In this document: positions 1 to 64,000 of the stretch, piece after piece
Layout of the letters: each line of letters opens with the position of its first letter
How positions within the stretch are numbered: the first letter of the stretch is position 1
Origin: a bacterium
Lineage (GTDB): Bacteria; JAAXHH01
Assembly: GCA_965200485.1 (NCBI GenBank)
Contig: CBDAUD010000002.1
Coordinates: 242,743 to 306,742, forward strand
Direction of reading: 5' to 3'
Length of the DNA stretch: 64,000 nucleotides
Translations under genes and position numbers: made by a program
The notes under the pieces: model-generated
What the model was told of the DNA's origin: nothing
What the model saw: only the letters and a program-made list of their open reading frames with translations
Databases searched by the model: none

Positions 1-13
1 AGAACGGCGCATC

Positions 14-1036
14 ATGACAAAGTGTGCGATTATCGGGGTCGGGGGCGGAAGGGCGAGGGGGTTGGCCGAAGCTTATCGGCACGTAAATCAAGGCCGGCTG
101 GCCGCCGTGTCGAGTCGCCAGCGGGACAGGCTCGACGCGTTTGCTTCCGCCTTTGAAGTTCCCGCGCGGTACACGGACTACCGCGAAATGTTCGAGCGGG
201 AGCGGCCGGACCTGGTCCACGTGAATACGCCGCCCTCGGTGCGCCTGGAGATTTTCGAAGCCGCCGAAGCGGCCGGCGTCCCGGGTCTGCTTGTCGAAAA
301 ACCCCTCGCCATCCAGGGCGAGGATTTCTGCGCGATTCGGGCATTTGCGCGGACAGCCCGCGTCAAGATCGCCGTCAACCATCAGCTCCACTTCCATCCG
401 CGTCGGAGCAAGCTGCAGCGGCAGGTGCGGGAAGGCGCCATAGGGAAGCTCCGCTTTATCGAGGCGAGTGCGGGCATGAATCTGGCCTACCAGGGCACTC
501 ACGCGCTGCAGGCGATAAGCGCTTTCAATCCAGGCGCCTCGCCGGTCGACGTCTTCGGGCAGGTATCGGGCGCCGGGGGCCTTCGGGAAACCCCCAAACA
601 TCACTATGCGCCCGATCAATGCACTGCGGTCATCAACTATGACAACGGGGTGAGCGCCCTGCTGCGCTGCGGCGATCTCGCGCCCCGCGTCGTAGACGGT
701 CCGGTAAACATGCACAAGCGAATCGCGGTGTACGGAGAGGCGGGTTTCGCGCACTGGACCATGCACGGCTGGGAAACGCGGATCGGCAACATCCCCCGCG
801 ACGGCACGCACGTCTATGCCGAGGAAGACGTCCTGGGTCAGGCCGCGATGACCGAAGCCATGATGGACTGGATCAAGGATGACCGCGCCGTGAATCCGCT
901 GAACATCGATTCGGCGCTCAAGGACTTTGGCGTGATACTGGGGATTTACGAAAGCGCGCTGGAGCGCAGCGTCGTCAAGCTGCCCTCGAATCCGCCGTCC
1001 GGTATGATCGAACAACTGCGGAGCGCGCTGGGGTGA
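14..1036 (+). CDS. Gfo/Idh/MocA family NAD(P)-dependent oxidoreductase
   Basis: 340-aa ORF. N-terminal Rossmann dinucleotide-binding segment (CAIIGVGGGRARG). EKP motif (LLVEKPLA) characteristic of Gfo/Idh/MocA. High-GC3 coding frame. Confidence 0.8.
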   Translation: MTKCAIIGVGGGRARGLAEAYRHVNQGRLAAVSSRQRDRLDAFASAFEVPARYTDYREMFERERPDLVHVNTPPSVRLEIFEAAEAAGVPGLLVEKPLAIQGEDFCAIRAFARTARVKIAVNHQLHFHPRRSKLQRQVREGAIGKLRFIEASAGMNLAYQGTHALQAISAFNPGASPVDVFGQVSGAGGLRETPKHHYAPDQCTAVINYDNGVSALLRCGDLAPRVVDGPVNMHKRIAVYGEAGFAHWTMHGWETRIGNIPRDGTHVYAEEDVLGQAAMTEAMMDWIKDDRAVNPLNIDSALKDFGVILGIYESALERSVVKLPSNPPSGMIEQLRSALG

Positions 1037-1048
1037 CTTTCGAACAAC

Positions 1049-2632
1049 TTACGAACCGTCGTTCACCTGCATGTACATGAACGGGGGAATCGTGAGGGCG
1101 ACTACGTCGTCTCCGCCGGTGACTTCGCGGGCCTGCCCGAGGGCGTGTTCCAGGTTGGGCGCCCAGGAAACCCCAAGCCGCTTCGCCGCAAAGTCGGTCT
1201 TCGGTCCCGCCAGAATGACCCTGGACAGGTATTTCAGCGGATAGGTTGCCCAGTACCACACGGTGAAGGGATGGAAGCCGTGGTGGGCGAACCGGTTTCG
1301 GTAGCAGTCGATCAGGTGCGGGTCCCGCGCGAACCTCTCCTGGAACGCCGATTGCATCTCGAAGGGATCCTGCGTCTCGGGCAGCACTTCGTTCCAGAAC
1401 TTCTCGTAGGCGACGTGGTACTCGGGATGGAAGGATTCGAAGACCGGGTTCAGGATGATGACGACGCCGCCCGGTTTCACGAAAGGCTTGTTGTAGAACC
1501 AGTTGAACACGTATCCCAGCACATCGCTTAACACCAGCACCGGGTTTATACGCGCATCGACCGAATAGGGGCTCAGATCGGGCAGACCGAAGACCAGCGT
1601 GTCGTGCTGATGGTCGGTCGTCACCAGCAGCTGGTCCTTCAGGATCTGGAGCGTCGGTTCGTGGACCGCGTCGATGGAACCCGCGTTGATGGTCATGGGA
1701 CGGTAGGCGCTCCGGATACCCTTGAAAACCCGGAAGCGCAGCGGCTCGGGCAGCAGTTTCATGGACACGGGCGCTGCCGCCTTCAGGACTTTCTCGAATA
1801 CGTTGCACTGTTCCTTCGGTTTGCTGAGATAGCGCATCATCGGCGGATAGGACGCATTGTTCATGGCCGCCTCGAGCACCATGATGCGCGTGTGTTTCAG
1901 GATGACCCGGCTGATTCGCTCAATCGAGGCGTGCATGTGGGAGCCTTCCGGCTGCATCACATGCGGCTTGTCCGCGGTCATCTGCGGCGCGTGGTGCGGC
2001 GCGATGCTGTTGTACGTGCCCAGTCCCACGGCCACAGACTTGTGTCCGCCGTTCAGCGGGATCTGGATGGAATCCACATAGATCACCAGATCGCTCTCCA
2101 CGACCTTGCGGCTGGTCTCCACGGGTTCCCCTTCTTCCGTCGTGCCCAGCACGACGATGTCGTCGGGGTCTTCGGCATCGAAGTTGACCAGTTGACTGGG
2201 ATGGAAGGCCTTCATGATCCGTTTGCCCAGCATGGCCGCCAGTTCCGGGGTCTTCATCTTGCGGTGCAGGGCGACCGCGCACATGAGTTCGATGCGCTCC
2301 CGCTTCACCCCGTAGCTGAAGAGCATGTCCAGCAGGGTCTCGATGGCGAGCTGGCGGATATCGGGCGGCGCAGTGGCCGGAAAAGGCTGGCAGTTGTCGT
2401 CAAAGGCTATGAGCACCTTGCTATTCGCATCGACCAGTTCTTCAAGGGGCGGCATGTCCAGAGGAGATTCGAAGGCTTCCCTTACCCGGACCGGGATGTG
2501 CCCGTTCTGAATTCCGGGCAGTGGCGGCGGCGGAAAGAATACCGACGCCTCTTCGGGGAGGCGGGCTTGGACGAGATTGTTTCCGGAATAGGTAAGGTAG
2601 TTCATTGCGCACCCCGCGTTGCGAGCAGGCAT
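1049..2632 (-). CDS. LarA-like (lactate racemase N-terminal domain, DUF2088) family protein
   Basis: 527-aa ORF. N-terminal pattern KVLIAFDDNCQPFP resembles the LarA substrate/Ni-pincer region (hhhhhxDxTRPxP-like). Length and His-rich core are consistent. Assignment from motif resemblance only. Confidence 0.45.
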   Translation of the reverse strand: MPARNAGCAMNYLTYSGNNLVQARLPEEASVFFPPPPLPGIQNGHIPVRVREAFESPLDMPPLEELVDANSKVLIAFDDNCQPFPATAPPDIRQLAIETLLDMLFSYGVKRERIELMCAVALHRKMKTPELAAMLGKRIMKAFHPSQLVNFDAEDPDDIVVLGTTEEGEPVETSRKVVESDLVIYVDSIQIPLNGGHKSVAVGLGTYNSIAPHHAPQMTADKPHVMQPEGSHMHASIERISRVILKHTRIMVLEAAMNNASYPPMMRYLSKPKEQCNVFEKVLKAAAPVSMKLLPEPLRFRVFKGIRSAYRPMTINAGSIDAVHEPTLQILKDQLLVTTDHQHDTLVFGLPDLSPYSVDARINPVLVLSDVLGYVFNWFYNKPFVKPGGVVIILNPVFESFHPEYHVAYEKFWNEVLPETQDPFEMQSAFQERFARDPHLIDCYRNRFAHHGFHPFTVWYWATYPLKYLSRVILAGPKTDFAAKRLGVSWAPNLEHALGQAREVTGGDDVVALTIPPFMYMQVNDGS

Positions 2633-2753
2633 GATATAACGTCGTCGATCCGGAGCGAACCGTGCTTTCGTCGGTCTTCCGCCGGCAGTCTTGCCGACGG
2701 AACTTCAGGCTGGTCTTGTCATTATAGCGTGGCCATCGCACCGCATCAACCGA

Positions 2754-5516
2754 TTAATCGGCGCTTGGACTGGTGTTGTACGATTCTGCGTCCCTGGCGG
2801 CTGCGACGATCGAGTCGGCGATACCATTCGACCCGGTAGCCCAGCAGGTCCGCCATTGTTTTTTGCCGCATGATTTTCTGATTTCTCTTCCCAGATTGGT
2901 TCGCATGTAGCCCATGAGCACCAGCATGTCATGCGCTGCCAGCTCCGACTTCACCTCTTCCAGATACTTGTTCCAGTTGCTGCTCCAACCCGAAAAGATG
3001 AAGGTGACGTCAACATGAAGCGTCCGCTTCTTCAGGTTTTCTCGAATGTCACTTTCCAGTTTGGCCTGTCTCTCGTCCCCTCCGATGAACAGTACCTTCA
3101 GTGGTTTTGAGGCCTTCCATGCAATCTCTTCCTCGGAAGACTCGGTAGGTGTATCTTCTGACTTCAATAGGGCTTTCAGCCGATTGCTTTCCTGCACATA
3201 GTAAGTCTCAGGCAGTCCATACCCGCGTATATGCTCAAGAATGCCTTTGGCGGCGTACAGATCGTTTTTGGCTGCATATCTATAGAAAAGCTGTTTCATG
3301 ACGACTAGGGCTTCTTCGAAGTCTCCACAGGCCTCTAAGCCGTGCGCCCTGGCGACAATCGCTTCCTCCTCACTCCAGGCAAGCTGGTAATTTGCAGGAA
3401 AGCGCAAGAGGGCTTGAAACGCTTTGGTGCCTGCACCTTCAATTGCAAGGTGCTCTAGTTCACCTAGGATTTCCTCGGCTTCGTCACGTCTTCCGGCCAT
3501 CAGGCAGCCGCCAAGACAGTTTCTGAGGATCTTTGCAGATTCTTCACATCGTCCAAGTTTCCGGGCTTTTTCACGCAATGCCGCTGAAACGGTTCCCGTG
3601 GCGACTGCCGTGTCGTTGGATGCAAGCACGTCCAGGGCGTCTTCGCTGCCCTGTTTCAGCAATACGGAAACGAACTTCGAAAAAACTTCGGACGAAGTGC
3701 CGATTTCCAGTCCCGCCAACGTTGGATCAATCAAATAGGAGGGAAAAGCGATTCCCGATTCCATCGCGTCCATCATGATGCCGGCTGCGTGGTTCAGGTC
3801 ACCGGAGGATTGGGCCCGTCCGGCCTTTGCTATGCCCAGGTACAGGTTAGTGCGTCCGATTAGGGACTTGCTGTAGGACGTCGGTTTACTGCGGAAGTGG
3901 CCCCGCGCACGCTCGAAGTGATTCGGGGCCTTGTCGAATCGCCTGTTGCCGATTTCCAGCACACCCAGACAGTAGTGTCCATGGGAAGCATACTGAACGT
4001 CTTGGCGGATGGACTGCCGGTACTGGTTCGAACCTTCCTCCAGCCTATCCATGAAATCCGCCAGATCCGCATTCTTCGGTGGCAGTGAGACCTCTTCAAG
4101 CCGGTTGAAATCTCCGGCGAGCATGCCGAGGTCAGCATGCACCATCGCCTGGTTGTTTGGATCGGGTTCCAGCTGTTGAAGATCGGTCAGGAATTCCCGG
4201 GCTTTCTCGTGTTCATTCAACAACCGAAGACAGTGCGCCTGACGCCTGCGCACGGTGAGGAATCGGGCGTGCGCAGGCGGGAAGCCCTGCTTTTCCAGAT
4301 CGCGGACTGCGTCCATCAGCCTGTCAAAGACCAGTCTTGCTTCGCCCGGGCCTTCTTCGTACAGCAGGTCGGTGCCGATTTCAAGCATCTCCTGAAACAG
4401 CGGGCTACCGGGTTTTCGGATTGCCTTGGGTTTTACGAATTCGGCAACCTCGGCGGGACGCTTGGCATGTTTCAGGGACCGGACGACGTACAGGGCCGCT
4501 TCATCTGTCGCTGCGTCTTCACCGTCCCCAAGACGCCGTACGATGGGATTGTCGTCATACACCTTCAGGATGTCCACGTCACGCGCCAGGTGCGCCAAGC
4601 CGTTTACTACACCGGCCCAGTACCACCGGCTACCTTCCGAAACCAGTCCCAGACCGAGCTGTCTGTCAAACACCGCATCCCTGAAACCGTTGTGGAAGTG
4701 AGTATGATGTCTCTGTGCGTTAAGACTCAGGAATTCATCCACTATATCGTGTATTTCGTCTTCCTTCGGGGCACCGGCAATCCCCGACTTCGAGGCGGCA
4801 ATCGCATTGCGAACCAGTGTATCGAGCGTTGTCAGGCGATCCGAATCTGGACTGCTTTCACGTTCGGCATCTTCGTACCGGTCTGCCCCGTCAGGCTCGA
4901 TTGATTCGGGTTCGACAGGCCTTGCGATCTCGTCACAAGCTGTAATTCCTGCCAGCCAACTCAAAAGATGCGGTTCCAGGGGGGTTCGCTGACACGCGAG
5001 CGTCATGAAATAGAGGACTACATTGCGCCATTCGTGGTTTTCGAGGAGGGTATTCGCGGCTCCATGTACGGAATCTTGCGACAGGCCAGTCCCCGCATTT
5101 TCCAGAGATTCCGACATTTGGCCGTTTTCGTTCTGTATACCAAGCGCATCCAGAAAGGTCTTGCACATGCCGTCCTGAACGGTGTGGAATGCGTGAAGCA
5201 AACGGATGGCGAAGACGTTGGTCAGAGACAGGTTTTTCAGGACTTCGACGATTTTCCCGTTATCCCATTTCGCAACGGTCCTGGTTCTGAAGTTGCGTGC
5301 CGAGGCGATGAGCGCGACCAGGTGGTCGCGCCCGTCGTCCTGATCGATGTATGAAGTCAGCGCGACCCGTTTTTCGTGGTCTTCAAGGCACATCCACAAT
5401 CGTTGGCCACTCAGTCGCTTCGGGTTTTCTATCAGGCGCGCCAGGATTTGCGGGAGTTGTCCTATGGCGTTTGCGTCCCGACTGCCCGAGCCGGTACTCT
5501 TTTCAGGTTGATTCAT
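2754..5516 (-). CDS. Orphan 920-aa protein: unknown N-terminal domain, acidic linker, TPR-like helical repeats, C-terminal Rossmann/CheY-like (DUF2325-like) module
   Basis: Single long ORF with TAA stop at 2754-2756. Visibly lower GC than flanks (many AT-rich codons). No Walker A, nuclease, protease or kinase motif recognised. C-terminal segment KVLFIGGDERQAKLESDIRENLKKRTLHVDVTFIFSGW...HDMLVLMGYMRTNLGREIRK has an alternating beta-alpha pattern typical of small flavodoxin-like folds. Confidence 0.7.
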   Translation of the reverse strand: MNQPEKSTGSGSRDANAIGQLPQILARLIENPKRLSGQRLWMCLEDHEKRVALTSYIDQDDGRDHLVALIASARNFRTRTVAKWDNGKIVEVLKNLSLTNVFAIRLLHAFHTVQDGMCKTFLDALGIQNENGQMSESLENAGTGLSQDSVHGAANTLLENHEWRNVVLYFMTLACQRTPLEPHLLSWLAGITACDEIARPVEPESIEPDGADRYEDAERESSPDSDRLTTLDTLVRNAIAASKSGIAGAPKEDEIHDIVDEFLSLNAQRHHTHFHNGFRDAVFDRQLGLGLVSEGSRWYWAGVVNGLAHLARDVDILKVYDDNPIVRRLGDGEDAATDEAALYVVRSLKHAKRPAEVAEFVKPKAIRKPGSPLFQEMLEIGTDLLYEEGPGEARLVFDRLMDAVRDLEKQGFPPAHARFLTVRRRQAHCLRLLNEHEKAREFLTDLQQLEPDPNNQAMVHADLGMLAGDFNRLEEVSLPPKNADLADFMDRLEEGSNQYRQSIRQDVQYASHGHYCLGVLEIGNRRFDKAPNHFERARGHFRSKPTSYSKSLIGRTNLYLGIAKAGRAQSSGDLNHAAGIMMDAMESGIAFPSYLIDPTLAGLEIGTSSEVFSKFVSVLLKQGSEDALDVLASNDTAVATGTVSAALREKARKLGRCEESAKILRNCLGGCLMAGRRDEAEEILGELEHLAIEGAGTKAFQALLRFPANYQLAWSEEEAIVARAHGLEACGDFEEALVVMKQLFYRYAAKNDLYAAKGILEHIRGYGLPETYYVQESNRLKALLKSEDTPTESSEEEIAWKASKPLKVLFIGGDERQAKLESDIRENLKKRTLHVDVTFIFSGWSSNWNKYLEEVKSELAAHDMLVLMGYMRTNLGREIRKSCGKKQWRTCWATGSNGIADSIVAAARDAESYNTSPSAD

Positions 5517-5610
5517 GGTCTTTCCTCGAACTCCGGATTATGATGCGGTGATCAGGACAGTGAATCGCGTACTCGAACGACTGTCCGTTCTTGCGTGCAG
5601 GTCTGCATTT

Positions 5611-5658
5611 TCGGTGATTGTCGGTGCATGCCTGTATCTTCGGTGCATATCTGTATCT
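5611..5658. repeat. Tandem 19-bp direct repeats (tcggtgcatNNctgtatct x2 plus a partial third copy) in the leader upstream of the 920-aa orphan gene
   Basis: Copy 1 5621-5639 tcggtgcatgcctgtatct. Copy 2 5640-5658 tcggtgcatatctgtatct. Degenerate copy tcggtgattg at 5611-5620. Adjacent 7-bp-stem inverted repeat ggacagt...actgtcc at 5555-5586. Confidence 0.8.
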
Positions 5659-5923
5659 CTAAAGTATTGGACACCGGACCACGAACAACTGTATTTTGAA
5701 CTGGCTGAATGCAGATGGAGGAGCTGCTATCAAACATCATTTTCCGCCAGCTGCAATGAATCCTGTAGTGGAACGAGAGCTGAAGCAGCAACGGACTCCG
5801 AAACCGGCCGATCGCCGAAAGGCGCACATCCACGGTCGGCACGGCGAAGCCCTTTGCGTATGCGCATCATCCCGGCTTGACCGAAAAAAACATCCCGGTC
5901 CGACCGGCTACCGGTATGCTGAT

Positions 5924-6463
5924 ATGATCAAAATCCGCCCGATTCGCTCTATGTGCTTCGCTTTGGTCGCGTTCGTCCTGCTGGCTGCGGGATCGGTCCA
6001 TGCCCAGGGCGCGGAGTTTGCCCTGCACGGCGGGCGTGCGCTGGACGAGTACAGGAACGGCTTGGGCGGCGGTGCATACCTGAACATCCCCACCGGGATC
6101 AGAACGATTCACGTGGGAGCGCGGGGGACCTACCATATCCCCACGAAAACGGACGAGGGCGAGATTTCCCTGCTGATGTACGGGGTTGACGTGGGCGTTA
6201 CGCTCCTGTCCTCTCCCCTGGTCGTCCGCGCGGTAGGCGGGTTGGGACGCGCGCAGGCTTCATATGAGCAGGTGATCGTGGAGGGAGATGTCCGAACGGA
6301 TATTACCCGGACGACGAACACTTACTACATGCAGCCGGGCGTCCTGGTCGGCGTCTCGCTCGGCCTCGCCTTCGTAGGCATAGAGGGCCGATATGTCCGC
6401 CTGGACAAGGGCATCCGCACGTATGCCGCGTACGCCACGGTGGGCTTCAAGGTAGGACGCTGA
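5924..6463 (+). CDS. Outer-membrane beta-barrel protein (OmpA-like/porin-family barrel)
   Basis: ATG at 5924 begins MIKIRPIRSMCFALVAFVLLAAGSVHAQGA (signal peptide, cleavage after AQG/A). The mature part has alternating hydrophobic beta-strand periodicity and a C-terminal aromatic-ending strand (ATVGFKVGR). The ORF-track start at 5696 is an upstream extension without a signal peptide. Confidence 0.55.
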   Translation: MIKIRPIRSMCFALVAFVLLAAGSVHAQGAEFALHGGRALDEYRNGLGGGAYLNIPTGIRTIHVGARGTYHIPTKTDEGEISLLMYGVDVGVTLLSSPLVVRAVGGLGRAQASYEQVIVEGDVRTDITRTTNTYYMQPGVLVGVSLGLAFVGIEGRYVRLDKGIRTYAAYATVGFKVGR

Positions 6464-6467
6464 TCCC

Positions 6468-6884
6468 ATGTCGCTGCTCGACTCCTGCCGAAACGAGATA
6501 GAAGCGTTGCACCGCTGTTTCGATGACTGGTTCAATGGCCGCGTGCCCAAGACCACGGCGTCTTTTGGCCGTATCGAGTCGGCGCTGGATGAAGCTTTCG
6601 TGATCGTCATGCCCCAGGGGAGGAAGGTGGCGCGCGCGCCGTTGCTGAAAGGCCTCTACGACGCGCACGGCGCCCGTTCGGGTATTCGAATCTGGATTGA
6701 GCAGGTCCGCGTGCTGGCAGAAGATCGCCAGCTTGTCGTTGCCGAATACGAGGAATGGCAGGAGGAAGACGGGGAGATCACTTCCCGGCACAGCACCGCG
6801 GTCTTCCGCCGCGACAGCGTCCTGCCGGAAGGGCTGGTGTGGTTCCGCGTGCACGAAACCTGGTTCGACGGTGCGTCTGCGTGA
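6468..6884 (+). CDS. Hypothetical protein, NTF2-like/SnoaL-like fold (DUF4440-like)
   Basis: 138-aa ORF immediately downstream of the OMP gene. Pattern of conserved aromatics (WF, W-E-W, WFRVHETWF) resembles NTF2-like proteins. Weak assignment. Confidence 0.4.
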   Translation: MSLLDSCRNEIEALHRCFDDWFNGRVPKTTASFGRIESALDEAFVIVMPQGRKVARAPLLKGLYDAHGARSGIRIWIEQVRVLAEDRQLVVAEYEEWQEEDGEITSRHSTAVFRRDSVLPEGLVWFRVHETWFDGASA

Positions 6885-6949
6885 AAGCCCTCGCTTAGTC
6901 GAACCGCATCGCCGATGCCGAACCTACCGGAATCAGCGACGGTATCCAT

Positions 6950-7957
6950 TCAGAATCGGGTGGATTCGAAGGCTTCATAGGGCGGCGATACGTTGAACTC
7001 GCCCGCGATTTCCTCCAGTTTCAGGCGGTGGTCGTCGCTCAGCGGCACCCCTTTCGCCTCGTTTTCCTTTTCCCACCGCCATTCCATCCCGCCGGGTAAT
7101 TCAGCATGGGGCATGCCGGGAAACGGTTTCATGCTTCTTGCTTTCGAAACGAAATCGTCCAGGGTTTGCTCGAACTCCTCCACGTCCATGAAGTGATCGA
7201 TCCTCATCGCCAGCAGGAAGGCGCCCTGGTTGGAGTCCCATTTGGACGCTGGTGGCTGCAGCTCGGGCTTCCAGATGCCGGCCAGAATCCCCCCCAATGT
7301 CTGGAGTGCGACCCCCAGGCCCAGACTCTTGGCAAAAAGGGCATAGTGTTCTTGGAACAGCGCGTCCTGGTATCCCATGAAGACGGCGGCCATATCGAGC
7401 ACGAGCGGAGGTTGGCTCCGCGTCGGAAAGGCCAGGCTCATGGGCGATCCCCCGCTCGCGGACATGATTACTTTGTTCGGGTCGGGGGCAACGCGGTGCG
7501 TGGAGACCGCCCAGCCCGCGCACCCGTGTTCGATGGCCATGCGGGAATAGTTCCCGGCGGCGCCGAAGTGGTAGTGGTTGCGGGTGGTCACCGCGCCGAG
7601 GCCGTGGCCCCGGGCCTTTTCGATGGCGATCTCCATGCCGCGGTGGGACGGGCCATACCCCATGCCCCCATCCCCGTCAAGTACCGCGATCGTCTCCGAT
7701 TCACGCACCATCGTCACGTTAGGACGCGGATTCACTTCGCCGTCGCGAAGTTTTGGCAGGTATCCGAGGGCCTGCTGCGTTCCATGACTGTATATGCAGC
7801 GTTTGTCGGCCGTTGCGAGCATCCTGGCCATCAGCGCCGCGTCATCGTCCCCCATGCCGGTCGCAATGAACAGGTTCGCAATGAAAGCCGAATGTGTTTC
7901 GTACGGTACCCGGATGCCATGGTCCGGCGGGGTGTTCCGCATGGGGATGGAGGACAT
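6950..7957 (-). CDS. Ldh_2 family malate/L-lactate/L-sulfolactate dehydrogenase
   Basis: 335-aa ORF. Sequence pattern (GHGLGAVTTRNHYHFGAAG, STHRVAPDPNKV) matches the type-2 malate/L-lactate dehydrogenase family (PF02615). Confidence 0.7.
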   Translation of the reverse strand: MSSIPMRNTPPDHGIRVPYETHSAFIANLFIATGMGDDDAALMARMLATADKRCIYSHGTQQALGYLPKLRDGEVNPRPNVTMVRESETIAVLDGDGGMGYGPSHRGMEIAIEKARGHGLGAVTTRNHYHFGAAGNYSRMAIEHGCAGWAVSTHRVAPDPNKVIMSASGGSPMSLAFPTRSQPPLVLDMAAVFMGYQDALFQEHYALFAKSLGLGVALQTLGGILAGIWKPELQPPASKWDSNQGAFLLAMRIDHFMDVEEFEQTLDDFVSKARSMKPFPGMPHAELPGGMEWRWEKENEAKGVPLSDDHRLKLEEIAGEFNVSPPYEAFESTRF

Positions 7958-8021
7958 GTCTTCAACCGCCTTTGTGTTTGGTTGCGTGGATGCCCGCGGC
8001 GCCCGCGGGGACCGGATCGGG

Positions 8022-10739
8022 TTACTCCGTCACCGCAGCGCCCGCGTGGGCCGGACCGCGGAATATCGCATTCAGAAACAGGATATTCAAACCATCCATG
8101 TAGGCCCTGAAGTTCGGATCGGCCGTAAATCCGATGGCCATGCCGCGGCCGTTTCGTTCCGCCATGAGCAGCGGCTTGTAGGCCAGCTGCCTCGTGCTGC
8201 CTTCCCAGGCGAATCCGCTAGCCAGCACTTCGTCCGGGCCGAGGAAGTTCGCCACGTTGCTGCCTTCGTTCAGCTTGAGTGGCGCGAAGATCGAACTGCC
8301 GCTGACCAGCGCATGCACGGTCTTGTCTCGTCCGGCCGCGAGCCAGTGATCCGGGTCGAGTTCGGCCCTGAGCAGTACGCCCTGGGCGGAAGGCGGTGCG
8401 GAACCATCGGACTTCAAGGCCTGCCGGTACGCCTCCTCCGTTTCGAAAATGCGTCCGGAAGCGTTTCCTTCGCCCGAATCCGCACCCTCTGCCTTGCGCT
8501 TTTCTCCGGCCGCGTCTTCCCGCGCCGTCGAGAGCAGGCCGGTAGCCTCCTCCGCCAGGTAAGCCGTGGCGCCGCTGCCCAGCGCGACCACCGTACCGCC
8601 TGCGCGTACCCAGTCCCTGAGTCGCCGGGTTCCTCCTTTGCCGAGCACATCGCCGTAGGATGGGCCGAACCCGGGGTCCGGCAGCAGCAGCACGTCGAAG
8701 TCTCTCAGATCCGCGGTTGCGAGCTGGCGTGTACGAACAGGCGTAACCGGGTACCCGATCTGGCGTTCAACGACGAAACGGGTGGCGCCGGCATTGTATG
8801 CGCGCGTCGGGCGGTCCCACGCGAGGGCGATGCGGGGTTTGCGCATGTAGACGACGTTGTTGCTGCCGAAATTGGGCCCCTCGTCGACCCAGCCCGTATC
8901 CGTCGCGATGACCTCCGCCCCCGAGGACGCGGCGATCTCCGCCAGCGTCTCGTGCAGGTGGTCCGGGTTTTCCTTGACTTTGAAGATCAGCGTGCCGGAC
9001 GGATAGCTCCGGTCGCCCTGCACGAAGGGCAGGTCGGTGCTGAACACCCGAAGTCCGGTCCGGTGCGAAGCCGCCAGCAATCGTCCGGCGGCCTGAGTGC
9101 CCCACGGAACGAGGTAGGCCACCTCCGGACGGCCTCCTTCGACCGATCCTGTGGGGATCATGACGGGATCGATCAGGGCGACATCGCCCCGCACCGCCTG
9201 GTCCGCGGCCACGGCGTCGACATTGTACATCAGAGGCAGCGACCATGCCGTCACGTCGTAGATCTGATCGTTCATGCCCTTGCTCCGACGGCGCTCCTGC
9301 TCCTGGATGAAGTCCGCTTCCATGGCGACGTGCGGGTCGATGAGCGTACGTATGAGGCGCTTCGACGGCTGTGCGAGATCAATCACGTAGCTGCCCGCGG
9401 GATACGTTTCGCCGCCCGCCCGGAAGTCCGACCCGGCCTGTTGCACTTCCACGCCGTGGTAGGCCATGATCGCGGCCAGTTTGTCTATGCCCGATGTGTT
9501 GGCATCGGGTCGGCGCGGCAGAATGTAGGCCCGGATCTCTTCCCGCTGTCCTTCTTGAATCGCCGAAGCGCGGTAGGCGTAGAAGTCCGCCAGGAGTTTC
9601 TCCCGATTGACGGCGGCCGCTTCGGCTGTGGAAATGGAGGCGACAAAGTGATGCCGGACCGTGTCCCGGAAATGCATGACCGTGCTATCGCTTCTCCGGA
9701 CGACAAGTCCCCGCGCGGACGCCTGTTCGTAGGTCATGGCCACGCTGCCGTAGTAGGACGGCCAACTGGCGCCGTAGCCGGGATAGAATGCGTCGAAAAT
9801 CTCCCGTGTGAAGTAGGAGAACCCGTAGTGGTCGAACCACTTCGCGTTGTTCTTGCCGAACAGCTGCAGACTTTCCCGCTGGTCTCGGGCGAGGTGGGGG
9901 TTGTAGGGCACCGCTTCGGGCGCAAAGTAGTAGGTGGCATTGGAACCCATCTCGTGGAGATCGACGAAAACCGGGGGATAGTAGTCCTGCAGAACCTGCA
10001 CCCGGCCGAGCGTCTCGGGCTGGGTCAGCGAGATCCAGTCCCGGTTCAGGTCGAAGTGGTAGTGGTTGGTTCGCCCTCCCGGCCACGGTTCGTTGTGCTC
10101 GGCAGCCAGCGGACTGGCGTTCGGCTCCATGCCTTCGGCAATCTGGTAGTTGTGGACGAAGCGATCCCGTCCGTCCGGATTCTGTACCGGATCGATCATC
10201 ACGATCGTCTCCGCCAGGATCCGGTCCACAACCGGGTCGTTGCGGGCGGCCAGCAGGTGGTAGGCTGTGAGGAGCGCGGCGTCCGAGGGCGAGATCTCGT
10301 TTCCGTGCACGCTGTAGCTCAGGTTGACGATCACCGGCAGCGTCGCGATCAGGCTGTCGGCGCTTGTCCCGGGCGTCACCCTGGGGTCGGCCAACCGTTT
10401 CATGCCGTCGCTGACCTCGGCAAGCCGGCCGATGCGTTCCGCCGATCCCACGAAGGCGTATACGAGCTTGCGCCCCTCCCAGGACCGGGCGTATTCCAGC
10501 AGGTGCACCTGGTCGGGCACCGCCGCTTCGAGCGCTTCCAGGTAATTCAAAAGCCCTGCATGGGCGGTGATGCGATCACCTATCCGATACCCCAGAATCT
10601 CCTCCGCCGTGGGAATCGAAGGGTCGTATTCGGTCCCCGGCCAGTAGGCGAAGTCCTGCGCCTTCGACGGCCCTGCGACGATGGCCGCGATGAGCAGCAG
10701 GCAAAGGGTTGTTGGCAGAACGCATGGCCGATTCATCAA
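8022..10739 (-). CDS. Secreted M14-family zinc carboxypeptidase (large, multi-domain)
   Basis: 905-aa ORF with an N-terminal signal peptide (LCLLLIAAIVAGPSKAQD). Zinc-binding HxxE motif (SVHGNEISP) and downstream NPDGR motif typical of M14 carboxypeptidases. Long C-terminal extension. Confidence 0.8.
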   Translation of the reverse strand: MMNRPCVLPTTLCLLLIAAIVAGPSKAQDFAYWPGTEYDPSIPTAEEILGYRIGDRITAHAGLLNYLEALEAAVPDQVHLLEYARSWEGRKLVYAFVGSAERIGRLAEVSDGMKRLADPRVTPGTSADSLIATLPVIVNLSYSVHGNEISPSDAALLTAYHLLAARNDPVVDRILAETIVMIDPVQNPDGRDRFVHNYQIAEGMEPNASPLAAEHNEPWPGGRTNHYHFDLNRDWISLTQPETLGRVQVLQDYYPPVFVDLHEMGSNATYYFAPEAVPYNPHLARDQRESLQLFGKNNAKWFDHYGFSYFTREIFDAFYPGYGASWPSYYGSVAMTYEQASARGLVVRRSDSTVMHFRDTVRHHFVASISTAEAAAVNREKLLADFYAYRASAIQEGQREEIRAYILPRRPDANTSGIDKLAAIMAYHGVEVQQAGSDFRAGGETYPAGSYVIDLAQPSKRLIRTLIDPHVAMEADFIQEQERRRSKGMNDQIYDVTAWSLPLMYNVDAVAADQAVRGDVALIDPVMIPTGSVEGGRPEVAYLVPWGTQAAGRLLAASHRTGLRVFSTDLPFVQGDRSYPSGTLIFKVKENPDHLHETLAEIAASSGAEVIATDTGWVDEGPNFGSNNVVYMRKPRIALAWDRPTRAYNAGATRFVVERQIGYPVTPVRTRQLATADLRDFDVLLLPDPGFGPSYGDVLGKGGTRRLRDWVRAGGTVVALGSGATAYLAEEATGLLSTAREDAAGEKRKAEGADSGEGNASGRIFETEEAYRQALKSDGSAPPSAQGVLLRAELDPDHWLAAGRDKTVHALVSGSSIFAPLKLNEGSNVANFLGPDEVLASGFAWEGSTRQLAYKPLLMAERNGRGMAIGFTADPNFRAYMDGLNILFLNAIFRGPAHAGAAVTE

Positions 10740-10748
10740 GGTACCTCC

Positions 10749-11576
10749 TCACACCGGATCGGGGCGGTTTGTACGGGTCGGATCGCTGGGGTAGATCAGC
10801 GGGTTCTGGGCTTCGTCCTTCAGCAGGTCGCCGATCTGGATGGTTTTCGTAATACGGTCCGGGAGTACATTGGGTATGCCGTTGAACCGGCTTTCGTCGG
10901 GCATATAGGCACAGGTGAACGCCCGGCGCGGACGGGGCGTCATGTTGGGGTTGGCGGCACGCACCATCAGGCCATTGTGAAAGGAACATCCCCCCGCCGG
11001 CATGACGACGGGCACGGGGTCCATCCTGCCGAGCGCGGGGTAGGTCTCGAACATGGCGCCCACGTGGTTTCCTGCCGCGGGATGGTCGTCAAGTCGGGCC
11101 TTGTGCGAACCGGGAAGAAAGAACATGCACCCGTTCTGGAGGGTCACTTCGTCCAATGCGACCCAGATGGTGATGGCGTGCGTCGACGCGAAAGACCACT
11201 TGGTATTGTCCTGATGCCAGGTGGTGGGATTTGCCCAGGGCATCTTGATCAGCGCCTGATCGTGCCAGATTCGGATCCCATCGACCCCTTCCAGGTCTGC
11301 CGCCATCTTGCCCAGCCGGCTATCCAGCATCAAGGCGCGAACCCCGTCATGGTCCATCCAGAGGTTGACCCGCTGCCGGAACACGACTTCGGCATCCGCC
11401 TTTCTGCCAATACGATAGGACCCCTCGGGCATTCTGTAGTCGTCCCGAAGCGCGACCGCCTCGTCCACCGCCGACCGCCAGGTATCGAGTTCGGTCCCGC
11501 TAAGGAAATCCGGAATGACGAGGAAGCCGTTCTCCCGATAGGCGGCGATCTGCGCGTTCGTCAGTTCATTGTTCAT
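10749..11576 (-). CDS. Phytanoyl-CoA dioxygenase (PhyH) family Fe(II)/2-oxoglutarate-dependent oxygenase
   Basis: 275-aa ORF. PhyH signature region WHQD (HxD iron ligands) and distal His (GGCSFHNG). Confidence 0.8.
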   Translation of the reverse strand: MNNELTNAQIAAYRENGFLVIPDFLSGTELDTWRSAVDEAVALRDDYRMPEGSYRIGRKADAEVVFRQRVNLWMDHDGVRALMLDSRLGKMAADLEGVDGIRIWHDQALIKMPWANPTTWHQDNTKWSFASTHAITIWVALDEVTLQNGCMFFLPGSHKARLDDHPAAGNHVGAMFETYPALGRMDPVPVVMPAGGCSFHNGLMVRAANPNMTPRPRRAFTCAYMPDESRFNGIPNVLPDRITKTIQIGDLLKDEAQNPLIYPSDPTRTNRPDPV

Positions 11577-11608
11577 TTCATTGCGCTTCCTTCATGCAAA
11601 TGGGTTTC

Positions 11609-12457
11609 TCATGCGGACCAGACCAGTGGGAACATTTCGCAGGCCATGGGATCTCCCGGAACCAGGCCGCCCGTCTCCGTTGGAGAGATTTCCCACGGCC
11701 GGTTGGTGAAACGGGCATCGTCTCCGAGCCAGCGGGTGACCAGGACGCGGCGTGCCTCGGAGAGCGACTGGTTGCCCGCCGCCCCGTGAAGCGAACGCAT
11801 GTGAAAGGCGACGACGTCGCCCGGTTGCAGGTCCCATGCCAGTATCTCGTAGTCTTCCCGGTGTTCGTCGATGGGCGGTACATCCTCGAAGAGCATGCCG
11901 CCCGGCATGGGTGCGCCCGCGGCGTCCTCAACCGCATAGTTGCGCTCCGTGGCGAACTTGCGGGGGACGAACCAGCGGCTCCAGTTGTGCGATCCCCGGA
12001 CGAATTGAACGCAGGACGCCTTGGTCACAGCATCCAGCGGCATCCACAGCGACACGTTCTGGCGTCCGTCTACCGGGTAGTAGGGCTGGTCGTGGTGCCA
12101 GGGCGTCCGTTTCAGGGTCCCCGGCCACTTGATCAGCAAGTGCTCGTGATAGAATACCGAACTGCCGGAATCCATGAGCCGCGCCGTCATGGCGCCCGCT
12201 GGCGACTGGTGCACGAAGTCGCGGTATTCGGGGATGCGCTGCCAGTTGCAGTAGTCGTCGAAGAAACCTCCCGGATCGTCCCCGCCCGCTTTCAGCGTAC
12301 CCGCATAGCCGCTGGGTTCGGCGAGGTTGCGGGACACGCCGGCTTGCACGACCGACACCCAGTGCGGAGAGAAGGCTTGCCGAATGCATACCGCGCCGTC
12401 TTCCCGGTAACGCCGGACCAGTTCGTCGGTGAGCACTTCATCCAGTTCCTTTTCCAC
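11609..12457 (-). CDS. Phytanoyl-CoA dioxygenase (PhyH) family Fe(II)/2-oxoglutarate-dependent oxygenase (paralog)
   Basis: 282-aa ORF. WHHDQPYYP (HxD) and distal H (FHMRSLHGA). Tandem with the preceding PhyH gene. Confidence 0.8.
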   Translation of the reverse strand: MEKELDEVLTDELVRRYREDGAVCIRQAFSPHWVSVVQAGVSRNLAEPSGYAGTLKAGGDDPGGFFDDYCNWQRIPEYRDFVHQSPAGAMTARLMDSGSSVFYHEHLLIKWPGTLKRTPWHHDQPYYPVDGRQNVSLWMPLDAVTKASCVQFVRGSHNWSRWFVPRKFATERNYAVEDAAGAPMPGGMLFEDVPPIDEHREDYEILAWDLQPGDVVAFHMRSLHGAAGNQSLSEARRVLVTRWLGDDARFTNRPWEISPTETGGLVPGDPMACEMFPLVWSA

Positions 12458-12486
12458 GTGTCGAGGACTCCTTGCCCGTGTCGGGT

Positions 12487-14223
12487 TCAGTGCCGACCGA
12501 TGTACAGGTTCGTATGCATGATTCCGATCCAGGAGAACATCGCGTATCCGTATTTGTTGGTTTCGAGTCCCTTCAGGTACGGTTTGCGCAGTTCGACCGT
12601 CATGTTGTGATACAGAAACACACCCCCGGCGTCTTCCGCCAGGATCCGTTCCGCCTCCCGGTACATGTGCATGCGCTTGTCCACGCTCATTTCGTTCGCA
12701 GCCGCGTCGATCAGCCGGTCGAAGTCATCGTTGCGCCAGTCCTGCCTCCCGAATCCTCTCGGTTGCGACCGCCAGACCATGCCGAGCAGGTTGTTCGGGT
12801 CGGGATAGTCCGCGTTGAATCCGCCCAGGCCCATGGGAATGTTCCATTTGTACATGTTGTCCCGGTAAACCTTGTCTTCCGATCCCCGGATGCGAAGTCG
12901 CAGACCCAGGGTGTTTCCGAGCATCGCCTGCAGGGTCTGGGCGGTGTAGCTGATCTGGGGATTGGCCTTGCCGATCCAGAAATCGACGACCGGAAATCCC
13001 CTGCCGCCCGGATATCCCGCTTCGGCCAACAGTTTTCTCGCCCGGTCGGGATCGTATGCCTGGACAGACTGAATGGAGGCATCCGCACTGCCCGGAAACG
13101 CCGGCGGCAGCATCGAATAGGCCGGTACGGCGGTATTGCGCAGCACGACCTTGCACAAGGCCTCGCGGTCGATGGCGTGGCTGATCGCACGGCGCACCCT
13201 TGCGTCGTCGAAGGGCGGTTCCCGGGTTTTGAAGAAGAGGTACCAGGTTTCCGGAAAAGCGTAGTACGCGAGTTCCGACTTGAGGGTGGGATGGTTCTCG
13301 ATGAAGGGCAGATCGGTCAGGAGCACCCGGAGAAAGTCGATTTCGTCGTTCTCATACGGCGGGGTGCCCGGATGCCCCGTGGTGAAGATCTGGACGATCT
13401 TTTCGAGATAGCCCTTGTGGGGACCGGTATAGTAGGGATTGAGGGACAGCGTGGCCTGTCTTCCCTTCTGCCATTCCGTGAGCGTGTAGCTCGCGCTGGA
13501 TACCAGGTTGCCGGCTTCGCTCCAGCGCTGCCCGTATTTCTCCACCTGCCACCGGGGTACCGGTCCCGATCCGGTAAAAGCGACGATGAAGGGCAGATAA
13601 GGGCAGGTTTGCTCGGTTTCGATCTCCAGGGTGAAGTCGTCCAATGCGCGGACGCCCACGGTCGATCGGTCGGACGTACTGCCCTGGTTGAACGCACGGG
13701 CGCCTTTTATCTCATAGTAGAAGAAGGCGTAGGGACTCGCCTCGGCGGGATCGAGGAACCGCTTGTAGGTGTATTCGAAGTCATGCGCCGTTACCCGCCG
13801 CCCGTCGCTCCATCTTCCGTCGGGGCGGAGCTTGAACGTCCAGCGCAGTCCGTCCGCCGACTGATTCCATGAAGAAGCCGCCGCGCCGACCAGCTCCAGG
13901 TTCTTGTCGAGCATGACCAGGCGCTCGAAGAGCGTAAGCGCTCCCTGGGCTTCGTAGACGTTTGTGCTGACGTCGAAGGTCAGGGGTTCGACGAGCGAGT
14001 AGCGGAACACCTGACGGTCCAGCGGCGCCGCGTCCGCCGGCATGGTTTTTCCGATGGAGTTGACCGCGCTTGTACGAGCACCGGAATGCCCGAAGATCAG
14101 ACAGCAGCCGAGCAGGAACGTCGTGACCGAGATGATACGGCCCCGCGCGGACAGCGCAGCAAGACGCAAGCGCCTCAATAAAAGCAAGCAACCCATTCGA
14201 ACCGGCAGGGTCCAATTCTTCAT
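12487..14223 (-). CDS. ABC transporter substrate-binding protein, family 5 (peptide/nickel/opine type)
   Basis: 578-aa ORF. Signal/lipoprotein-like N-terminus (TTFLLGCCLIFG). SBP_bac_5 hallmarks (RWSDGRRVTAHDFEYTY; LNPYYTGP; late C-terminal ...NKYGYA...). No cognate permease or ATPase genes adjacent. Confidence 0.85.
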   Translation of the reverse strand: MKNWTLPVRMGCLLLLRRLRLAALSARGRIISVTTFLLGCCLIFGHSGARTSAVNSIGKTMPADAAPLDRQVFRYSLVEPLTFDVSTNVYEAQGALTLFERLVMLDKNLELVGAAASSWNQSADGLRWTFKLRPDGRWSDGRRVTAHDFEYTYKRFLDPAEASPYAFFYYEIKGARAFNQGSTSDRSTVGVRALDDFTLEIETEQTCPYLPFIVAFTGSGPVPRWQVEKYGQRWSEAGNLVSSASYTLTEWQKGRQATLSLNPYYTGPHKGYLEKIVQIFTTGHPGTPPYENDEIDFLRVLLTDLPFIENHPTLKSELAYYAFPETWYLFFKTREPPFDDARVRRAISHAIDREALCKVVLRNTAVPAYSMLPPAFPGSADASIQSVQAYDPDRARKLLAEAGYPGGRGFPVVDFWIGKANPQISYTAQTLQAMLGNTLGLRLRIRGSEDKVYRDNMYKWNIPMGLGGFNADYPDPNNLLGMVWRSQPRGFGRQDWRNDDFDRLIDAAANEMSVDKRMHMYREAERILAEDAGGVFLYHNMTVELRKPYLKGLETNKYGYAMFSWIGIMHTNLYIGRH

Positions 14224-14285
14224 CGCATTATCCGTATCCGTTTATGTTCATGGTTTCAAGTTCACGGCCGGTCCGTTGTGGACCC

Positions 14286-14339
14286 GGTACCATAGCCCGA
14301 GGAACGCTGCGCGGTACCGTAGCCCGCGGAATGCTGCAC
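14286..14339. repeat. Two adjacent imperfect 27-bp direct repeats upstream of the SBP_5 gene
   Basis: ggtaccatagcccgaggaacgctgcgc at 14286-14312 and ggtaccgtagcccgcggaatgctgcac at 14313-14339 (22/27 identical). Lies 60-115 bp upstream of the minus-strand start at 14223. Confidence 0.75.
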
Positions 14340-14393
14340 AATGTTAAAGACTATACAATACGGTGTATGGCGTGTCAACAACGGGGTACGGGT

Positions 14394-14424
14394 GCGCTGA
14401 CGCGTTCAGGAAGCGCGTCAGCGC
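14394..14424. promoter_or_regulatory. Perfect 11-bp-arm palindrome/hairpin (gcgctgacgcg-ttcaggaag-cgcgtcagcgc) between bioY 3' end and SBP_5 promoter region
   Basis: Arms at 14394-14404 and 14414-14424 are exact reverse complements with a 9-nt loop. No U-tract on either strand, so operator or Rho-independent-like structure rather than a canonical terminator. Confidence 0.5.
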
Positions 14425-14491
14425 CGGAAGACGGAGGCGCCCGGAAGGATCTCGTCAGCGGCGCAGTGCGAAGGTCCACCGTCAGGCCGGC

Positions 14492-15043
14492 CTATGCGGA
14501 TTCCAGCTGCAGGTATTTCGACAGCGTGCGGGTGACCGACGCTGCGAGCGCGAGTTTGACCAGGTCGAATGGAATGAAGGGGAGCAGACCGAGCGCCAGC
14601 GCGGCGGACCAGGAGGTCTCCACACCGGCGTACAGGTTGAAGTAGGCGTACAGGTACACCAGACCGCATCCCCAGATGGCAAGCTGGCCGATCAGCAGTC
14701 CGAAGGCGAGATGCGGGATGCGGCTGCGCGTGAAATGCTCCAGGTATTTTCCGGTCAGGAAAGCGGCCAATACGAATCCGGCGACGTAGCCGAAGGTGGG
14801 CGACAGCACGGCGCCCGGCCCCCCCGTGCCGCCGGCGAATACGGGCATGCCCGCCAGTCCGAGGCAGACGTAGACGATCTGGCTTCCGGGGCCCCACCGG
14901 CTTCCCAGCAGGGCCCCGGAAAGCAGCGCGAAGCAGGTCTGCATCGTGATCGGGACGGGTCCGATGGGCAGCGCCACGTAGGCGCTTACCGCGGTAAGCG
15001 CCGCCATCAGGGAAGCCGTGGCCAGTCGCAGATTTCTGGACAA
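14492..15043 (-). CDS. bioY: Biotin transporter BioY (ECF transporter S component)
   Basis: 183-aa, about 5-TM protein. Sequence pattern (LTAVSAYVALPIGPVPITMQT..., GPGAVLSPTFGYVAGF) is characteristic of the BioY family. Confidence 0.85.
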   Translation of the reverse strand: MSRNLRLATASLMAALTAVSAYVALPIGPVPITMQTCFALLSGALLGSRWGPGSQIVYVCLGLAGMPVFAGGTGGPGAVLSPTFGYVAGFVLAAFLTGKYLEHFTRSRIPHLAFGLLIGQLAIWGCGLVYLYAYFNLYAGVETSWSAALALGLLPFIPFDLVKLALAASVTRTLSKYLQLESA

Positions 15044-15064
15044 GATACCCTATCCTGGAGCTCG

Positions 15065-15092
15065 TCGTTCGCCTGTTGTCGTTCGCCTGTTG
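15065..15092. repeat. 14-bp tandem direct repeat x2 (tcgttcgcctgttg) in the divergent bioY / sugar-isomerase intergenic region
   Basis: Identical copies at 15065-15078 and 15079-15092, followed by a degenerate ccgtttgcc. Confidence 0.7.
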
Positions 15093-15216
15093 CCGTTTGC
15101 CCGCATCTCGCACCCGGGCGTCAGCGGTCCGTTTGCCTTGTCACCGCATGCCGTTTCATATACATTGGCGGGCGTTTGTGTCAACCACGTTTTTCTAAAA
15201 GAAAGGGAGGGTCGCG

Positions 15217-16083
15217 ATGAGAGTGGGTATACGCGCTACGGGCCGTTTGAATGCCATGCCCTTCGAATCGGTGTGCGCATGGATGGCCGAAAAGGGGTTC
15301 GATACGATCGATGTATCCGGGATCGACGGCGAAATGGTCCGGACCGCCGAAGCGCACGGCGTGGCCATCGGCCAGGTGGACGTCGTCGCCGGCACGGACC
15401 TGCTGAGCGATGACGCCAGTCAGCGGGCGCAGGCGCTCGGTGCCTCCAGAGACTCCATTCAGCGCGCGGTCGACCATGGCGTCACCAATCTGTTCTATGT
15501 GGCCCCGGCACCCGCGGATCCGGCCCAGGGCCGCGAGGCCACCTTCCGGCAGTGGGCGCGCACGATGCCCGATATCGTGGACTTCGCCGAATCCAGAGGC
15601 GCGACCATCGCCCTGGAGGGCTGGCCGGGGGGATCCACCCACCACGAGCGGATCGGCGCCACCCCCGAGATGCTTCGGGCCATGTTCGAGACCTGCCCGT
15701 CGCCCGCCTTCGGCATCAACTACGATCCTTCGCACCTGATCAGGCTGGGTGTCGACCCGCTGCGTTTCCTGAAGGAGTTCGGCCACCGGGCCCACCACGT
15801 GCACGCCAAGGACACCGTGTTCGACGACGAAGCGCTTTATCTGTACGGAAGAATCAAGCCCACCTTCGACTCCCGGGTTGCCTTCGGCGAAGGCTACTGG
15901 CGGTATTGCATACCCGGCGAGGGTCTGGCCGACTGGGCCCTCATCGTGAAGCGGCTCGAGGATTTCGGTTACGACGGCGTGCTCAGCATCGAGCACGAGG
16001 ACGGGCGATACTGCGAATCCTGGGAGCTGGAAGAAGCGGGTTTCGTCCGGGCGCGCGCCCACCTGAAACAGTACATGCTGTAG
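15217..16083 (+). CDS. Sugar phosphate isomerase/epimerase (xylose isomerase-like TIM barrel)
   Basis: 288-aa ORF preceded by a strong SD (aaagggaggg). Motifs IALEGWPG, HVHAKD and SIEHED are typical of the AP endonuclease 2/xylose-isomerase-like TIM-barrel family. Confidence 0.8.
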   Translation: MRVGIRATGRLNAMPFESVCAWMAEKGFDTIDVSGIDGEMVRTAEAHGVAIGQVDVVAGTDLLSDDASQRAQALGASRDSIQRAVDHGVTNLFYVAPAPADPAQGREATFRQWARTMPDIVDFAESRGATIALEGWPGGSTHHERIGATPEMLRAMFETCPSPAFGINYDPSHLIRLGVDPLRFLKEFGHRAHHVHAKDTVFDDEALYLYGRIKPTFDSRVAFGEGYWRYCIPGEGLADWALIVKRLEDFGYDGVLSIEHEDGRYCESWELEEAGFVRARAHLKQYML

Positions 16084-16175
16084 CGCGCGTGGAAACGTCT
16101 TGAACCGGTACCGCAACGGCAGTGTGCGCGAAACCGGTTGAAGCGCCGGGGTCGCGCGGCCGGATCAGTCGAGAT

Positions 16176-16634
16176 TCAGCCGGACACGTGAGCCAGCACC
16201 TTGTCGACGTGGCCGTCCACCTTCACGTTGCGAAAGACCTTGTCAATCCGGCCGTCCCCGTCGATGACGAAGGTCGAGCGTACGATCCCCATGTACTTGC
16301 GGCCGTAGTTCGTTTTCTCCTTGTAGACGCCGTAGGCCGTGGATACGGCGTTGTCCGGATCGCTCAGCAGCGGGAAGGGCAGGTTGTACTTGGCCGTGAA
16401 TTTCTCGTGGGACGATATGCTGTCGGGACTGACGCCCAGGACCTGGACGTCCAGTTGCTGAAAGCTTGGATGGTGGTCTCTGAAGGCACACGACTCCCGG
16501 GTGCATCCGGGGGTGTCGTCCTTGGGATAGAAGTAAAGCACGACCTTCTGGCCTTTGAAATCCGCGAGGGAGACGCTTCCCCCCTTGTCCGATTCCATCG
16601 TGAAATCGGGTGCTGGATCGCCTGCCTGCAACAT
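16176..16634 (-). CDS. bcp: Thioredoxin-dependent thiol peroxidase (peroxiredoxin Bcp)
   Basis: 152-aa ORF. Peroxidatic Cys motif FYPKDDTPGCTRESCAF (PxxxTxxC plus resolving Cys 5 residues later), typical of Bcp/PrxQ. Confidence 0.9.
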   Translation of the reverse strand: MLQAGDPAPDFTMESDKGGSVSLADFKGQKVVLYFYPKDDTPGCTRESCAFRDHHPSFQQLDVQVLGVSPDSISSHEKFTAKYNLPFPLLSDPDNAVSTAYGVYKEKTNYGRKYMGIVRSTFVIDGDGRIDKVFRNVKVDGHVDKVLAHVSG

Positions 16635-16874
16635 GATGGGTACCTTTCTTTATAAATAGAGGGTTTCAAGAAAGTGAGAATCTGAATATTTGCAATGAAG
16701 GTACGCGGTGAACCCGGAAGAAAGTGTAATCGATTTTAGTAAATGGCCTTCCAGTAGGTGTTCGCGTCCGCAGAATCGGTGTGGTGCTACTGACACCCTC
16801 AAGTCACTATCTTTAGAAAATGTCCAAAGACTGAAACGACACCGCTTCGTGGGCGAACAGGAAGGAGCCGTGGG

Positions 16875-17582
16875 TCACTCTAGCGCCGATTCCATTTTTT
16901 GCAATACCTCGACGATTAATCTCAAGCCGTTAAAACACATCATTCTAACTGCTGCCCTTTCCCAATCGCGAGGGAGCGGATGGCCCCCCATCATGAAAAA
17001 GGACCCTTCTACAGCAGCTAGGACCTCAGGCAAGGTCTCGTCTATGTCGCGGGTTGCCAAGACGACGGGTATGAATCCAAGGATTTGGTCCACGATCTCA
17101 AAGGCTTTGACCGGGTCTCCAGGCGGGCTTGCATCTAGGGCGACCATAGCCTCGCGCAGAGAGGCAAGATCCATGCTCAGGATGGCTAAAGCCTTGGAAA
17201 AGACGGCCTCTTCATTCTTCCGCCGTTCTTGGGCAAGCTGAGCTCGTCGTGCTTCGGCCTTCGCCCTAGCCTCAGCGTAGGCGGCTTCCTTATTCCGATT
17301 TTCTTGCGCAGCCAAGGCCATGCAATCTTTCACATATTCCACAGCTTCGATAAAGTCAGTCTCAGCCTCTTTTCGCCGTGCCTCGGTAGCCGAAGCTATG
17401 CAGGCGTTTATCTGGCCGCGGTAACGAGCGGCGACAAAATGAAAGCGCCAAGCCGACCAGATTCGGCTGAAACCTGCCCGGACGGCTTCCACAATGGCCA
17501 TCATTGTGGCAACCGATCGGCTAACTGCTTCATGACTGCTCCTTCGCGTGAATGGGGAGGGAGTCCATACAATATGCAGCAT
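16875..17582 (-). CDS. Hypothetical protein with central coiled-coil (AEARAKAEARRAQLAQERRKNEE), located in a small low-GC islet
   Basis: 235-aa ORF (alternative start MMAIVEAV at 17507). Amino-acid composition is protein-like, whereas the overlapping plus-strand ORF 16708-17241 is R/S-rich and looks non-coding. No homolog recognised. Confidence 0.4.
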   Translation of the reverse strand: MLHIVWTPSPFTRRSSHEAVSRSVATMMAIVEAVRAGFSRIWSAWRFHFVAARYRGQINACIASATEARRKEAETDFIEAVEYVKDCMALAAQENRNKEAAYAEARAKAEARRAQLAQERRKNEEAVFSKALAILSMDLASLREAMVALDASPPGDPVKAFEIVDQILGFIPVVLATRDIDETLPEVLAAVEGSFFMMGGHPLPRDWERAAVRMMCFNGLRLIVEVLQKMESALE

Positions 17583-17611
17583 GACTGAACTGATACAGAA
17601 ACCATGGCCGG

Positions 17612-18271
17612 TCAGGGTTTTCCGTATGCTCCCCGATGTATGGCCCTGCCCTCCACGGTGTATTTCGTCTCGAAATTGGTCAGGTTGCCGCCCAGTTCCT
17701 TTACGCGCACGGGGATGTCCTCCAGTGCGGCCAAACGTCCCGACGTTTCCAGCAGCGCTACGATCTCCTCGTAGTACTCGACGTAATCGGTGGCGAAATC
17801 GAGGGTGCCGCCCGTGGCCAGCGTGCGTACGATTTCGTCCAGGAAGCGGGCGTTGATCAGGCGGCGTTTCCGATGACGTTTCTTCGGCCAGGGGTCGGGA
17901 AAGTAGATGTGATAGGCCGAAACGGCCTCATCCGGTATGAATCTCTCCACAAAGTACACGGCGTCGTCCCGCAACAGGCGGACGTTCGCCAGTTTCCGCC
18001 GTACCACCCGTTCCTTCATGATGCGGAAATAACGCAACGCTCTTTCTATGCCGAGGTAATTGATCCCCGGATAGGCCATGGCCGAATTGATGAGAAAGCG
18101 GCCCTTGCCGCATCCGATCTCGACTTCCACCGGGCCGTCGCCATCGAACAACCGGTCCCATCGGCCCTGTTCCTCATTCTCCCGTATGCGAAATTCCACG
18201 TCCCCGGACAAGGAGTCCCCGGCAACGGCCGTGGGCTGACTGGGTCCGTCGGAAAGGGTCGTTTGTTCCAT
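17612..18271 (-). CDS. trmB: tRNA (guanine46-N7)-methyltransferase
   Basis: Start taken at MEQTTLSDG (ATG complement at 18271). SAM-binding EIGCGKGRF and conserved FPDPWPKKRH motifs diagnostic of TrmB. Confidence 0.85.
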   Translation of the reverse strand: MEQTTLSDGPSQPTAVAGDSLSGDVEFRIRENEEQGRWDRLFDGDGPVEVEIGCGKGRFLINSAMAYPGINYLGIERALRYFRIMKERVVRRKLANVRLLRDDAVYFVERFIPDEAVSAYHIYFPDPWPKKRHRKRRLINARFLDEIVRTLATGGTLDFATDYVEYYEEIVALLETSGRLAALEDIPVRVKELGGNLTNFETKYTVEGRAIHRGAYGKP

Positions 18272-18495
18272 TGAATAGGCGACAGGGTAAGGGGTAACCG
18301 ATGGATGGAGGACAGGACGCGGGGTAACCCGGCCGGAATATTCCAAAAAACAAGCTAACATGCGGACGGCTTCCTGTCAAGCCATACGCCGTACCCAGAA
18401 TTGGTTTGATCTTGCGTCGGTTTCTGCTTATCATTCAAACTAATCGTGATCAGATTTGCCTAAGCTGATTTCTTCCGTGTTCCCGAGGTTGCGCC

Positions 18496-19341
18496 ATGCT
18501 CGATTACCACATGCACGTGGAGAACTACTACCCTTTCGGGCGTACACCCGATACCCGACCCTCCGGCACGGACCCGATGGAGACCATGCGTCTGTTCGCC
18601 GACTCCGCGGCCGCCCGGGGCGTGCGGGAGATCGCGATTACCGAACACGTGTATCATTTCGTTCAGGCGAAGCGCATCGTGGACAAGCCCTGGGCAGAAG
18701 ACAAGTGCTTCTACGATATGGACGACTACGTCAGCCTGTTGCAGGACGCCCGCCGCGCGGGACTGCCCATCAAGCTCGGTATCGAGATGGACTATGTCGA
18801 GGGCAAGGAACCGGTTATCGAACGGATCGTCGGCGGGTATCCGTGGGACTTCGTGCTGGGCTCGGTACACTGGATCGGAGACTGGGGTTTCGATATGCCC
18901 CGTTTCGCGGACGAGTGGGACCGCCGGTCCGTGGACCAGGCCTACCGGGACTACTTCCGCCTGCTGGGGCAGGCCGTGGAGACCGGTTGTTTCAATTCCA
19001 TGTCGCATCCCGACCTTATCAAGGTGATGGGGCATATGCCGGAAGGCGACATCTCGGACTTGTACGAAGCCTTTGCCGAACAGGTGAGCAGCCAGGCGGG
19101 CCTCTGCGTCGAGATCAGCTCGGCGGGCATTCGAAAACCCGTGGGCAGGATTTACCCGGAACGACCGCTGCTCGAGGCCTGCGCCCGTCGGGGTATTCCC
19201 ATCACGACGGCATCCGATGCCCATGTCGTGGAGGATATTGGCAGGGATTTCGACCAGGTCAGAGCCCACGCGCGGTCCTGCGGATACCTTGAAGCCATGT
19301 CCTTCGACCGTCGCCACGCGACGCCGGTCGCCATAGAGTAG
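18496..19341 (+). CDS. PHP-family histidinol-phosphatase (HisK-like)
   Basis: 281-aa ORF. N-terminal MLDYHMHV (HxH metal site of the PHP domain). Internal ITEHV and LGSVHW His clusters match HisK-type histidinol-phosphate phosphatases. Confidence 0.7.
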   Translation: MLDYHMHVENYYPFGRTPDTRPSGTDPMETMRLFADSAAARGVREIAITEHVYHFVQAKRIVDKPWAEDKCFYDMDDYVSLLQDARRAGLPIKLGIEMDYVEGKEPVIERIVGGYPWDFVLGSVHWIGDWGFDMPRFADEWDRRSVDQAYRDYFRLLGQAVETGCFNSMSHPDLIKVMGHMPEGDISDLYEAFAEQVSSQAGLCVEISSAGIRKPVGRIYPERPLLEACARRGIPITTASDAHVVEDIGRDFDQVRAHARSCGYLEAMSFDRRHATPVAIE

Positions 19342-19368
19342 GCTTCGTTTCAGGAGGGATAAGAAATC

Positions 19369-20562
19369 ATGGCTACCGCCGTTGTGAAACCGCGCATTCG
19401 CGGATTCATCTGCACCACGGCGCATCCGGCCGGATGCGCTTCGAACGTCAACACCCAGCTCCAGATCGCCCGGAACGCCCGCCAGGACGGCGCAGGACGA
19501 CTGCGCGTGCTGATCATCGGCGCTTCGACCGGATACGGCCTGGCGGCGCGTATTGCGGCAGGCGCGATGTACGGTGCCGATACGGTAGGCGTGTTCTTCG
19601 AACGAGCAGGCAGCGGGACCCGAAGCGGCACGCCCGGCTTCTACAATACGGCGGCGTACCATCGTTACGCGCAGGAGAGCGGGCTCGTTTCGCTCAACAT
19701 CAACGGCGACGCATACTCTCATGAAGTCAAGCGGCAAACCACGGCGCTTGTCGCTTCCGCCATGGGCCAGGTGGACGTGGTGATATACAGCCTCGCCTCT
19801 CCCAAGCGCACGGATCCCGATACCGGGGAAACCTACCAGTCGGTACTCCGGCCCGTCGGGGAAACCTACGCGGGCAAGACGATCGATCTGAACCGCGAGG
19901 TCGTCAGCGAGGTTTCCGTGGAACCGGCAGAGGCGGAAGGCATTCGGGGGACCGTCGGCGTCATGGGCGGGGACGACCTGCACCTGTGGAGCCGGGCCCT
20001 GCTGGATACCGGCTTGCTGGCGGAAGGCGCGCGCATCATACCGTTTTCCTACATCGGGCCCGCCCTGACCTGGGCCATATACCGGAGCGGGACCATCGGT
20101 CGTGCGAAGGAACACCTCGAAGAGACCACGAAGCGGATCAGCCGCCAACTGGCGGCATCCGTCGGCGGGCAGGCCGTCGTGTCGGTGAACAAGGCCGTGA
20201 TTACGCAGGCGTCGGCCGCGATACCGGTCGTCCCGCTGTATATAAGCCTGTTGTACCGGATCATGCGCGAAAGAGGTCAGCACGAGGATCCGATCCACCA
20301 GATGGTCCGGCTGTTCAGCGATCACATCGGACCGGACCGGAGTCCGGTGGTTGACGAGGAGGGCCGTATCCGACTCGACGACGTGGAGCTGGAAGCGTCC
20401 ATACAGCGGGAAATCGATGCGGTTTGGCCGCAGATCGATACGGAGAATTTCCGTGCGCTGACCGACTACGATACCTACAAACGGGGTTTTCGGCAGTTGT
20501 TCGGCTTCGAAGTGGACGGCGTGGCTTATGATGAGCCGGTAGAAATGGAAGCGCAGATTTGA
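19369..20562 (+). CDS. fabV: Trans-2-enoyl-CoA/ACP reductase (NADH) FabV
   Basis: 397-aa ORF. N-terminus KPRIRGFICTTAHPAGC and LIIGASTGYGLA are diagnostic of the FabV/TER family. Confidence 0.85.
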   Translation: MATAVVKPRIRGFICTTAHPAGCASNVNTQLQIARNARQDGAGRLRVLIIGASTGYGLAARIAAGAMYGADTVGVFFERAGSGTRSGTPGFYNTAAYHRYAQESGLVSLNINGDAYSHEVKRQTTALVASAMGQVDVVIYSLASPKRTDPDTGETYQSVLRPVGETYAGKTIDLNREVVSEVSVEPAEAEGIRGTVGVMGGDDLHLWSRALLDTGLLAEGARIIPFSYIGPALTWAIYRSGTIGRAKEHLEETTKRISRQLAASVGGQAVVSVNKAVITQASAAIPVVPLYISLLYRIMRERGQHEDPIHQMVRLFSDHIGPDRSPVVDEEGRIRLDDVELEASIQREIDAVWPQIDTENFRALTDYDTYKRGFRQLFGFEVDGVAYDEPVEMEAQI

Positions 20563-20573
20563 AGGGAGGATCC

Positions 20574-21305
20574 GTGCGTTACAAACGCGTATTGATCAAG
20601 CTCAGCGGCGGCGCACTTTCCGGCCAGAACCTCTGGGGATTCGATCCTTCCGCCATTGAGTACATCGCCAGCGAGGTCATGAAGCTGCATGCCGCGGGGG
20701 TCGAAGTGGGCATTGTGGCAGGCGGGGGCAACATCTTCAAGGGCGAGCTGGGCCAGGATTGGGGTATCGAGCGCGCGGAGGCAGACAATATCGGCATGAT
20801 CGCGACCGTGATCAACAGCATGATGCTGCGCGGCGCCCTGACCTCCCGCGGGGCGGGCGACGTCCGGGTCATGACCGCCATCCCCATCAACACCGTTGCC
20901 GAACCCTACATCAGGCTTCGGGCCATTCGGCACCTGGAGAACGGCCGCATCGTCCTCCTCGCCGCCGGCACCGGGAATCCCTATGTGACCACGGATTATC
21001 CATCGGTGCTGCGCGCGCTGGAGCTCCGGACGGAAGTGCTGCTTTCGGCGAAAAACGGGACCGACGGAATCTATACGAGCGATCCGCAGGAGAACGCGGA
21101 TGCCCGAAGATACGAGGTCGTCAGCTACGATTCTGTCATCCAGCACGATCTCAGGGTGATGGACCAGACGGCCGTATTGCTGGCACGGGACAACCAGCTG
21201 CCGATTCACGTTTTCGACTTCAATTCGCCCGGCGCCATGGAGCGGATATGCCGGGGCGAGGACCTTGGCACCCTGATTACGAGGGGATCGGACCAATTCG
21301 CCTGA
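20574..21305 (+). CDS. pyrH: UMP kinase
   Basis: Start assigned to GTG at 20574 with SD aagggagga 5 nt upstream; the ORF track begins at an upstream TTG inside the fabV stop. Motifs KRVLIKLSGGAL and GGGNIF are typical of PyrH. Confidence 0.9.
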   Translation: MRYKRVLIKLSGGALSGQNLWGFDPSAIEYIASEVMKLHAAGVEVGIVAGGGNIFKGELGQDWGIERAEADNIGMIATVINSMMLRGALTSRGAGDVRVMTAIPINTVAEPYIRLRAIRHLENGRIVLLAAGTGNPYVTTDYPSVLRALELRTEVLLSAKNGTDGIYTSDPQENADARRYEVVSYDSVIQHDLRVMDQTAVLLARDNQLPIHVFDFNSPGAMERICRGEDLGTLITRGSDQFA

Positions 21306-21324
21306 ATCCGGTCGTTCCATCATC

Positions 21325-22437
21325 ATGATATCCCGTCTATCCAGGCACCTCGCGGAGGTTTTGCTGTCCTGCGGCGTCCTTGCGGCATGCGGCATCCTCG
21401 GGTGCGGTCCGACCGACGGAAACGCCGACGCGGCGCAGGATACAAGCTTCGCATCGAAGAACGTCTACAAGGGCGTATCCTGGGTGGGCGGCCGCCGGGA
21501 AATCCCGGAGAACGCCCTGCCCGAGGCGCGGGAACTGGGCATCGAGTGGCTTGCGCTTACCCCCTTCGGCTGGATGGAGAACCACGCCACGCCGTCCGTC
21601 CGGTTGAATCGGCGCGCCAGGTTCTGGGGCGAGTCCGACCAGGGCCTGCGCACTACCGCCAGAAAGGCCCGCGAACTGGGATTTCGGCTGATGCTCAAAC
21701 CGCACATCTGGCTGACCAGGCCCGTGGACGACGGCTGGGTCGGTACGATCGATTTCGATTCGGAAGAAGCCTGGCGGAAATGGGAATCGGATTACCGAAC
21801 TTTCATTCTGCACTACGCCGAACTGGCCGAGGCCGAAAACATGGCGATCCTCTGCATCGCCACCGAACTGTCCAATCCCGTGCGGACCCGGCCGCATTTC
21901 TGGAAGTCGCTCATCGGGGAAATCAGAACGGTCTACTCCGGCGAGTTGACCTATGCGGCGAACTGGTATCGCGACTACGACGTGGTGGAGATCTGGCCTC
22001 TGCTCGACTACATCGGCGTCAACGCGTATTTCCCCCTGACAGACCGGTCCGGCCCCGGCGTATCGGAAATCATGACAGGTTGGAAGCCGCATATCGAACG
22101 CATCGGCCGGTTGGCGGAAGCACATGGCAAGCCCGTTCTTTTTACCGAGGTCGGATACAAGAACTCGCCGGGATCGACCATACGACCCTGGGAATGGCCG
22201 CCGAGGCGCCGTCGGAGCGGCGATGCGCCGCAGGACAGCCACAGGGTAGACCAGGACGAGCAGGTCAATGCCTACGAAGCGTTGTTCCGGTCCGTTAGCC
22301 CATTGCCGTGGTTCCGGGGCCTGTTCATCTGGAAATGGTATCCCGATTCGAACCGCATTACCGCGGACAGGGTGGAATTCAGCCCGCAAAACAAGGCGGC
22401 GGAACGGGTATTGCAACGATGGTACTCGGCCCCCTGA
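21325..22437 (+). CDS. Clan GH-A (GH5/GH113-like) glycoside hydrolase lipoprotein
   Basis: 370-aa ORF with a lipoprotein-type signal (LLSCGVLAACGILGC). Putative catalytic acid/base in CIATELSNP and nucleophile in FTEVGY (xTExG) as in (beta/alpha)8 GH-A enzymes. Family not resolved. Confidence 0.5.
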   Translation: MISRLSRHLAEVLLSCGVLAACGILGCGPTDGNADAAQDTSFASKNVYKGVSWVGGRREIPENALPEARELGIEWLALTPFGWMENHATPSVRLNRRARFWGESDQGLRTTARKARELGFRLMLKPHIWLTRPVDDGWVGTIDFDSEEAWRKWESDYRTFILHYAELAEAENMAILCIATELSNPVRTRPHFWKSLIGEIRTVYSGELTYAANWYRDYDVVEIWPLLDYIGVNAYFPLTDRSGPGVSEIMTGWKPHIERIGRLAEAHGKPVLFTEVGYKNSPGSTIRPWEWPPRRRRSGDAPQDSHRVDQDEQVNAYEALFRSVSPLPWFRGLFIWKWYPDSNRITADRVEFSPQNKAAERVLQRWYSAP

Positions 22438-22605
22438 AATGGTGCCGTACGGATCGGCCGGCCGGATGTTCGCGTAGTCATGTGCCGGCTGAGGACTTGC
22501 TTCCCAGTGCCGTCCGCGTGTTCAAGTAGCCATACCGGCCGCATATTCGCATAGTGATATCGGCCAGACGTTCCCTTGTGATCTCGTCATGTTCCGACAG
22601 AAGCC

Positions 22606-22639
22606 GGATGAATACATGCAAACCGGGATGAATCCATGC
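22606..22639 (+). repeat. Two 14-bp direct repeats (ggatgaatNcatgc) spaced 20 bp apart, the second overlapping the OYE start codon
   Basis: ggatgaatacatgc at 22606-22619 and ggatgaatccatgc at 22626-22639. ATG of the OYE gene at 22636-22638 lies inside copy 2. Confidence 0.6.
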
Positions 22640-24075
22640 CAAAGTACTTTCGTTACCGATCGCTCGACGATCTGCAACAGGACATCGACCGCCTCGGATT
22701 GAACGATGAGATTCGGCTGGCCGAAAACCTCGATCCGCTCTGGCGCCCCGTTCGATTCGGTGAACGTACCGTCGGGAACTCCATGGCGGTGCACCCCATG
22801 GAAGGATGCGACGGCCACCTCGACGGTTCGCCGGATGAACTGGTCTTCCGTCGATGGCGACTCTTTGGAGAGGGCGGGGCGAAACTGATCTGGGGCGAAG
22901 CGACGGCCGTGCTGGAGGAGGCCCGGGCGAATCCACGTCAACTCTGGTTGCACCGCGGCAACGTCGGGTCCTTCGAGGCGCTGCTTGCGCAGACCCGCAA
23001 AGCCCACCGGGCCGTGCATGGCCGGGATGACGATCTCCTGGTCGGCCTGCAGCTGACCCATTCCGGTCGCTACAGTTATCGGAAACCCCTGATCGCCTTT
23101 CATGATCCTGCCGCCGATCCGGTAACCCTCGTGGACAAAAAGCGCAAGATCCCCGTTACGCCGGATTATCCGGTGATGACCGACGCGGAATTGGCCCGGG
23201 TGGAGGATGCCCTCGTCGAGACCGCGAAACTCGCCTGGCAGGCGGGTTTCGACTTCGTCGACATCAAGCAGTGCCATCGCTATCTGCTCTCCGAGTTGCT
23301 GGCGGCGCGCGGGCGGGACGGCGCGTACGGCGGCTCCCTCGAGAACAGGACCCGGCTGGTCCGGAACGTGATAGGCCGCATCCGGGAGGAGACGGGGGAC
23401 GCGTTGCTGCTGGCCAGCCGGATGAACGTCTACGACGGCTTGCCCTACGTCACCGACCCCGACACCCGAACGGGCACGCCCCGTACCCCTTTCCCCGTCC
23501 CCTTTCATTCCGGTTTCGGCGTGGATCGTAACGATCCGCTGAAGGAGGACCTGTCGGAACCGGTCATGGTGGCCGGTATGCTCCGGGAAGCCGGGCTCCG
23601 GATGATCAACGTCACCATGGGAAGTCCGTACTACAATCCGCATGTGGGCAGACCTGCTGAAAGGTCGCCGGTGGACGGTTACGACGCGCCGGAACATCCC
23701 CTCTTCGGCGTCGCCCGGCACTTTCGGGCAGCCGCGGCGGTCAGCAAGGCCCACCCGGACCTCAACGTAGTGGGAACCGGATACAGCTGGCTGCAGAAAT
23801 ACATGGTCAACGCCGGTGCGGCCAACATCCGCGATGGCCGGGTGACCCTCATGGGATCCGGAAGAGGCGCGCTGGCCTATCCCGATTTTGCGAAGGACGT
23901 GGCCGAGCACGGCGAAATGATCCGCAAGAAGAGTTGTATCACCGTCAGCTACTGTACGGCCCTGATGCGCGGCAAGCACAACGAACTCGGTCAGTTCGCC
24001 GTAGGATGCGTGCCGCGGGACAGGATATACGCGGACCTCTACAAGGAGATGCTGGATACGGCGCCTGAATCATAG
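22636..24075 (+). CDS. Old Yellow Enzyme-like NADH:flavin oxidoreductase (TIM-barrel ene-reductase family)
   Basis: 479-aa ORF. The OYE-like core (LQLTHSGRY; FDFVDIKQCHRYLLSELL; GGSLENR) matches FMN-dependent OYE/2,4-dienoyl-CoA-reductase-type barrels. Confidence 0.7.
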   Translation: MPKYFRYRSLDDLQQDIDRLGLNDEIRLAENLDPLWRPVRFGERTVGNSMAVHPMEGCDGHLDGSPDELVFRRWRLFGEGGAKLIWGEATAVLEEARANPRQLWLHRGNVGSFEALLAQTRKAHRAVHGRDDDLLVGLQLTHSGRYSYRKPLIAFHDPAADPVTLVDKKRKIPVTPDYPVMTDAELARVEDALVETAKLAWQAGFDFVDIKQCHRYLLSELLAARGRDGAYGGSLENRTRLVRNVIGRIREETGDALLLASRMNVYDGLPYVTDPDTRTGTPRTPFPVPFHSGFGVDRNDPLKEDLSEPVMVAGMLREAGLRMINVTMGSPYYNPHVGRPAERSPVDGYDAPEHPLFGVARHFRAAAAVSKAHPDLNVVGTGYSWLQKYMVNAGAANIRDGRVTLMGSGRGALAYPDFAKDVAEHGEMIRKKSCITVSYCTALMRGKHNELGQFAVGCVPRDRIYADLYKEMLDTAPES

Positions 24076-24232
24076 AGACCGCGAGCCCTCCGGCGACGGC
24101 GCGTCCTCCGGTCCCGGTGAATCCCCCGGCAGTCAGGCCGTAACGCTCCGGGCGGCCGGTATCGGTCTTCTGCTGTCGGCGGGCATCGGGTTCGGTACGC
24201 AGTACCTGGCCGATCGCGGCGGATACGATTTC

Positions 24233-26062
24233 ATGTTGTTCGCCCATCTGCCTTCCGGCTTCCTGATTCCCTTCCTGGCCTTCGTTCTCCTGCCCAATCT
24301 GGTTTGTCGGGCCTGGTATCCGAAACGGGCGTTGCGCCGCAACGAACTGCTTACGGTCTTCGCCATGGGCTGGGCGGCGTCCATGATGCCCGATCTGGGC
24401 GTCACGCGCTACATGGTCTCCGCCATCGCGGCGCCCGCCTACTTCGCGTCCCCGGAAAACAGGTGGGATGAACTCATCCTTCCCTACCTGCCCCACTGGG
24501 TCTACCTGAGCGACTACGAGTCGGCCCGAAGATTCTACGAAGGGCTGCAGCCGGGGCAGGATATCCCATGGTCTGTCTGGACGACACCCGTCCTCTGGTG
24601 GTTTTGCCTGTTCGCCGCGCTGCTGCTGATCGGCGCCTGTATCGTGGTGATCTTCCGCAGGCAATGGATGGAGTACGAACGGCTGCGATTTCCGATGGCC
24701 GAGGCCGCCCTGCGGCTGACCGGCACATCCGAAGCAAGCCGAGATCAGCCACGCTTCGGGCTGTTTCGCGAGCGTCTTTTTCAGGCGGGTCTGCTGCTGA
24801 CCTTCTCCGCCATGGCCTGGAACTGCGCCGCATACTGGGGCGCGCTGTCCCCGCTACCCATAGACCCGGGTGCGGTGACCACGCTGGAAATCGCCCCGTA
24901 CTTTCCCGGCATACCCTTGCATCTGAACCTCTACGCGCTTTCCTTCGCCTTCTTCGCGCCGGCGGAGATCCTCTTCAGCCTCTGGTTCTTTCAGCTGTTC
25001 GGCGTGCTGGAGCAGGGTCTGCTCAGCCGGCTGGGCATGTTCGCGACGAGCGGCAGCGTGGTGCAGGGCGGACTGACCGGCATGCAGTACACGGGCGGTG
25101 TGCTGGTCTTCGCGGCCTGGCTGGTCTGGACCGCGAGAAAGCATCTGGTTTCGGTTTGGCGCGCGGCATGGGGACCGGTCCGGGACGCAGGCGATGCGCA
25201 GGAGCTGTTCTACTGCCGTTGGGCGCTCTTCGGGCTCGCGGGCGGATCGGTCTTTGCGGTACTGTGGCTGCACAACGCGGGACTCTCCCTGCCAGCCGCA
25301 ATCCTTTTTCTCGTCGTCATGTTCACCTTCTACCTGGTGTTGGCCCGGGTCGTCGCCGAGTCGGGGCTGATCATGGCGGAACTCACGGTGAAACCCAACT
25401 ACTTCACAGTCGGGATGATCGGAACGGCCTCCCTGTCCATGCGCGACATCAACGTGCTGGGCATGGCCAACGGATTCGCAAGGAACTGGCGGACTTTCAC
25501 CCTGGTCGGGTTCTCCCACATCGCCTGGTTGAAGGCCCGGATGGAAGGCGGCGGGCGCGGACTGTTCGCGTGGGTCTGCGCCGCGATCGCCGTCAGCGCG
25601 GTCCTCTCGGTCGTCTCCCTGGTTCATTCCGCGCATGCGGTCGGCGCCAACAACCTGCATACCCAGCCCGGCGGCTTGGGCACCTTCTTCTTCGGCCGCA
25701 CCGTCGTCTGGGCAACCAATGCATCGCAGATCGGCAGCCTGGAAGCCCTGTTTCTGCTGTCCGGCATGTTGATCAACGGGCTGGTGATCGCCGGGCGGGC
25801 CTGGTTTGCCTGGTGGCCCTTTCACCCGGTCGGCATGGCGATCGGGGATGTGGGCGGTGTGGTCCGCAATGCGTTTCTGCCGATTTTCCTCGCATGGCTT
25901 CTGCAGATCGTGTTGATTCGGATCGGCGGCGTCCGCATGTATCAGGCCGCGCAGTCGTTCTTCACCGGCGTGATTCTCGGATTTCTCATGGGCGTTGCCC
26001 TGTCTCTGGTGGTTGACGCGGTGTTCTTCCCCGGAACGCCCCACAGGACGGAGTGGTACTGA
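24233..26062 (+). CDS. Polytopic integral membrane protein (12 or more predicted TM helices), function unknown
   Basis: 609-aa ORF dominated by hydrophobic helices. Reading frame remains open upstream (no stop back to about 24000) but contains no ATG/GTG/TTG, so the start at 24233 is retained. No transporter signature motif recognised. Confidence 0.6.
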   Translation: MLFAHLPSGFLIPFLAFVLLPNLVCRAWYPKRALRRNELLTVFAMGWAASMMPDLGVTRYMVSAIAAPAYFASPENRWDELILPYLPHWVYLSDYESARRFYEGLQPGQDIPWSVWTTPVLWWFCLFAALLLIGACIVVIFRRQWMEYERLRFPMAEAALRLTGTSEASRDQPRFGLFRERLFQAGLLLTFSAMAWNCAAYWGALSPLPIDPGAVTTLEIAPYFPGIPLHLNLYALSFAFFAPAEILFSLWFFQLFGVLEQGLLSRLGMFATSGSVVQGGLTGMQYTGGVLVFAAWLVWTARKHLVSVWRAAWGPVRDAGDAQELFYCRWALFGLAGGSVFAVLWLHNAGLSLPAAILFLVVMFTFYLVLARVVAESGLIMAELTVKPNYFTVGMIGTASLSMRDINVLGMANGFARNWRTFTLVGFSHIAWLKARMEGGGRGLFAWVCAAIAVSAVLSVVSLVHSAHAVGANNLHTQPGGLGTFFFGRTVVWATNASQIGSLEALFLLSGMLINGLVIAGRAWFAWWPFHPVGMAIGDVGGVVRNAFLPIFLAWLLQIVLIRIGGVRMYQAAQSFFTGVILGFLMGVALSLVVDAVFFPGTPHRTEWY

Positions 26063-26090
26063 TGTGCGTTTCCGCGATGCGGGAGGACGG

Positions 26091-27401
26091 ATGAACGGGG
26101 GAAGGATGAACGGTGAAAGGAAGGCCGAAACGGCTTCCGTCGGCGTAGGCGAGGTGGATGTAACCCCGGACTACCCGGTGCGCCTGAGCGGTTACGGCGC
26201 GCGCCGGGAGGAAACGTCGAGGATCAGGTCGCGGCTCTATGCTCGCGCGCTGGCCATTGGCGACAAGCGGCCGGTTCTGCTGCTGGTTCTGGAGAATACC
26301 GGCGTGACCGAATCCATGACGGAGTCCGTCGCCCGGGAACTGGTCCGGCAGACGGGTGTCGATCGGGAGCGTATCGTCCTGTGCTATACCCATACGCATA
26401 CCGGACCGATGCTTGCCGGCGCGGCGCCCATGCTGTTCGGCACGGACATTCCGGAAGCGCACCAGCGGCATGTCGATCGCTATACGGAGGAAGCGACGGA
26501 TCGGCTGGTGGAGGTCGGCCTGCTTGCGCTGGAGAACCGCAGACCGGCCCGGCTGTATTACAGCCAGGGTCACGCGGGATTCGCGGCGAATCGTCGTGCG
26601 CAGACCGGTCCCGTGGATCATGTAATGCCCATGATCCGGATCGACGACCTGGACGGAAACCTGATGGCGGTATGGATCAGCTATGCCGCGCACTGCACGA
26701 CATTCGGTCCCGACGAAAACTTCATCTGCGGCGACTGGGCGGGATTCGCGGCGGAGTCGATCAGGCGGAGCCATCCCGGCGCCGTGGCCCTGGTGACCAT
26801 CGGGTGCGCCGCCAATGCGAATCCTTTCCCACGCACGGGATGGTCCCACGCCCGGCGGCATGGCGGGGACCTCGCATGGGAAGTGAACCGCCTGCTCGGG
26901 CTCCCTGGCGTCCCTCTGACTGGACGAATCCGTTCCCGCCTGGTCCACGCCACGCTGCCCTACGACACCATGCCGTCGCGCGAGGAATGGTGCGCCAGAG
27001 CGGAGCAAGAAGGCCCGGAAGGCTATCACGCCCGCAAGTGGCTGGCCAAACTGGATATGGGGGAAGCGATTCCGGATGCGCTCCGCTACCCGGTCCAGGG
27101 CTGGTCGTTCGGAAACGAACTCGCCATCGTCTTCCTGGCCGGCGAAGTCGTCGCGGACTACGCCCTTAAACTGAGACGCATGTACGATCCCGGAAGGCTG
27201 TGGCTGGGCGCGTACGCCAACGACTTCCCCGGCTATATTCCCTCCCGGCGCATCTGGAAGGAGGGCGGGTACGAAGCCGGCGACGCCACGGTGTTTTTCG
27301 GACTGCCCAACCGTTTCGCCGAAGAAGTCGAAGAGCGGGTCCTGGAAGCCGCCCAACAGGTGATTCCGGAAACCCTCAGACGGACCCGCGGCTCCAGTTA
27401 G
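26091..27401 (+). CDS. Neutral/alkaline ceramidase-like hydrolase
   Basis: Start taken at ATG 26091 (SD gggagga upstream). Contains the YTHTHTGP motif matching the THTHSGP signature of neutral ceramidases, and conserved downstream His/Arg clusters. Confidence 0.65.
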   Translation: MNGGRMNGERKAETASVGVGEVDVTPDYPVRLSGYGARREETSRIRSRLYARALAIGDKRPVLLLVLENTGVTESMTESVARELVRQTGVDRERIVLCYTHTHTGPMLAGAAPMLFGTDIPEAHQRHVDRYTEEATDRLVEVGLLALENRRPARLYYSQGHAGFAANRRAQTGPVDHVMPMIRIDDLDGNLMAVWISYAAHCTTFGPDENFICGDWAGFAAESIRRSHPGAVALVTIGCAANANPFPRTGWSHARRHGGDLAWEVNRLLGLPGVPLTGRIRSRLVHATLPYDTMPSREEWCARAEQEGPEGYHARKWLAKLDMGEAIPDALRYPVQGWSFGNELAIVFLAGEVVADYALKLRRMYDPGRLWLGAYANDFPGYIPSRRIWKEGGYEAGDATVFFGLPNRFAEEVEERVLEAAQQVIPETLRRTRGSS

Positions 27402-28657
27402 ATCCCCTTGGGCGCCCGCGCTACGGCGGCTTCCCGACGGACCAGTTCCGCGTGCCGTTTTTCGAAGGCGGCGCTATGGTCGTCCTCAATCACCTCCAGA
27501 TGCGCGCCTGCCTCGAATCCCGGCAGATTGCCCTTGTAGAACTCCGGCTGGTAGATGCTCTCGTCGGTGAACTCCCAGACGCGCGGTTTACCCGCCAGAC
27601 CGGGCCACACCACGCGCAGGATGCGCTTCTTGCTCCGGTACCGCTCCACCGCTGTGGGTTCGTCGTCGTCCACGGCGTATTTCTCGATGGCCTGCTCGTC
27701 GACTTCCACCCCGAGGCCGGGTTTGTCCGGAACCTGCATGTACCCGTCCACGACCTTGATGCGTTCCGTCAGCAGGTCGGTTTGCCAGAGTTCGTGGCAG
27801 GTGATATAGGGGAGTTGGGCGTGGGACAGGACCGATCCGATATGGGCCGCGAAGGTCGTGGTCAGTCCGGCGCCCACCATCTGGAGCCAGAAGGGTTTGT
27901 TCAGCGCCGCCGCCATGATGCCCTGCCGCATCGTTGCCGAGGCGCCGCCGCCGATCACGAATCCGTCGCTGACCTCCGCCTGCCACACATCGTCGCCGAA
28001 GTGTTCCACGATGGGTTTCTGGATGCGCTCCCGCAGCATCCGGGCGCCTTTGAGGTCCTTTCTCAGATAGAAGGGACTCTCGTACATGCCCACGTTGATC
28101 CGTTGGTCGAGCTGCGACAGAACCTGTTCGGCTTTCGACTGGGTGAGTAGAAAACCGTTGAAATCCACGTCGAACCGGTAGTCGGCCGGGACCACCTCGC
28201 TCACGGCATCGATCTGGGCTATGATGTCCCGCCAGGGCCGTGCTTTCATCTTGAAGGACGTGTAGCCGCGCCGCAGGGACTCCTCCGCCTCCTTGACCCA
28301 GCCCTCGGGCGCCATATCGATGTCCCACCACGAGAGGGGGCAGCGGTCCCGCAGCTTGTTGCCCAGCAGGGCGTGCGCGGGCACGCCGGCATCCTTGCCG
28401 CACAGGTCGAACACCGCGATCTGCGGTCCGAAACCGATGTCGTCGTCCCACAGGAGGGTCCACGGATCCTTGCCGATCAGACCGGCGGTGTCCGCGGGCG
28501 CATGGCCGTCGGTTATGCTGACCAGGCCGTTGTCGGTTTCGAGCCGGTACACCCAGACCCGCTCGTTATGCGTGTTCGCCCGGGCCATGGCGTGATCGAC
28601 GTGAGGGGCGTAGAACGGCACGTTCAGCGCTTTTCGTTCGGCGTGCACGATCTTCAT
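27398..28657 (-). CDS. Enolase-superfamily enzyme, mandelate racemase/muconate lactonizing enzyme (MR/MLE) family dehydratase-like
   Basis: Start taken at MKIVHAERK (ATG complement at 28657, preceded by AGGAGG SD). MR/MLE-like N-terminal capping and barrel domains (KxK region, metal-ligand D/E/D spacing). Specific substrate unknown. Confidence 0.7.
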   Translation of the reverse strand: MKIVHAERKALNVPFYAPHVDHAMARANTHNERVWVYRLETDNGLVSITDGHAPADTAGLIGKDPWTLLWDDDIGFGPQIAVFDLCGKDAGVPAHALLGNKLRDRCPLSWWDIDMAPEGWVKEAEESLRRGYTSFKMKARPWRDIIAQIDAVSEVVPADYRFDVDFNGFLLTQSKAEQVLSQLDQRINVGMYESPFYLRKDLKGARMLRERIQKPIVEHFGDDVWQAEVSDGFVIGGGASATMRQGIMAAALNKPFWLQMVGAGLTTTFAAHIGSVLSHAQLPYITCHELWQTDLLTERIKVVDGYMQVPDKPGLGVEVDEQAIEKYAVDDDEPTAVERYRSKKRILRVVWPGLAGKPRVWEFTDESIYQPEFYKGNLPGFEAGAHLEVIEDDHSAAFEKRHAELVRREAAVARAPKGI

Positions 28658-28829
28658 GGAATCCTCCTGCGGTGAAATGGGAGTATGGACGCGCAAAGCT
28701 ATATTATTAACGAGGAAGATTCCCCCAATGCAATCCATTTATCAACACTTGCCCCGATTCCGCCATGTGGTTATAATTCATATCAAGACGTTACCTTTAA
28801 TTGCTTACCAGATCAACCCAGAGGACATC

Positions 28830-29606
28830 TTGAAACTCGAAGGTCGGGTCGCCATCGTCACGGGCGGCAGTTCCGGTATTGGACGGGGTATATCCATCGA
28901 GCTGGCCCGGGAGGGCGCCCGCGTCGTGGTCTGCGATCTCCGCGAGGAGCCCATGCGGGGCAAGTACCACGACCGGGACGTGACGACGCTTACCGTGGAC
29001 GAAGTGTGCGCCGTGGGATCCGAAGGGCTCTTCGTGCAGGCCGACGTATCGGACGAAGCGGCCGTAAACCGCGTGGTCGCCCGTACCCTGGAGACCTTCG
29101 GCAACCTCGACATTCTGGTCAATAACGCGGGGATATTCACCCTGGGGGACAGTCAGACCCTTTCCGTGGACGAGTGGGACCGGATCATGGGCATCAATCT
29201 GCGGGCCCTGTTCCTGACCACGCGCGCCGCCGTACCGCACTTGAAGCGTTCCCGCGCGGGACGGATCGTCAATATCGCCTCCGTGCACGCCTTTCACGGG
29301 GGTGGTGGTCCGGCATACGCGCCGGCCAAGGCCGGTGTGGTCAACCTCACGAGAGACACGGCGGTCGAGCTGGCGTCGCTCGGCATCACCGCCAATACGA
29401 TCTGCCCGGGCTATATCGAAACGCCCATCCAGGACTACCTGACCGAGGCCGAAGTCGCCAACGCGCTGGAAAAGACCCCGCTGCCCAGGCTGGGACGCCC
29501 GAAGGACATCGGCAGAGCCTGCGTTTTCTTCGCGTCGGACGACGCCGAGTGGATTACCGGAGCGGCGCTGCCTGTGGACGGCGGCTGGTTGGCCCCGATC
29601 TGGTGA
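28830..29606 (+). CDS. Short-chain dehydrogenase/reductase (SDR) family oxidoreductase
   Basis: TTG start at 28830 with GAGGA SD. MKLEGRVAIVTGGSSGIGRG (TGxxxGxG). NNAG. Catalytic YAPAK (YxxxK). Confidence 0.85.
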   Translation: MKLEGRVAIVTGGSSGIGRGISIELAREGARVVVCDLREEPMRGKYHDRDVTTLTVDEVCAVGSEGLFVQADVSDEAAVNRVVARTLETFGNLDILVNNAGIFTLGDSQTLSVDEWDRIMGINLRALFLTTRAAVPHLKRSRAGRIVNIASVHAFHGGGGPAYAPAKAGVVNLTRDTAVELASLGITANTICPGYIETPIQDYLTEAEVANALEKTPLPRLGRPKDIGRACVFFASDDAEWITGAALPVDGGWLAPIW

Positions 29607-29682
29607 AGAATCCGGACCGTTCGGGTAACCGCATCATCGCGTATATATACCAGCTGCAGCGCCTTGACGGAAACTAGCGATT

Positions 29683-30051
29683 ATGGACAAACTATTCGCA
29701 ATAACCGGTGGCATTTCGGCGCTGCTGGGCGTGGTCGCAGGAGCTTTTGGAGCGCATGCGTTGCGCGACCGGCTCTCTCCTGAAATGCTGGAGGTATTCG
29801 AAACGGCTGTCCGGTACCAGATGTATCACGCCTTCGGGTTGTTCTTCGTGGCCTGGGCGGTATCGCGTTGGCCGGAATCCATACCTTCCGCCGCAGGCTG
29901 GTCGTTCATCGCGGGCATGGCGCTGTTTTCAGGTAGTCTGTACGTACTGAGCCTCACTGGCGTCCGGTGGCTGGGCGCCGTGACCCCGCTGGGCGGCGTC
30001 GCATTCATTATAGGCTGGATGCTCCTGGTTTACGGTATCTATCGGGCTTGA
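29683..30051 (+). CDS. DUF423 (YgdD/TMEM256-like) small membrane protein
   Basis: 122-aa, 4-TM protein. N-terminal GGISALLGVVAGAFGAHAL pattern typical of DUF423. Confidence 0.8.
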   Translation: MDKLFAITGGISALLGVVAGAFGAHALRDRLSPEMLEVFETAVRYQMYHAFGLFFVAWAVSRWPESIPSAAGWSFIAGMALFSGSLYVLSLTGVRWLGAVTPLGGVAFIIGWMLLVYGIYRA

Positions 30052-30119
30052 GGCTTGAATGTAGATAATGCCCGGCCTTGATACGGCGGCCCCCGCTGCC
30101 TTTCAAACAAGGAAAGCCC

Positions 30120-31584
30120 ATGCGCATCGTCACCGGCATAATCGCCCACGAGACGAGTACGTTCACCACGGTCGAAACCACGCGGAAGAACTACCAGGAA
30201 CGGTACGGCTGCCTGCGCGGGAACGAAATCCTCGCCGCGTTCCGCGGCACGAACAAGCCCACCGGGGGCTTCATCGCGGGTGCGGAAGCGCACGGTTTCG
30301 AATTGATCCCGACGATCGTGGCCGAACCCCATCCCAGCGGTCCCACGCCCCGGGCGCTCTTCGATGAACTCCTTGGCGAGATGCTGGACGGTTTTCGAAA
30401 CGCGGGTCCGATCGACGGCGTGCTGCTCGAACTGCACGGCGCCATGGTGGCCGAAGGCATCGACGACGGGGAAGGTCATAATTCTCCGCGCGGTGCGCGA
30501 CCTGGTGGGGAACGTGCCCATCGTCGGCCAGTTGGACATACACTCCAACGTGACCCCGCTGATGATTGAGCAGGCCGATGTGCTGATCGGACGGGAGTCG
30601 TACCCCGAGGTGGACATGGCGCCCCGAGGACGGGAATGCGCCGACGTGCTCGTCCGTATCCTGCGGGAGGGATTGCGTCCCACCATGGCGCTGCACCAGA
30701 TCCCGATGGCATGGGGCATGAATCAGGTCACCGCCCATGCACCCATGAAGGAAGCGATTGAATATCTGCATGAAATCGAATCAAGGCCCGGCGTCGTGTG
30801 CGGATCGATCGCCACCTGCTTCCCGCTCGCGGACATACCCGACATGGGCGCGTCGGTGTATATCGTGACGGACAACGACCAGGAACTGGCGCAACGATAT
30901 GCGGACGAGCTGGGCGGCTACCTGTACGACAGGCGCGCCGACTGGCACTTCCACATGCCGTCTACGAAAGAGTTGCTCGACCAGGTGCATGAGGACGGAC
31001 TGTTCCCCGTCGTATTCGCGGACCGGAACGACAACACCGGCGGCGGTTCGCCGGGTGACGGCACCGCCATGCTGCGGACGTTCATCGACGCGGGGCTTGA
31101 GGACGCCTGCGTCCTTTATGTCGTTGATCCGGAGGCGGTGGACCGGTGCATGGACGCCGGAGTGGGCGCCACGATCACGCTGGACGTCGGAGGAAAGTCT
31201 TCGCCGTTGCAGGGAGAACCGGTGACCATGACGGCGGAGATTCTTGCGCTTTCCGACGGCAGGTTCCGGTACCATGGTCCGATGCTCGCCGGTTTGGAGG
31301 GGACGATGGGACCCTGCGCCCACATCCGGCAGGAAGGCGTGCACGTGATCCTCGTGAACGAGCGCGAGCAGCCCTTCGATACCGCCTTTTCCGAGACCCT
31401 GGGCCTGGATCCCCGGGACATGCGCTACATCGGCGTCAAATCATCCGCCCATTTCAGGGCCGGGTTCGAACCGTGGGCCGGCGCCATTCACGTGGTTACG
31501 GAGCCGGGTGTGCATGATGCCGGCACGTTGACCTATCGCAGACTTGGAAGAAGAGTCTATCCGCTGGATGACTTGGACGCGTAA
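30120..31584 (+). pseudogene. M81-family metallopeptidase (MlrC/microcystinase C-like), interrupted by a 1-nt frameshift near 30472-30483
   Basis: N-terminal part (frame of ATG 30120: MRIVTGIIAHETSTF...LLELHGAMVAEGIDDGEG) terminates shortly after 30480. The homologous continuation (ILRAVRDLVGNVPIVGQLDIHSNV...) is in the +1-offset frame (ORF 30364..31584). The intact paralog at 55875-57314 shows the uninterrupted architecture. Either a sequencing indel or a genuine pseudogene. Confidence 0.7.
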
Positions 31585-31699
31585 TGCGGTGCTCCGGCAG
31601 ACTTCTGCCGTATCGCGGGCGGACCCGATTGCCATGCGGCCGGATCAGTAGTTTCACGCGATGCCACGCCATGCGCAAGACCGTTTTCGGTAACGACAA

Positions 31700-33736
31700 A
31701 TGACCACATTCCCCGACGGCATCAAGGCCGCTTCGGTCTGGTTCGACCACCAGACGCTGATCAGAAATGTGGACACCCTGCTCGCGGTATATGACCAGGC
31801 TGCGCAGGGCGTACTGGATTTGGCGAATAGCGAGGGGTATTTCGAGGGCGTTGATCCCGATCTGTTGAAATGGCCGCCCGGACGCACGCCGTCAGGTCCC
31901 ATCGGTCTGGAAGGTCTGGGCTACCGCGCCCGGCTGATCGGCGCGATCTACGAGGGCGTGCCCCGGCTTCGCGATCAGCGAATGGGAGAAGCCTACGACC
32001 AGTTCCGGCAGGTTGCCCCGGACTACTATCAGGCCGTGCAGCTGTATGCCCGGGTCAGAGAGCGGTTCCTCCGGGAAGCGCCGGGAGCCGAAAGCCAGTT
32101 CCTTGGACTATACCAGACGGTCTATGTGGATGCGCTCCGGGCCAGCAACGTGTTCACGCCGGATGAAGGCGAGGCCGCGCTGGCCGACGCCCGGCTGTCC
32201 CGCGTGCCGCTGTCGCACGCCCAGCCCGTGGCCGAGAAGCTCAAGGCCATCGTACGGGAGGACGATCCCCTTTGGGAGACGGCCTACGCATGCACGCTTG
32301 ACGGACGCGACACGGAATCTACGCTACGGGAGATCTTCCGCTATACCGCGCAAAAAACACTCGGTTTTCTTGCGGCCGGCGAATTGCTGGCCGTCCGGTA
32401 CAACACCTATACGAATTTCGCCTATTTCGGCTGCGCCGTATGGAAGATAATCAGCGATGCCGAACTGCTGGCCGAGTTCTGCCGCAGGCATGTGCCCCAT
32501 CCCTACATTCAGAACAAGGCGGACGGCATCCAGCAGGATGTGCTGCGCGGCCAGGCCATGATGGTAGAGTTCTTTCAGGCGCACCAGGAGAACCCGGGCC
32601 AACTGAAGCCGACCGGTTACTGGTACGGGCATCATTACACGAGTCTGACGCGGGACATGATCGACCTTACCCAGGGACTGATCGCGCAGTGCAATCTCGT
32701 CATCCACCGGATAAATCAGCGCCGGGAAAAAGGGGAAGGCGGAGCGGAGATACCCGACGAATTGTCCGACATGCTGCGGCCCGTCGTGGTACCGCCCCTG
32801 CTGGACCGCAGTGCCACGGGCCATTTTCAGGAATACCCGCACGTGGGCCGCAACGGGAGATACTCCCCGGTTCAGCGCGGCATCCGGCTCGCCCGATGGA
32901 TCGGGGCGTCCTGGCGCTATGTGCGAAACAAACTTGCGATCGAAGAGGAAGTGCCAAACGAGGAGGAGCGTCTCGAAGCGGCCTGGGACAACAGTCTGCA
33001 ATGGGCGGACCGGACGCTGAAGATTTTCGGCATCAAGGTCAAGGTGCACGTTGATCCCATGGTCGCGGAGCTGGCGCGCGTACTCGGGCTGAGCGAGGGC
33101 CGGTACAAGGTCCTGTTCTTTCCCACCCATCAGAGCGTCTTCGATCATCCCGTCATGTACAAAGTGCTGCAATCCCGCGTCCTGCTGGATGCGCTGGGCT
33201 GGGAAGATTCCCGTCCCTGCACCATCCTTTCCAGATCGGGTCTGACGGAATACGTGACGCTCCGCCTGGGATCGTGGAGCACGACACTGTTCGGCGTGAA
33301 CGCCGCGGAGTTCGACCGGCTGCTTGAGGACGTCGATGGCTATGTCGTCCTGCCCCGGACCGGGGACACGGCCAACGCGACGCAGCGATTCGCGGGACTG
33401 CTGGAAGAACGTCCGGGCATCATATACGCCGCCGGAACCACGGCGGCCTTCGATATTCAGTCCATCCCCCTGCAACACGGTCTTTTCAGCAAGATTCCGC
33501 CGGACGTCGTCCTCATTCCAATGGCTTTCAGGGGGATTCATTCCATCTGGCCCAAGTGCCCCAGACGGAACATACGCATCAACCCGGGACTCGTCGAAGT
33601 CGTGGTGGCGCCTCCCATGATGGGGGAAACCACGCTGTTCCCGCGGCGCCGGTCCCTCAGGCCGCAGATCGAACCCGCCGCGTTGTTCCAGGCGGTACAG
33701 ATCGTTAACCTGCTGAACCCGGATCAGCGTCCGTAA
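31700..33736 (+). CDS. Large hypothetical protein with C-terminal LPLAT-superfamily (PlsC/GPAT-like) acyltransferase domain
   Basis: 678-aa ORF. C-terminal region has the HX4D acyltransferase motif (FPTHQSVFDHP) plus downstream motifs resembling LPLAT blocks III/IV (IYAAGTT..., VVLIPMAF). The N-terminal roughly 470 aa is unassigned. Confidence 0.55.
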   Translation: MTTFPDGIKAASVWFDHQTLIRNVDTLLAVYDQAAQGVLDLANSEGYFEGVDPDLLKWPPGRTPSGPIGLEGLGYRARLIGAIYEGVPRLRDQRMGEAYDQFRQVAPDYYQAVQLYARVRERFLREAPGAESQFLGLYQTVYVDALRASNVFTPDEGEAALADARLSRVPLSHAQPVAEKLKAIVREDDPLWETAYACTLDGRDTESTLREIFRYTAQKTLGFLAAGELLAVRYNTYTNFAYFGCAVWKIISDAELLAEFCRRHVPHPYIQNKADGIQQDVLRGQAMMVEFFQAHQENPGQLKPTGYWYGHHYTSLTRDMIDLTQGLIAQCNLVIHRINQRREKGEGGAEIPDELSDMLRPVVVPPLLDRSATGHFQEYPHVGRNGRYSPVQRGIRLARWIGASWRYVRNKLAIEEEVPNEEERLEAAWDNSLQWADRTLKIFGIKVKVHVDPMVAELARVLGLSEGRYKVLFFPTHQSVFDHPVMYKVLQSRVLLDALGWEDSRPCTILSRSGLTEYVTLRLGSWSTTLFGVNAAEFDRLLEDVDGYVVLPRTGDTANATQRFAGLLEERPGIIYAAGTTAAFDIQSIPLQHGLFSKIPPDVVLIPMAFRGIHSIWPKCPRRNIRINPGLVEVVVAPPMMGETTLFPRRRSLRPQIEPAALFQAVQIVNLLNPDQRP

Positions 33737-33833
33737 ACAGACGTTGACGGGCGTCGACACCGATAGGCAAGCAACGGACCAGGAAGACCAAGCCGACAAA
33801 CGGCCCGATCTCGAACCGACAGGCAGGATCAGG

Positions 33834-35231
33834 ATGAATTACTCGCATATACTTCCTTGCATCTCGTTGGTTTTCGCGTTCTTGTGGACGGAAGCAGCAG
33901 GCGCCGAGGCGTCCCGGGTCGATGTCATCAAGTTGACCGGTCCGATCGGCCCTGTCAGCGTCCAGCAGGTGTCGTCGGCAATCGAAAGGGCGGAAGACGA
34001 CCAGTCCGAATGTCTGGTGGTCATGCTCGATACGCCCGGCGGCCTCCTGGACTCCACCCAGTTGATCATCAAGGACATACTCGCGTCCAATGTACCTGTC
34101 GTGGTCTACGTGGCGCCCAGCGGTGCGGGCGCCGGTTCGGCCGGGGTGTTCATCACCATGAGTGCGCACGTCGCCGCAATGGCCCCGGGCACGAGCATCG
34201 GAGCTGCCCATCCGGTGAGCGCCGGAGGCGCGGTGGCCGACTCCGTCATGAACGAGAAAATCGAGAACTTTTCCGCAAGCTACATCCGTTCCATTGCCGA
34301 AAAGCACGGACGCAATGCCGACTGGGCGGAGCAAGCCGTGCGGAAGAGCGTGGCGCTGACCGATCGGGAGGCCGTGGAGCAGAACGTCGTGGACCTGAAC
34401 GTCGCCACGCTGGACTCCCTGCTCGTGCGGATCGACGGTACCGTCGTTGAAGTGCGCGAGGGCAGCCGCGTATTGCGCACGAAGGACGCCGAGGTGCAGA
34501 TCAGGGAAATGGATTGGCACCACCGGGTGTTGCACATCCTCTCCAATCCCAATATCGCGTATCTCCTGATGATGCTGGGGTTCTACGGGCTCATCTACGA
34601 ATTCATCAATCCCGGCGCCATTTTTCCGGGCGTCGTGGGGGGCATGTGCGTGATCATCGGGCTTTTCGCCCTGCAGACGCTGCCCATCAACTATGCCGGG
34701 CTCCTGCTGCTCCTGCTCGGTTTGGGCCTGTTCGTCACGGAACTGTTCGTAGTCAGTGGCGGCCTCCTGGCCCTCGGAGGCGCCATTTCCTTTACAATCG
34801 GTTCGATGATGCTCATCGATTCGCCGTATCCCTATCTGCGCATATCCCTGTACGCCATCATTCCGGCCGTGATCGCGACCGGGACGTTCGTGCTGTTCGC
34901 CGCGGGCTATGCCCTGAGGGCGCAGAAGCGGCGCACGACCACGGGTGACCAGGGCCTGATCGGAGAGACGGGCGACGCCCGCACGGCCGTGGATGCCCGA
35001 AGCGGAAGCGTCTTCGTCCACGGCGAGTACTGGTCCGCGACAAGCGCCGTCCCTGTCGAATCCGGCGCGCCTGTCCGGGTCGTCGGGATCAACGGGTTGC
35101 GATTGCAGGTGGAGCGCATGGCATCCAAAAAGGACGCAACGGAACCGGACGAAGCGAAGCAAGACAAGACGGAACGAGACACAACGGAACCGGACGAAAC
35201 GAAACCAGGGGAGGACTCTCATGGGGTTTGA
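33834..35231 (+). CDS. NfeD-family membrane-bound serine protease (ClpP-class)
   Basis: Start at MNYSHILPC (signal peptide), ATG 33834. ClpP-like periplasmic domain (DTPGGLLDS; SAGAGSAG). Central multi-TM segment. C-terminal OB-fold-like region. Immediately followed by an SPFH gene (canonical NfeD-stomatin operon). Confidence 0.8.
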
Positions 35232-36063
35232 CGGATTTTCACTAACGACGATCGTGCTCGTCCTGTTCGTAATCATCCTTTTCACCAATGCGGTCAAGAT
35301 ACTGCGCGAGTACGAGCGGGGCGTGATCTTCCGGCTCGGCCGCCTGTCCAAGGCCCTGATCGGAAAGAACGGACCGGGCATCGTGGTGCTGATCCCCGGG
35401 ATCGACAAAATGGAGAAGGTCAGCCTGCGGACCGTGACCAAGGACGTGCCCGCCCAGGACGTGATCACCCGGGACAACGTGTCCATCAAGGTCAATGCCG
35501 TGATATACTTCCGGGTCCTGGACCCGGAGAAGGCGGTCACCGAGGTGGAGGACTTTCTGCAGGCGACCCACCAGCTGGCCCAGACCTCGTTGCGGAGCGT
35601 ACTCGGACAGGTGGAACTGGACGACCTGCTGTCCAACCGGGACAAGATCAACGAAGACCTGCAGCTCCTGCTGGACCAGCAGACCGAGCCGTGGGGCATC
35701 AAGGTTTCCATGGTCGTGATCAAGAACGTCGACCTGCCCCTTGAGATGCAGCGGGCCATGGCCAAGCAGGCGGAAGCGGAGCGGGAACGCCGCGCCAAGG
35801 TCATCAATGCGCTGGGCGAGCAGCAGGCCGCGGAGAAACTCTCCGAAGCCGCCCATGTCATGGGTACCCATCCCGTAGCCGTGCAACTGCGCTACCTCCA
35901 GACCCTTTCGGTCGTGGCCGCGGAGAATAACTCCACCACGGTCTTTCCCGTCCCCATCGATCTATTCAAGCCCTTCGTGGATGCGTTGAAACCGGCGGTT
36001 TCGGGAGATCCGCGGGAGCCGGATTCCGGCGGGCCGGCGGGCCGGAGTCAGGAGGCCGGATAG
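35221..36063 (+). CDS. SPFH/band-7 (stomatin-like) protein
   Basis: Start ATG 35221 overlapping the NfeD stop. N-terminal TM helix followed by an SPFH domain ([15 protein letters not shown]...; VIYFRV; coiled-coil [16 protein letters not shown]). Confidence 0.85.
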
Positions 36064-36143
36064 CATACGAGATTCCCCGAATAGATTTCGACTAAATCGG
36101 TCAACATGTCACGGTTCGCCGACCAGGAAAGAGGGAACATACG

Positions 36144-36842
36144 ATGACCGATTTAAGGGGAATAACCCCGATCAAGGATTGGCCCGAAGACGAAAGACCC
36201 AGAGCGCGGCTGCTCAAGTATGGCATCCATACCCTTTCCGACACGGAATTGATCGCCCTGCTGTTGCGCACGGGCAATGGTACCGGAGGAAAGGACGTCA
36301 TCGGAATCTCGCGGGATCTACTGCAGCATTTCGGAGGGCTGCGCCACCTCGCCGCCCGGGAAATGAGCGAGTTGTGCCAGGTGTCGGGCGTAGGCCCCGT
36401 CAAGGCCGCCCAAATCGCCTCCGCCATCGAAATCGGCCGCCGGCTCGAAGCGCAGGACATGGAACAGAAGTCCTTCGTTTCCAGCTCCGACGTGGCGCGC
36501 TACTTCATGCCGAGACTGCGGGACCTGCGGAAGGAAATCTTCATGGTCCTGATGCTCGACGCGCGCAATTGCCTGATCCGCGGCGTTACCGTGTCGGTGG
36601 GCAGTCTTACGGCGAGCATCGTCCATCCCCGGGAGGTGTTCAAGCCCGCCATTCTGGACTCGGCCGCATCGGTGATCTTCGTACACAACCACCCCAGCGG
36701 AGATCCCACGCCCAGCCAGGACGACCTCAAGATCACGGCGCAGCTCGTCGACGCGGGCCAGATGATCGATATCAAGGTGCTGGATCACATTATCATAGGC
36801 CGAAAATCCTTTACCAGTCTGGCCGGTAAAGGTTTAATTTAG
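36144..36842 (+). CDS. radC: RadC-family JAB/MPN domain protein
   Basis: 232-aa ORF. N-terminal HhH-like region (ELIALLLRTG). JAMM motif VHNHPSGDPTPSQDD. Confidence 0.85.
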   Translation: MTDLRGITPIKDWPEDERPRARLLKYGIHTLSDTELIALLLRTGNGTGGKDVIGISRDLLQHFGGLRHLAAREMSELCQVSGVGPVKAAQIASAIEIGRRLEAQDMEQKSFVSSSDVARYFMPRLRDLRKEIFMVLMLDARNCLIRGVTVSVGSLTASIVHPREVFKPAILDSAASVIFVHNHPSGDPTPSQDDLKITAQLVDAGQMIDIKVLDHIIIGRKSFTSLAGKGLI

Positions 36843-36939
36843 AATTCGACCCGGACCACTCGGGCCGATCGGAATCCGCAGGCCGTCCCGGCCTGCGTCA
36901 CGGAGACTGGTACGCGGCAACGAGGAGTGCAGGCCCAAA

Positions 36940-38056
36940 ATGATGGAACCATCCGAAATCAAGCATGCGCTGGAAGCGTGCCGGAATCAACTGACCTATC
37001 TCTGGAGGGGTCTTTGACATAGCACACAGGCAGGAGGAGACGGTTCGTTTCGAACGCCTCATAGCGGAACCGGACTTCTGGAACAACCAGGCGAAGGCTC
37101 AGGCCATCAGCCGGCAGGCCAGCGACCACAAGAAGATCGTTGATCAATGGAACGGGATGGCAAGCCAGACTGAAGACCTGGAGATGCTCTTTGAAATGGC
37201 TGCCGAGGAGGACGACCGGGACGCCTTCGACGAGATTGCGGAAGGCGTGCTTTCACTGCGGAGTCTGCTGGAAGTCGCGTTGCTGCAGAGCATGCTGTCG
37301 GCCCCCGACGACACGAAGAATGCCATCGTCTCCATCCATCCGGGCGCTGGCGGTACGGAGTCCCAGGACTGGGCCGAGATGCTCATGCGCATGTATCTTC
37401 GCTGGATGGAGTCCCGGAACTACGCCTTCGATACCCTCGACTTGCAGCCGGGCGAGGAAGCCGGGATCAAGAGTGTGTCCATCGAAGTAACCGGTGAATA
37501 CGCATACGGCTACCTGAAAGCGGAAGCGGGTGTCCATCGGCTCGTCCGTATTTCTCCGTTCGACTCGAATCATCGGCGCCATACCTCCTTCGCTTCGGTT
37601 TCCGTGTTGCCCGAAATCGACGACCCCGGCGATATCGATCTCAACGAGACGGATTTGGAAATCGACGTCTATCGGGCAAGCGGCGCCGGTGGACAGCATG
37701 TGAACAAGACCTCGTCTGCCGTGCGAATCACCCACAAGCCGTCCGGCATCGTCGTTCATTGCCAGTCGGAGCGTTCCCAGCACCGCAACCGGGAAAGCGC
37801 CATGAAGGTGCTGATGTCCCGCCTCTACCAGCAGCGTCAGGACGCGCTCCGGGAGAAGCGGGAACGGCTCGAAGGCGACAAGAAGGAGATCGCCTGGGGC
37901 AGTCAGATCCGGTCTTACGTTTTCCACCCCTACACCATGGTCAAAGACCATCGCACCGGCACGGAAATCGGGAATATCCAATCCGTGATGAATGGCGGGA
38001 TCGATCCCTTCATCGAGGATTATCTCCGACAAGGCGATGCGGTGGACGGGACCTAG
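36940..38056 (+). CDS. prfB: Peptide chain release factor 2, expressed via programmed +1 ribosomal frameshift (join 36940..37014, 37016..38056)
   Basis: Frame 0 gives MMEPSEIKHALEACRNQLTYLWRGL then in-frame TGA at 37015-37017. The canonical recoding cassette GGAGG-ggt-CTT-TGA-C is present at 37004-37018. The +1 frame from 37016 (DIAHRQEETVRFERLIAEPDFWNNQAKAQ...) continues into the RF2 body with SPF and GGQ (RASGAGGQHVNKT) motifs. Confidence 0.9.
37004..37018 (+). promoter_or_regulatory. prfB: prfB programmed +1 frameshift cassette (internal SD GGAGG, 3-nt spacer, CTT slippery codon, TGA-C stop context)
   Basis: Sequence ggagg-ggt-ctt-tga-c. Matches the conserved RF2 autoregulatory recoding site architecture. 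Confidence 0.85.
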
Positions 38057-38108
38057 CGCCAAGCCTACGCACGCGCCTTCGCGTCACCTTTCGAGCAGCC
38101 CTTTTTAG

Positions 38109-38137
38109 TTGACATGCGGGTTCGATTCTTCTATATT
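38109..38137 (+). promoter_or_regulatory. Sigma-70-type promoter upstream of lysS (TTGACA, 17-nt spacer, TATATT)
   Basis: ttgaca at 38109-38114, 17-nt spacer, tatatt at 38132-38137. About 100 nt upstream of the lysS ATG, on the coding strand. Confidence 0.5.
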
Positions 38138-38238
38138 GCGGCACCCGTCTAACCGGGTATACCGGCGGTTTTTCGTACCGTCTTCTCGCCACCCTGTCAA
38201 CCATCCCCTACCGCCCAAAACAACCTTCGGAGCAACGG

Positions 38239-39843
38239 GTGAACGGCCCGAACGATTCAAACCGGCAAAGACGCAACAAGCTCGACGAGATCCGCGCACG
38301 CGGCATCGAACCGTACCCTGCCCGCTACGACGTAACCCATCCCGCCGGGACCATACTCGACCAGGCCGAGGACCTGATCGAATCCGCCGCGCCGGTCACG
38401 GTGGCCGGACGGGTGCTCTCCAAGCGGAGTCATGGCAAATCCGGTTTTGCCCATCTGCTCGATCGAACCGCCCGGATCCAGATCTACGTCCGTCTCGACC
38501 GGATCGGCTCCGAAGCATACGAGATCTACGACCAGTTGATCGAGGTTGGTGATTTTCTGGGTGTGGAGGGTTCCGTCTTCAGAACCCGGACCGGCGAGAT
38601 TACCGTCATGGCGGACGCATTGCAGCTGCTTTCCAAGTCCCTGCGCGCCCTGCCCGAAAAATGGCACGGTCTGCGGGACATCGAAACCCGCTACCGTCAG
38701 CGCTACGTGGATCTGATCATCAACGACGGCGTCAAAGAGGTGTTCCTCAAGCGGTCGCGGCTCATCCGATCCATCCAGCGTTTCATGGATGGCGAGGGAT
38801 TCGTCGAGGTCGAAACTCCGATCCTCCAGCCCCTGTACGGCGGCGCGCTGGCCAGGCCCTTCAGAACCCACCATCAGGCTCTGGACATGCCCCTCTTCAT
38901 GCGAATCGCCGATGAACTCTATCTCAAGCGACTGGTCGTCGGCGGGATGGAACGCGTGTACGAAATCGGCCACGACTTCCGAAACGAAGGTATCGATCGT
39001 ACCCACAATCCCGAGTTCACGATGCTGGAGTTCTACATTGCCTACGTGGATTACCGGTACATCATGGACTTGGTGGAGCGCCTCCTTGTCCAGGTCTTCC
39101 AGGAAATCAACGGCACGTTGCATCACACGTACCAGGACCGGGAAATCGACATGACCCCGCCTTGGCCGAGACTGTCCATGCTGGATGCCATACGCGAGCA
39201 CACCGGGATCGACGTCTCCGCCATGGCCGCCGAAGAACTCGCGGCCGTATGTGCTGAAAGGGGACTGGACGCAAGGGTCGAACTGGGCAGGGGCAAGATG
39301 ATCGACGAGCTCTTCGAGCGATTCGTGCAGGATCACCTGATCAATCCGGTCTTTATTACCGATTATCCCGTGGAAATATCCCCGCTGGCGAAGAGGCACC
39401 GGGAGAACCCCGAACTCACCGAACGATTCGAACTGTTCATCTGCGGCAGTGAATTCGCCAACGCGTTCTCCGAGTTGAACGACCCGGTGGACCAGCGCCG
39501 CCGGTTCGAGGAGCAGGCGGAATTGCAGCGCAGGGGCGACGGGGAAGCCCACACCATGGACGAGGACTTCCTGCGGGCGATGGAGTACGGCATGCCGCCC
39601 ACCGGAGGCTGCGGCATCGGAGTCGATCGGTTGGCGATGCTGATTACGGACTCCTCGAATATCAAGGACGTCCTGCTCTTTCCGCATCTGCGCAGGGAAT
39701 CATTCGACGGCGAAGCCACCGGCGCTGCCGGGCCGGACGGGGCTTGCGGACCGGATGATCCGGACCCGGGCGCAGACGAGGAGGCCGGTGTGGAAGAAAC
39801 GCCCGTCGGGCGCGCCGGAGGGGAAGACGAGGTGACCATATAG
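38239..39843 (+). CDS. lysS: Lysine--tRNA ligase (class II)
   Basis: 534-aa ORF. N-terminal OB anticodon-binding domain. Class II motifs (FRNEG; GGCGIGVDRLAMLITD). C-terminal acidic/Gly-rich extension. Confidence 0.9.
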   Translation: MNGPNDSNRQRRNKLDEIRARGIEPYPARYDVTHPAGTILDQAEDLIESAAPVTVAGRVLSKRSHGKSGFAHLLDRTARIQIYVRLDRIGSEAYEIYDQLIEVGDFLGVEGSVFRTRTGEITVMADALQLLSKSLRALPEKWHGLRDIETRYRQRYVDLIINDGVKEVFLKRSRLIRSIQRFMDGEGFVEVETPILQPLYGGALARPFRTHHQALDMPLFMRIADELYLKRLVVGGMERVYEIGHDFRNEGIDRTHNPEFTMLEFYIAYVDYRYIMDLVERLLVQVFQEINGTLHHTYQDREIDMTPPWPRLSMLDAIREHTGIDVSAMAAEELAAVCAERGLDARVELGRGKMIDELFERFVQDHLINPVFITDYPVEISPLAKRHRENPELTERFELFICGSEFANAFSELNDPVDQRRRFEEQAELQRRGDGEAHTMDEDFLRAMEYGMPPTGGCGIGVDRLAMLITDSSNIKDVLLFPHLRRESFDGEATGAAGPDGACGPDDPDPGADEEAGVEETPVGRAGGEDEVTI

Positions 39844-39848
39844 CCCGC

Positions 39849-41183
39849 ATGCCGACGGCACTGCGCAAACGCTGGTCGTACGAGTGGTTCATCGCCCTGA
39901 GGTATCTGCGCTCCAAGCGACAGACCCGTTTCGTCTCCATCATCACGTATATTTCCGTCGGTGGCGTGCTGGTGGGCGTGGCCGCTCTGGTCATCGTCCT
40001 GTCGCTGTTCAACGGCTTCGAGAGCGAAGTGCGGGAACGCATCATCGGCGAGCGGGCGCATGTAAACGTGTACGCGCTGACCGGGGACGGTTCCATTTCC
40101 GGGTACGATGCGCTGATCGATGTCATCCTGTCGGTGGACGAAGTGGTCTCCGCCGCCCCCTATGTCCAGGAGAAGGCCGTTTGCACGCCAATCCCCCCTA
40201 CCCGTAATGCGGCGGCGGGCGTCATCGTGCACGGACTGGATGCAGCATCCGGCCGCCTGTCCACCAACCTCGAGAAGAACATCGTCTTCGGAACCATGGA
40301 TCTGACGAGCGTCCCCGATCCGGACAACCCGGCGGGGCCGCCGCTGCCCGGTATCGTCCTGGGCAGGGGATTGGCCGATCAACTCGGGATCATCGTGGGA
40401 GAAAAGGTGGCCCTGGGCAATATCCAGAGTTTTTCCCTGACCTCGGCGATCACCCCCTATATCCGGCCCTACCGCGTCACCGGCCTTTCCGAAACAGGCT
40501 TCTACGAATACGACGCCACCTCCGCGTACGTCTCCCTGACCGAGGCACAGAAGCTGTTCAAGCTCGGGGAGGATGTAAACGGTATCGCGGTGCGGGTTTC
40601 GGACCGGGACGAGGCACGGCGCGTCGCCGACGCAATAGAAGCGGACCTCAATCGGTACGCGGAGGAGACGGCCGATTCCGATGTTGCGTCAAACCCCTCC
40701 GTAGCGTACTTTACGATTGACTGGATGCAGCGGCACAAAGGGCTGTTCCGGTGGATGACCCTCGAGAAATGGGGTTCTTTCGCCATACTCAACCTGATCA
40801 TTCTGGTGGCCGCGTTCAATATCGCCAGCACCCTGATCATGGTCGTGCTGGAGAAAACCAGGGATATCGGGATTCTGAAATCCATGGGGGCTACGGCCGG
40901 GAGCGTAACCAGGGTGTTTATCATCCAGGGCTCGGTGGTCGGCGTCTTCGGCACCCTGCTCGGTTGCATACTCGGCTATGGGCTCTGCTGGATGCAGATC
41001 ACGTTTGCGTTCATCTCCCTGCCGCCGGAGATCTATCTGATCGATGTGCTGCCCGTAAGGGTAAGCCTGGGTGATTTCGTCAGCGTTGCCGCGGGTTCCA
41101 TGCTGATTTGCATGCTTGCGGCCGTTTATCCGGCCAGAAAGGCTGCCGGACTGGTACCGGTTGAAGCGATAAGACATGAGTAG
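39849..41183 (+). CDS. lolC: Lipoprotein-release ABC transporter permease (LolC/LolE, FtsX-like)
   Basis: 444-aa ORF. N-terminal TM, large periplasmic MacB-like domain, C-terminal FtsX 3-TM bundle (ILKSMGAT..., VYPARKAA). Confidence 0.85.
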   Translation: MPTALRKRWSYEWFIALRYLRSKRQTRFVSIITYISVGGVLVGVAALVIVLSLFNGFESEVRERIIGERAHVNVYALTGDGSISGYDALIDVILSVDEVVSAAPYVQEKAVCTPIPPTRNAAAGVIVHGLDAASGRLSTNLEKNIVFGTMDLTSVPDPDNPAGPPLPGIVLGRGLADQLGIIVGEKVALGNIQSFSLTSAITPYIRPYRVTGLSETGFYEYDATSAYVSLTEAQKLFKLGEDVNGIAVRVSDRDEARRVADAIEADLNRYAEETADSDVASNPSVAYFTIDWMQRHKGLFRWMTLEKWGSFAILNLIILVAAFNIASTLIMVVLEKTRDIGILKSMGATAGSVTRVFIIQGSVVGVFGTLLGCILGYGLCWMQITFAFISLPPEIYLIDVLPVRVSLGDFVSVAAGSMLICMLAAVYPARKAAGLVPVEAIRHE

Positions 41184-41961
41184 CGCAGCGTCCCGGCAAC
41201 AAAGGGCGTCCTCCGATGGCCCGGCTACGGCCGCTATGTCAACCGAACGGCACGGGGCGTCCTCCACCGAAGCGGTGTTGCGCGCAAGGGGATTGACCCG
41301 GTGTTTCTCTTCGGGTGCGGGACGGCTCGAGATACTGAAGGGCATCGACATGGACGTCCGCCGCGGGGAAATCGTGGCAATTCAAGGTGCATCGGGTGCG
41401 GGCAAGAGTACGCTGCTCCATATCCTCGGGACGCTGGACCGGCCCACCTCCGGCCAGCTCTTCATTGGAGAAACGAACGTCTTTGCACTGCCGGAGGACG
41501 GACTTGCCGAGTGCCGGAATCGCACCGTGGGTTTCGTGTTTCAGGCACATCGCCTGCTCCCGGAGTTCACGGCCCTTGAGAACGTGATGATGCCGCTGCT
41601 GGTGGGAAAATGTCCGTGGGATTCGGCCCGCGAGCGGGCCCAGGGCCTGCTGGGGGAGGCGGGATTGGGGAAGCGCCTCGACCACAAGCCGGCGGAGCTG
41701 TCCGGCGGAGAGCAGCAGCGCGTCGCCGTGACCAGGGCGCTGGTCGGCCGTCCGCATGTCGTGCTGGCGGACGAACCCTCCGGCAATCTGGACCGGGAGA
41801 CCGGGCGGTCTCTGCTGGACATGATGTGGGAGATGTCCCGGCAGTATCGCCAGGCGCTTGTCGTGGTCACGCACGACGAGGAGATCGGTCGCCGGTCGGA
41901 TAGGATCTGCCGCCTGGAGGACGGCCTGCTGAAGGCGGTGGCGCCCGGGGAGCGCAGATGA
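41176..41961 (+). CDS. lolD: Lipoprotein-release ABC transporter ATP-binding protein
   Basis: Walker A GASGAGKST. ABC signature LSGGEQQR. Walker B VVLADEP. Overlaps the lolC stop. N-terminal about 40-aa Ser/Ala-rich extension (true start may be internal). Confidence 0.85.
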   Translation: MSSAASRQQRASSDGPATAAMSTERHGASSTEAVLRARGLTRCFSSGAGRLEILKGIDMDVRRGEIVAIQGASGAGKSTLLHILGTLDRPTSGQLFIGETNVFALPEDGLAECRNRTVGFVFQAHRLLPEFTALENVMMPLLVGKCPWDSARERAQGLLGEAGLGKRLDHKPAELSGGEQQRVAVTRALVGRPHVVLADEPSGNLDRETGRSLLDMMWEMSRQYRQALVVVTHDEEIGRRSDRICRLEDGLLKAVAPGERR

Positions 41962-42281
41962 ACGCGACCGCCTGTCCGCAATGCGGCCTGTCGGCTGGCG
42001 AATTCGGCAAATCGGGCCAGCTGGGATGTGCCGCGTGCTACCGCGCTTTCAGGGGCACGCTGGTACCGCTTTTCAAACAGATTCACGGCTACGCGTATCA
42101 TCAAGGCAAGATTCCGGAATCCGATCCGTCGCGTCAGGAGACGCGACGCGCGCTGATCGACCTCAGACGCGCATTGAAAAAGGCGGTCGGCCAGGAAGCC
42201 TACGAACAGGCGGCGAAGCTGCGGGACCGAATAAACGAACTGGAACGCCGTCCGAAATCGCATCGGGCGATGCATGGATGA
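41958..42281 (+). CDS. mcsA: Protein-arginine kinase activator McsA-like (zinc-ribbon plus UVR domain)
   Basis: 107-aa ORF. CPQCG...CAACY zinc ribbon. C-terminal UvrB/C-like helix (QEAYEQAAKLRDRINELE). Start overlaps the lolD stop (ATGA) and the stop overlaps the mcsB start. Confidence 0.7.
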   Translation: MNATACPQCGLSAGEFGKSGQLGCAACYRAFRGTLVPLFKQIHGYAYHQGKIPESDPSRQETRRALIDLRRALKKAVGQEAYEQAAKLRDRINELERRPKSHRAMHG

Positions 42282-43341
42282 AAACGTGGAAAATCCGTAT
42301 CCGGACCTGGCGGGCAAGGTGCCGCAGTGGTGCGAGCCCAAGGGCGAAGCAGCCGAGTTGGTCATCAGCAGCCGTGCCCGTCTGGCCCGCAACCTCACTA
42401 CACTGCCCTTTGTCCATCGCACGATAAAGAACGAGCGATCCCGCGTGATCGAACAGGTGGACCGGGCCGTGCGGGCTTGCGGCGATGGGACGCAGGCCGT
42501 TTATCTGCCGTTGCCGGCCAGTCCGAAGCTGGACCACAAAGTGCTGGTCGAACGGCGTCTGATCAGTCCGGCTCTGGCGGGCAGCCCACGTCCCGCCGGC
42601 GTTTTCGTCGGTGCCGGCGAAACCTACAGTGTCATGGTCAACGAGGAAGACCATCTGCGGATTCAGGCCATCAGGGGCGGTCTGCAGGTGCACGCCGCAT
42701 GGCGGGAAGCGGACAAAATCGATACCGAACTGGGTAAAACACTTGATTTTGCCTTCTCGGAGGAGTTTGGTTACCTAACAACCTGTCCGAGCAACGCGGG
42801 CACCGGCATGCGCCTGTCCGTGCTGGTCCACCTGCCCGGGCTGACCCTTGCGGACCAGATGGGTCATCTGATTCGCGCCATGGAAGAGATCGGATTCACC
42901 GTGCGCGGCCTGCACGGCGAAGGTACCGGTGGGTCGGGAAACATGTACCAGGTATCGAACCAGGGGACCCTGGGACATACCGAACAGGAGATCGTCGAGC
43001 GGCTCGACCGGGTGGCCCGGAGGCTGGCGCAGTACGAAAGGCGGGCCGGCGACGCGTTGCTCGACCAGGCGAGACGGCAGACCGAAGACCGGGTAGCCCG
43101 GTCCTATGGTCTGCTGAAGCATGCCCGTCTGCTGACCGAGGAAGAAGCCCTGGATGCCCTTTCCATGCTGAGAATGGGCGCGTACCTGGGCCTTCTGGAT
43201 GGCATGGAACCGATGCTTTTCAATCGTTTGCTGATATCGATGCAGCCAGCCCATGTGCGTATGGAATCCGGCCGTTCCCTGACCGGCGAGGAACTGGACG
43301 AACGGCGCGCCGAGCTGGTTCGCGAAACCATGGAAAACTGA
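42274..43341 (+). CDS. mcsB: Protein arginine kinase McsB (ATP:guanido phosphotransferase family)
   Basis: 355-aa ORF. Phosphagen-kinase catalytic core (SEEFGYLTTCPSNAGTGMRLSV, the CP(S/T)N(L/I)GT guanidino-kinase signature) and ...HGEGTGGSGNMYQVSNQ.... Confidence 0.85.
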   Translation: MDENVENPYPDLAGKVPQWCEPKGEAAELVISSRARLARNLTTLPFVHRTIKNERSRVIEQVDRAVRACGDGTQAVYLPLPASPKLDHKVLVERRLISPALAGSPRPAGVFVGAGETYSVMVNEEDHLRIQAIRGGLQVHAAWREADKIDTELGKTLDFAFSEEFGYLTTCPSNAGTGMRLSVLVHLPGLTLADQMGHLIRAMEEIGFTVRGLHGEGTGGSGNMYQVSNQGTLGHTEQEIVERLDRVARRLAQYERRAGDALLDQARRQTEDRVARSYGLLKHARLLTEEEALDALSMLRMGAYLGLLDGMEPMLFNRLLISMQPAHVRMESGRSLTGEELDERRAELVRETMEN

Positions 43342-43405
43342 AGATCGCCCGATGAAGCACTGCCGGGATCTCCAAACCCGGTTTGCGAAGGGAGGGATGC
43401 GCAAG

Positions 43406-45877
43406 ATGCCCCAGGGAAACAACAAATTCACGGAACGGTTCAAGCGGGTCATGCACATCGCCCGAGAAGAAGCCGCCAGACTGCAACACGACTACATCGC
43501 CACGGAGCACCTGCTGCTGGCCTTCATCCGGGACGGCGAGGGGACCGCGGCGGCCATGCTGCGCAACATGGGCATCGATCTTGAAGACCTCAGGCAGTCC
43601 ATCGAAGAGGCCACGGTATCCCAGTCCAGCGCGCTGACCATCGGCCAGGTGCCTTTCACCCCGAGGGCGAAGCAGGCTCTGGAAATCGCCGCCCACGAAG
43701 CAAACAACATGAAGTCGAAGTATGTGGGTACCGAACACCTCCTGCTCGCGCTGGTGCGGGACAAGCAGGGCATCGCGTCCCAGATTCTGTCGACCTACGA
43801 CGTAACCTTCGAAAAGATCAAGGAAGAGATCCAGAATATCCAGAGCGACCGTTCCGTCACGAAGAAGGACGCGCAGCGCAGCCGGACCCCCTTTCTCGAC
43901 CACTTCGGCCGCGATCTCACCGAGATGGCGCGCGGAGGCAAGCTGGATCCGGTCATCGGCCGCGACAAGGAAATCGAGCGTGTCACGCAGGTTCTGAGCC
44001 GCCGCAAGAAGAACAACCCGGCCCTGATCGGAGAACCGGGTGTCGGCAAGACCGCCATCGCCGAGGGCCTCGCGCAGCGTATCGTGCAGCGCAACGTGCC
44101 CCAGATTCTGGAAAACAAGCGGGTGGTTACCCTCGACATGGCGTCCATCGTGGCCGGCACCAAGTACCGGGGACAATTCGAGGATCGCCTGAAGTCCATT
44201 ATGACCGAAATCATCAAGTCGGATGAAGTGATCATCTTCATCGACGAACTGCATTCGATCGTCGGCGCGGGCGGCGCAGAGGGCAGTCTCGACGCCTCCA
44301 ATATCTTCAAGCCGGCCCTCGCCCGGGGCGAATTGCAATGCATCGGCGCTACGACGCTCGACGAGTATCGCAAGCATATCGAGAAAGACGGCGCGCTCGA
44401 GCGCCGTTTCCAGAAGGTGATCGTCGATCAGCCGAGTATCGAAGAAACCTTCGACATGCTCAAGGGCCTGCGCGGCCGGTTCGAGGAATACCACCACGTG
44501 AAGTACACCGACGATGCGCTCGAGTTTGCGGTAAAGCAGTCCGACCGGTACATCAAGGATCGTTTCCTGCCGGACAAGGCCATCGACATCATCGACGAGG
44601 CGGGCTCCAAGGCGCAGCTCTCCAAGATGACGGTCCCGGGCGAAATCAGGGAGGTGGAGGAAAAACTCCAGACCATCCAGGACAAGAAGGTGGAAGCCGC
44701 CCAGCAGCAGGAATTCGAACGGGCAGCGGCGCTGAGGGACCGCCAGGAAGAGGTGCAGCGCGAGTACGACGAGGCTTTCATGGCCTGGCGCAAGCGGGTG
44801 ACCGACGAGGTGGTGGTGGTCACGGAAAGCGACATGGCGCAGATCATCTCCAGCATGACGGGTATTCCCATCTTCCGGCTCGAAGAGCAGGAATCCAGGA
44901 GCCTCCTGCGGATGGAGGACACCCTCAGAAAGCGGGTCATCGGACAGGACATGGCCATCCAGGTGTTGAGCAAGGCCATCCGGCGCTCGCGCTCCGGTCT
45001 GAAGAATCCCGACCGTCCCATCGGTTCTTTCCTGTTTCTGGGACCCACCGGCGTGGGCAAGACGGAACTGGCCAAGATCCTGGCTTCCTTTCTCTTCCAG
45101 GACGACGACTCCCTGATCTTCATCGACATGTCCGAGTACATGGAGAAATTCAACGTGTCGCGCCTGATCGGAGCGCCTCCGGGATACGTAGGATTCAACG
45201 AAGGCGGTCACCTTTCGGAGAAAGTGCGGCGCAAACCCTATTCCGTTATTCTGCTCGACGAAGTGGAGAAGGCGCATCCGGACGTATTCAACATCCTGCT
45301 GCAGATCCTGGACGAAGGGACGCTGACCGACAGCAACGGTCGCCGGGTGGACTTCCGGAATACCATCATCATCATGACGTCGAACCTGGGTACCCGGGAC
45401 ATCAACAAGGCCGGCGGGCTTGGTTTCCAGCAGGAAGGGACCCGGGTCGACTATGCCAAGATGGAGGCAACGGTCAAAGAGGAGATGAAACGCCTCTTCA
45501 ATCCGGAGTTTCTGAACCGGCTCGACGAGGCGGTGGTGTTCCGTCAGCTGAATCGGTCCGATATCTCCCGGATCATCGATCTCCAGCTAAGGGAAATCAA
45601 CGACAGGATGGCCGAACGCGGCATCACGATCTCGCTTACGCAGAGCGCCCGGGAACTGCTCTCCGAAAAAGGCTATGATCCGGTATACAACGCCCGGTTC
45701 ATGAACCAGACCATTCAGCGCATGCTCGAGGATCCGCTTGCCGAGGAGCTGCTGAAAGGCAAGTTTCACGACGGCGACGAAATCAGGGTCGGCAAAAAGG
45801 GAGAAAACCTGACGTTCTACAAGGCCGCAAACTCGGATTCCGACAAGACCCCCGTACTTTCCGAATCAGGAGCCTGA
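43406..45877 (+). CDS. clpC: ATP-dependent Clp protease ATP-binding subunit ClpC (class I AAA+ with N-terminal Clp repeats and UVR linker)
   Basis: Start at ATG 43406 ([15 protein letters not shown]...). Two Clp-N repeats. NBD1 [11 protein letters not shown] motif. NBD2 GPTGVGKTE. ClpP-binding loop. Confidence 0.9.
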
Positions 45878-46027
45878 AGACGCGGTTCGGAGGTACCGGC
45901 GCCGCGGCAAGCCGGACCGTTGGAGGGAACCCGACGATCATACGCGCGTAAAATCGACCGTTGCCCTCTGCGTGTCGTTCGCGTCGTCAAGCCATGTTGA
46001 TACCCGTGTGGACGGAAAGCGGTCTCT

Positions 46028-48448
46028 GTGTCTGACATGCCTTTCAAGTACCTGAAATCCTTCCTGGGCTGGGCCCTTGCGGGTGGAATGCTCGTCGCCA
46101 TGGCCCTGGCTCCCGCTGCAGCAAACGGACAACAGCAGCAACCCCTGATCGCCGATGTGGTGATCGAGGGGCACGCCAACGTCGATGAACCGCTGATCCG
46201 GTCGGTGGTCACCCTGAAGCCGGGGAATCTCTACAATCCCCGGGACGGCGCGACCACTATCAAGCAACTCTATCGACTGGGTCTGTTCGAAGACATTCGC
46301 ATCTATGCCGGCATGGGCGCAACCGGTTTGGTCGTCACGATCAATGTGAAGGAATACCCCCTGCTGGACCGTATCGAATTCGAAGGAAACAACAAGCTCA
46401 AGGATGACGAACTCGAGCGGATATCGGGTATCTTCCAGGGTCAGGCGCTGAGCCCCTTTCGAAGAAAAAGCGTGGTCGACAACCTCACCCGGGCCTATTA
46501 CGAGAAAGGGCATCTGCTTGCTACGCTGAAACCGCGCGTACTTGTGGAAAGAAACAACGCGATTCTGCGGGTTGAAATTGACGAGGGAGAGAAGGTCAAG
46601 CTGGGCGAAGTCTTCATCGAAAACAACGTATCCGTCCCGGAAAAACGCCTGCAGGAAGCCTTTCGGAAGAAATCCGACACGGAAGAAGACCATTTCTGGA
46701 AAGAGGGGGATCTTCGAAGAGAACGCCTGCTGGACCAGTTTGAGAAGATCGCGGAGGAATATCGCAAGGATGGATTCCGCGACGTGGAGGTCCTGGAGGA
46801 TACCCTGTGGTTCAGTGAAGACCGGAAGCGGATGTACCTCAAGGTCAAAATCGACGAGGGCAGAAGGTACTACCTCGGCGATGTGGCTTTCGAAGGAAAC
46901 ACGAAATTCACCTCCGAACAGCTGTCCAGCCTCATCAAGATCGACGCGGGCAAGCCGTTCAACGAAGAAGAATACCAGGAGAGCGTAGCGACCATCTACG
47001 AGGCCTATGGCGAACTGGGCTACCTGTACGCCACGCCGATCGCCCGCGAGTCCGCGGCCAACGACTCTACCATCGACCTGCAATTCGCCGTCAACGAGGG
47101 GGAACCGGCCAGCGTGCATCGCATCGACATCGTGGGCAATACCAAGACCAAGGACAAGGTCATCCGCCGCGAGCTGCTGATTAAGCCGGGACAGACTTTT
47201 CGCCGCTCTTTGCTCCTCAGAAGCCAGCGCGACGTATTCCAGCTGAACTTTTTTCAGGATGTCCAGCCCGGACTGCAACCCCTGCCGGACGGGGACGTGG
47301 ACATTTCCTTCAATGTACTGGAGAAGCCGACGGGCACGGCAAACGCCGGCGCCGGGTACAGCGGGCTTGACGGACTCGTGGGTACCATTTCCATGATCAT
47401 CCCCAACTTTCTGGGCAACGGACAAGGCCTGAATTTCAGCTGGGAGTTCGGCAACCGCCGCAATTCCGTTTCCGCCAGTTTCGTCGAACCCTGGCTGTTC
47501 GACACGCCTACCAGCGCCGGCATCGATCTCTTCCGGACCAACAGGCAGTGGTTCCGGGAATTCAATATCATACAGAAAGGCTTCGGGACGTCCTTGGGGC
47601 GGCGTTTCCGGGGAACCTACTGGCGGATCAGGGGGGCGTACAGGTTCTTCGACCTTGCGTACTCCGGTTTCGGCGAGCAATACTACGCTGCAGCGCTGGA
47701 AGACTCCACCCTCACCGATGCCCAGATCGCCGTGATTAACGGCAACATACGTCAGCGCGAATCCCTGGAATCCAACAGCGGCCTGACCAGTCAGGTATCC
47801 TTCTCCGTGACGCGGGACAGCCGCGATTTCCCCCAGTTCGCCACACAGGGTATGCGCCAGACTTCCCGCAGTGACGTCGCTGGCGTCGGCGGCGACGTGA
47901 AATACCTGAAGCAGACGCTGGAATCCGATTTCTATTTTCCCGTTTTCAGGGGTACGTCGGTATCGCTGAGGGGGAGATACGCCGTGGCGTTGAACCCCTT
48001 CAACGACAGAGAAGTGCCGTTTTTCGAGCGCTTCTTTCCGGGCGGCGTCAGTTTCGACGGGTTGATCCGGGGTTATGGCAACAACTCCGTGGGGCCCTAT
48101 ACGGAGTTGGGGGACGGGACCAGCAGCCGGGACGGTGGACGGGTGATGAGCATACTTACCCTGGAGTATCAGGTCCCCATCATCGATCAGCTCAGCTCGC
48201 AGCAGCCCGTTTACGCCGTGGCGTTTCTCGAGGCCGGAAACGCCTGGGCGAAACTGTCCGAAGCATCGCCGCTGCCGGGCAATATGAAGAAATCGGCCGG
48301 CGTCGGCATTCGGGTGATCATGCCGCTGGTCGGTCTATTGGGATTCGACGTCGGTTACGGGTTCGACAAACCGTCCGATCCCGTCCAGGCCCTTACGAAG
48401 AGCCGGAGCGGGTGGCATACGCATTTTCAACTGGGACAGGTGTTCTGA
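46028..48448 (+). CDS. bamA: Outer-membrane protein assembly factor BamA (POTRA repeats plus Omp85 barrel)
   Basis: 806-aa ORF. Signal peptide. Multiple POTRA-like repeats (IEGHANVDEPLIRSVV...). C-terminal 16-strand barrel ending in aromatic-rich GYGFDKP...HFQLGQVF. Confidence 0.9.
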   Translation: MSDMPFKYLKSFLGWALAGGMLVAMALAPAAANGQQQQPLIADVVIEGHANVDEPLIRSVVTLKPGNLYNPRDGATTIKQLYRLGLFEDIRIYAGMGATGLVVTINVKEYPLLDRIEFEGNNKLKDDELERISGIFQGQALSPFRRKSVVDNLTRAYYEKGHLLATLKPRVLVERNNAILRVEIDEGEKVKLGEVFIENNVSVPEKRLQEAFRKKSDTEEDHFWKEGDLRRERLLDQFEKIAEEYRKDGFRDVEVLEDTLWFSEDRKRMYLKVKIDEGRRYYLGDVAFEGNTKFTSEQLSSLIKIDAGKPFNEEEYQESVATIYEAYGELGYLYATPIARESAANDSTIDLQFAVNEGEPASVHRIDIVGNTKTKDKVIRRELLIKPGQTFRRSLLLRSQRDVFQLNFFQDVQPGLQPLPDGDVDISFNVLEKPTGTANAGAGYSGLDGLVGTISMIIPNFLGNGQGLNFSWEFGNRRNSVSASFVEPWLFDTPTSAGIDLFRTNRQWFREFNIIQKGFGTSLGRRFRGTYWRIRGAYRFFDLAYSGFGEQYYAAALEDSTLTDAQIAVINGNIRQRESLESNSGLTSQVSFSVTRDSRDFPQFATQGMRQTSRSDVAGVGGDVKYLKQTLESDFYFPVFRGTSVSLRGRYAVALNPFNDREVPFFERFFPGGVSFDGLIRGYGNNSVGPYTELGDGTSSRDGGRVMSILTLEYQVPIIDQLSSQQPVYAVAFLEAGNAWAKLSEASPLPGNMKKSAGVGIRVIMPLVGLLGFDVGYGFDKPSDPVQALTKSRSGWHTHFQLGQVF

Positions 48449-48500
48449 CGTATAGGTCCAGAGGTTCTCCGGAGCGATCCGGTATTGCCAGGAGGAATAA

Positions 48501-49037
48501 ATGGTTTCACCGAGCGGTTCGACTTTGACTCGTATCACGGCGGCGCTTGCCTTCGTCTTGCTGTTGCCGGCCATGGCGCAGGGGCAGGAGCTGAAGATCG
48601 GCTATCTGGACATGGAGCGTATTCGCCAGTCCTACCAGGGGTTCAAGGATGCGGAGGAGGCCTTTCAGAAGGTGGCGAGGGAGGTGCAGGGACAGGTCCA
48701 GGACAGGCAACAGGAAGTCGAAATGCTGAAGCAGCAGTACGAAGCCCGGAAGACCATGTTGACTGCGGCCAGGCGGCAGCAGGACGAGCAGCACATCCTG
48801 CAGAAGGAACAGGAGTTGATGCAGTTCGCCCAGAGTTCGCAGATGCAGCTCGCACAGCAGGAAGTGGAACTGACCAGGCCGTTGCAGGAGAGCATTTTCA
48901 ACGTGGTGCAGACCCTGGCCAAGGCGGAGAACTTTACGTACATCTTCGATGCCGGGTCGCTTATATACGTGGACCCGCTGCGTGCGCAGGACCTCACGGG
49001 ATCGGTTCTGGAGGAACTGCAAAAGGAAGTCAAGTAG
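48501..49037 (+). CDS. skp: OmpH/Skp periplasmic chaperone
   Basis: 178-aa ORF. Signal peptide ([16 protein letters not shown]), long coiled-coil Q/E/K-rich tentacle region, position between bamA and lpxD. Confidence 0.8.
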
Positions 49038-49044
49038 CCGATTG

Positions 49045-50073
49045 ATGCGTCAGAGACTAGCCGAAATAGCAACCCAGGTAGAGGGCGAACTCATCGGTGA
49101 CGGCTCCAGTATCATCGAGCGCGTCGCTCCGCTTGACGAGGCCGGCGCGGGTTCGATTTCCGTTCTGATCAACGCCCGGCAGAGCCGGCGGCTGGCGTCG
49201 ACCGGAGCCTCGGCGGTCATCGTCTCGCGGGAGATTGACGACGCGCCGGTTCCCATCATACGCGTGGCCTCCCCCGAAGTAGCTCTTGTGACCCTGTTGT
49301 CAACGTATTTCGCCGGCCATCGTCCCGCGGAGCGCGGTGTTCATCCGACCGCCGTCATTCACCCGTCCGCCGACGTGGACGAAGAGGCGGACATCGGCCC
49401 CCATGTATCGATCGGACCGCATACGTCGGTGGCCCGAAACACCTGCATAGGCGCAGGGGTGGCCATCGGCGCCCATTGCCGGATAGGTGCGGGCGCTTGG
49501 ATTTTCGCCGGCACGACGCTCTACGATCGGGTTTCCCTGGGCGACGGCGTGGTCGTCCACGGCGGAGCGGTGATCGGCAGCGATGGATTCGGCTATTTCC
49601 AGGGAAGCGGCGGCGCCAGGAAAATCCCGCAGGTCGGCGGCGTTGAAATCGGCGACGAGGTGGAGATCGGCGCGAATACGACGATTGACCGTGCGACCAT
49701 GGGCATGACCCGTATCGGTCGCGGGACGAAGATCGACAATCTGGTTCAGATCGGCCACAACGTCGTTATCGGGGATCATGTCACGATTTGTGCACAGGTG
49801 GGTATCGGGGGGAGCACTGTGGTCGAAGCAGGATCCCTGATCGGCGGTCAGGCCGGACTCTCCGACCATATCAAGATCGGCCCCGGATCCAGGATCGGCG
49901 GCCAGGCGGGCGTGACCAAGTCCATTCCCGCCGGATCGACGGTGTCCGGATATCCTGCCCGTCCCCATAACCAAGCCCGAAGGATCGAAGCCGCCGTAAA
50001 ACGGCTGCCCGACCTGTCGCAGGAGATGCAGACGCTGGAGGCGCGGATAAGGGCGCTGGAAGGCCGGGAGTAG
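49045..50073 (+). CDS. lpxD: UDP-3-O-(3-hydroxyacyl)glucosamine N-acyltransferase
   Basis: Start at ATG 49045 (MRQRLAEIA). Left-handed beta-helix hexapeptide repeats ([19 protein letters not shown]...). Catalytic His region (GSDGFGY). C-terminal coiled coil. Confidence 0.9.
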
Positions 50074-50157
50074 CGGTTTGCGCAGCGCGGACCGTGTGCT
50101 GCGGTGCCCATGAGGAAGTATTTCGACAAGCCACCAGCGAAGAGCATAGTCGCACCC

Positions 50158-51624
50158 ATGTTCAAACAACAACGTACCGTTTCATCCTCTGCGTCCGTGA
50201 CGGGGATCGGTCTGCATACCGGTGGACAGGCGACACTGACGTTCAAGCCGGGTACCGTCAACAGCGGGATCCGTTTTGTTCGCGTCGACCATCCCGACCG
50301 GATGGAGATTCCGGCCGACATAGATTACGTGGTCGACACCACCAGGGGAACGAACCTGGAGCGCGACGGGGTTCGGATACACACCGTCGAGCATGTCCTG
50401 GCCGCGGTGGCGGGACTGGGCGTCGACAATCTCAGCATCGAAATCAATGGGGCGGAGCCGCCGATTTGCGATGGCAGCGCCATGCCCTTCGTCGATGCGC
50501 TGATGGAAGCCGGGATCGTCGAACAGGACGCGCCCCGGGTATACCTGGAACTGGAGAATCCGGTGCTTTACTCGGAGCGGAAGAACGGCCTGTTGAAGGA
50601 ACTCGTTGCCATGCCTTCCGACGATTTCCACCTTACCTACATGGTCGACTACCAGAAGTCGAATCTCGCCAGCCAGCACACGGTGCTCTATTCGCTGGAA
50701 GACGAATTCGTCACCGAGTTCGCACCTGCGCGGACCTGGACCTTTCTGAGCGATGTCAAGGCGTTGCGCGAAAGAGGGCTGATCAAGGGGGGCAGCCTGG
50801 AAAGCGCGGTCGTCATAACCGACATGGACCTGTCGGCGGGCGAGCTCGACGAGTTGAAGGACCTGTTCGGCGTGGAAGACCGGGTGGTGATCGGCGAGAA
50901 CGGTATTGTAGGCGCCCAGCCGCTGCGATTCGACAACGAGCCGTGCCGGCACAAGGCCCTCGACCTCATCGGCGACCTGGCGCTGCTCGGAGCGCCGCTT
51001 AGCGCCCAGGTGTTCGGAGCGCGCTCCTCCCATTCCGCCAATGTCGAGCTGGTGCGCAGAATACGCAAAGCCTGCGTAAGGAAGCAGCCGGAAACCGTGC
51101 CGGAGACCTCGGCCCGGACCGTGCCGGAGACCTCGGCCCGGACCGTGCCGGAGACCTCGGCCCGGACCGTGCCGAAAACGGTGTTGGATATTGAAGACAT
51201 CCTTCGCCTCCTGCCCCATCGCTATCCCTTTCTGCTCATCGACCGGGTGATCGGCATGGAACCCGGAAAACGCCTGGTCGCCCTGAAGAATGTGACCATC
51301 GACGAACCTTTCTTCGCGGGGCACTTCCCGGGCCATCCCGTTATGCCGGGCGTCCTGATTGTAGAAGCCATGGCCCAGGCGGGTGGCCTGCTGCTGCTCA
51401 ATACGATCGACAACCCGAAATGCAAGATGGCGTATTTCATGGGAATCGACCGGGCGCGGTTTCGCAAGCTGGTCAAACCCGGGGACCAGATACGCTTCGA
51501 GCTGGAGATGATCCGAATGCGCATGCATGCCTGCAAGATGGAAGGCAAGGCCTACGTGGACGATGAACTGGTAGCCGAAGCCGCGCTCATGGCGATGGTT
51601 TCCGACCGGGAGACGCCACAGTGA
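50158..51624 (+). CDS. lpxC/fabZ: Bifunctional UDP-3-O-acyl-GlcNAc deacetylase / 3-hydroxyacyl-ACP dehydratase (fused LpxC-FabZ)
   Basis: LpxC N-terminus [22 protein letters not shown] (alternative upstream GTG at 50104). LpxC HKxLD-like motif ([12 protein letters not shown]). Linker containing 3x PETSARTV. FabZ hot-dog domain ([14 protein letters not shown]...[16 protein letters not shown]). Confidence 0.9.
51097..51168 (+). repeat. Perfect 24-bp tandem repeat x3 (gtgccggagacctcggcccggacc) encoding (V)PETSART repeats in the LpxC-FabZ interdomain linker
   Basis: Three identical adjacent 24-mers at 51097-51120, 51121-51144 and 51145-51168, with partial copies on both sides (ccggaaaccgtg upstream, gtgccgaaaacg downstream). 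In frame and a multiple of 3. Confidence 0.9.
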
Positions 51625-52430
51625 CGGAAGTTACCGCCGAAGTCCAGATTCATCCCACGGCCATCGTGCATCCCGACGCGGAGTTGGGCCCCGGCTGCAG
51701 TATCGGTCCCTACACGATCGTCGAACCCAACGTCACCATCGGAGCGGACACGCAGATTGCGTCCGGCGCGATGATCGGCGCCCATACCCGCATCGGCGCG
51801 GATTGCAGAATCTATCACGGGGCCGTGGTGGGGTCGATCCCGCAGGATCAGAAGTTCATCGGCGAGCAGTCCACCCTCGAGATCGGGGATCGGACTTCCA
51901 TCCGGGAATTCGCCACGTTGAATCGCGGGACCAGTGCCCTGGGGAAGACGGTCATCGGAAGCGATACCCTGATCATGGCCTACGTGCATGTCGCCCACGA
52001 CTGCGTGATCGGCAACCGGGTTATCCTCGCCAACGGCACGCAACTGGGCGGTCACGTGGAAATCGAGGATTTCGCCATAACGGGCGGCCTGGTGGCGGTC
52101 CACCAGTTCGTTCGAATCGGTCGCCACGCTTTCATCAGCGGCGGCGGAAAGGCGAAGAAAGACATCGCGCCATACGTCAAATACGGCCGCGAACCGCTGA
52201 AGCCGGTTTCGCTCAACACCATCGGACTGAAACGCTGCGGTTTCACCGACGAAACCCTCCGTACCATGAAACAGGCTTTCAGACTGCTCTACCGGTCCTC
52301 GCGCAATGTCTCGCAGGCCGTGGAAGCCGTAACGGCGGAAGTTGAACAGACCGATGAAGTCGGATATCTGCTCGCCTTCATACGGGAGAGCGTCCAGCGC
52401 AGCAAGCGGCACGGGCGCGGCCTGACCTGA
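51621..52430 (+). CDS. lpxA: Acyl-ACP--UDP-N-acetylglucosamine O-acyltransferase
   Basis: 269-aa ORF overlapping the lpxC/fabZ stop. Hexapeptide-repeat beta-helix ([25 protein letters not shown]...) with the LpxA C-terminal helical domain. Confidence 0.9.
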
Positions 52431-52446
52431 CTTCCCGATGATCACC

Positions 52447-52481
52447 CGGGGTCCATACCATGAGCAGGATCGTGGACCCCG
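52447..52481 (+). other. 9-bp-stem hairpin (cggggtcca / tggaccccg, 17-nt loop) immediately downstream of lpxA
   Basis: Perfect 9-bp inverted repeat 17 nt after the lpxA stop. Not followed by a T-run, so not a canonical intrinsic terminator. Confidence 0.35.
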
Positions 52482-52531
52482 AAGCCCCATAGTCCATCCG
52501 TCCCGTAGTCAAAAAGAAAGGAACCGTTCCC

Positions 52532-54295
52532 ATGTCGGTCGCTTCAAACGGAGGGCGTGCCAAGCGTATCGATTCGCCGATGCAGCCTCCCTCGTGGGCT
52601 TTTCTGCAAAGAGCCCTGATCAGTCAGCTGGAAGAAGCCGTGGAGGCCTTTTACGATCACTACTTCGACGAACGCGGCTACCTGCTGTGCGTGCCCCGCT
52701 GGGGCGGAGACGACGGACCGGACGACGCGGCGGAGAACTTCGCGAACTGGCCGGAACTCTATGCGCTCGGCGCTTCGGAGCGGGTTTACGATATGTACAA
52801 GCACGCCTGGGACGGACACCTGCTGCAGTACACGGAAGCGAAGACCACCGAGGTGGAGTTCGCCCGGGACGGCATGTACTTCAAGGAATTCCCGACGATG
52901 TTCGACTGGATGCACAACGGGGAAGGCTTCACGGCCTTCTTCCTCCAGGGCTTGTGCGATCCGCACGACAAGAAGTTCGTGGACCGCACGCGGCGGTTCT
53001 GCGGTTTCTACATGGGCGAAGATCCCATCGCCGACAATTACATCCCCGAACATCGCGTGATCAAGAGCATGTTCAACGGAAGCCGGGGATCCATGCTTCG
53101 CAAGGCAACCGGGCTCGACTGGGCGGGTGATCCCATCGAGGTCGAAGGCCGGTTCAAACCGGGTCACGGGGAGCGCAACTACGAGGAGATGGTGGCCCAT
53201 TTCAAGGATTACAATGATGTGGCCGGGGACCATCCCCTGAACATGGGCGTCACCACGATGACCCTGAACGCCTACATGATCGACGGAGACGAGACCTACG
53301 GCGCGTGGACGAGAGACTACCTGGATGCCTGGGTGGAGCGCACCGAACGGAACAACGGGATCATTCCCACGAATATCGGCCTGGACGGAACCATCGGAGG
53401 CGAGTGCGGTGGAAGGTGGTACGGCGGCGCGTACGGCTGGGGTTTTTCAACCATCGTTCCACAGACCGGCGAAGTGGCGCACCGACCGTACTTTCTGATC
53501 CGGGTCCACTGGAGCTTCGGCAACGGCCTGCTGCTCACCGGCGACCAGAAGTACATAGACACCTGGCGTGGCGTCATAGACGGGGTCAACGCGAACAGCA
53601 AGGTGGAGAACGGCCAGACGCTCTATCCCCGCATGCATGGAGACGACGGATGGTACGATTACCGTCCCGAACCCTTCGACGTCGGCGCGGAGCAGGTCTA
53701 CTACTGGTCCATGGACCGGCGCGATCTCGAACGGCTTCCCATGGAGGGCTGGATCGCCTTTCTGGAGGGGAAGAATCCGGACTATCCCGTGGAAGCGTTG
53801 CGGGAGGCTCTCTCCACGGTCCGGTCGAAGATGCAGCGGATGCAGGACGACCTGTCGTCACCGGATACACGCATGTCCGACGATCCCAATGGCACGAACC
53901 CCGCGGAGCTCGATGCCCTGATCCGGCTCATGCTCGGCGGCATGCCCACGCAACATTTCGGCCATCCGCTGCACTGCCGGTTCCGGTATTTCGATCCGGC
54001 CCGGGTGCGTCCAGGCATGCCGGCGGATGTGGCCGCCCTCGTGGAGGAACTCCACGACGACAGCGCGGTGGTCACGCTGGTGAATACGAACCAGGTATCC
54101 GCCCGGACGGTGATCGTCCAGGGCGGCGCGTACGGCGAGCACCAGATTCGGGAAGTGCGTGACGAAAACGGATCGACCCCGGTCGACGGATCGAGTTTTA
54201 CGGTGACGCTAGAACCCGGATGCGGAAGTAGGCTGCATGTAGGCATGGATCGCTACGCCAACCGGCCCTCGTTCGCCTTCCCCTGGGAGCGATAG
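52532..54295 (+). CDS. Hypothetical conserved protein (587 aa), function unknown
   Basis: Long ORF with good coding-frame GC3 bias and W/Y/G-rich globular composition. No motif recognised. Confidence 0.5.
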   Translation: MSVASNGGRAKRIDSPMQPPSWAFLQRALISQLEEAVEAFYDHYFDERGYLLCVPRWGGDDGPDDAAENFANWPELYALGASERVYDMYKHAWDGHLLQYTEAKTTEVEFARDGMYFKEFPTMFDWMHNGEGFTAFFLQGLCDPHDKKFVDRTRRFCGFYMGEDPIADNYIPEHRVIKSMFNGSRGSMLRKATGLDWAGDPIEVEGRFKPGHGERNYEEMVAHFKDYNDVAGDHPLNMGVTTMTLNAYMIDGDETYGAWTRDYLDAWVERTERNNGIIPTNIGLDGTIGGECGGRWYGGAYGWGFSTIVPQTGEVAHRPYFLIRVHWSFGNGLLLTGDQKYIDTWRGVIDGVNANSKVENGQTLYPRMHGDDGWYDYRPEPFDVGAEQVYYWSMDRRDLERLPMEGWIAFLEGKNPDYPVEALREALSTVRSKMQRMQDDLSSPDTRMSDDPNGTNPAELDALIRLMLGGMPTQHFGHPLHCRFRYFDPARVRPGMPADVAALVEELHDDSAVVTLVNTNQVSARTVIVQGGAYGEHQIREVRDENGSTPVDGSSFTVTLEPGCGSRLHVGMDRYANRPSFAFPWER

Positions 54296-54315
54296 GAGAG
54301 CCGCAGCCTGTTCGT

Positions 54316-54819
54316 TCACCCCGGGTGCGCCTCGCGGTAGGCCAGCGTCTGGTCCAGGGTCGTGATCCGGGTGGCTCCGGCTATGCTCACGCCGGCTTCG
54401 CTGGCGATGTTGGCGACATGGTACTTGTCCACGTCCTTGAAGGCGGGCGAACCGGCGAGGTTGCGTATCAGGGCCTCGCCGATATCTACTACGGTGTGAA
54501 GGGCCAGCCCGCGCGTGCGGTAGACCGCCCTCCACCGCGCCCAGTTCCCGGCATCCTTCCGGTCCAGCGGCGCAGATGAGACAAGGTGCGCTGCCGGGAA
54601 CAGGCGGGTCCATCCCAGGTGATCCACCACGCGCTCGATGCGTACAACGCTATGGCTGGACAGGATTCCAAGCGCGAATCTGCCGGCAATCACCTCCAGG
54701 TGCTCCGCGGAAAACCGTCCTTCCGCCCGTATGGCATCTCGGTCGATCTGTTCGTACATGGTTTCTTTTGCGTCCAGATGGGCGAGCGTACGCAGACCCA
54801 TGACCAGGAGCGGCTTCAC
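54316..54819 (-). CDS. Hypothetical protein (167 aa)
   Basis: ORF with coding-like composition between the convergent hypothetical gene and the EamA gene. No recognisable motif. Start uncertain (alternative MYEQIDRD). Confidence 0.4.
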   Translation of the reverse strand: MKPLLVMGLRTLAHLDAKETMYEQIDRDAIRAEGRFSAEHLEVIAGRFALGILSSHSVVRIERVVDHLGWTRLFPAAHLVSSAPLDRKDAGNWARWRAVYRTRGLALHTVVDIGEALIRNLAGSPAFKDVDKYHVANIASEAGVSIAGATRITTLDQTLAYREAHPG

Positions 54820-54895
54820 AGGATCCTCCTCTCCGGTTGTTTGCTTACGGACTCCCGCACTTCCGCATTTCGCATGCCGGACCGTGACCCCGCGA

Positions 54896-55828
54896 CTATC
54901 CCGCTTCCCCTGACCGGCGCAGGTTGCCCAGGATGGATCCGACGACGACCAGTCCGGCGCCCGAAATGCTGAGCAGATTGAGGTTCTCCGGTTGCAGCAG
55001 GGCGGGCAAGAGCGGGGCCGCGATCATCATGTCCAGGACCGTGACCAGGGGCACGACCGCCAGGACCATGCTGACCCGAAACACCTCGAGGTGCTTCAGG
55101 GATTCCACCAGCGTGACGAAAGCGACGAGCGATATCACCGCCGATACATTCAGCAGGATCATCTGCCGGGTGTCTTGCAGAAGCAGCGATTCGAATTGAA
55201 CGAAGGGCAGGATCAGAAACGAGCCGGCCAGGTAGATCAGAAATAGGATGACGGAGGTGGGCAGGACCTGCAGCAGCTGCTTCTGGGTCAACGTGTAGAC
55301 CGAAAGGGCCAGCGCGGCCGCTGCCACCCACAGGATACCCGGCATCATGGCGCTGTCTCCCGACCACAGTTCCGGAAGTCGTTCGTTGAAGAAGAGTAGA
55401 ATCCCGCCTGCAAGCAGCACGAGACCCAGGACCTGGATCAGGCTCATCCGCTCCCGAAAGAACACCATGGCGCCCAGCAGGAGGAAGACCAGGGAAACCT
55501 GATTGACCACCTGGGCGGCGCTCGGCGAGATGTACTCCAGGCTTTGCGGATAGAACACGTACGCGCAGCTGAACCCGAGCACCGACGCCAGGAATACGAG
55601 CAGGTACCCGCCCGTCAGTTGCCGGATCAGGGGGAAATGGCCCTGCCGGTGTACGATCACCGCCATCAGCACGGCCGCCACCACGAACCGGTACCAGGTC
55701 ATCGTGAACGCGTCCAGACTGATCAGCATGATTTTCAGGACGATGGGCAGTCCGCCCCAGACCGAGATCGTAAACAGGCTCAGGACCAGCCCCAGTCCCC
55801 AGCGCCCGCTGGTGACATGCCGATTCAT
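54896..55828 (-). CDS. EamA/DMT-superfamily transporter
   Basis: 310-aa protein with about 10 TM helices in two repeated 5-TM halves, typical of drug/metabolite transporters. Confidence 0.75.
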   Translation of the reverse strand: MNRHVTSGRWGLGLVLSLFTISVWGGLPIVLKIMLISLDAFTMTWYRFVVAAVLMAVIVHRQGHFPLIRQLTGGYLLVFLASVLGFSCAYVFYPQSLEYISPSAAQVVNQVSLVFLLLGAMVFFRERMSLIQVLGLVLLAGGILLFFNERLPELWSGDSAMMPGILWVAAAALALSVYTLTQKQLLQVLPTSVILFLIYLAGSFLILPFVQFESLLLQDTRQMILLNVSAVISLVAFVTLVESLKHLEVFRVSMVLAVVPLVTVLDMMIAAPLLPALLQPENLNLLSISGAGLVVVGSILGNLRRSGEAG

Positions 55829-55874
55829 GCCTTCCCCGGGGAAGGGACCGGTACGCGAAGACGGCGGCCCGGGT

Positions 55875-57314
55875 TTATTCGTACACCTCCACTTCGGGCG
55901 TGAAGGTCATGTCGGGATCAAGGGGATAGATGGGGCGAGAAACGAACCGGTGTCCCAGCGTGGGGATGTTGGGACTCGCGGCGCCTGGCGCGTCGATGGT
56001 GATGGTGCGTTCCGCCCAGTCGTCGTACCACTCGTCCGGCGTATGGGGCAGTTTCTTGACCACGACGTCGAAGCGTTGCGGGTCCTGGCCGAATGCGGGA
56101 TACATCCACCGGTCGCACAGCAGCGGTCCGTCCGCCGCGACGAAAAGGGTCAAGTTGCGGCATTTCAGCACCGCGATCGGGACTGCGTTCCGAAGGCCGA
56201 GCACTTCGACCGTAGCGGTTACCTTCACCGGGGTGAAGCGCGGGTCTCGCGTACCGCCCAGCGAGACCGTTACGGTCTGTCCGACGCCCGCGGCCATCGC
56301 GTGTTCGACGGCGGGATCGTCGCGGATCGGGAACAGCACGCTGCCCCGGTAGTCGCTGTCGAGGAACCCCTTGAGTATGGTATTGCTCGTACCCGGCGCC
56401 CCGGAACTGGTGGCGTCGGCGGCATCGGCGAAAACGACCGTTCCCGTCGCCTGCTCGGCGATCCGTATGCCTTCCTCCACACGGTGCAGCACGCATTGCA
56501 TGTGAGACCGCATCTGCCAAAAGCTGCGACCGACGTAAAGGGCTTCCCGCTCCGCCAGGGACCGATTGCCGTCTGCGATCACGACGACGCGTGATCCCTG
56601 CTCCGGGCAGTCCGTCGGCGGATGGCCCAGCATGATGCCTCCGGCCAGCACGTCGTCCCGTTCCTCCAGGCGTTCTAGGTGGCGAATGAACGTACCGTGC
56701 ACGCCGGTCGCCGTCTTCAGCTCGTCGCCCCGGACCATGGTGGGGGTATATACGCTGGCTATCACGGGGCGGGCGCCGTCGAGTATGCGCAGCAGCACGC
56801 CGGCGGCCCGCGCCCCGGTTTCGTACCAGTCGATGTGAGGATAGGTGTGCAGGATGCTACAGCCGTCCATGTGGGACAGCATACGCCTGGTAATGGTGCC
56901 GTGCATGTCGAAGGAAGCGACCACGGGTACCTGGGGTCCGACGATCCGGCGCACTTCCTGCAGGACGTATCCCTCCGGGTCCTTTTCTGTTTCCGCGGCC
57001 ATGGCCCCGTGCAGGTTCAGGTATACGCCGTCGGCGCCGGATTTGAGCCGGTCTACTGCTTCAAGCAATTCGGATGCGATCCGTTCAAAGCATGCCTGCG
57101 TAATCGTACCGCCCGCCCCCATGGCGGCGCTGTAGGTAGGTACGATCTCCACGTCGTCGCGGGCGGACAGCGTATCGACGGCTCCCCCGACCACCCCGTC
57201 CGGCTGTTCCAGCATCTCGTGACCGCGCAGGATGCCGAAATCTTCGTACACCGTATCGTTGGGATGGAAGTCGTTGGTTTCCTGGAAAAAGGTACCCATC
57301 AGGACTTTGGGCAT
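55875..57314 (-). CDS. M81-family metallopeptidase (MlrC/microcystinase C-like), intact paralog
   Basis: 479-aa ORF. N-terminus MPKVLMGTFFQETNDF, LNLHGAMAAE and SFDMHGTIT are colinear with the frameshifted copy at 30120-31584 (DUF1485 plus DUF1446 architecture). Confidence 0.75.
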   Translation of the reverse strand: MPKVLMGTFFQETNDFHPNDTVYEDFGILRGHEMLEQPDGVVGGAVDTLSARDDVEIVPTYSAAMGAGGTITQACFERIASELLEAVDRLKSGADGVYLNLHGAMAAETEKDPEGYVLQEVRRIVGPQVPVVASFDMHGTITRRMLSHMDGCSILHTYPHIDWYETGARAAGVLLRILDGARPVIASVYTPTMVRGDELKTATGVHGTFIRHLERLEERDDVLAGGIMLGHPPTDCPEQGSRVVVIADGNRSLAEREALYVGRSFWQMRSHMQCVLHRVEEGIRIAEQATGTVVFADAADATSSGAPGTSNTILKGFLDSDYRGSVLFPIRDDPAVEHAMAAGVGQTVTVSLGGTRDPRFTPVKVTATVEVLGLRNAVPIAVLKCRNLTLFVAADGPLLCDRWMYPAFGQDPQRFDVVVKKLPHTPDEWYDDWAERTITIDAPGAASPNIPTLGHRFVSRPIYPLDPDMTFTPEVEVYE

Positions 57315-57359
57315 GTCGCTCCGGTTTTCGCTGGGTTTGCCAGTACGGCCAGGCTGTGT

Positions 57360-58994
57360 TCAGTATCTTGAAGTATGCTCTTCCACTTTGGTGATCGTCT
57401 CGATCACGGCCGGCCGCCCTGTCTGGTTGGCTTCCACGGCCCGGCGGATTGCGGGGGCGATCTGGTCGGGCGCGACCACCTTCTCCGCGTGGGCGCCCAG
57501 TCCGGCCCCGATGGCGGCATAATCTCCTCCCAACCGGTTGCTTCCCCACCGTTCCGACGCGTAGGCCATGTGGTGATCGTAGTGCGTCATGACCCCGTTG
57601 TTCAGGACTACCGTGATGATGGGAATCTCCGACCGTACGGCGGTCTCCACGTCGAGGCCGGCCATGCCGAAAGCGGCATCGCCCATGATGTTGATCACCT
57701 GTTTATCGGGATCGGCAATCTTCGCCCCGATGGCCAGTCCCAGTCCGTAGCCGAGCTGCGTGGATGCGCCCCAGCCGATATAGCCCCGGGGCGCATCGGT
57801 GACCCAGAAGGGCGCGAGTTGTTCCCGGGGATAGCCGGAATCATGGGTGATGATCGTTTGCGCGGCGTCCACGACGCCTGCGATCTCGCGGAACACGCGG
57901 TACGGACTCAGGGGAACTTCGTCGGAACAGAACCGGGGTTCCCATTCGGCAAGCCAGGCCCGCTTCAGCCGTGCGATCTCGGGTATCGCGCCCCGATCGT
58001 CATCCCGCGCATTCCCGCCAAGTTGCCGCTTGGCTTCTTCCAGCATCTGCCGCAATACGACGCCGGCGTCGCCCACCGCCCCGTAGTCGATGCGATGCTC
58101 TTTGTTCACGTCTCCGTGGCTGACCACGCACTGGGCCAGCGTGACGCCCGGCGGGACGCTGGTCTTGAAACCGGAGGTCATACTCGTACCGATGCCGAGG
58201 AAGAAATCGGTCTTCTTCATGAACTCGGCCACCATCCGGGAGTGCGAGGCGGCGCCCGTGCCCAGGGACAGGGCGTGGGTCTCCGGAAAAGCGCTCTTGC
58301 CCGCCAGCGTGGTCATGACCGGGGTTTTTGTCCATTCCGAGAATTCGATCAGCGCATCGGTGGCTTTGGCGTACAATACGCCCTGTCCCGCGCTGATTAC
58401 CGGACATTCCGCCCGGAGCAGGGCGGAGACCAGGTCCCGGACATCCTCCGGGGAAGCGCCGCTCCTGAACGGTTTCACGGGCGTGTAGTCGAAGGCGCTA
58501 TCGGGTATCTCCTCCTCGCCCACATCGCCGGGAATCTCGAGCATGACCGGACCTGGCTTGCCCTGCTTCAGCAGGCTGTAGGCGCGTCCCATCATCTCCG
58601 GTATCCGGGCGGCCGAGTTGATGTTGGACACCCATTTGGTGATCCCGCGGTAGTTTTCTACCGATTCGAACGCCAGACCGGCGCCTGCGCGGGACCGCGG
58701 CGGACCGCCGGGCAGCAGCAGGACCGGTACGGAATCCGCATAGGCCTGCGCCACCCCGCCGAAGGCGTTCTCCGCGCCGGGTCCCATCTGCATCATGAAG
58801 ACCCCGACCGTGTCTCCGTTCCGTATCCTGCTGTATCCGTCCGCAATGTTCACGCCGGCCCGTTCCTGCCGGCAGAGTATGGGGCGAAGACCCTCTTTCG
58901 CGCAGGCGTCGATAAGGGGATGGTGCGGGAAGCAACTGAACCAGTCCAGCCCCTCCGCCTTCAGGATTTTTGCAATCGCCTCGTTGCCGGTCAT
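57360..58994 (-). CDS. Thiamine-pyrophosphate-dependent enzyme, acetolactate synthase/benzoylformate decarboxylase-like
   Basis: 544-aa ORF. N-terminal Pyr domain, central domain, and C-terminal PP domain with TPP-binding motif GDAAFGMAGLDVETAVRSEIPIITVVLNNG (GDG-X24-NN type). Confidence 0.85.
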   Translation of the reverse strand: MTGNEAIAKILKAEGLDWFSCFPHHPLIDACAKEGLRPILCRQERAGVNIADGYSRIRNGDTVGVFMMQMGPGAENAFGGVAQAYADSVPVLLLPGGPPRSRAGAGLAFESVENYRGITKWVSNINSAARIPEMMGRAYSLLKQGKPGPVMLEIPGDVGEEEIPDSAFDYTPVKPFRSGASPEDVRDLVSALLRAECPVISAGQGVLYAKATDALIEFSEWTKTPVMTTLAGKSAFPETHALSLGTGAASHSRMVAEFMKKTDFFLGIGTSMTSGFKTSVPPGVTLAQCVVSHGDVNKEHRIDYGAVGDAGVVLRQMLEEAKRQLGGNARDDDRGAIPEIARLKRAWLAEWEPRFCSDEVPLSPYRVFREIAGVVDAAQTIITHDSGYPREQLAPFWVTDAPRGYIGWGASTQLGYGLGLAIGAKIADPDKQVINIMGDAAFGMAGLDVETAVRSEIPIITVVLNNGVMTHYDHHMAYASERWGSNRLGGDYAAIGAGLGAHAEKVVAPDQIAPAIRRAVEANQTGRPAVIETITKVEEHTSRY

Positions 58995-59071
58995 GCGTGC
59001 TCCTTGACTGTTGCGCCGGCCCCGGAACCGTTGGCGGCATAACCGGGACGGGGCTTGCCGTGTTCCGCCGC

Positions 59072-59941
59072 CTACTCTCCTTCGCGCCGCGGCGCGGACA
59101 GGGTCTGCGCGTCGTCGTTGATCAACGGTCGGTTGTAGACATAGGGCGGTTCCAGTACGGATTGCTGCGCGGCCGTGAGTTCATTCGTCCAGTCCGGCAA
59201 TCCGGTTCGGTACACGCCGCCCGTGTAGTGCATGTACTTGGGTGTATACCGGTAGAACAGCGAGCGTCGCTCTCCCCGACCCTGCCAGGGCAGCGTCCCA
59301 TGGGTCGTCGCCTCGTTGAAAATCACCAGGTCGCCTGCGTTCATGGCAACATGGTGGACGATCTGCTGGTCGGCCTCGTACCGGGAGATGTTTTCCGGCA
59401 TGGGAAAATTGGCCTTGTGGCTGCCCGGGACGACGCACAGGCCGCCATCGCCCGGATGCACGTCGTTCAACTGGTACTGGCAGTTGATCAGTCCGCAGCG
59501 CATGGCGCCGTTGTGGTAGCGGTAAGAACGCGATCCGTTGAACTCCGCCTGCCCCGAACCGTGGAGACGCAGTCCCTCGGTACCCGCCGAAGAAGTAAAG
59601 ATGAAGGGGGTGTGGTCCAGCTTCCAGCCCCGGCCCAGCAGCGTGTTCAGATACGGGATGATCCGCGGATTGGCCAGGAGGTCGTAAAAGGGCCGGCACC
59701 AAGGATGGGGCCAGGTCAGCATGCCGTTGTAGAGACCGCGGAGCCGCTTGCCTTTCAGCGCCTCGCTCGTGCTGCTCGCCGTGTCGTCCTTTCGCTTGTC
59801 GCGGTTGGCGTCCAGGGCCTCGTTCAGCGCCCGGACCTGTTCCGCCGAAAGGGCCTTGCGCACCACAATGAAGCCCTGCAGGTCGAAGAGGTACTTCTCA
59901 TGGGGCGCCATGGTGGCGTACGATGTGGCGGGCTGTTCCAT
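59072..59941 (-). CDS. Phytanoyl-CoA dioxygenase (PhyH) family Fe(II)/2OG oxygenase
   Basis: 289-aa ORF. PhyH-like core (VHPGDGGLCVVPGSHKANFPMP; NEATTHG). Confidence 0.8.
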   Translation of the reverse strand: MEQPATSYATMAPHEKYLFDLQGFIVVRKALSAEQVRALNEALDANRDKRKDDTASSTSEALKGKRLRGLYNGMLTWPHPWCRPFYDLLANPRIIPYLNTLLGRGWKLDHTPFIFTSSAGTEGLRLHGSGQAEFNGSRSYRYHNGAMRCGLINCQYQLNDVHPGDGGLCVVPGSHKANFPMPENISRYEADQQIVHHVAMNAGDLVIFNEATTHGTLPWQGRGERRSLFYRYTPKYMHYTGGVYRTGLPDWTNELTAAQQSVLEPPYVYNRPLINDDAQTLSAPRREGE

Positions 59942-59977
59942 ACCGTTTGGGCGTTTGTCCGTCTTCGCCTTTGTATT

Positions 59978-60863
59978 TCAAATCCCCTCCCGGGGGGGAC
60001 GAACGACCGATTCGCCGTCATCCTCGATCAACGGCCGGTTGTAAATGTACGGCGGTTCGAGCACCGCGCGCTGGGCATCGGTGATTTCTTTCGTCCATTC
60101 GGGAATGCGGGTCTCGTAGACGCCGCCGGCGTAGTGCATGTACTTCGGGATGTACCGGTGGAGCACGCAGCGCCGTTCGCCCTTTCCCTTCCAGGGCAGT
60201 GCACCGTGGGTCGTCGCCTCGTTGAAGATCACCAGGTCGCCGGCCTCTACCGTGACGTGATCGAAGATCTCCTGGTGGTCCTCGTAATGGCGGACGTATC
60301 CCGGCATGGGGAAATTGGCCTTGTGGCTGCCCGGAATCACGGTCAAACCGCCGTCGCCCGGATGCACGTCGGTCAGGTAGAACTGACAGACGACCAGCCC
60401 GCTCCGCATCCGCCCGTCGTCGTACATGTAGTAGGTGGATCCGGCGAACATCCCCGTGCTGTTGCCGTGAAAAGGGCGTGCCCTGGGCGCCCGGTTTCGA
60501 AGTGAGCACGTCGATGTTGTGGTCGAGCTTCCAGCCCCGCCCCATCATGGTGTTCAGATAGGGCACCAGTTTCGGATGGGAGAGCAGGTTCCGAAAGGGC
60601 TGGCACCACGGCTGTTCCCAGGTAAGCATGCCCTCGTAGTGCACGTACTGCGTTTTCGGTCCCGCCAGCGGCGTGCCGTCCAGCGCGCCGCCCGGCCCGT
60701 GTTCGCTGGTGCGGTCCGGATTGGCGTCGAGGGCGTCGTTCAGGGCTTGCACCTCTTCGGCGGCAAGGAAGTTGCGCACCACGAGAAACCCCTGGAGATC
60801 ATAGAGGTACTTCTCGCGTTCGCTCATCATGGCGAAGTCTTCGGGATCGGCAAACATGGCCAT
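59978..60863 (-). pseudogene. PhyH-family dioxygenase paralog interrupted by a 1-nt frameshift in an A4 run (60470-60473)
   Basis: N-terminal part (MAMFADPEDFAMMSEREKYLYDLQGF...KLDHNIDVLTSKPGAQGTPF) is in one frame. The homologous C-terminal part (HGNSTGMFAGSTYYMY...VHPGDGGLTVIPGSHKANFPMP...) is in the adjacent frame. The junction maps to the aaaa run at 60470-60473. Colinear with the intact paralog at 59072-59941. Confidence 0.65.
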
Positions 60864-61263
60864 GTCGGAGTCTTGGCGTGTCGATGGAGCTCGGGGCCGG
60901 CCAGCGCGACTCGGCAGCATCCCGAGGGCAGTGACCTAAGCCTGATGGGACGAATGAAGCAAATATAAAACCCGGAGGCGGGAAGTCAAATGTTTACGGT
61001 CCTAGCGGGTGCGGGATCGGACCTAAAAACTCAGATCACAAAACCATGTCGGCAACAGGAGAACCACAGCGCAGGAGTGATGAATCTATCACATATTTCC
61101 GCTTCGTTCCGGGATTTCTTGCCAGGCAAAAGCGTACCAATTGGGTGTGTTGATTAGGGGAAACACCAGTCAGTGATGAACAGGCCGGGCTACACCCGAC
61201 CTGTTCCGACGGACTACACGTAAGCTATCCGTCCTGTTTTATTGATCAGCGCCTCTTGGACCG

Positions 61264-61890
61264 CTAGTACTTCACCGTACAACCATACGCCCGGGTCGTC
61301 TTGACCGGCACATCCTGCCCGGCAAGGGTGGCATCCAATGCCATGCTGACGTAGTTGTCTGCCTTGGGCACATCGGCGACGTCTGCCGAACGAATGCTGT
61401 CGATGGCGCCCATGTAGACCAGGGTGCCTTCCGGATCGATGACGTACATGTGCGGCGTGTGCGTGGCGCCATAGGTCCTGCCCACATCACCGCTTCCATC
61501 AAGCAGGTAGGCGTCCACGGTGGACGCATGCTTCTTCATGCGCGCGTGGATCTCATCGTTGGAGAAGTGTCCCTGCTTGCCCTCGGCCGAGGAATTGACG
61601 GCCAGCCAGACGACGCCCTGCTCGCGATACTTGTCCTGGATGCCCTGCATGTTCTTGCTGTTGTAGTGCTTGGCCACGAAGGGACAGTCGTAATTGATCC
61701 ATTCCAGGACCACGTATTTTCCGCGGTAGTCCGCAAGCGTGACGCTGTTTCCGTTGGTATCCGTCAGCGTGAATCCGGGCGCCGGATTGCCCACCTGGGC
61801 GTCCCCGCTGGCCATTGGCGATGAAACGTTTCCGAGCACGAACGCGGCGGCGATTGCCACCGCTATGGCTGGGATCAGGAACTTTCTCAT
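61264..61890 (-). CDS. Secreted thioredoxin-fold redoxin (TlpA/AhpC-TSA-like thiol:disulfide oxidoreductase)
   Basis: Start at MRKFLIPAIAVAIAAAFVLG (signal peptide), ATG complement at 61890 with GGGAGG SD. The CxxC is non-canonical (EWINYDCPFVAKH has a single Cys). The thioredoxin-like fold is inferred from the beta-alpha pattern. Confidence 0.7.
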   Translation of the reverse strand: MRKFLIPAIAVAIAAAFVLGNVSSPMASGDAQVGNPAPGFTLTDTNGNSVTLADYRGKYVVLEWINYDCPFVAKHYNSKNMQGIQDKYREQGVVWLAVNSSAEGKQGHFSNDEIHARMKKHASTVDAYLLDGSGDVGRTYGATHTPHMYVIDPEGTLVYMGAIDSIRSADVADVPKADNYVSMALDATLAGQDVPVKTTRAYGCTVKY

Positions 61891-62058
61891 GACAACCTCC
61901 CTTGGTATCCGAAATGGGATGTGTGAACAAGGATGCTGCAAATTGAAACAGACGCTGTAGATCGAATCCGGCAGAATGACCGGCTTGGCCAGCTGGACGC
62001 TCCTGCGAAACCTCCTTGTTTCCGGCTGAATCGCCGCTATTCCCGTGCAGTGGACCGG

Positions 62059-64000
62059 CTACCTCCTGGCTGAATCCCCGCTCTTCAACTTGCTTAGCGC
62101 GTCCAGCACCAGGCCGGGCGTAAGCAGTTCCGGCAGGATTTCCGGTTCGGCGTCCGGGCCGCCGGTATATAGCACGTACAACGGGACGCTGTTGCGACCG
62201 AATTCGGCGAGCGCCTGCGTGATCTCGGGGTCCCGCGACGTCCAGTCGGCCTGCACCGCGACCACGCCAAGGGCCTTGAACTGCTCCACCACTTGGCTGT
62301 CGTTCAGCGCCACGCGCTTGTTGACCTGACAACTCAGGCACCAGGCCGCGGTGAAGTCCACGAACACTGTTTTCCCCGATGCGCGCAGGTCTGCGACATA
62401 CTGTCGGGAGAAAGGCTCCCAGACGAGCTCCGTACGGTCGGATGCCGTCCCATCGGTCCCGTTCGCCCCGGTGATCCCTGACGTCCTTTCCGCCTTGGCC
62501 GGCGCGGGCACCTGGCTCAGCACGGCAGCCATGCTCGCGGAAATGATCGCCGCCGCGGCGACCCGGGCCGTCCATCTGGAACGGCTGCCGGCGGAGATGC
62601 TACCCCAGCGACCGAGCGTCCAGCTTCCGATGCCGACCATCACCAGCAGGACCATCACGAGGGCGACGAGGTTGGGGTCCGTCTGGAGGTTCAGCACCCA
62701 GATCAGCCAGACTACGGTGGCCATCATGAGGAAACCCATGAACTGTTTGAAGGTTTCCATCCAGACGCCGGGCTTCGGTACATACCGCAACAGGGCGGGA
62801 ACGGAAGACAGGATCAGGTAGGGCAAAGCCATACCCAGGCCCAGGAACCCGAAGATCGCCAGGGATTGTGCTGCCGACTGGGTCAGGGCATAACCCAGCG
62901 CCACGCCCATGAAAGGCGCGGTGCACGGCGTGGCCACGACCGTGGCCAGGACGCCGCTGAAGAAGGATCCGCCGAACCCGCTGCCCGAATCCAGGCGACC
63001 GCCGATCCCGACCAGCGACGTGCCGATTTCGAAGACACCGAAGAGGCTCAGGCCGAACATGAAGATGATGACAGACAAGATCACGAGAAAAGCAGGAGAC
63101 TGAAGTTGGAATCCCCAGCCCAGTTGCTCTCCACCGGCCCGCAGGGCGATCAGCACAGCCGCAAGTGCGAGAAAGGAGACCACGACGCCCGCGGTAAACA
63201 CGAATCCGTGTCGTCGGGCCGTTGCCGGGTCGTCGCCCGCCTGGTGGATGAATCCAAGCACCTTGATGGAAAGCACGGGGAGCACGCAGGGCATCAGGTT
63301 CAGGATCAAGCCGCCGATGAGGGCGAAAAGCAGGGCCTGCCATAGCCCCGTCACCAGCTCGTCGCTACCGGCCGTGCCGACTGCGTCGGCGGCCGCCGCC
63401 TTTTCCGTTTCACCGGAACCGACCGGCTGGATCGTCGCGATGGCCACCGGAAGTTCGTCCGCGTAGACCGCATTGACCGCCAGGGCGCGCTCCGACCCGG
63501 CGCCGCGCCATCCGTCCGGGGACAGCAGAACGCCCGTGATCTGTTCGGGAGGGGCCTTGTAGAAGCCCGACCGGCGCATCGTCAGCAGGTAGCCGGTTTC
63601 CGTTTTTTCCAGCTTCTGGGGAGAAACATAGTCGATCAGGTCTTCATTGTACGGAAAGAACTCGGCGCCGGCGAGGTTTCCGGGGAACCACGCCGGCGGA
63701 ACAGCGTGCAGCGCTACGGTGGAATCGGAAATGGCCGTCTCGATCTGCCATTCGGGAATCGGAACCGGAAGTTGCTCACGGGCGCGTGTGAATAGCGCCG
63801 TCCACCGCTCATCGGCCCCGGGCGCGTCGGTTGCAACAGGCAGCGTGACCTGGTAACCGGATTCTCCCGGAAGACAGATCTCGGCGCAGACCAGCCAGGA
63901 AGCGTAGGCTCCTATATCGACCGTGCCGCCCGCCTCCAGATCGGCCGGAGGCGTGATTTCCACGAGTAGCAGCGTCTCGCCCTCGTATCCGTAGCTGGCC
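62059..64000 (-). CDS. dsbD: Thiol:disulfide interchange protein DsbD (5'-partial; N-terminus beyond window end)
   Basis: Reading frame is open to the window edge. DsbD alpha-like region. Central 8-TM DsbD/CcdA core with paired Cys (LNLMPCVLPVLS ... VATPCTAPF). C-terminal thioredoxin domain with WCLSCQ (CxxC). Confidence 0.85.
   Translation of the reverse strand, partial: ASYGYEGETLLLVEITPPADLEAGGTVDIGAYASWLVCAEICLPGESGYQVTLPVATDAPGADERWTALFTRAREQLPVPIPEWQIETAISDSTVALHAVPPAWFPGNLAGAEFFPYNEDLIDYVSPQKLEKTETGYLLTMRRSGFYKAPPEQITGVLLSPDGWRGAGSERALAVNAVYADELPVAIATIQPVGSGETEKAAAADAVGTAGSDELVTGLWQALLFALIGGLILNLMPCVLPVLSIKVLGFIHQAGDDPATARRHGFVFTAGVVVSFLALAAVLIALRAGGEQLGWGFQLQSPAFLVILSVIIFMFGLSLFGVFEIGTSLVGIGGRLDSGSGFGGSFFSGVLATVVATPCTAPFMGVALGYALTQSAAQSLAIFGFLGLGMALPYLILSSVPALLRYVPKPGVWMETFKQFMGFLMMATVVWLIWVLNLQTDPNLVALVMVLLVMVGIGSWTLGRWGSISAGSRSRWTARVAAAAIISASMAAVLSQVPAPAKAERTSGITGANGTDGTASDRTELVWEPFSRQYVADLRASGKTVFVDFTAAWCLSCQVNKRVALNDSQVVEQFKALGVVAVQADWTSRDPEITQALAEFGRNSVPLYVLYTGGPDAEPEILPELLTPGLVLDALSKLKSGDSARR

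Follow-up and report, generated by a model that had tools for sequence, protein, structure and literature searches.

What are the tandem repeats that lie between two divergent genes of an uncultured Gemmatimonadota bacterium: an array of regulator binding sites, part of an RNA, or a duplication of no particular function? The repeats are found in a stretch of 64 kb, hereafter the window, within a 407-bp intergenic segment at 5517-5923. On one side of this segment is an orphan gene on the minus strand (2754-5516), which encodes a 920-aa protein that combines TPR repeats with an alpha/beta domain at its C-terminus. On the other side, on the plus strand, is the gene for a small outer-membrane barrel (5924-6463), a 179-aa protein with a signal peptide. 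The segment was delimited from the ORF map, and the start codons flanking it were confirmed by orthologue alignment. It would act as a control region common to the two back-to-back genes. An earlier note on this DNA had described the segment as a 400-bp leader of the orphan gene with 19-bp direct repeats and a stem-loop, and had proposed either an operator array or a cis-acting RNA. That the region is AT-rich, as the note had said, is borne out by its composition, with a GC content of 47-48% at 5501-5800 compared to about 62% in the flanks.

The two adjacent 19-bp direct repeats are present as previously described. We found TCGGTGCATGCCTGTATCT at 5621-5639 and TCGGTGCATATCTGTATCT at 5640-5658, contiguous, head to tail and identical at 17 of 19 positions (89%). 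TRF assigned this tandem a period of 19, 2.0 copies and a score of 62, and reported another repeat, 10 nt in two copies, at 5607-5626. With the unit read in the register GTGCATNNCTGTATYTTCG, a fuzzy search and a repeat finder revealed an older full copy at 5595-5613 with four mismatches. The 10-nt repeat and the older copy together indicate that the array is composed of copy A, a 10-nt insert, copy B and copy C. The degenerate third copy that had been reported before is thus real, but it is better parsed as a 10-nt partial unit (5614-5623) plus the older copy.

In total, the array is 67 nt long (5595-5661) and comprises three copies and the partial unit, all read on the plus strand. The positions of the array, -43 to -109, are counted from the inferred transcription start of the barrel gene near 5704. 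On this count, copy A (GTGCAGGTCTGCATTTTCG, 5595-5613), with 15/19 identity (79%) to copy B, lies at about -109 to -91, and the partial unit (GTGATTGTCG, 5614-5623), part of the period-10 repeat, lies at -90 to -81. Copy B (GTGCATGCCTGTATCTTCG, 5624-5642) follows at -80 to -62 and is the unit at 5621-5639 in the register of the earlier note. Copy C (GTGCATATCTGTATCTCTA, 5643-5661), the former 5640-5658, lies at about -61 to -43 and adjoins a conserved AAAGTA box. The copies are spaced 29 and 19 bp from start to start. Each 19-mer can also be split into two half-units, about 9.5 bp long, that start with GTGCAT and GTATCT; neither period matches helical phasing (about 10.5 or 21 bp).

When up to three mismatches were allowed, the 19-mer was found at no other place in the window (64 kb), and two matches were reached in 0 of 100 shuffles. 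Random sequence of the same composition is expected to hold about 0.3 comparable tandems per 64 kb. These rates, together with the lack of another copy in the window, indicate that the 19-bp duplication is real and beyond chance.

To place the repeats in the region, we turn to the one block in it that is conserved. In an alignment of the spacer with the two nearest syntenic relatives (L002 and L003), the block at 5661-5697 on the plus strand was the only part conserved, and it was also detected by a promoter scan. We take this block as the sigma-70-type promoter of the barrel gene. It contains the AAAGTA box (5661-5666), the -35 element TGGACA (5668-5673), an 18-nt spacer and the -10 element TATTTT (5692-5697); as in sigma-70 promoters, the hexamers are near TTGACA and TATAAT, stand within the usual 16-18 nt of each other, and lie upstream of a gene. 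The same architecture was found in 10/10 orthologous loci, 120-285 nt before the barrel start codon, with the pattern (A/G)GAAAGTA-(T/A/G)TGGAC-N19-TAT(C/T/A)(A/T)T, in which the boxes are kept and the spacer sequence is variable. Upstream of the AAAGTA box, nothing was conserved in any lineage among these 10 loci. The promoter is the sole conserved element of the region and, for this reason, probably functional. This agrees with the earlier proposal, in which the spacer serves the barrel gene as its divergent promoter region. We infer from consensus and conservation that transcription starts near 5704, which gives a leader of about 220 nt (5704-5923, plus strand) with no sign of structure (folding z-score -0.64).

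Other readings of these elements were considered and rejected. A sigma-54 promoter does not fit the conserved block, in which the GG-N10-GC spacing is not found. CTGTAT(C/T)T is common to the repeats and the -10 region, as if the latter had been duplicated; the flanks cannot be aligned beyond a core of 8-9 nt, and we left this likeness as a coincidence. An SOS (LexA) box was also rejected, since all CTGTAT copies have the same orientation and no inverted partner.

A second match to the consensus, TTGATG-17-TATAAT, is located at 2749-2721, just past the stop codon of the orphan gene and ahead of the Lar_N gene. This match suggests that the sigma-70 consensus applies in this organism. We know of no characterised promoters for Gemmatimonadota, and a literature search gave nothing relevant. 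The consensus AAAGTA-TGGAC(A/G)-N18-TATCAT is useful as an example of Gemmatimonadota promoter architecture.

The barrel gene has 34 homologues. The AlphaFold model of its product (pLDDT 85) is an 8-stranded barrel, for which Foldseek returned Ail, OmpX, the OmpA transmembrane domain and the OprF N-terminal domain. The label of outer-membrane beta-barrel, previously given to the gene at 5924, is supported by this model. The public gene call starts the ORF at an ATG at 5756 (P0011, 235 aa), whereas other homologues are 175-179 aa long, with three exceptions. The public 235-aa extension is probably wrong.

The orphan gene has a candidate promoter of its own, close to its start codon. It was detected by scanning on the minus strand (5537-5564), with TTCACT (5564-5559), a 16-nt spacer and CATAAT (5542-5537), and is a candidate by consensus match only (9/12). 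A ribosome-binding site, GAGGA, is located at 5527-5523, and GAGG precedes the ATG in L002 and L003 as well. Use of the proximal promoter would place the repeats at -65 to -131 relative to it and leave them untranscribed. The array would then fill the non-conserved spacer between the barrel promoter and the probably proximal promoter of the orphan gene. It is therefore doubtful whether the segment should be called a 400-bp leader of the orphan gene: the promoter and 5' UTR of the barrel gene take up about 260 bp, and the best orphan promoter is proximal.

Transcription of the repeats would require a start further away, and there is one weak site for it. TTGTTC-16-TACTTT on the minus strand (about 5687-5660) overlaps the barrel promoter, and transcription from it would give a 140-nt leader with the repeats at its 5' end. 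A cis-acting RNA or small RNA, transcribed as the orphan leader or as a separate molecule, could then comprise both the repeats and the stem-loop. However, the better promoter match lies downstream of the repeats, and the sequence is not conserved in L002 and L003. A permissive Rfam scan of 5000-6500 (E <=10), the covariance-model check that the earlier note had suggested for the leader, returned nothing meaningful; its two matches, to a CRISPR direct repeat (18 bits) and to mir-33 (15 bits), are at chance level. The folding energies of both strands equal those of shuffles (z-score +0.09 for the minus strand and -0.64 for the plus strand), and a consensus fold of six orthologous barrel-gene leaders gave no structure (-0.99 kcal/mol). 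Because Rfam, folding and conservation all lack a signal, the RNA reading can be dropped, and we consider it very improbable that the repeats act as RNA.

The inverted repeat GGACAGT-N18-ACTGTCC is present at 5555-5586 (arms 5555-5561 and 5580-5586), as the earlier note had it, but it is no more than expected by chance. At least one 7-bp stem with a loop of 3-30 nt occurs in 45% of shuffles of the 407-nt region, and the mean over the window is 1.0 per 407 nt. The inverted repeat overlaps the -35 element of the candidate proximal orphan promoter. On the minus strand at 5880-5907, inside the barrel-gene leader, there is also a weak terminator-like hairpin, CCGGTCGGACCGG, followed by a T-run. This hairpin probably arose by chance as well, since its stem has five pairs and shuffling gives an expectation of 0.5 per region.

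The ORFs previously listed at 5515-5880 (plus strand) and 5552-5842 (minus strand) exist in the ORF map. The 121-aa, 96-aa and 56-aa translations of the region had no tblastn match in any related locus. A conserved small ORF in the spacer was rejected, as these translations have no counterpart in the related loci.

We compared the locus with related loci from Gemmatimonadota metagenome assemblies. The core synteny consists of ADH, GFO/IDH, Lar_N, RraA, the barrel gene, an S6PP_C-like gene, Ldh_2, peptidase M14 and PhyH. Between RraA and the barrel gene there is a slot whose content varies: L011/L012 and L016 have nothing there, the window and L001-L004 have the orphan gene, L009 has ankyrin-repeat genes together with a DDE transposase, and L017/L018 have small gene fragments. 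RraA is absent altogether from the window. Distant homologues of the orphan gene are found in unrelated contexts, one directly after tRNA-Pro and one beside cas3 and cse1.

The orphan gene also differs from its neighbours in sequence. Ten homologues of its product were found among 5.8 billion proteins, the best with 59% identity. Profile searches gave faint matches to Pfam TPR only, and nothing in PADLOC, NCBIfam or PDB sequences. The C-terminal 150 residues are modelled as a generic flavodoxin-like alpha/beta fold and gave no specific structural match. The composition of the gene is atypical, with a GC3 of 0.62 compared to 0.77-0.81 in the neighbours. Its identity to the L002 orthologue is 59%, compared to 68-88% for the neighbours, so that the orphan gene evolves faster than they do. 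The variable slot and the atypical, fast-evolving gene in it indicate that the orphan side of the spacer is insertion-prone and fast-changing.

Could the repeats then be a scar of insertion, that is, an att-like remnant or a target duplication at the junction of the orphan cassette? The array ends exactly where the similarity to relatives starts, at the AAAGTA box, the orphan gene is present in some loci only and has an atypical composition, and one of its homologues adjoins tRNA-Pro. A short-read contig of the same strain (L020), identical in sequence, ends at window position 5699. However, neither the far end of the gene (2633-2753) nor the rest of the window has a matching repeat, and no integrase or transposase gene is located near the locus in the window. 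Moreover, L002 and L003 have the same insertion and do not have these repeats. The junction is not specific either, since no lineage shows conservation upstream of about -45, whether or not it has the orphan gene. An insertion scar is therefore highly improbable in our view.

How much the absence of the array from relatives can tell depends on how close these relatives are. An independent assembly from another sequencing run (L019) is 100% identical through the array, and the rest of the orphan's cluster consists of fragments from the same strain, also 100% identical. A metagenome scan for closer relatives returned three loci. The closest non-identical relatives compared were at 81% identity for the barrel protein and 59% for the orphan protein, and anything closer was 100% identical. 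As no compared relative falls between 81% and 100% identity, the non-conservation of the array says little.

We next weigh the proposal that the repeats form an operator array. On this reading, they would bind a response regulator or another protein that occupies tandem sites, and would act on the promoter of the barrel gene, of the orphan gene, or of both. The position fits an upstream activator. The array lies between two divergent promoters and directly upstream of the -35 element of the conserved promoter, which is a functional distance for such sites, and it is set in AT-rich DNA. It has three copies and a partial unit, and its 19-mer is divisible into half-units of about 9.5 bp. Its geometry recalls the F1-F3 sites of OmpR at ompF.

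Further sites of this kind should be visible elsewhere if the repeats belonged to a regulon. Even with up to five mismatches allowed, the unit did not recur in the 64-kb window, and neither the array nor the unit was found in L002/L003, in the 10 orthologous promoters, or in any of 19 other loci fetched. Within the 64 kb and the loci covered, these searches thus gave no sign of a regulon or dispersed element. A scan of viral contigs with the unit gave one single-copy match in coding-like DNA, which we take as chance, and the whole 407-bp segment had no similarity to plasmid or phage records. In the leaders of six orphan-gene homologues, no common k-mer exceeded the shuffle level; the best, ATACAGA in 3/6 leaders, is typical of the best found in shuffles. 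A domain search found no regulator gene among the neighbouring genes. Also against an operator, periods of 19 and 9.5 bp lose helical phase along the array, the barrel promoter has no conserved upstream site in any lineage, and the full-unit near-identity of the copies points to a recent duplication rather than to maintained contact bases. The operator proposal of the earlier note thus keeps its fit to an upstream activator position, while the searches for further copies, for a shared leader motif and for a nearby regulator speak against it. We consider an operator array possible but unlikely, although it is the chief rival to the explanation that we prefer.

In a variant of this proposal, the array may be a young, lineage-specific operator, in which duplication multiplied the site of a DNA-binding protein that would now co-regulate the barrel gene and the rare TPR orphan gene from between their promoters. 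We give this variant slightly less weight than the operator proposal as a whole.

Tandem duplication is common in the window and in the spacers of relatives. At a score of at least 40, TRF detected 11 arrays in the window (12 rows, one array being described by two of them). Of these 11, two besides the present array are intergenic and close to gene starts, with unrelated units, at 14285-14337 (27 nt, two copies) and 15064-15101 (14 nt, 2.7 copies). The same spacer contains unrelated arrays in L001 (28 nt, 5.4 copies, inside the barrel-gene leader) and in L002 (12 nt, two copies).

Taken together, these data lead us to favour, by a modest degree, a duplication born of slippage and lacking a dedicated function, located in a variable spacer beside a conserved promoter. 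The contiguity of the copies and their 89% identity over the whole unit suggest recent duplication rather than long-maintained binding sites. The nested older duplications (copy A and the 10-nt repeat) suggest repeated slippage at one spot. Along with the absence of the array in relatives and the frequent duplications nearby, these features point to repeated slippage in a fast-evolving spacer. The copies are contiguous, head to tail, of high identity and lineage-specific, as in VNTR-type duplication. The most probable origin of the array is a succession of slipped-strand or unequal-recombination duplications, which may have been seeded by the short repeat TCGGTG. Since the orphan side is an insertion hot spot, DNA of the spacer would turn over quickly. 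At most, a presumably neutral array would alter what lies upstream of the barrel promoter between -43 and -109, in sequence and in spacing. Repeated duplication at the same spot could also reflect selection for more sites, and this counts against the reading of an array that has no dedicated function.

Slippage raises the question of whether the copy number of the 19-mer still changes within the population and thereby turns one of the two flanking genes on or off. Phase variation classically involves tandem repeats upstream of the promoter of a surface protein, and the nested duplications show that the tract has changed in length before. However, the independent assembly is identical through the array, and a low rate of slippage is expected, as there are only two to three imperfect copies of a long unit. 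A phase-variable promoter element is, in our judgement, highly unlikely.

By itself, the array is of little importance; it is a real but ordinary feature. What the analysis offers is a parsing of the region into a conserved barrel-gene promoter and a variable, insertion-prone spacer that holds the repeats. Were a regulator to bind the repeats, the locus would show that arrays of binding sites can arise by duplication beside newly acquired genes, but none of the findings calls for this.

Finally, we compared the array with known systems of direct repeats. Phase-variable contingency loci carry repeat tracts in the promoters of surface-protein genes, with units of 1-9 bp in many perfect copies. 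The array is similar to them as a repeat tract beside the core promoter of a surface-protein gene. It differs in its unit of 19 bp and its two to three imperfect copies, and no length variation was seen between identical assemblies of the same strain. The iterons of plasmids and phages, which are direct repeats of 17-22 bp at origins of replication, share with the array the 19-bp unit, the direct orientation and the AT-rich setting. However, the locus of the array is chromosomal and syntenic across species, it has only two to three copies, no Rep-type gene or Rep-like domain was found, the adjacent gene encoding a TPR protein, and there is no similarity to plasmid or phage records.

Tandem sites for response regulators are found upstream of porin promoters, with F1-F2-F3 at ompF and C1-C3 at ompC for OmpR, and the pho boxes for PhoB. 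Like these, the array has contiguous direct units of about 20 bp at about -40 to -100 of an outer-membrane-protein gene. However, OmpR and PhoB sites have a period of 20-22 bp (half-unit 10-11), compared to 19 bp (about 9.5) in the array, and their copies are degenerate whereas those of the array are near-identical. The array also differs from them in having no other sites in 64 kb, no orthologous conservation and no nearby regulator gene. Minisatellites of the VNTR type, which arise by slippage, typically vary in copy number, whereas here the two independent assemblies, both of the same strain, showed no such polymorphism. In other respects the array resembles them: its non-coding copies are contiguous, head to tail and near-identical, with older copies nested among them, and unrelated arrays are found both in this spacer in relatives and elsewhere between genes in the window.

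We compared window 2633-5923 with loci L009, L011, L012, L016, L017 and L018, and found a hot spot of variation in the slot from RraA/Lar_N to the small outer-membrane barrel gene. The contents of the slot differ among the relatives. Some carry nothing there, and others carry the orphan TPR gene; in further relatives the slot is occupied by ankyrin-repeat genes together with a DDE transposase, or by fragments of STAS/SulP genes. In L002-L004, L011/L012 and L016-L018, Lar_N and the barrel gene are separated by an RraA-like gene. The window lacks this gene and shows no remnant of it (2633-2753). Directly past the orphan stop and ahead of Lar_N, the minus strand holds a strong promoter-like site, TTGATG-17-TATAAT, at 2749-2721.

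At the other end of the slot, the public gene call (protein record P0011) moves the start of the barrel gene out to the ATG at 5756, giving a protein of 235 aa. Except for three, the other barrel homologues are all 175-179 aa long and begin at the signal peptide. The true start is therefore probably 5924, not the ATG at 5756. Immediately 5' of the barrel gene start, we also observed an A7 tract flanked on either side by a small direct repeat, CATCCCGGCTTGACCG / CATCCCGGTCCGACCG, with 23-nt spacing (window 5868-5906). A weak terminator-like hairpin was seen on the minus strand within the same interval.

The short-read contig L020 (run SRR33991096) is 100% identical to window 7959-5699. It stops at window 5699, which is at the -10 hexamer of the barrel promoter and 41 nt from the 19-bp repeats. 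This end could reflect a break in the assembly, located either at the repeats or where strains differ in sequence.

Two further tandem repeats were identified in the window, both intergenic and near a gene start. The first, at 14285-14337, has a 27-nt unit in two copies (88%), and the second, at 15064-15101, has the 14-nt unit GTCGTTCGCCTGTT in 2.7 copies and is located in another divergent promoter region. The units of both arrays are unrelated to the 19-bp unit. Among the relatives, the Gemmatimonadota MAG contig CAZZNP010000003 (L001) is rich in tandem arrays (2367-2519, 959-1124, 1677-1797 and 9410-9538), and one of them, a 28-nt unit repeated 5.4 times, lies within the 5' UTR of its barrel gene. 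On this contig the orphan-gene homologue is present as two ORFs, 5914-7770 and 7772-8683, and this split suggests either a frameshift or an error in the assembly.

We found two long antisense ORFs on the plus strand of the window. One (7794-11789, 1331 aa) lies opposite the peptidase M14, Ldh_2 and PhyH-like genes and had no match in a Pfam search; the other (4137-4904, 255 aa) lies opposite the orphan gene. Both ORFs appear to be artefacts that stem from the high GC content.

The family of the orphan protein (window 2754-5516, minus strand) is very small, with 10 members among 5.8 billion proteins. A homologue in L007 adjoins tRNA-Pro, and one in L005 adjoins cas3 and cse1. The orphan protein combines TPR repeats with a conserved C-terminal domain, in which the pattern GG.E.Q ... 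GW...W ... HD ... R.T..G...R ... WR.CW..G..G is invariant. No specific structural match was found for the modelled C-terminal domain, and the predicted model suggests a flavodoxin-like fold.

Follow-up and report, generated by a model that had tools for sequence, protein, structure and literature searches.

A perfect in-frame 24-nt tandem array in the interdomain linker of a bifunctional lpxC-fabZ gene, probably a young and near-neutral coding minisatellite

The window, by which we mean the whole 64-kb stretch of DNA that was analysed, carries the genes mcsB, clpC, bamA, skp, lpxD, lpxC-fabZ and lpxA in this order, followed by a gene for a 587-aa protein, and this neighbourhood is a classical envelope cluster (Table 1). 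The mcsB-like gene, which encodes an ATP:guanido phosphotransferase, and then clpC lie at 42274-45877, immediately upstream of bamA; the pair of a protein-arginine kinase and ClpC is best known from Firmicutes. The lpxD start is probably further downstream than the listed 48949, because LpxD is 352 aa long at the orthologous loci. The 587-aa ORF (52532-54295, plus strand) begins directly downstream of lpxA and has no Pfam match, but since its orthologues at two loci of a sister species, L080 and L081, are annotated as DUF8034 and hold the same position, it is a conserved gene of unknown function that in this clade goes together with the lipid A genes. When the segment from 48000 to 54000 was searched against Rfam, no structured RNA or known RNA family was found at E <= 1.

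Table 1. Features of the lipid A cluster and of the tandem array in window coordinates
Feature	Position	Strand	Basis
bamA, five POTRA domains and Omp85; start of the conserved outer-membrane/lipid A cluster	46028..48448	+	Domain scan
skp/ompH chaperone gene	48501..49037	+	Domain scan
lpxD, ORF as listed	48949..50073	+	Domain scan
Bifunctional lpxC-fabZ gene, 488 aa	50158..51624	+	Identity to P0001, NCBIfam PRK13188
LpxC deacetylase domain, residues 1-308	50158..51081	+	Pfam, P. aeruginosa LpxC structures, last helix 292-305
Interdomain linker core, residues 309-341, predicted disordered	51082..51180	+	AlphaFold2 pLDDT, columns of alignment A1
Perfect 24-nt tandem array, 3.4 copies	51094..51174	+	Tandem Repeats Finder, repeat search, shuffles
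Repeat unit 1, GTGCCGGAGACCTCGGCCCGGACC (VPETSART)	51097..51120	+	Exact match
Repeat unit 2, identical to unit 1	51121..51144	+	Exact match
Repeat unit 3, identical to units 1 and 2	51145..51168	+	Exact match
Last copy of the 9-nt microhomology ACCGTGCCG; bounds every unit, other copies at 51094, 51118 and 51142	51166..51174	+	
FabZ hot-dog dehydratase domain, residues 342-484	51181..51609	+	Pfam, FabZ structures, TIGR01750 at 343-480
lpxA, 4-nt overlap with the lpxC-fabZ stop codon	51621..52430	+	ORF and domain scan

The mechanically called ORF of the fusion gene spans 50104-51624 on the plus strand, opens at a GTG at 50104, and matches Pfam LpxC (PF03331) and FabA-like/FabZ (PF07977). Translation most likely begins not at this GTG but at the ATG at 50158, which is the start of the identical database protein P0001 and of all the homologues, and the NCBIfam alignment likewise opens at residue 1 of this reading. 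P0001, which lies on a 1.4-Mb contig, is 488 aa long and 100% identical to the window protein. Against the NCBIfam equivalog NF009667 (PRK13188) the protein scored 582.8 bits compared to a cut-off of 465, with residues 1-484 aligned on model positions 1-462 of 464, and this full-length match, together with the presence of both domains and of the conserved residues, places it among the bifunctional LpxC/FabZ enzymes. Such LpxC-FabZ fusions have long been known, as from Chlorobium tepidum (Dillon and Bateman 2004, PMC516016). In an alignment of 61 sequences (alignment A1) TVEH (76-79), HKxxD (265-269) and H292 of the LpxC domain were invariant, and residue by residue this holds for E78, H79, H265, K266, D269 and H292 and, in the FabZ domain, for H389 and E403. 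From what is known of the E. coli and P. aeruginosa enzymes we take the first three to be the catalytic and zinc motifs, and His389 and Glu403 are presumably the active-site pair known from FabZ. From the intact frame and these conserved residues both domains of the fusion are predicted to be active. The PDB matches each covered one domain, and a solved structure of a fused LpxC-FabZ was not found among them. About 17 residues of the LpxC domain (residues 222-238, 50821-50871) have no counterpart in the P. aeruginosa LpxC structures; this insertion is modelled as a helix at 227-237 and is kept in the family consensus of the fusions. Two minus-strand ORFs, 50688-51200 and 50182-51528, cross the repeat region and were treated as shadows of the strongly conserved plus-strand gene.

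The first-pass annotation had described, at 51085-51180, three adjacent identical 24-mers flanked by partial copies in the linker between the two domains of this gene, and the sequence, the copies, the partial copies and their translation were all verified. Tandem Repeats Finder reported the array with 100% matches, no indels and a score of 162, which makes it the top-scoring tandem repeat of the 64-kb window, where the runner-up scores 85, and a separate repeat search returned the same register with partial copies on both sides. The unit GTGCCGGAGACCTCGGCCCGGACC has no further site in the window on either strand even when 3 mismatches are allowed, and its chance expectation is 0.00, there being no match in 100 dinucleotide-preserving shuffles. 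The array is in frame with 8 aa per unit, the protein unit being PETSARTV. With 3.4 head-to-tail copies, 100% identity and a unit of 24 nt it is a coding minisatellite in the usual sense of at least three head-to-tail copies of high identity with a unit that is a multiple of 3. What is seen at the unit boundaries is the short direct repeat ACCGTGCCG, which occurs at positions 36, 60, 84 and 108 of the actual sequence and still at positions 36 and 60 when the array is collapsed to one copy. Since it is thus present twice, 24 nt apart, in the collapsed sequence, it is the kind of direct repeat that seeds slipped-strand duplication. A hairpin or cruciform formed by the array was considered as a promoter of slippage and rejected, because the fold of the single-stranded DNA (-24.6 kcal/mol) was no more stable than that of shuffles (-21.2 +/- 2.5 kcal/mol; z = -1.36, not significant).

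Other stretches of the window were also noted. The second-best tandem repeat in the window is a 27-nt x 2.0 duplication with 88% identity at 14285-14337. The acidic C-terminus of an NfeD-family membrane protease (33744-35231) is encoded by a degenerate 15-nt x 5 tandem repeat with 68% matches at 35132-35206 (also 35437-35475), and this looks like another low-complexity tail that was built by small in-frame duplications. A same-strand ORF at 34993-36063 overlaps the NfeD-family gene and then extends past it; judged by its sequence, it may encode an SPFH/stomatin-type partner. Two long plus-strand ORFs at 57375-59042 (555 aa) and 58970-60505 (511 aa) have no Pfam match, and a long antisense ORF overlaps the first of them so that the coding strand there is ambiguous.

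The in-frame position of the repeat, between the LpxC and FabZ parts of a fused gene, was borne out by the domain matches, the solved structures, an AlphaFold2 model and PRK13188. When compared to solved structures, LpxC homology stops near residues 305-310, FabZ homology begins at 335-344 in the better alignments, and the three units encode residues 314-337. The AlphaFold2 model, which was built on the 61-sequence alignment, has a mean pLDDT of 84.2; values below 50 are confined to residues 312-340 (about 36-42) and the C-terminal tip, that is, to one internal low-confidence segment and the end of the chain, and residues 308-344 have no DSSP secondary structure. Because the limits of LpxC and FabZ homology and the low-pLDDT segment enclose the units, the repeat makes up most of the interdomain linker. 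This linker is predicted to be intrinsically disordered, given its low pLDDT, the lack of secondary structure in the model, its Pro-rich low complexity and its poor conservation in both length and sequence.

Apart from P0001, the best protein among 5.8 billion was 88% identical to the window protein, and a contig-level search of genomes likewise gave relatives that are at most 88% identical. The closest relatives found are uncultured metagenome-assembled genomes that are labelled Latescibacterota, Gemmatimonadota or Zixibacteria. The clade consists of uncultured Latescibacterota-like bacteria that are probably associated with sponges or corals, this habitat being suggested by the many isolate record names that point to such hosts; sponge-associated Latescibacterota have been documented (PMC12993501). 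No conspecific contig was returned by the look-up of contigs that carry the exact protein, P0001 is the sole member of its 90% cluster, and neither the 24-mer unit nor the species-specific left flank TGCGTAAGGAAGCAGCCGGAAACC had a match when each was used to scan metagenomes.

Between the conserved anchors NVELVR and LPHRYPFLL there are 35 residues in most relatives compared to 51 in the window protein. At the loci L002-L004, which are 86-87% identical in amino acids, there are also 35 inter-anchor residues, their DNA shows two 24-nt gaps against that of the window, and it aligns with the window codon for codon once two 24-nt blocks are dropped. The linker core of the closest relatives, which are 86-88% identical, is 17 residues, which matches the window sequence when collapsed to one copy. 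Two of the three units are therefore extra relative to L002-L004, although which two cannot be distinguished as the copies are identical. At another locus, L001, there is one extra 24-nt block that has already diverged and is older than the copies in the window. In the window, on the other hand, a baseline linker has gained two copies in which no base differs, synonymous positions included, and this points to a recent origin or to ongoing homogenisation. The first-pass annotation had read the perfect identity of the copies as recent expansion, and the comparison with the relatives agrees with it, as the nearest relatives hold one copy's worth at the homologous codons and the window copies are undiverged. 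In the one-copy relatives the identity at a lag of 24 nt was 0.48-0.59, whereas most of the remaining lags gave some 0.2-0.4, and lags 12 and 36 were likewise raised; with about 27 positions compared, this is only suggestive of an older 12/24-nt periodicity.

When linker cores were measured on alignment A1, the fusions that are 57-74% identical to the window protein had cores of 14-17 residues that are rich in K/R/Y/Q (e.g. KQITTRYQKKATGDY), whereas in the clade that is 82-91% identical the linker is rich in Pro/Ala/Thr/Glu/Ser and the core is 11-42 residues long, 17 being the commonest length. The cores could not be aligned across the 61 sequences, in contrast to their flanks, which are 82-91% identical within the close clade. 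The longest core, of 56 aa, belongs to a cluster member of the sister species (P0138), and the lengths present are 11, 15, 17, 19, 21, 24, 25, 28, 31, 33, 36, 37, 41, 42 and 56 aa. The units also differ by lineage, PETSARTV in the window and AQPAP, PAPAP or APS-type elsewhere, and because of this the linker expansions must be many independent events. In the sister species, the proteins P0130, P0139, P0008, P0005, P0009, P0140 and P0138 are 98.4-99.5% identical outside the linker and have cores of 31, 36, 36, 36, 41, 41 and 56 aa, respectively, that is, in 5-aa steps. Three loci of this species from independent samples, L080, L081 and L018, share 97-98% DNA identity across 4.5 kb and carry 7, 2 and 3 copies, respectively, of the 15-nt unit CCWGCTCAGCCCRCG, some of them as perfect runs of 3-4. 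Another 5-aa linker step separates P0124 and P0126 from P0121 at 99.5-99.8% flank identity. This shows that the linker is a VNTR hotspot in the clade, with intraspecific copy-number variation in the sister species. By analogy the copy number may also vary within the species of the window, although the sister lineage from which this is extrapolated has another unit (15 nt as against 24 nt).

Two further kinds of variation were seen in the relatives. The C-terminal tails of P0011, P0143, P0146, P0147 and P0129 carry a second variable low-complexity repeat of ADQ/AGQ type (e.g. DRADQAGQAGDADQSDQADQADQETTQ), the length of which varies within one 90% cluster (proteins of 475, 493, 499 and 505 aa); the tail of the window protein is short (MVSDRETPQ, 51595-51624). 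P0133 and P0136, from clusters 2 and 3, run out of frame from inside the linker repeat (e.g. PAPAPPACAVSACARCGPRH) and FabZ would be lost. This is probably a sequencing or assembly indel error in the repeat, the alternative being a real frameshift.

The most probable explanation of these data, and one that we consider likely, is that the array is a young, near-neutral in-frame minisatellite that arose by slippage in a length-tolerant disordered linker and that behaves as a VNTR and not as a switch. The ancestral linker core would have had 17 residues, its 24-nt segment being already flanked by the direct repeat ACCGTGCCG, and slipped-strand mispairing or unequal exchange during replication would then have added two copies of this segment, which encodes a Pro/Glu/Thr/Ser/Ala-rich tether, predicted to be disordered, between the LpxC and FabZ domains. 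Slippage is the mechanism to which the flanking direct repeat points. Variants that are out of frame would lose FabZ and be purged, which would explain why only 15- and 24-nt units are seen, while those that keep the frame would survive, and a weak constraint on tether length would let in-frame gains and losses persist as near-neutral variation. That changes in copy number are neutral is suggested by the intact orthologues, which span diverse linker lengths; a range of 11-56 residues speaks for relaxed constraint and not for a tuned switch.

The same range of lengths bears on the possibility that linker length is tuned adaptively, that is, that copy number is selected because it alters the balance of lipid A and phospholipid by host or niche. 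Tether length could do so by setting the arrangement of the six LpxC domains round the FabZ hexamer or by affecting the proteolytic turnover of the fusion. In E. coli, LpxC and FabZ share the 3-hydroxyacyl-ACP pool and LpxC is controlled via a C-terminal degradation signal, the position of which is occupied in the fusion by the linker, and linker expansion has occurred repeatedly and independently in one clade while the more distant fusions all have 14-17 aa. However, the lengths scatter from 11 to 56 aa without convergence, the unit sequences differ between lineages, the linker is predicted in the AlphaFold2 model to be disordered and without contacts, and the similar variable repeat at the C-termini of relatives points to a general tendency of mutation and not to a function specific to the linker. 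We therefore consider such tuning improbable. A bolder form of it, that the tether is an evolvable length-tuning element in a symbiont clade and the three copies a recently selected allele, strikes us as very improbable; if it were true, gain and loss of repeats would change the spacing or turnover of LpxC round the FabZ oligomer and 3-hydroxyacyl-ACP would be rapidly reapportioned between lipid A and phospholipid synthesis as strains adapt to different hosts.

It also has to be asked if the array is an artefact of assembly or consensus and the true copy number is different, such as one or two. Perfect tandem repeats are well known to collapse or expand in assemblies, and the apparent frameshifts in P0133 and P0136 indicate that errors do occur in this region. 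But the whole array is 81 nt, which fits within one short read and poses no difficulty for long reads, the frame is unbroken, and the identical protein on a 1.4-Mb contig suggests a high-contiguity assembly. Moreover, comparable perfect runs are present in independently assembled relatives, complete chromosomes included, and because expanded linkers are found on multi-megabase contigs and chromosomes (e.g. L008 on OZ220749.1, 3.83 Mb) they are not simply artefacts of short reads. An erroneous copy number is thus a quite unlikely account of the array.

The first-pass annotation had further likened the repeat to contingency or VNTR loci, and while the VNTR part stands for the clade on the strength of the 15-nt unit of the sister species at loci that are 97-98% identical, the contingency part does not. 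A hypermutable switch of expression or of an exposed epitope by phase or antigenic variation has in its favour a general resemblance (tandem, perfect and variable in relatives) and is effectively refuted by the anatomy of the repeat and the gene, leaving it a negligible chance, since a 24-nt in-frame unit cannot toggle the frame, the repeat sits in the coding sequence instead of a promoter, the gene encodes a cytoplasmic housekeeping enzyme of biosynthesis and not a surface, host-interaction or restriction-modification protein, neither the Rfam search nor the fold of the single-stranded DNA gave a structured signal, and lengths of 11-56 residues are tolerated. In simple-sequence contingency loci of the Moxon type, which host-adapted bacteria have in surface or restriction genes, the units are of 1-8 nt and cause frameshifts or changes in promoter spacing; repeat-mediated hypermutability is in principle common to both, but these features do not apply here.

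The near-neutral minisatellite has closer counterparts among bacterial in-frame coding VNTRs such as the X region of the spa gene of Staphylococcus aureus, the 24-bp repeats of which are used for spa typing. In both cases 24-bp, 8-aa units stand head to tail and encode an extended low-complexity spacer, slippage can change the copy number while the frame is kept, and copy number differs between near-identical strains, which in the present case is shown for the sister species with its 15-nt unit and may hold for the species of the window; spa, however, encodes a surface protein with numerous variant repeats, whereas here we have a cytoplasmic enzyme with three identical copies. The linker itself resembles other flexible tethers between domains that are rich in Ala/Pro or Pro/Thr, such as the lipoyl-domain linkers in E2 chains of 2-oxo acid dehydrogenase complexes or the PT linkers of glycoside hydrolases. 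These are likewise disordered and Pro-rich, tolerate changes in length and are prone to repetition, except that here LpxC is joined to FabZ and the Pro/Ala/Thr/Glu-rich composition is clade-specific, the linker of other LpxC-FabZ fusions being short and basic (K/R/Y/Q). Compared to the PRK13188 fusions, the two-domain architecture and the skp-lpxD-lpxC/fabZ-lpxA neighbourhood are the same in the window, but the protein of 488 aa exceeds the 464-position model, mainly in the linker, and against the 14-17 residues of the more distant fusions a core of 17 residues has here been lengthened by 16 through the repeat.

The array thus adds one more case to a familiar class, that of coding VNTRs in flexible linkers, here within a fusion enzyme that is itself well known, and it opens no major question because repeat expansion in disordered linkers is well known. 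Its use may lie in strain typing, as it is a potential frame-safe marker for an uncultured Latescibacterota-like lineage in which one short amplicon across the linker would give the copy number, and in the sister species linker copy number already separates near-identical strains. The linker is also a site that is prone to errors of assembly and annotation, two database relatives appearing to be frameshifted exactly there. Finally, the natural series of linker lengths, about 11-56 residues, indicates that no fixed spacing is needed between LpxC and FabZ in the fusion, and this series is useful for modelling and engineering of the bifunctional enzyme.
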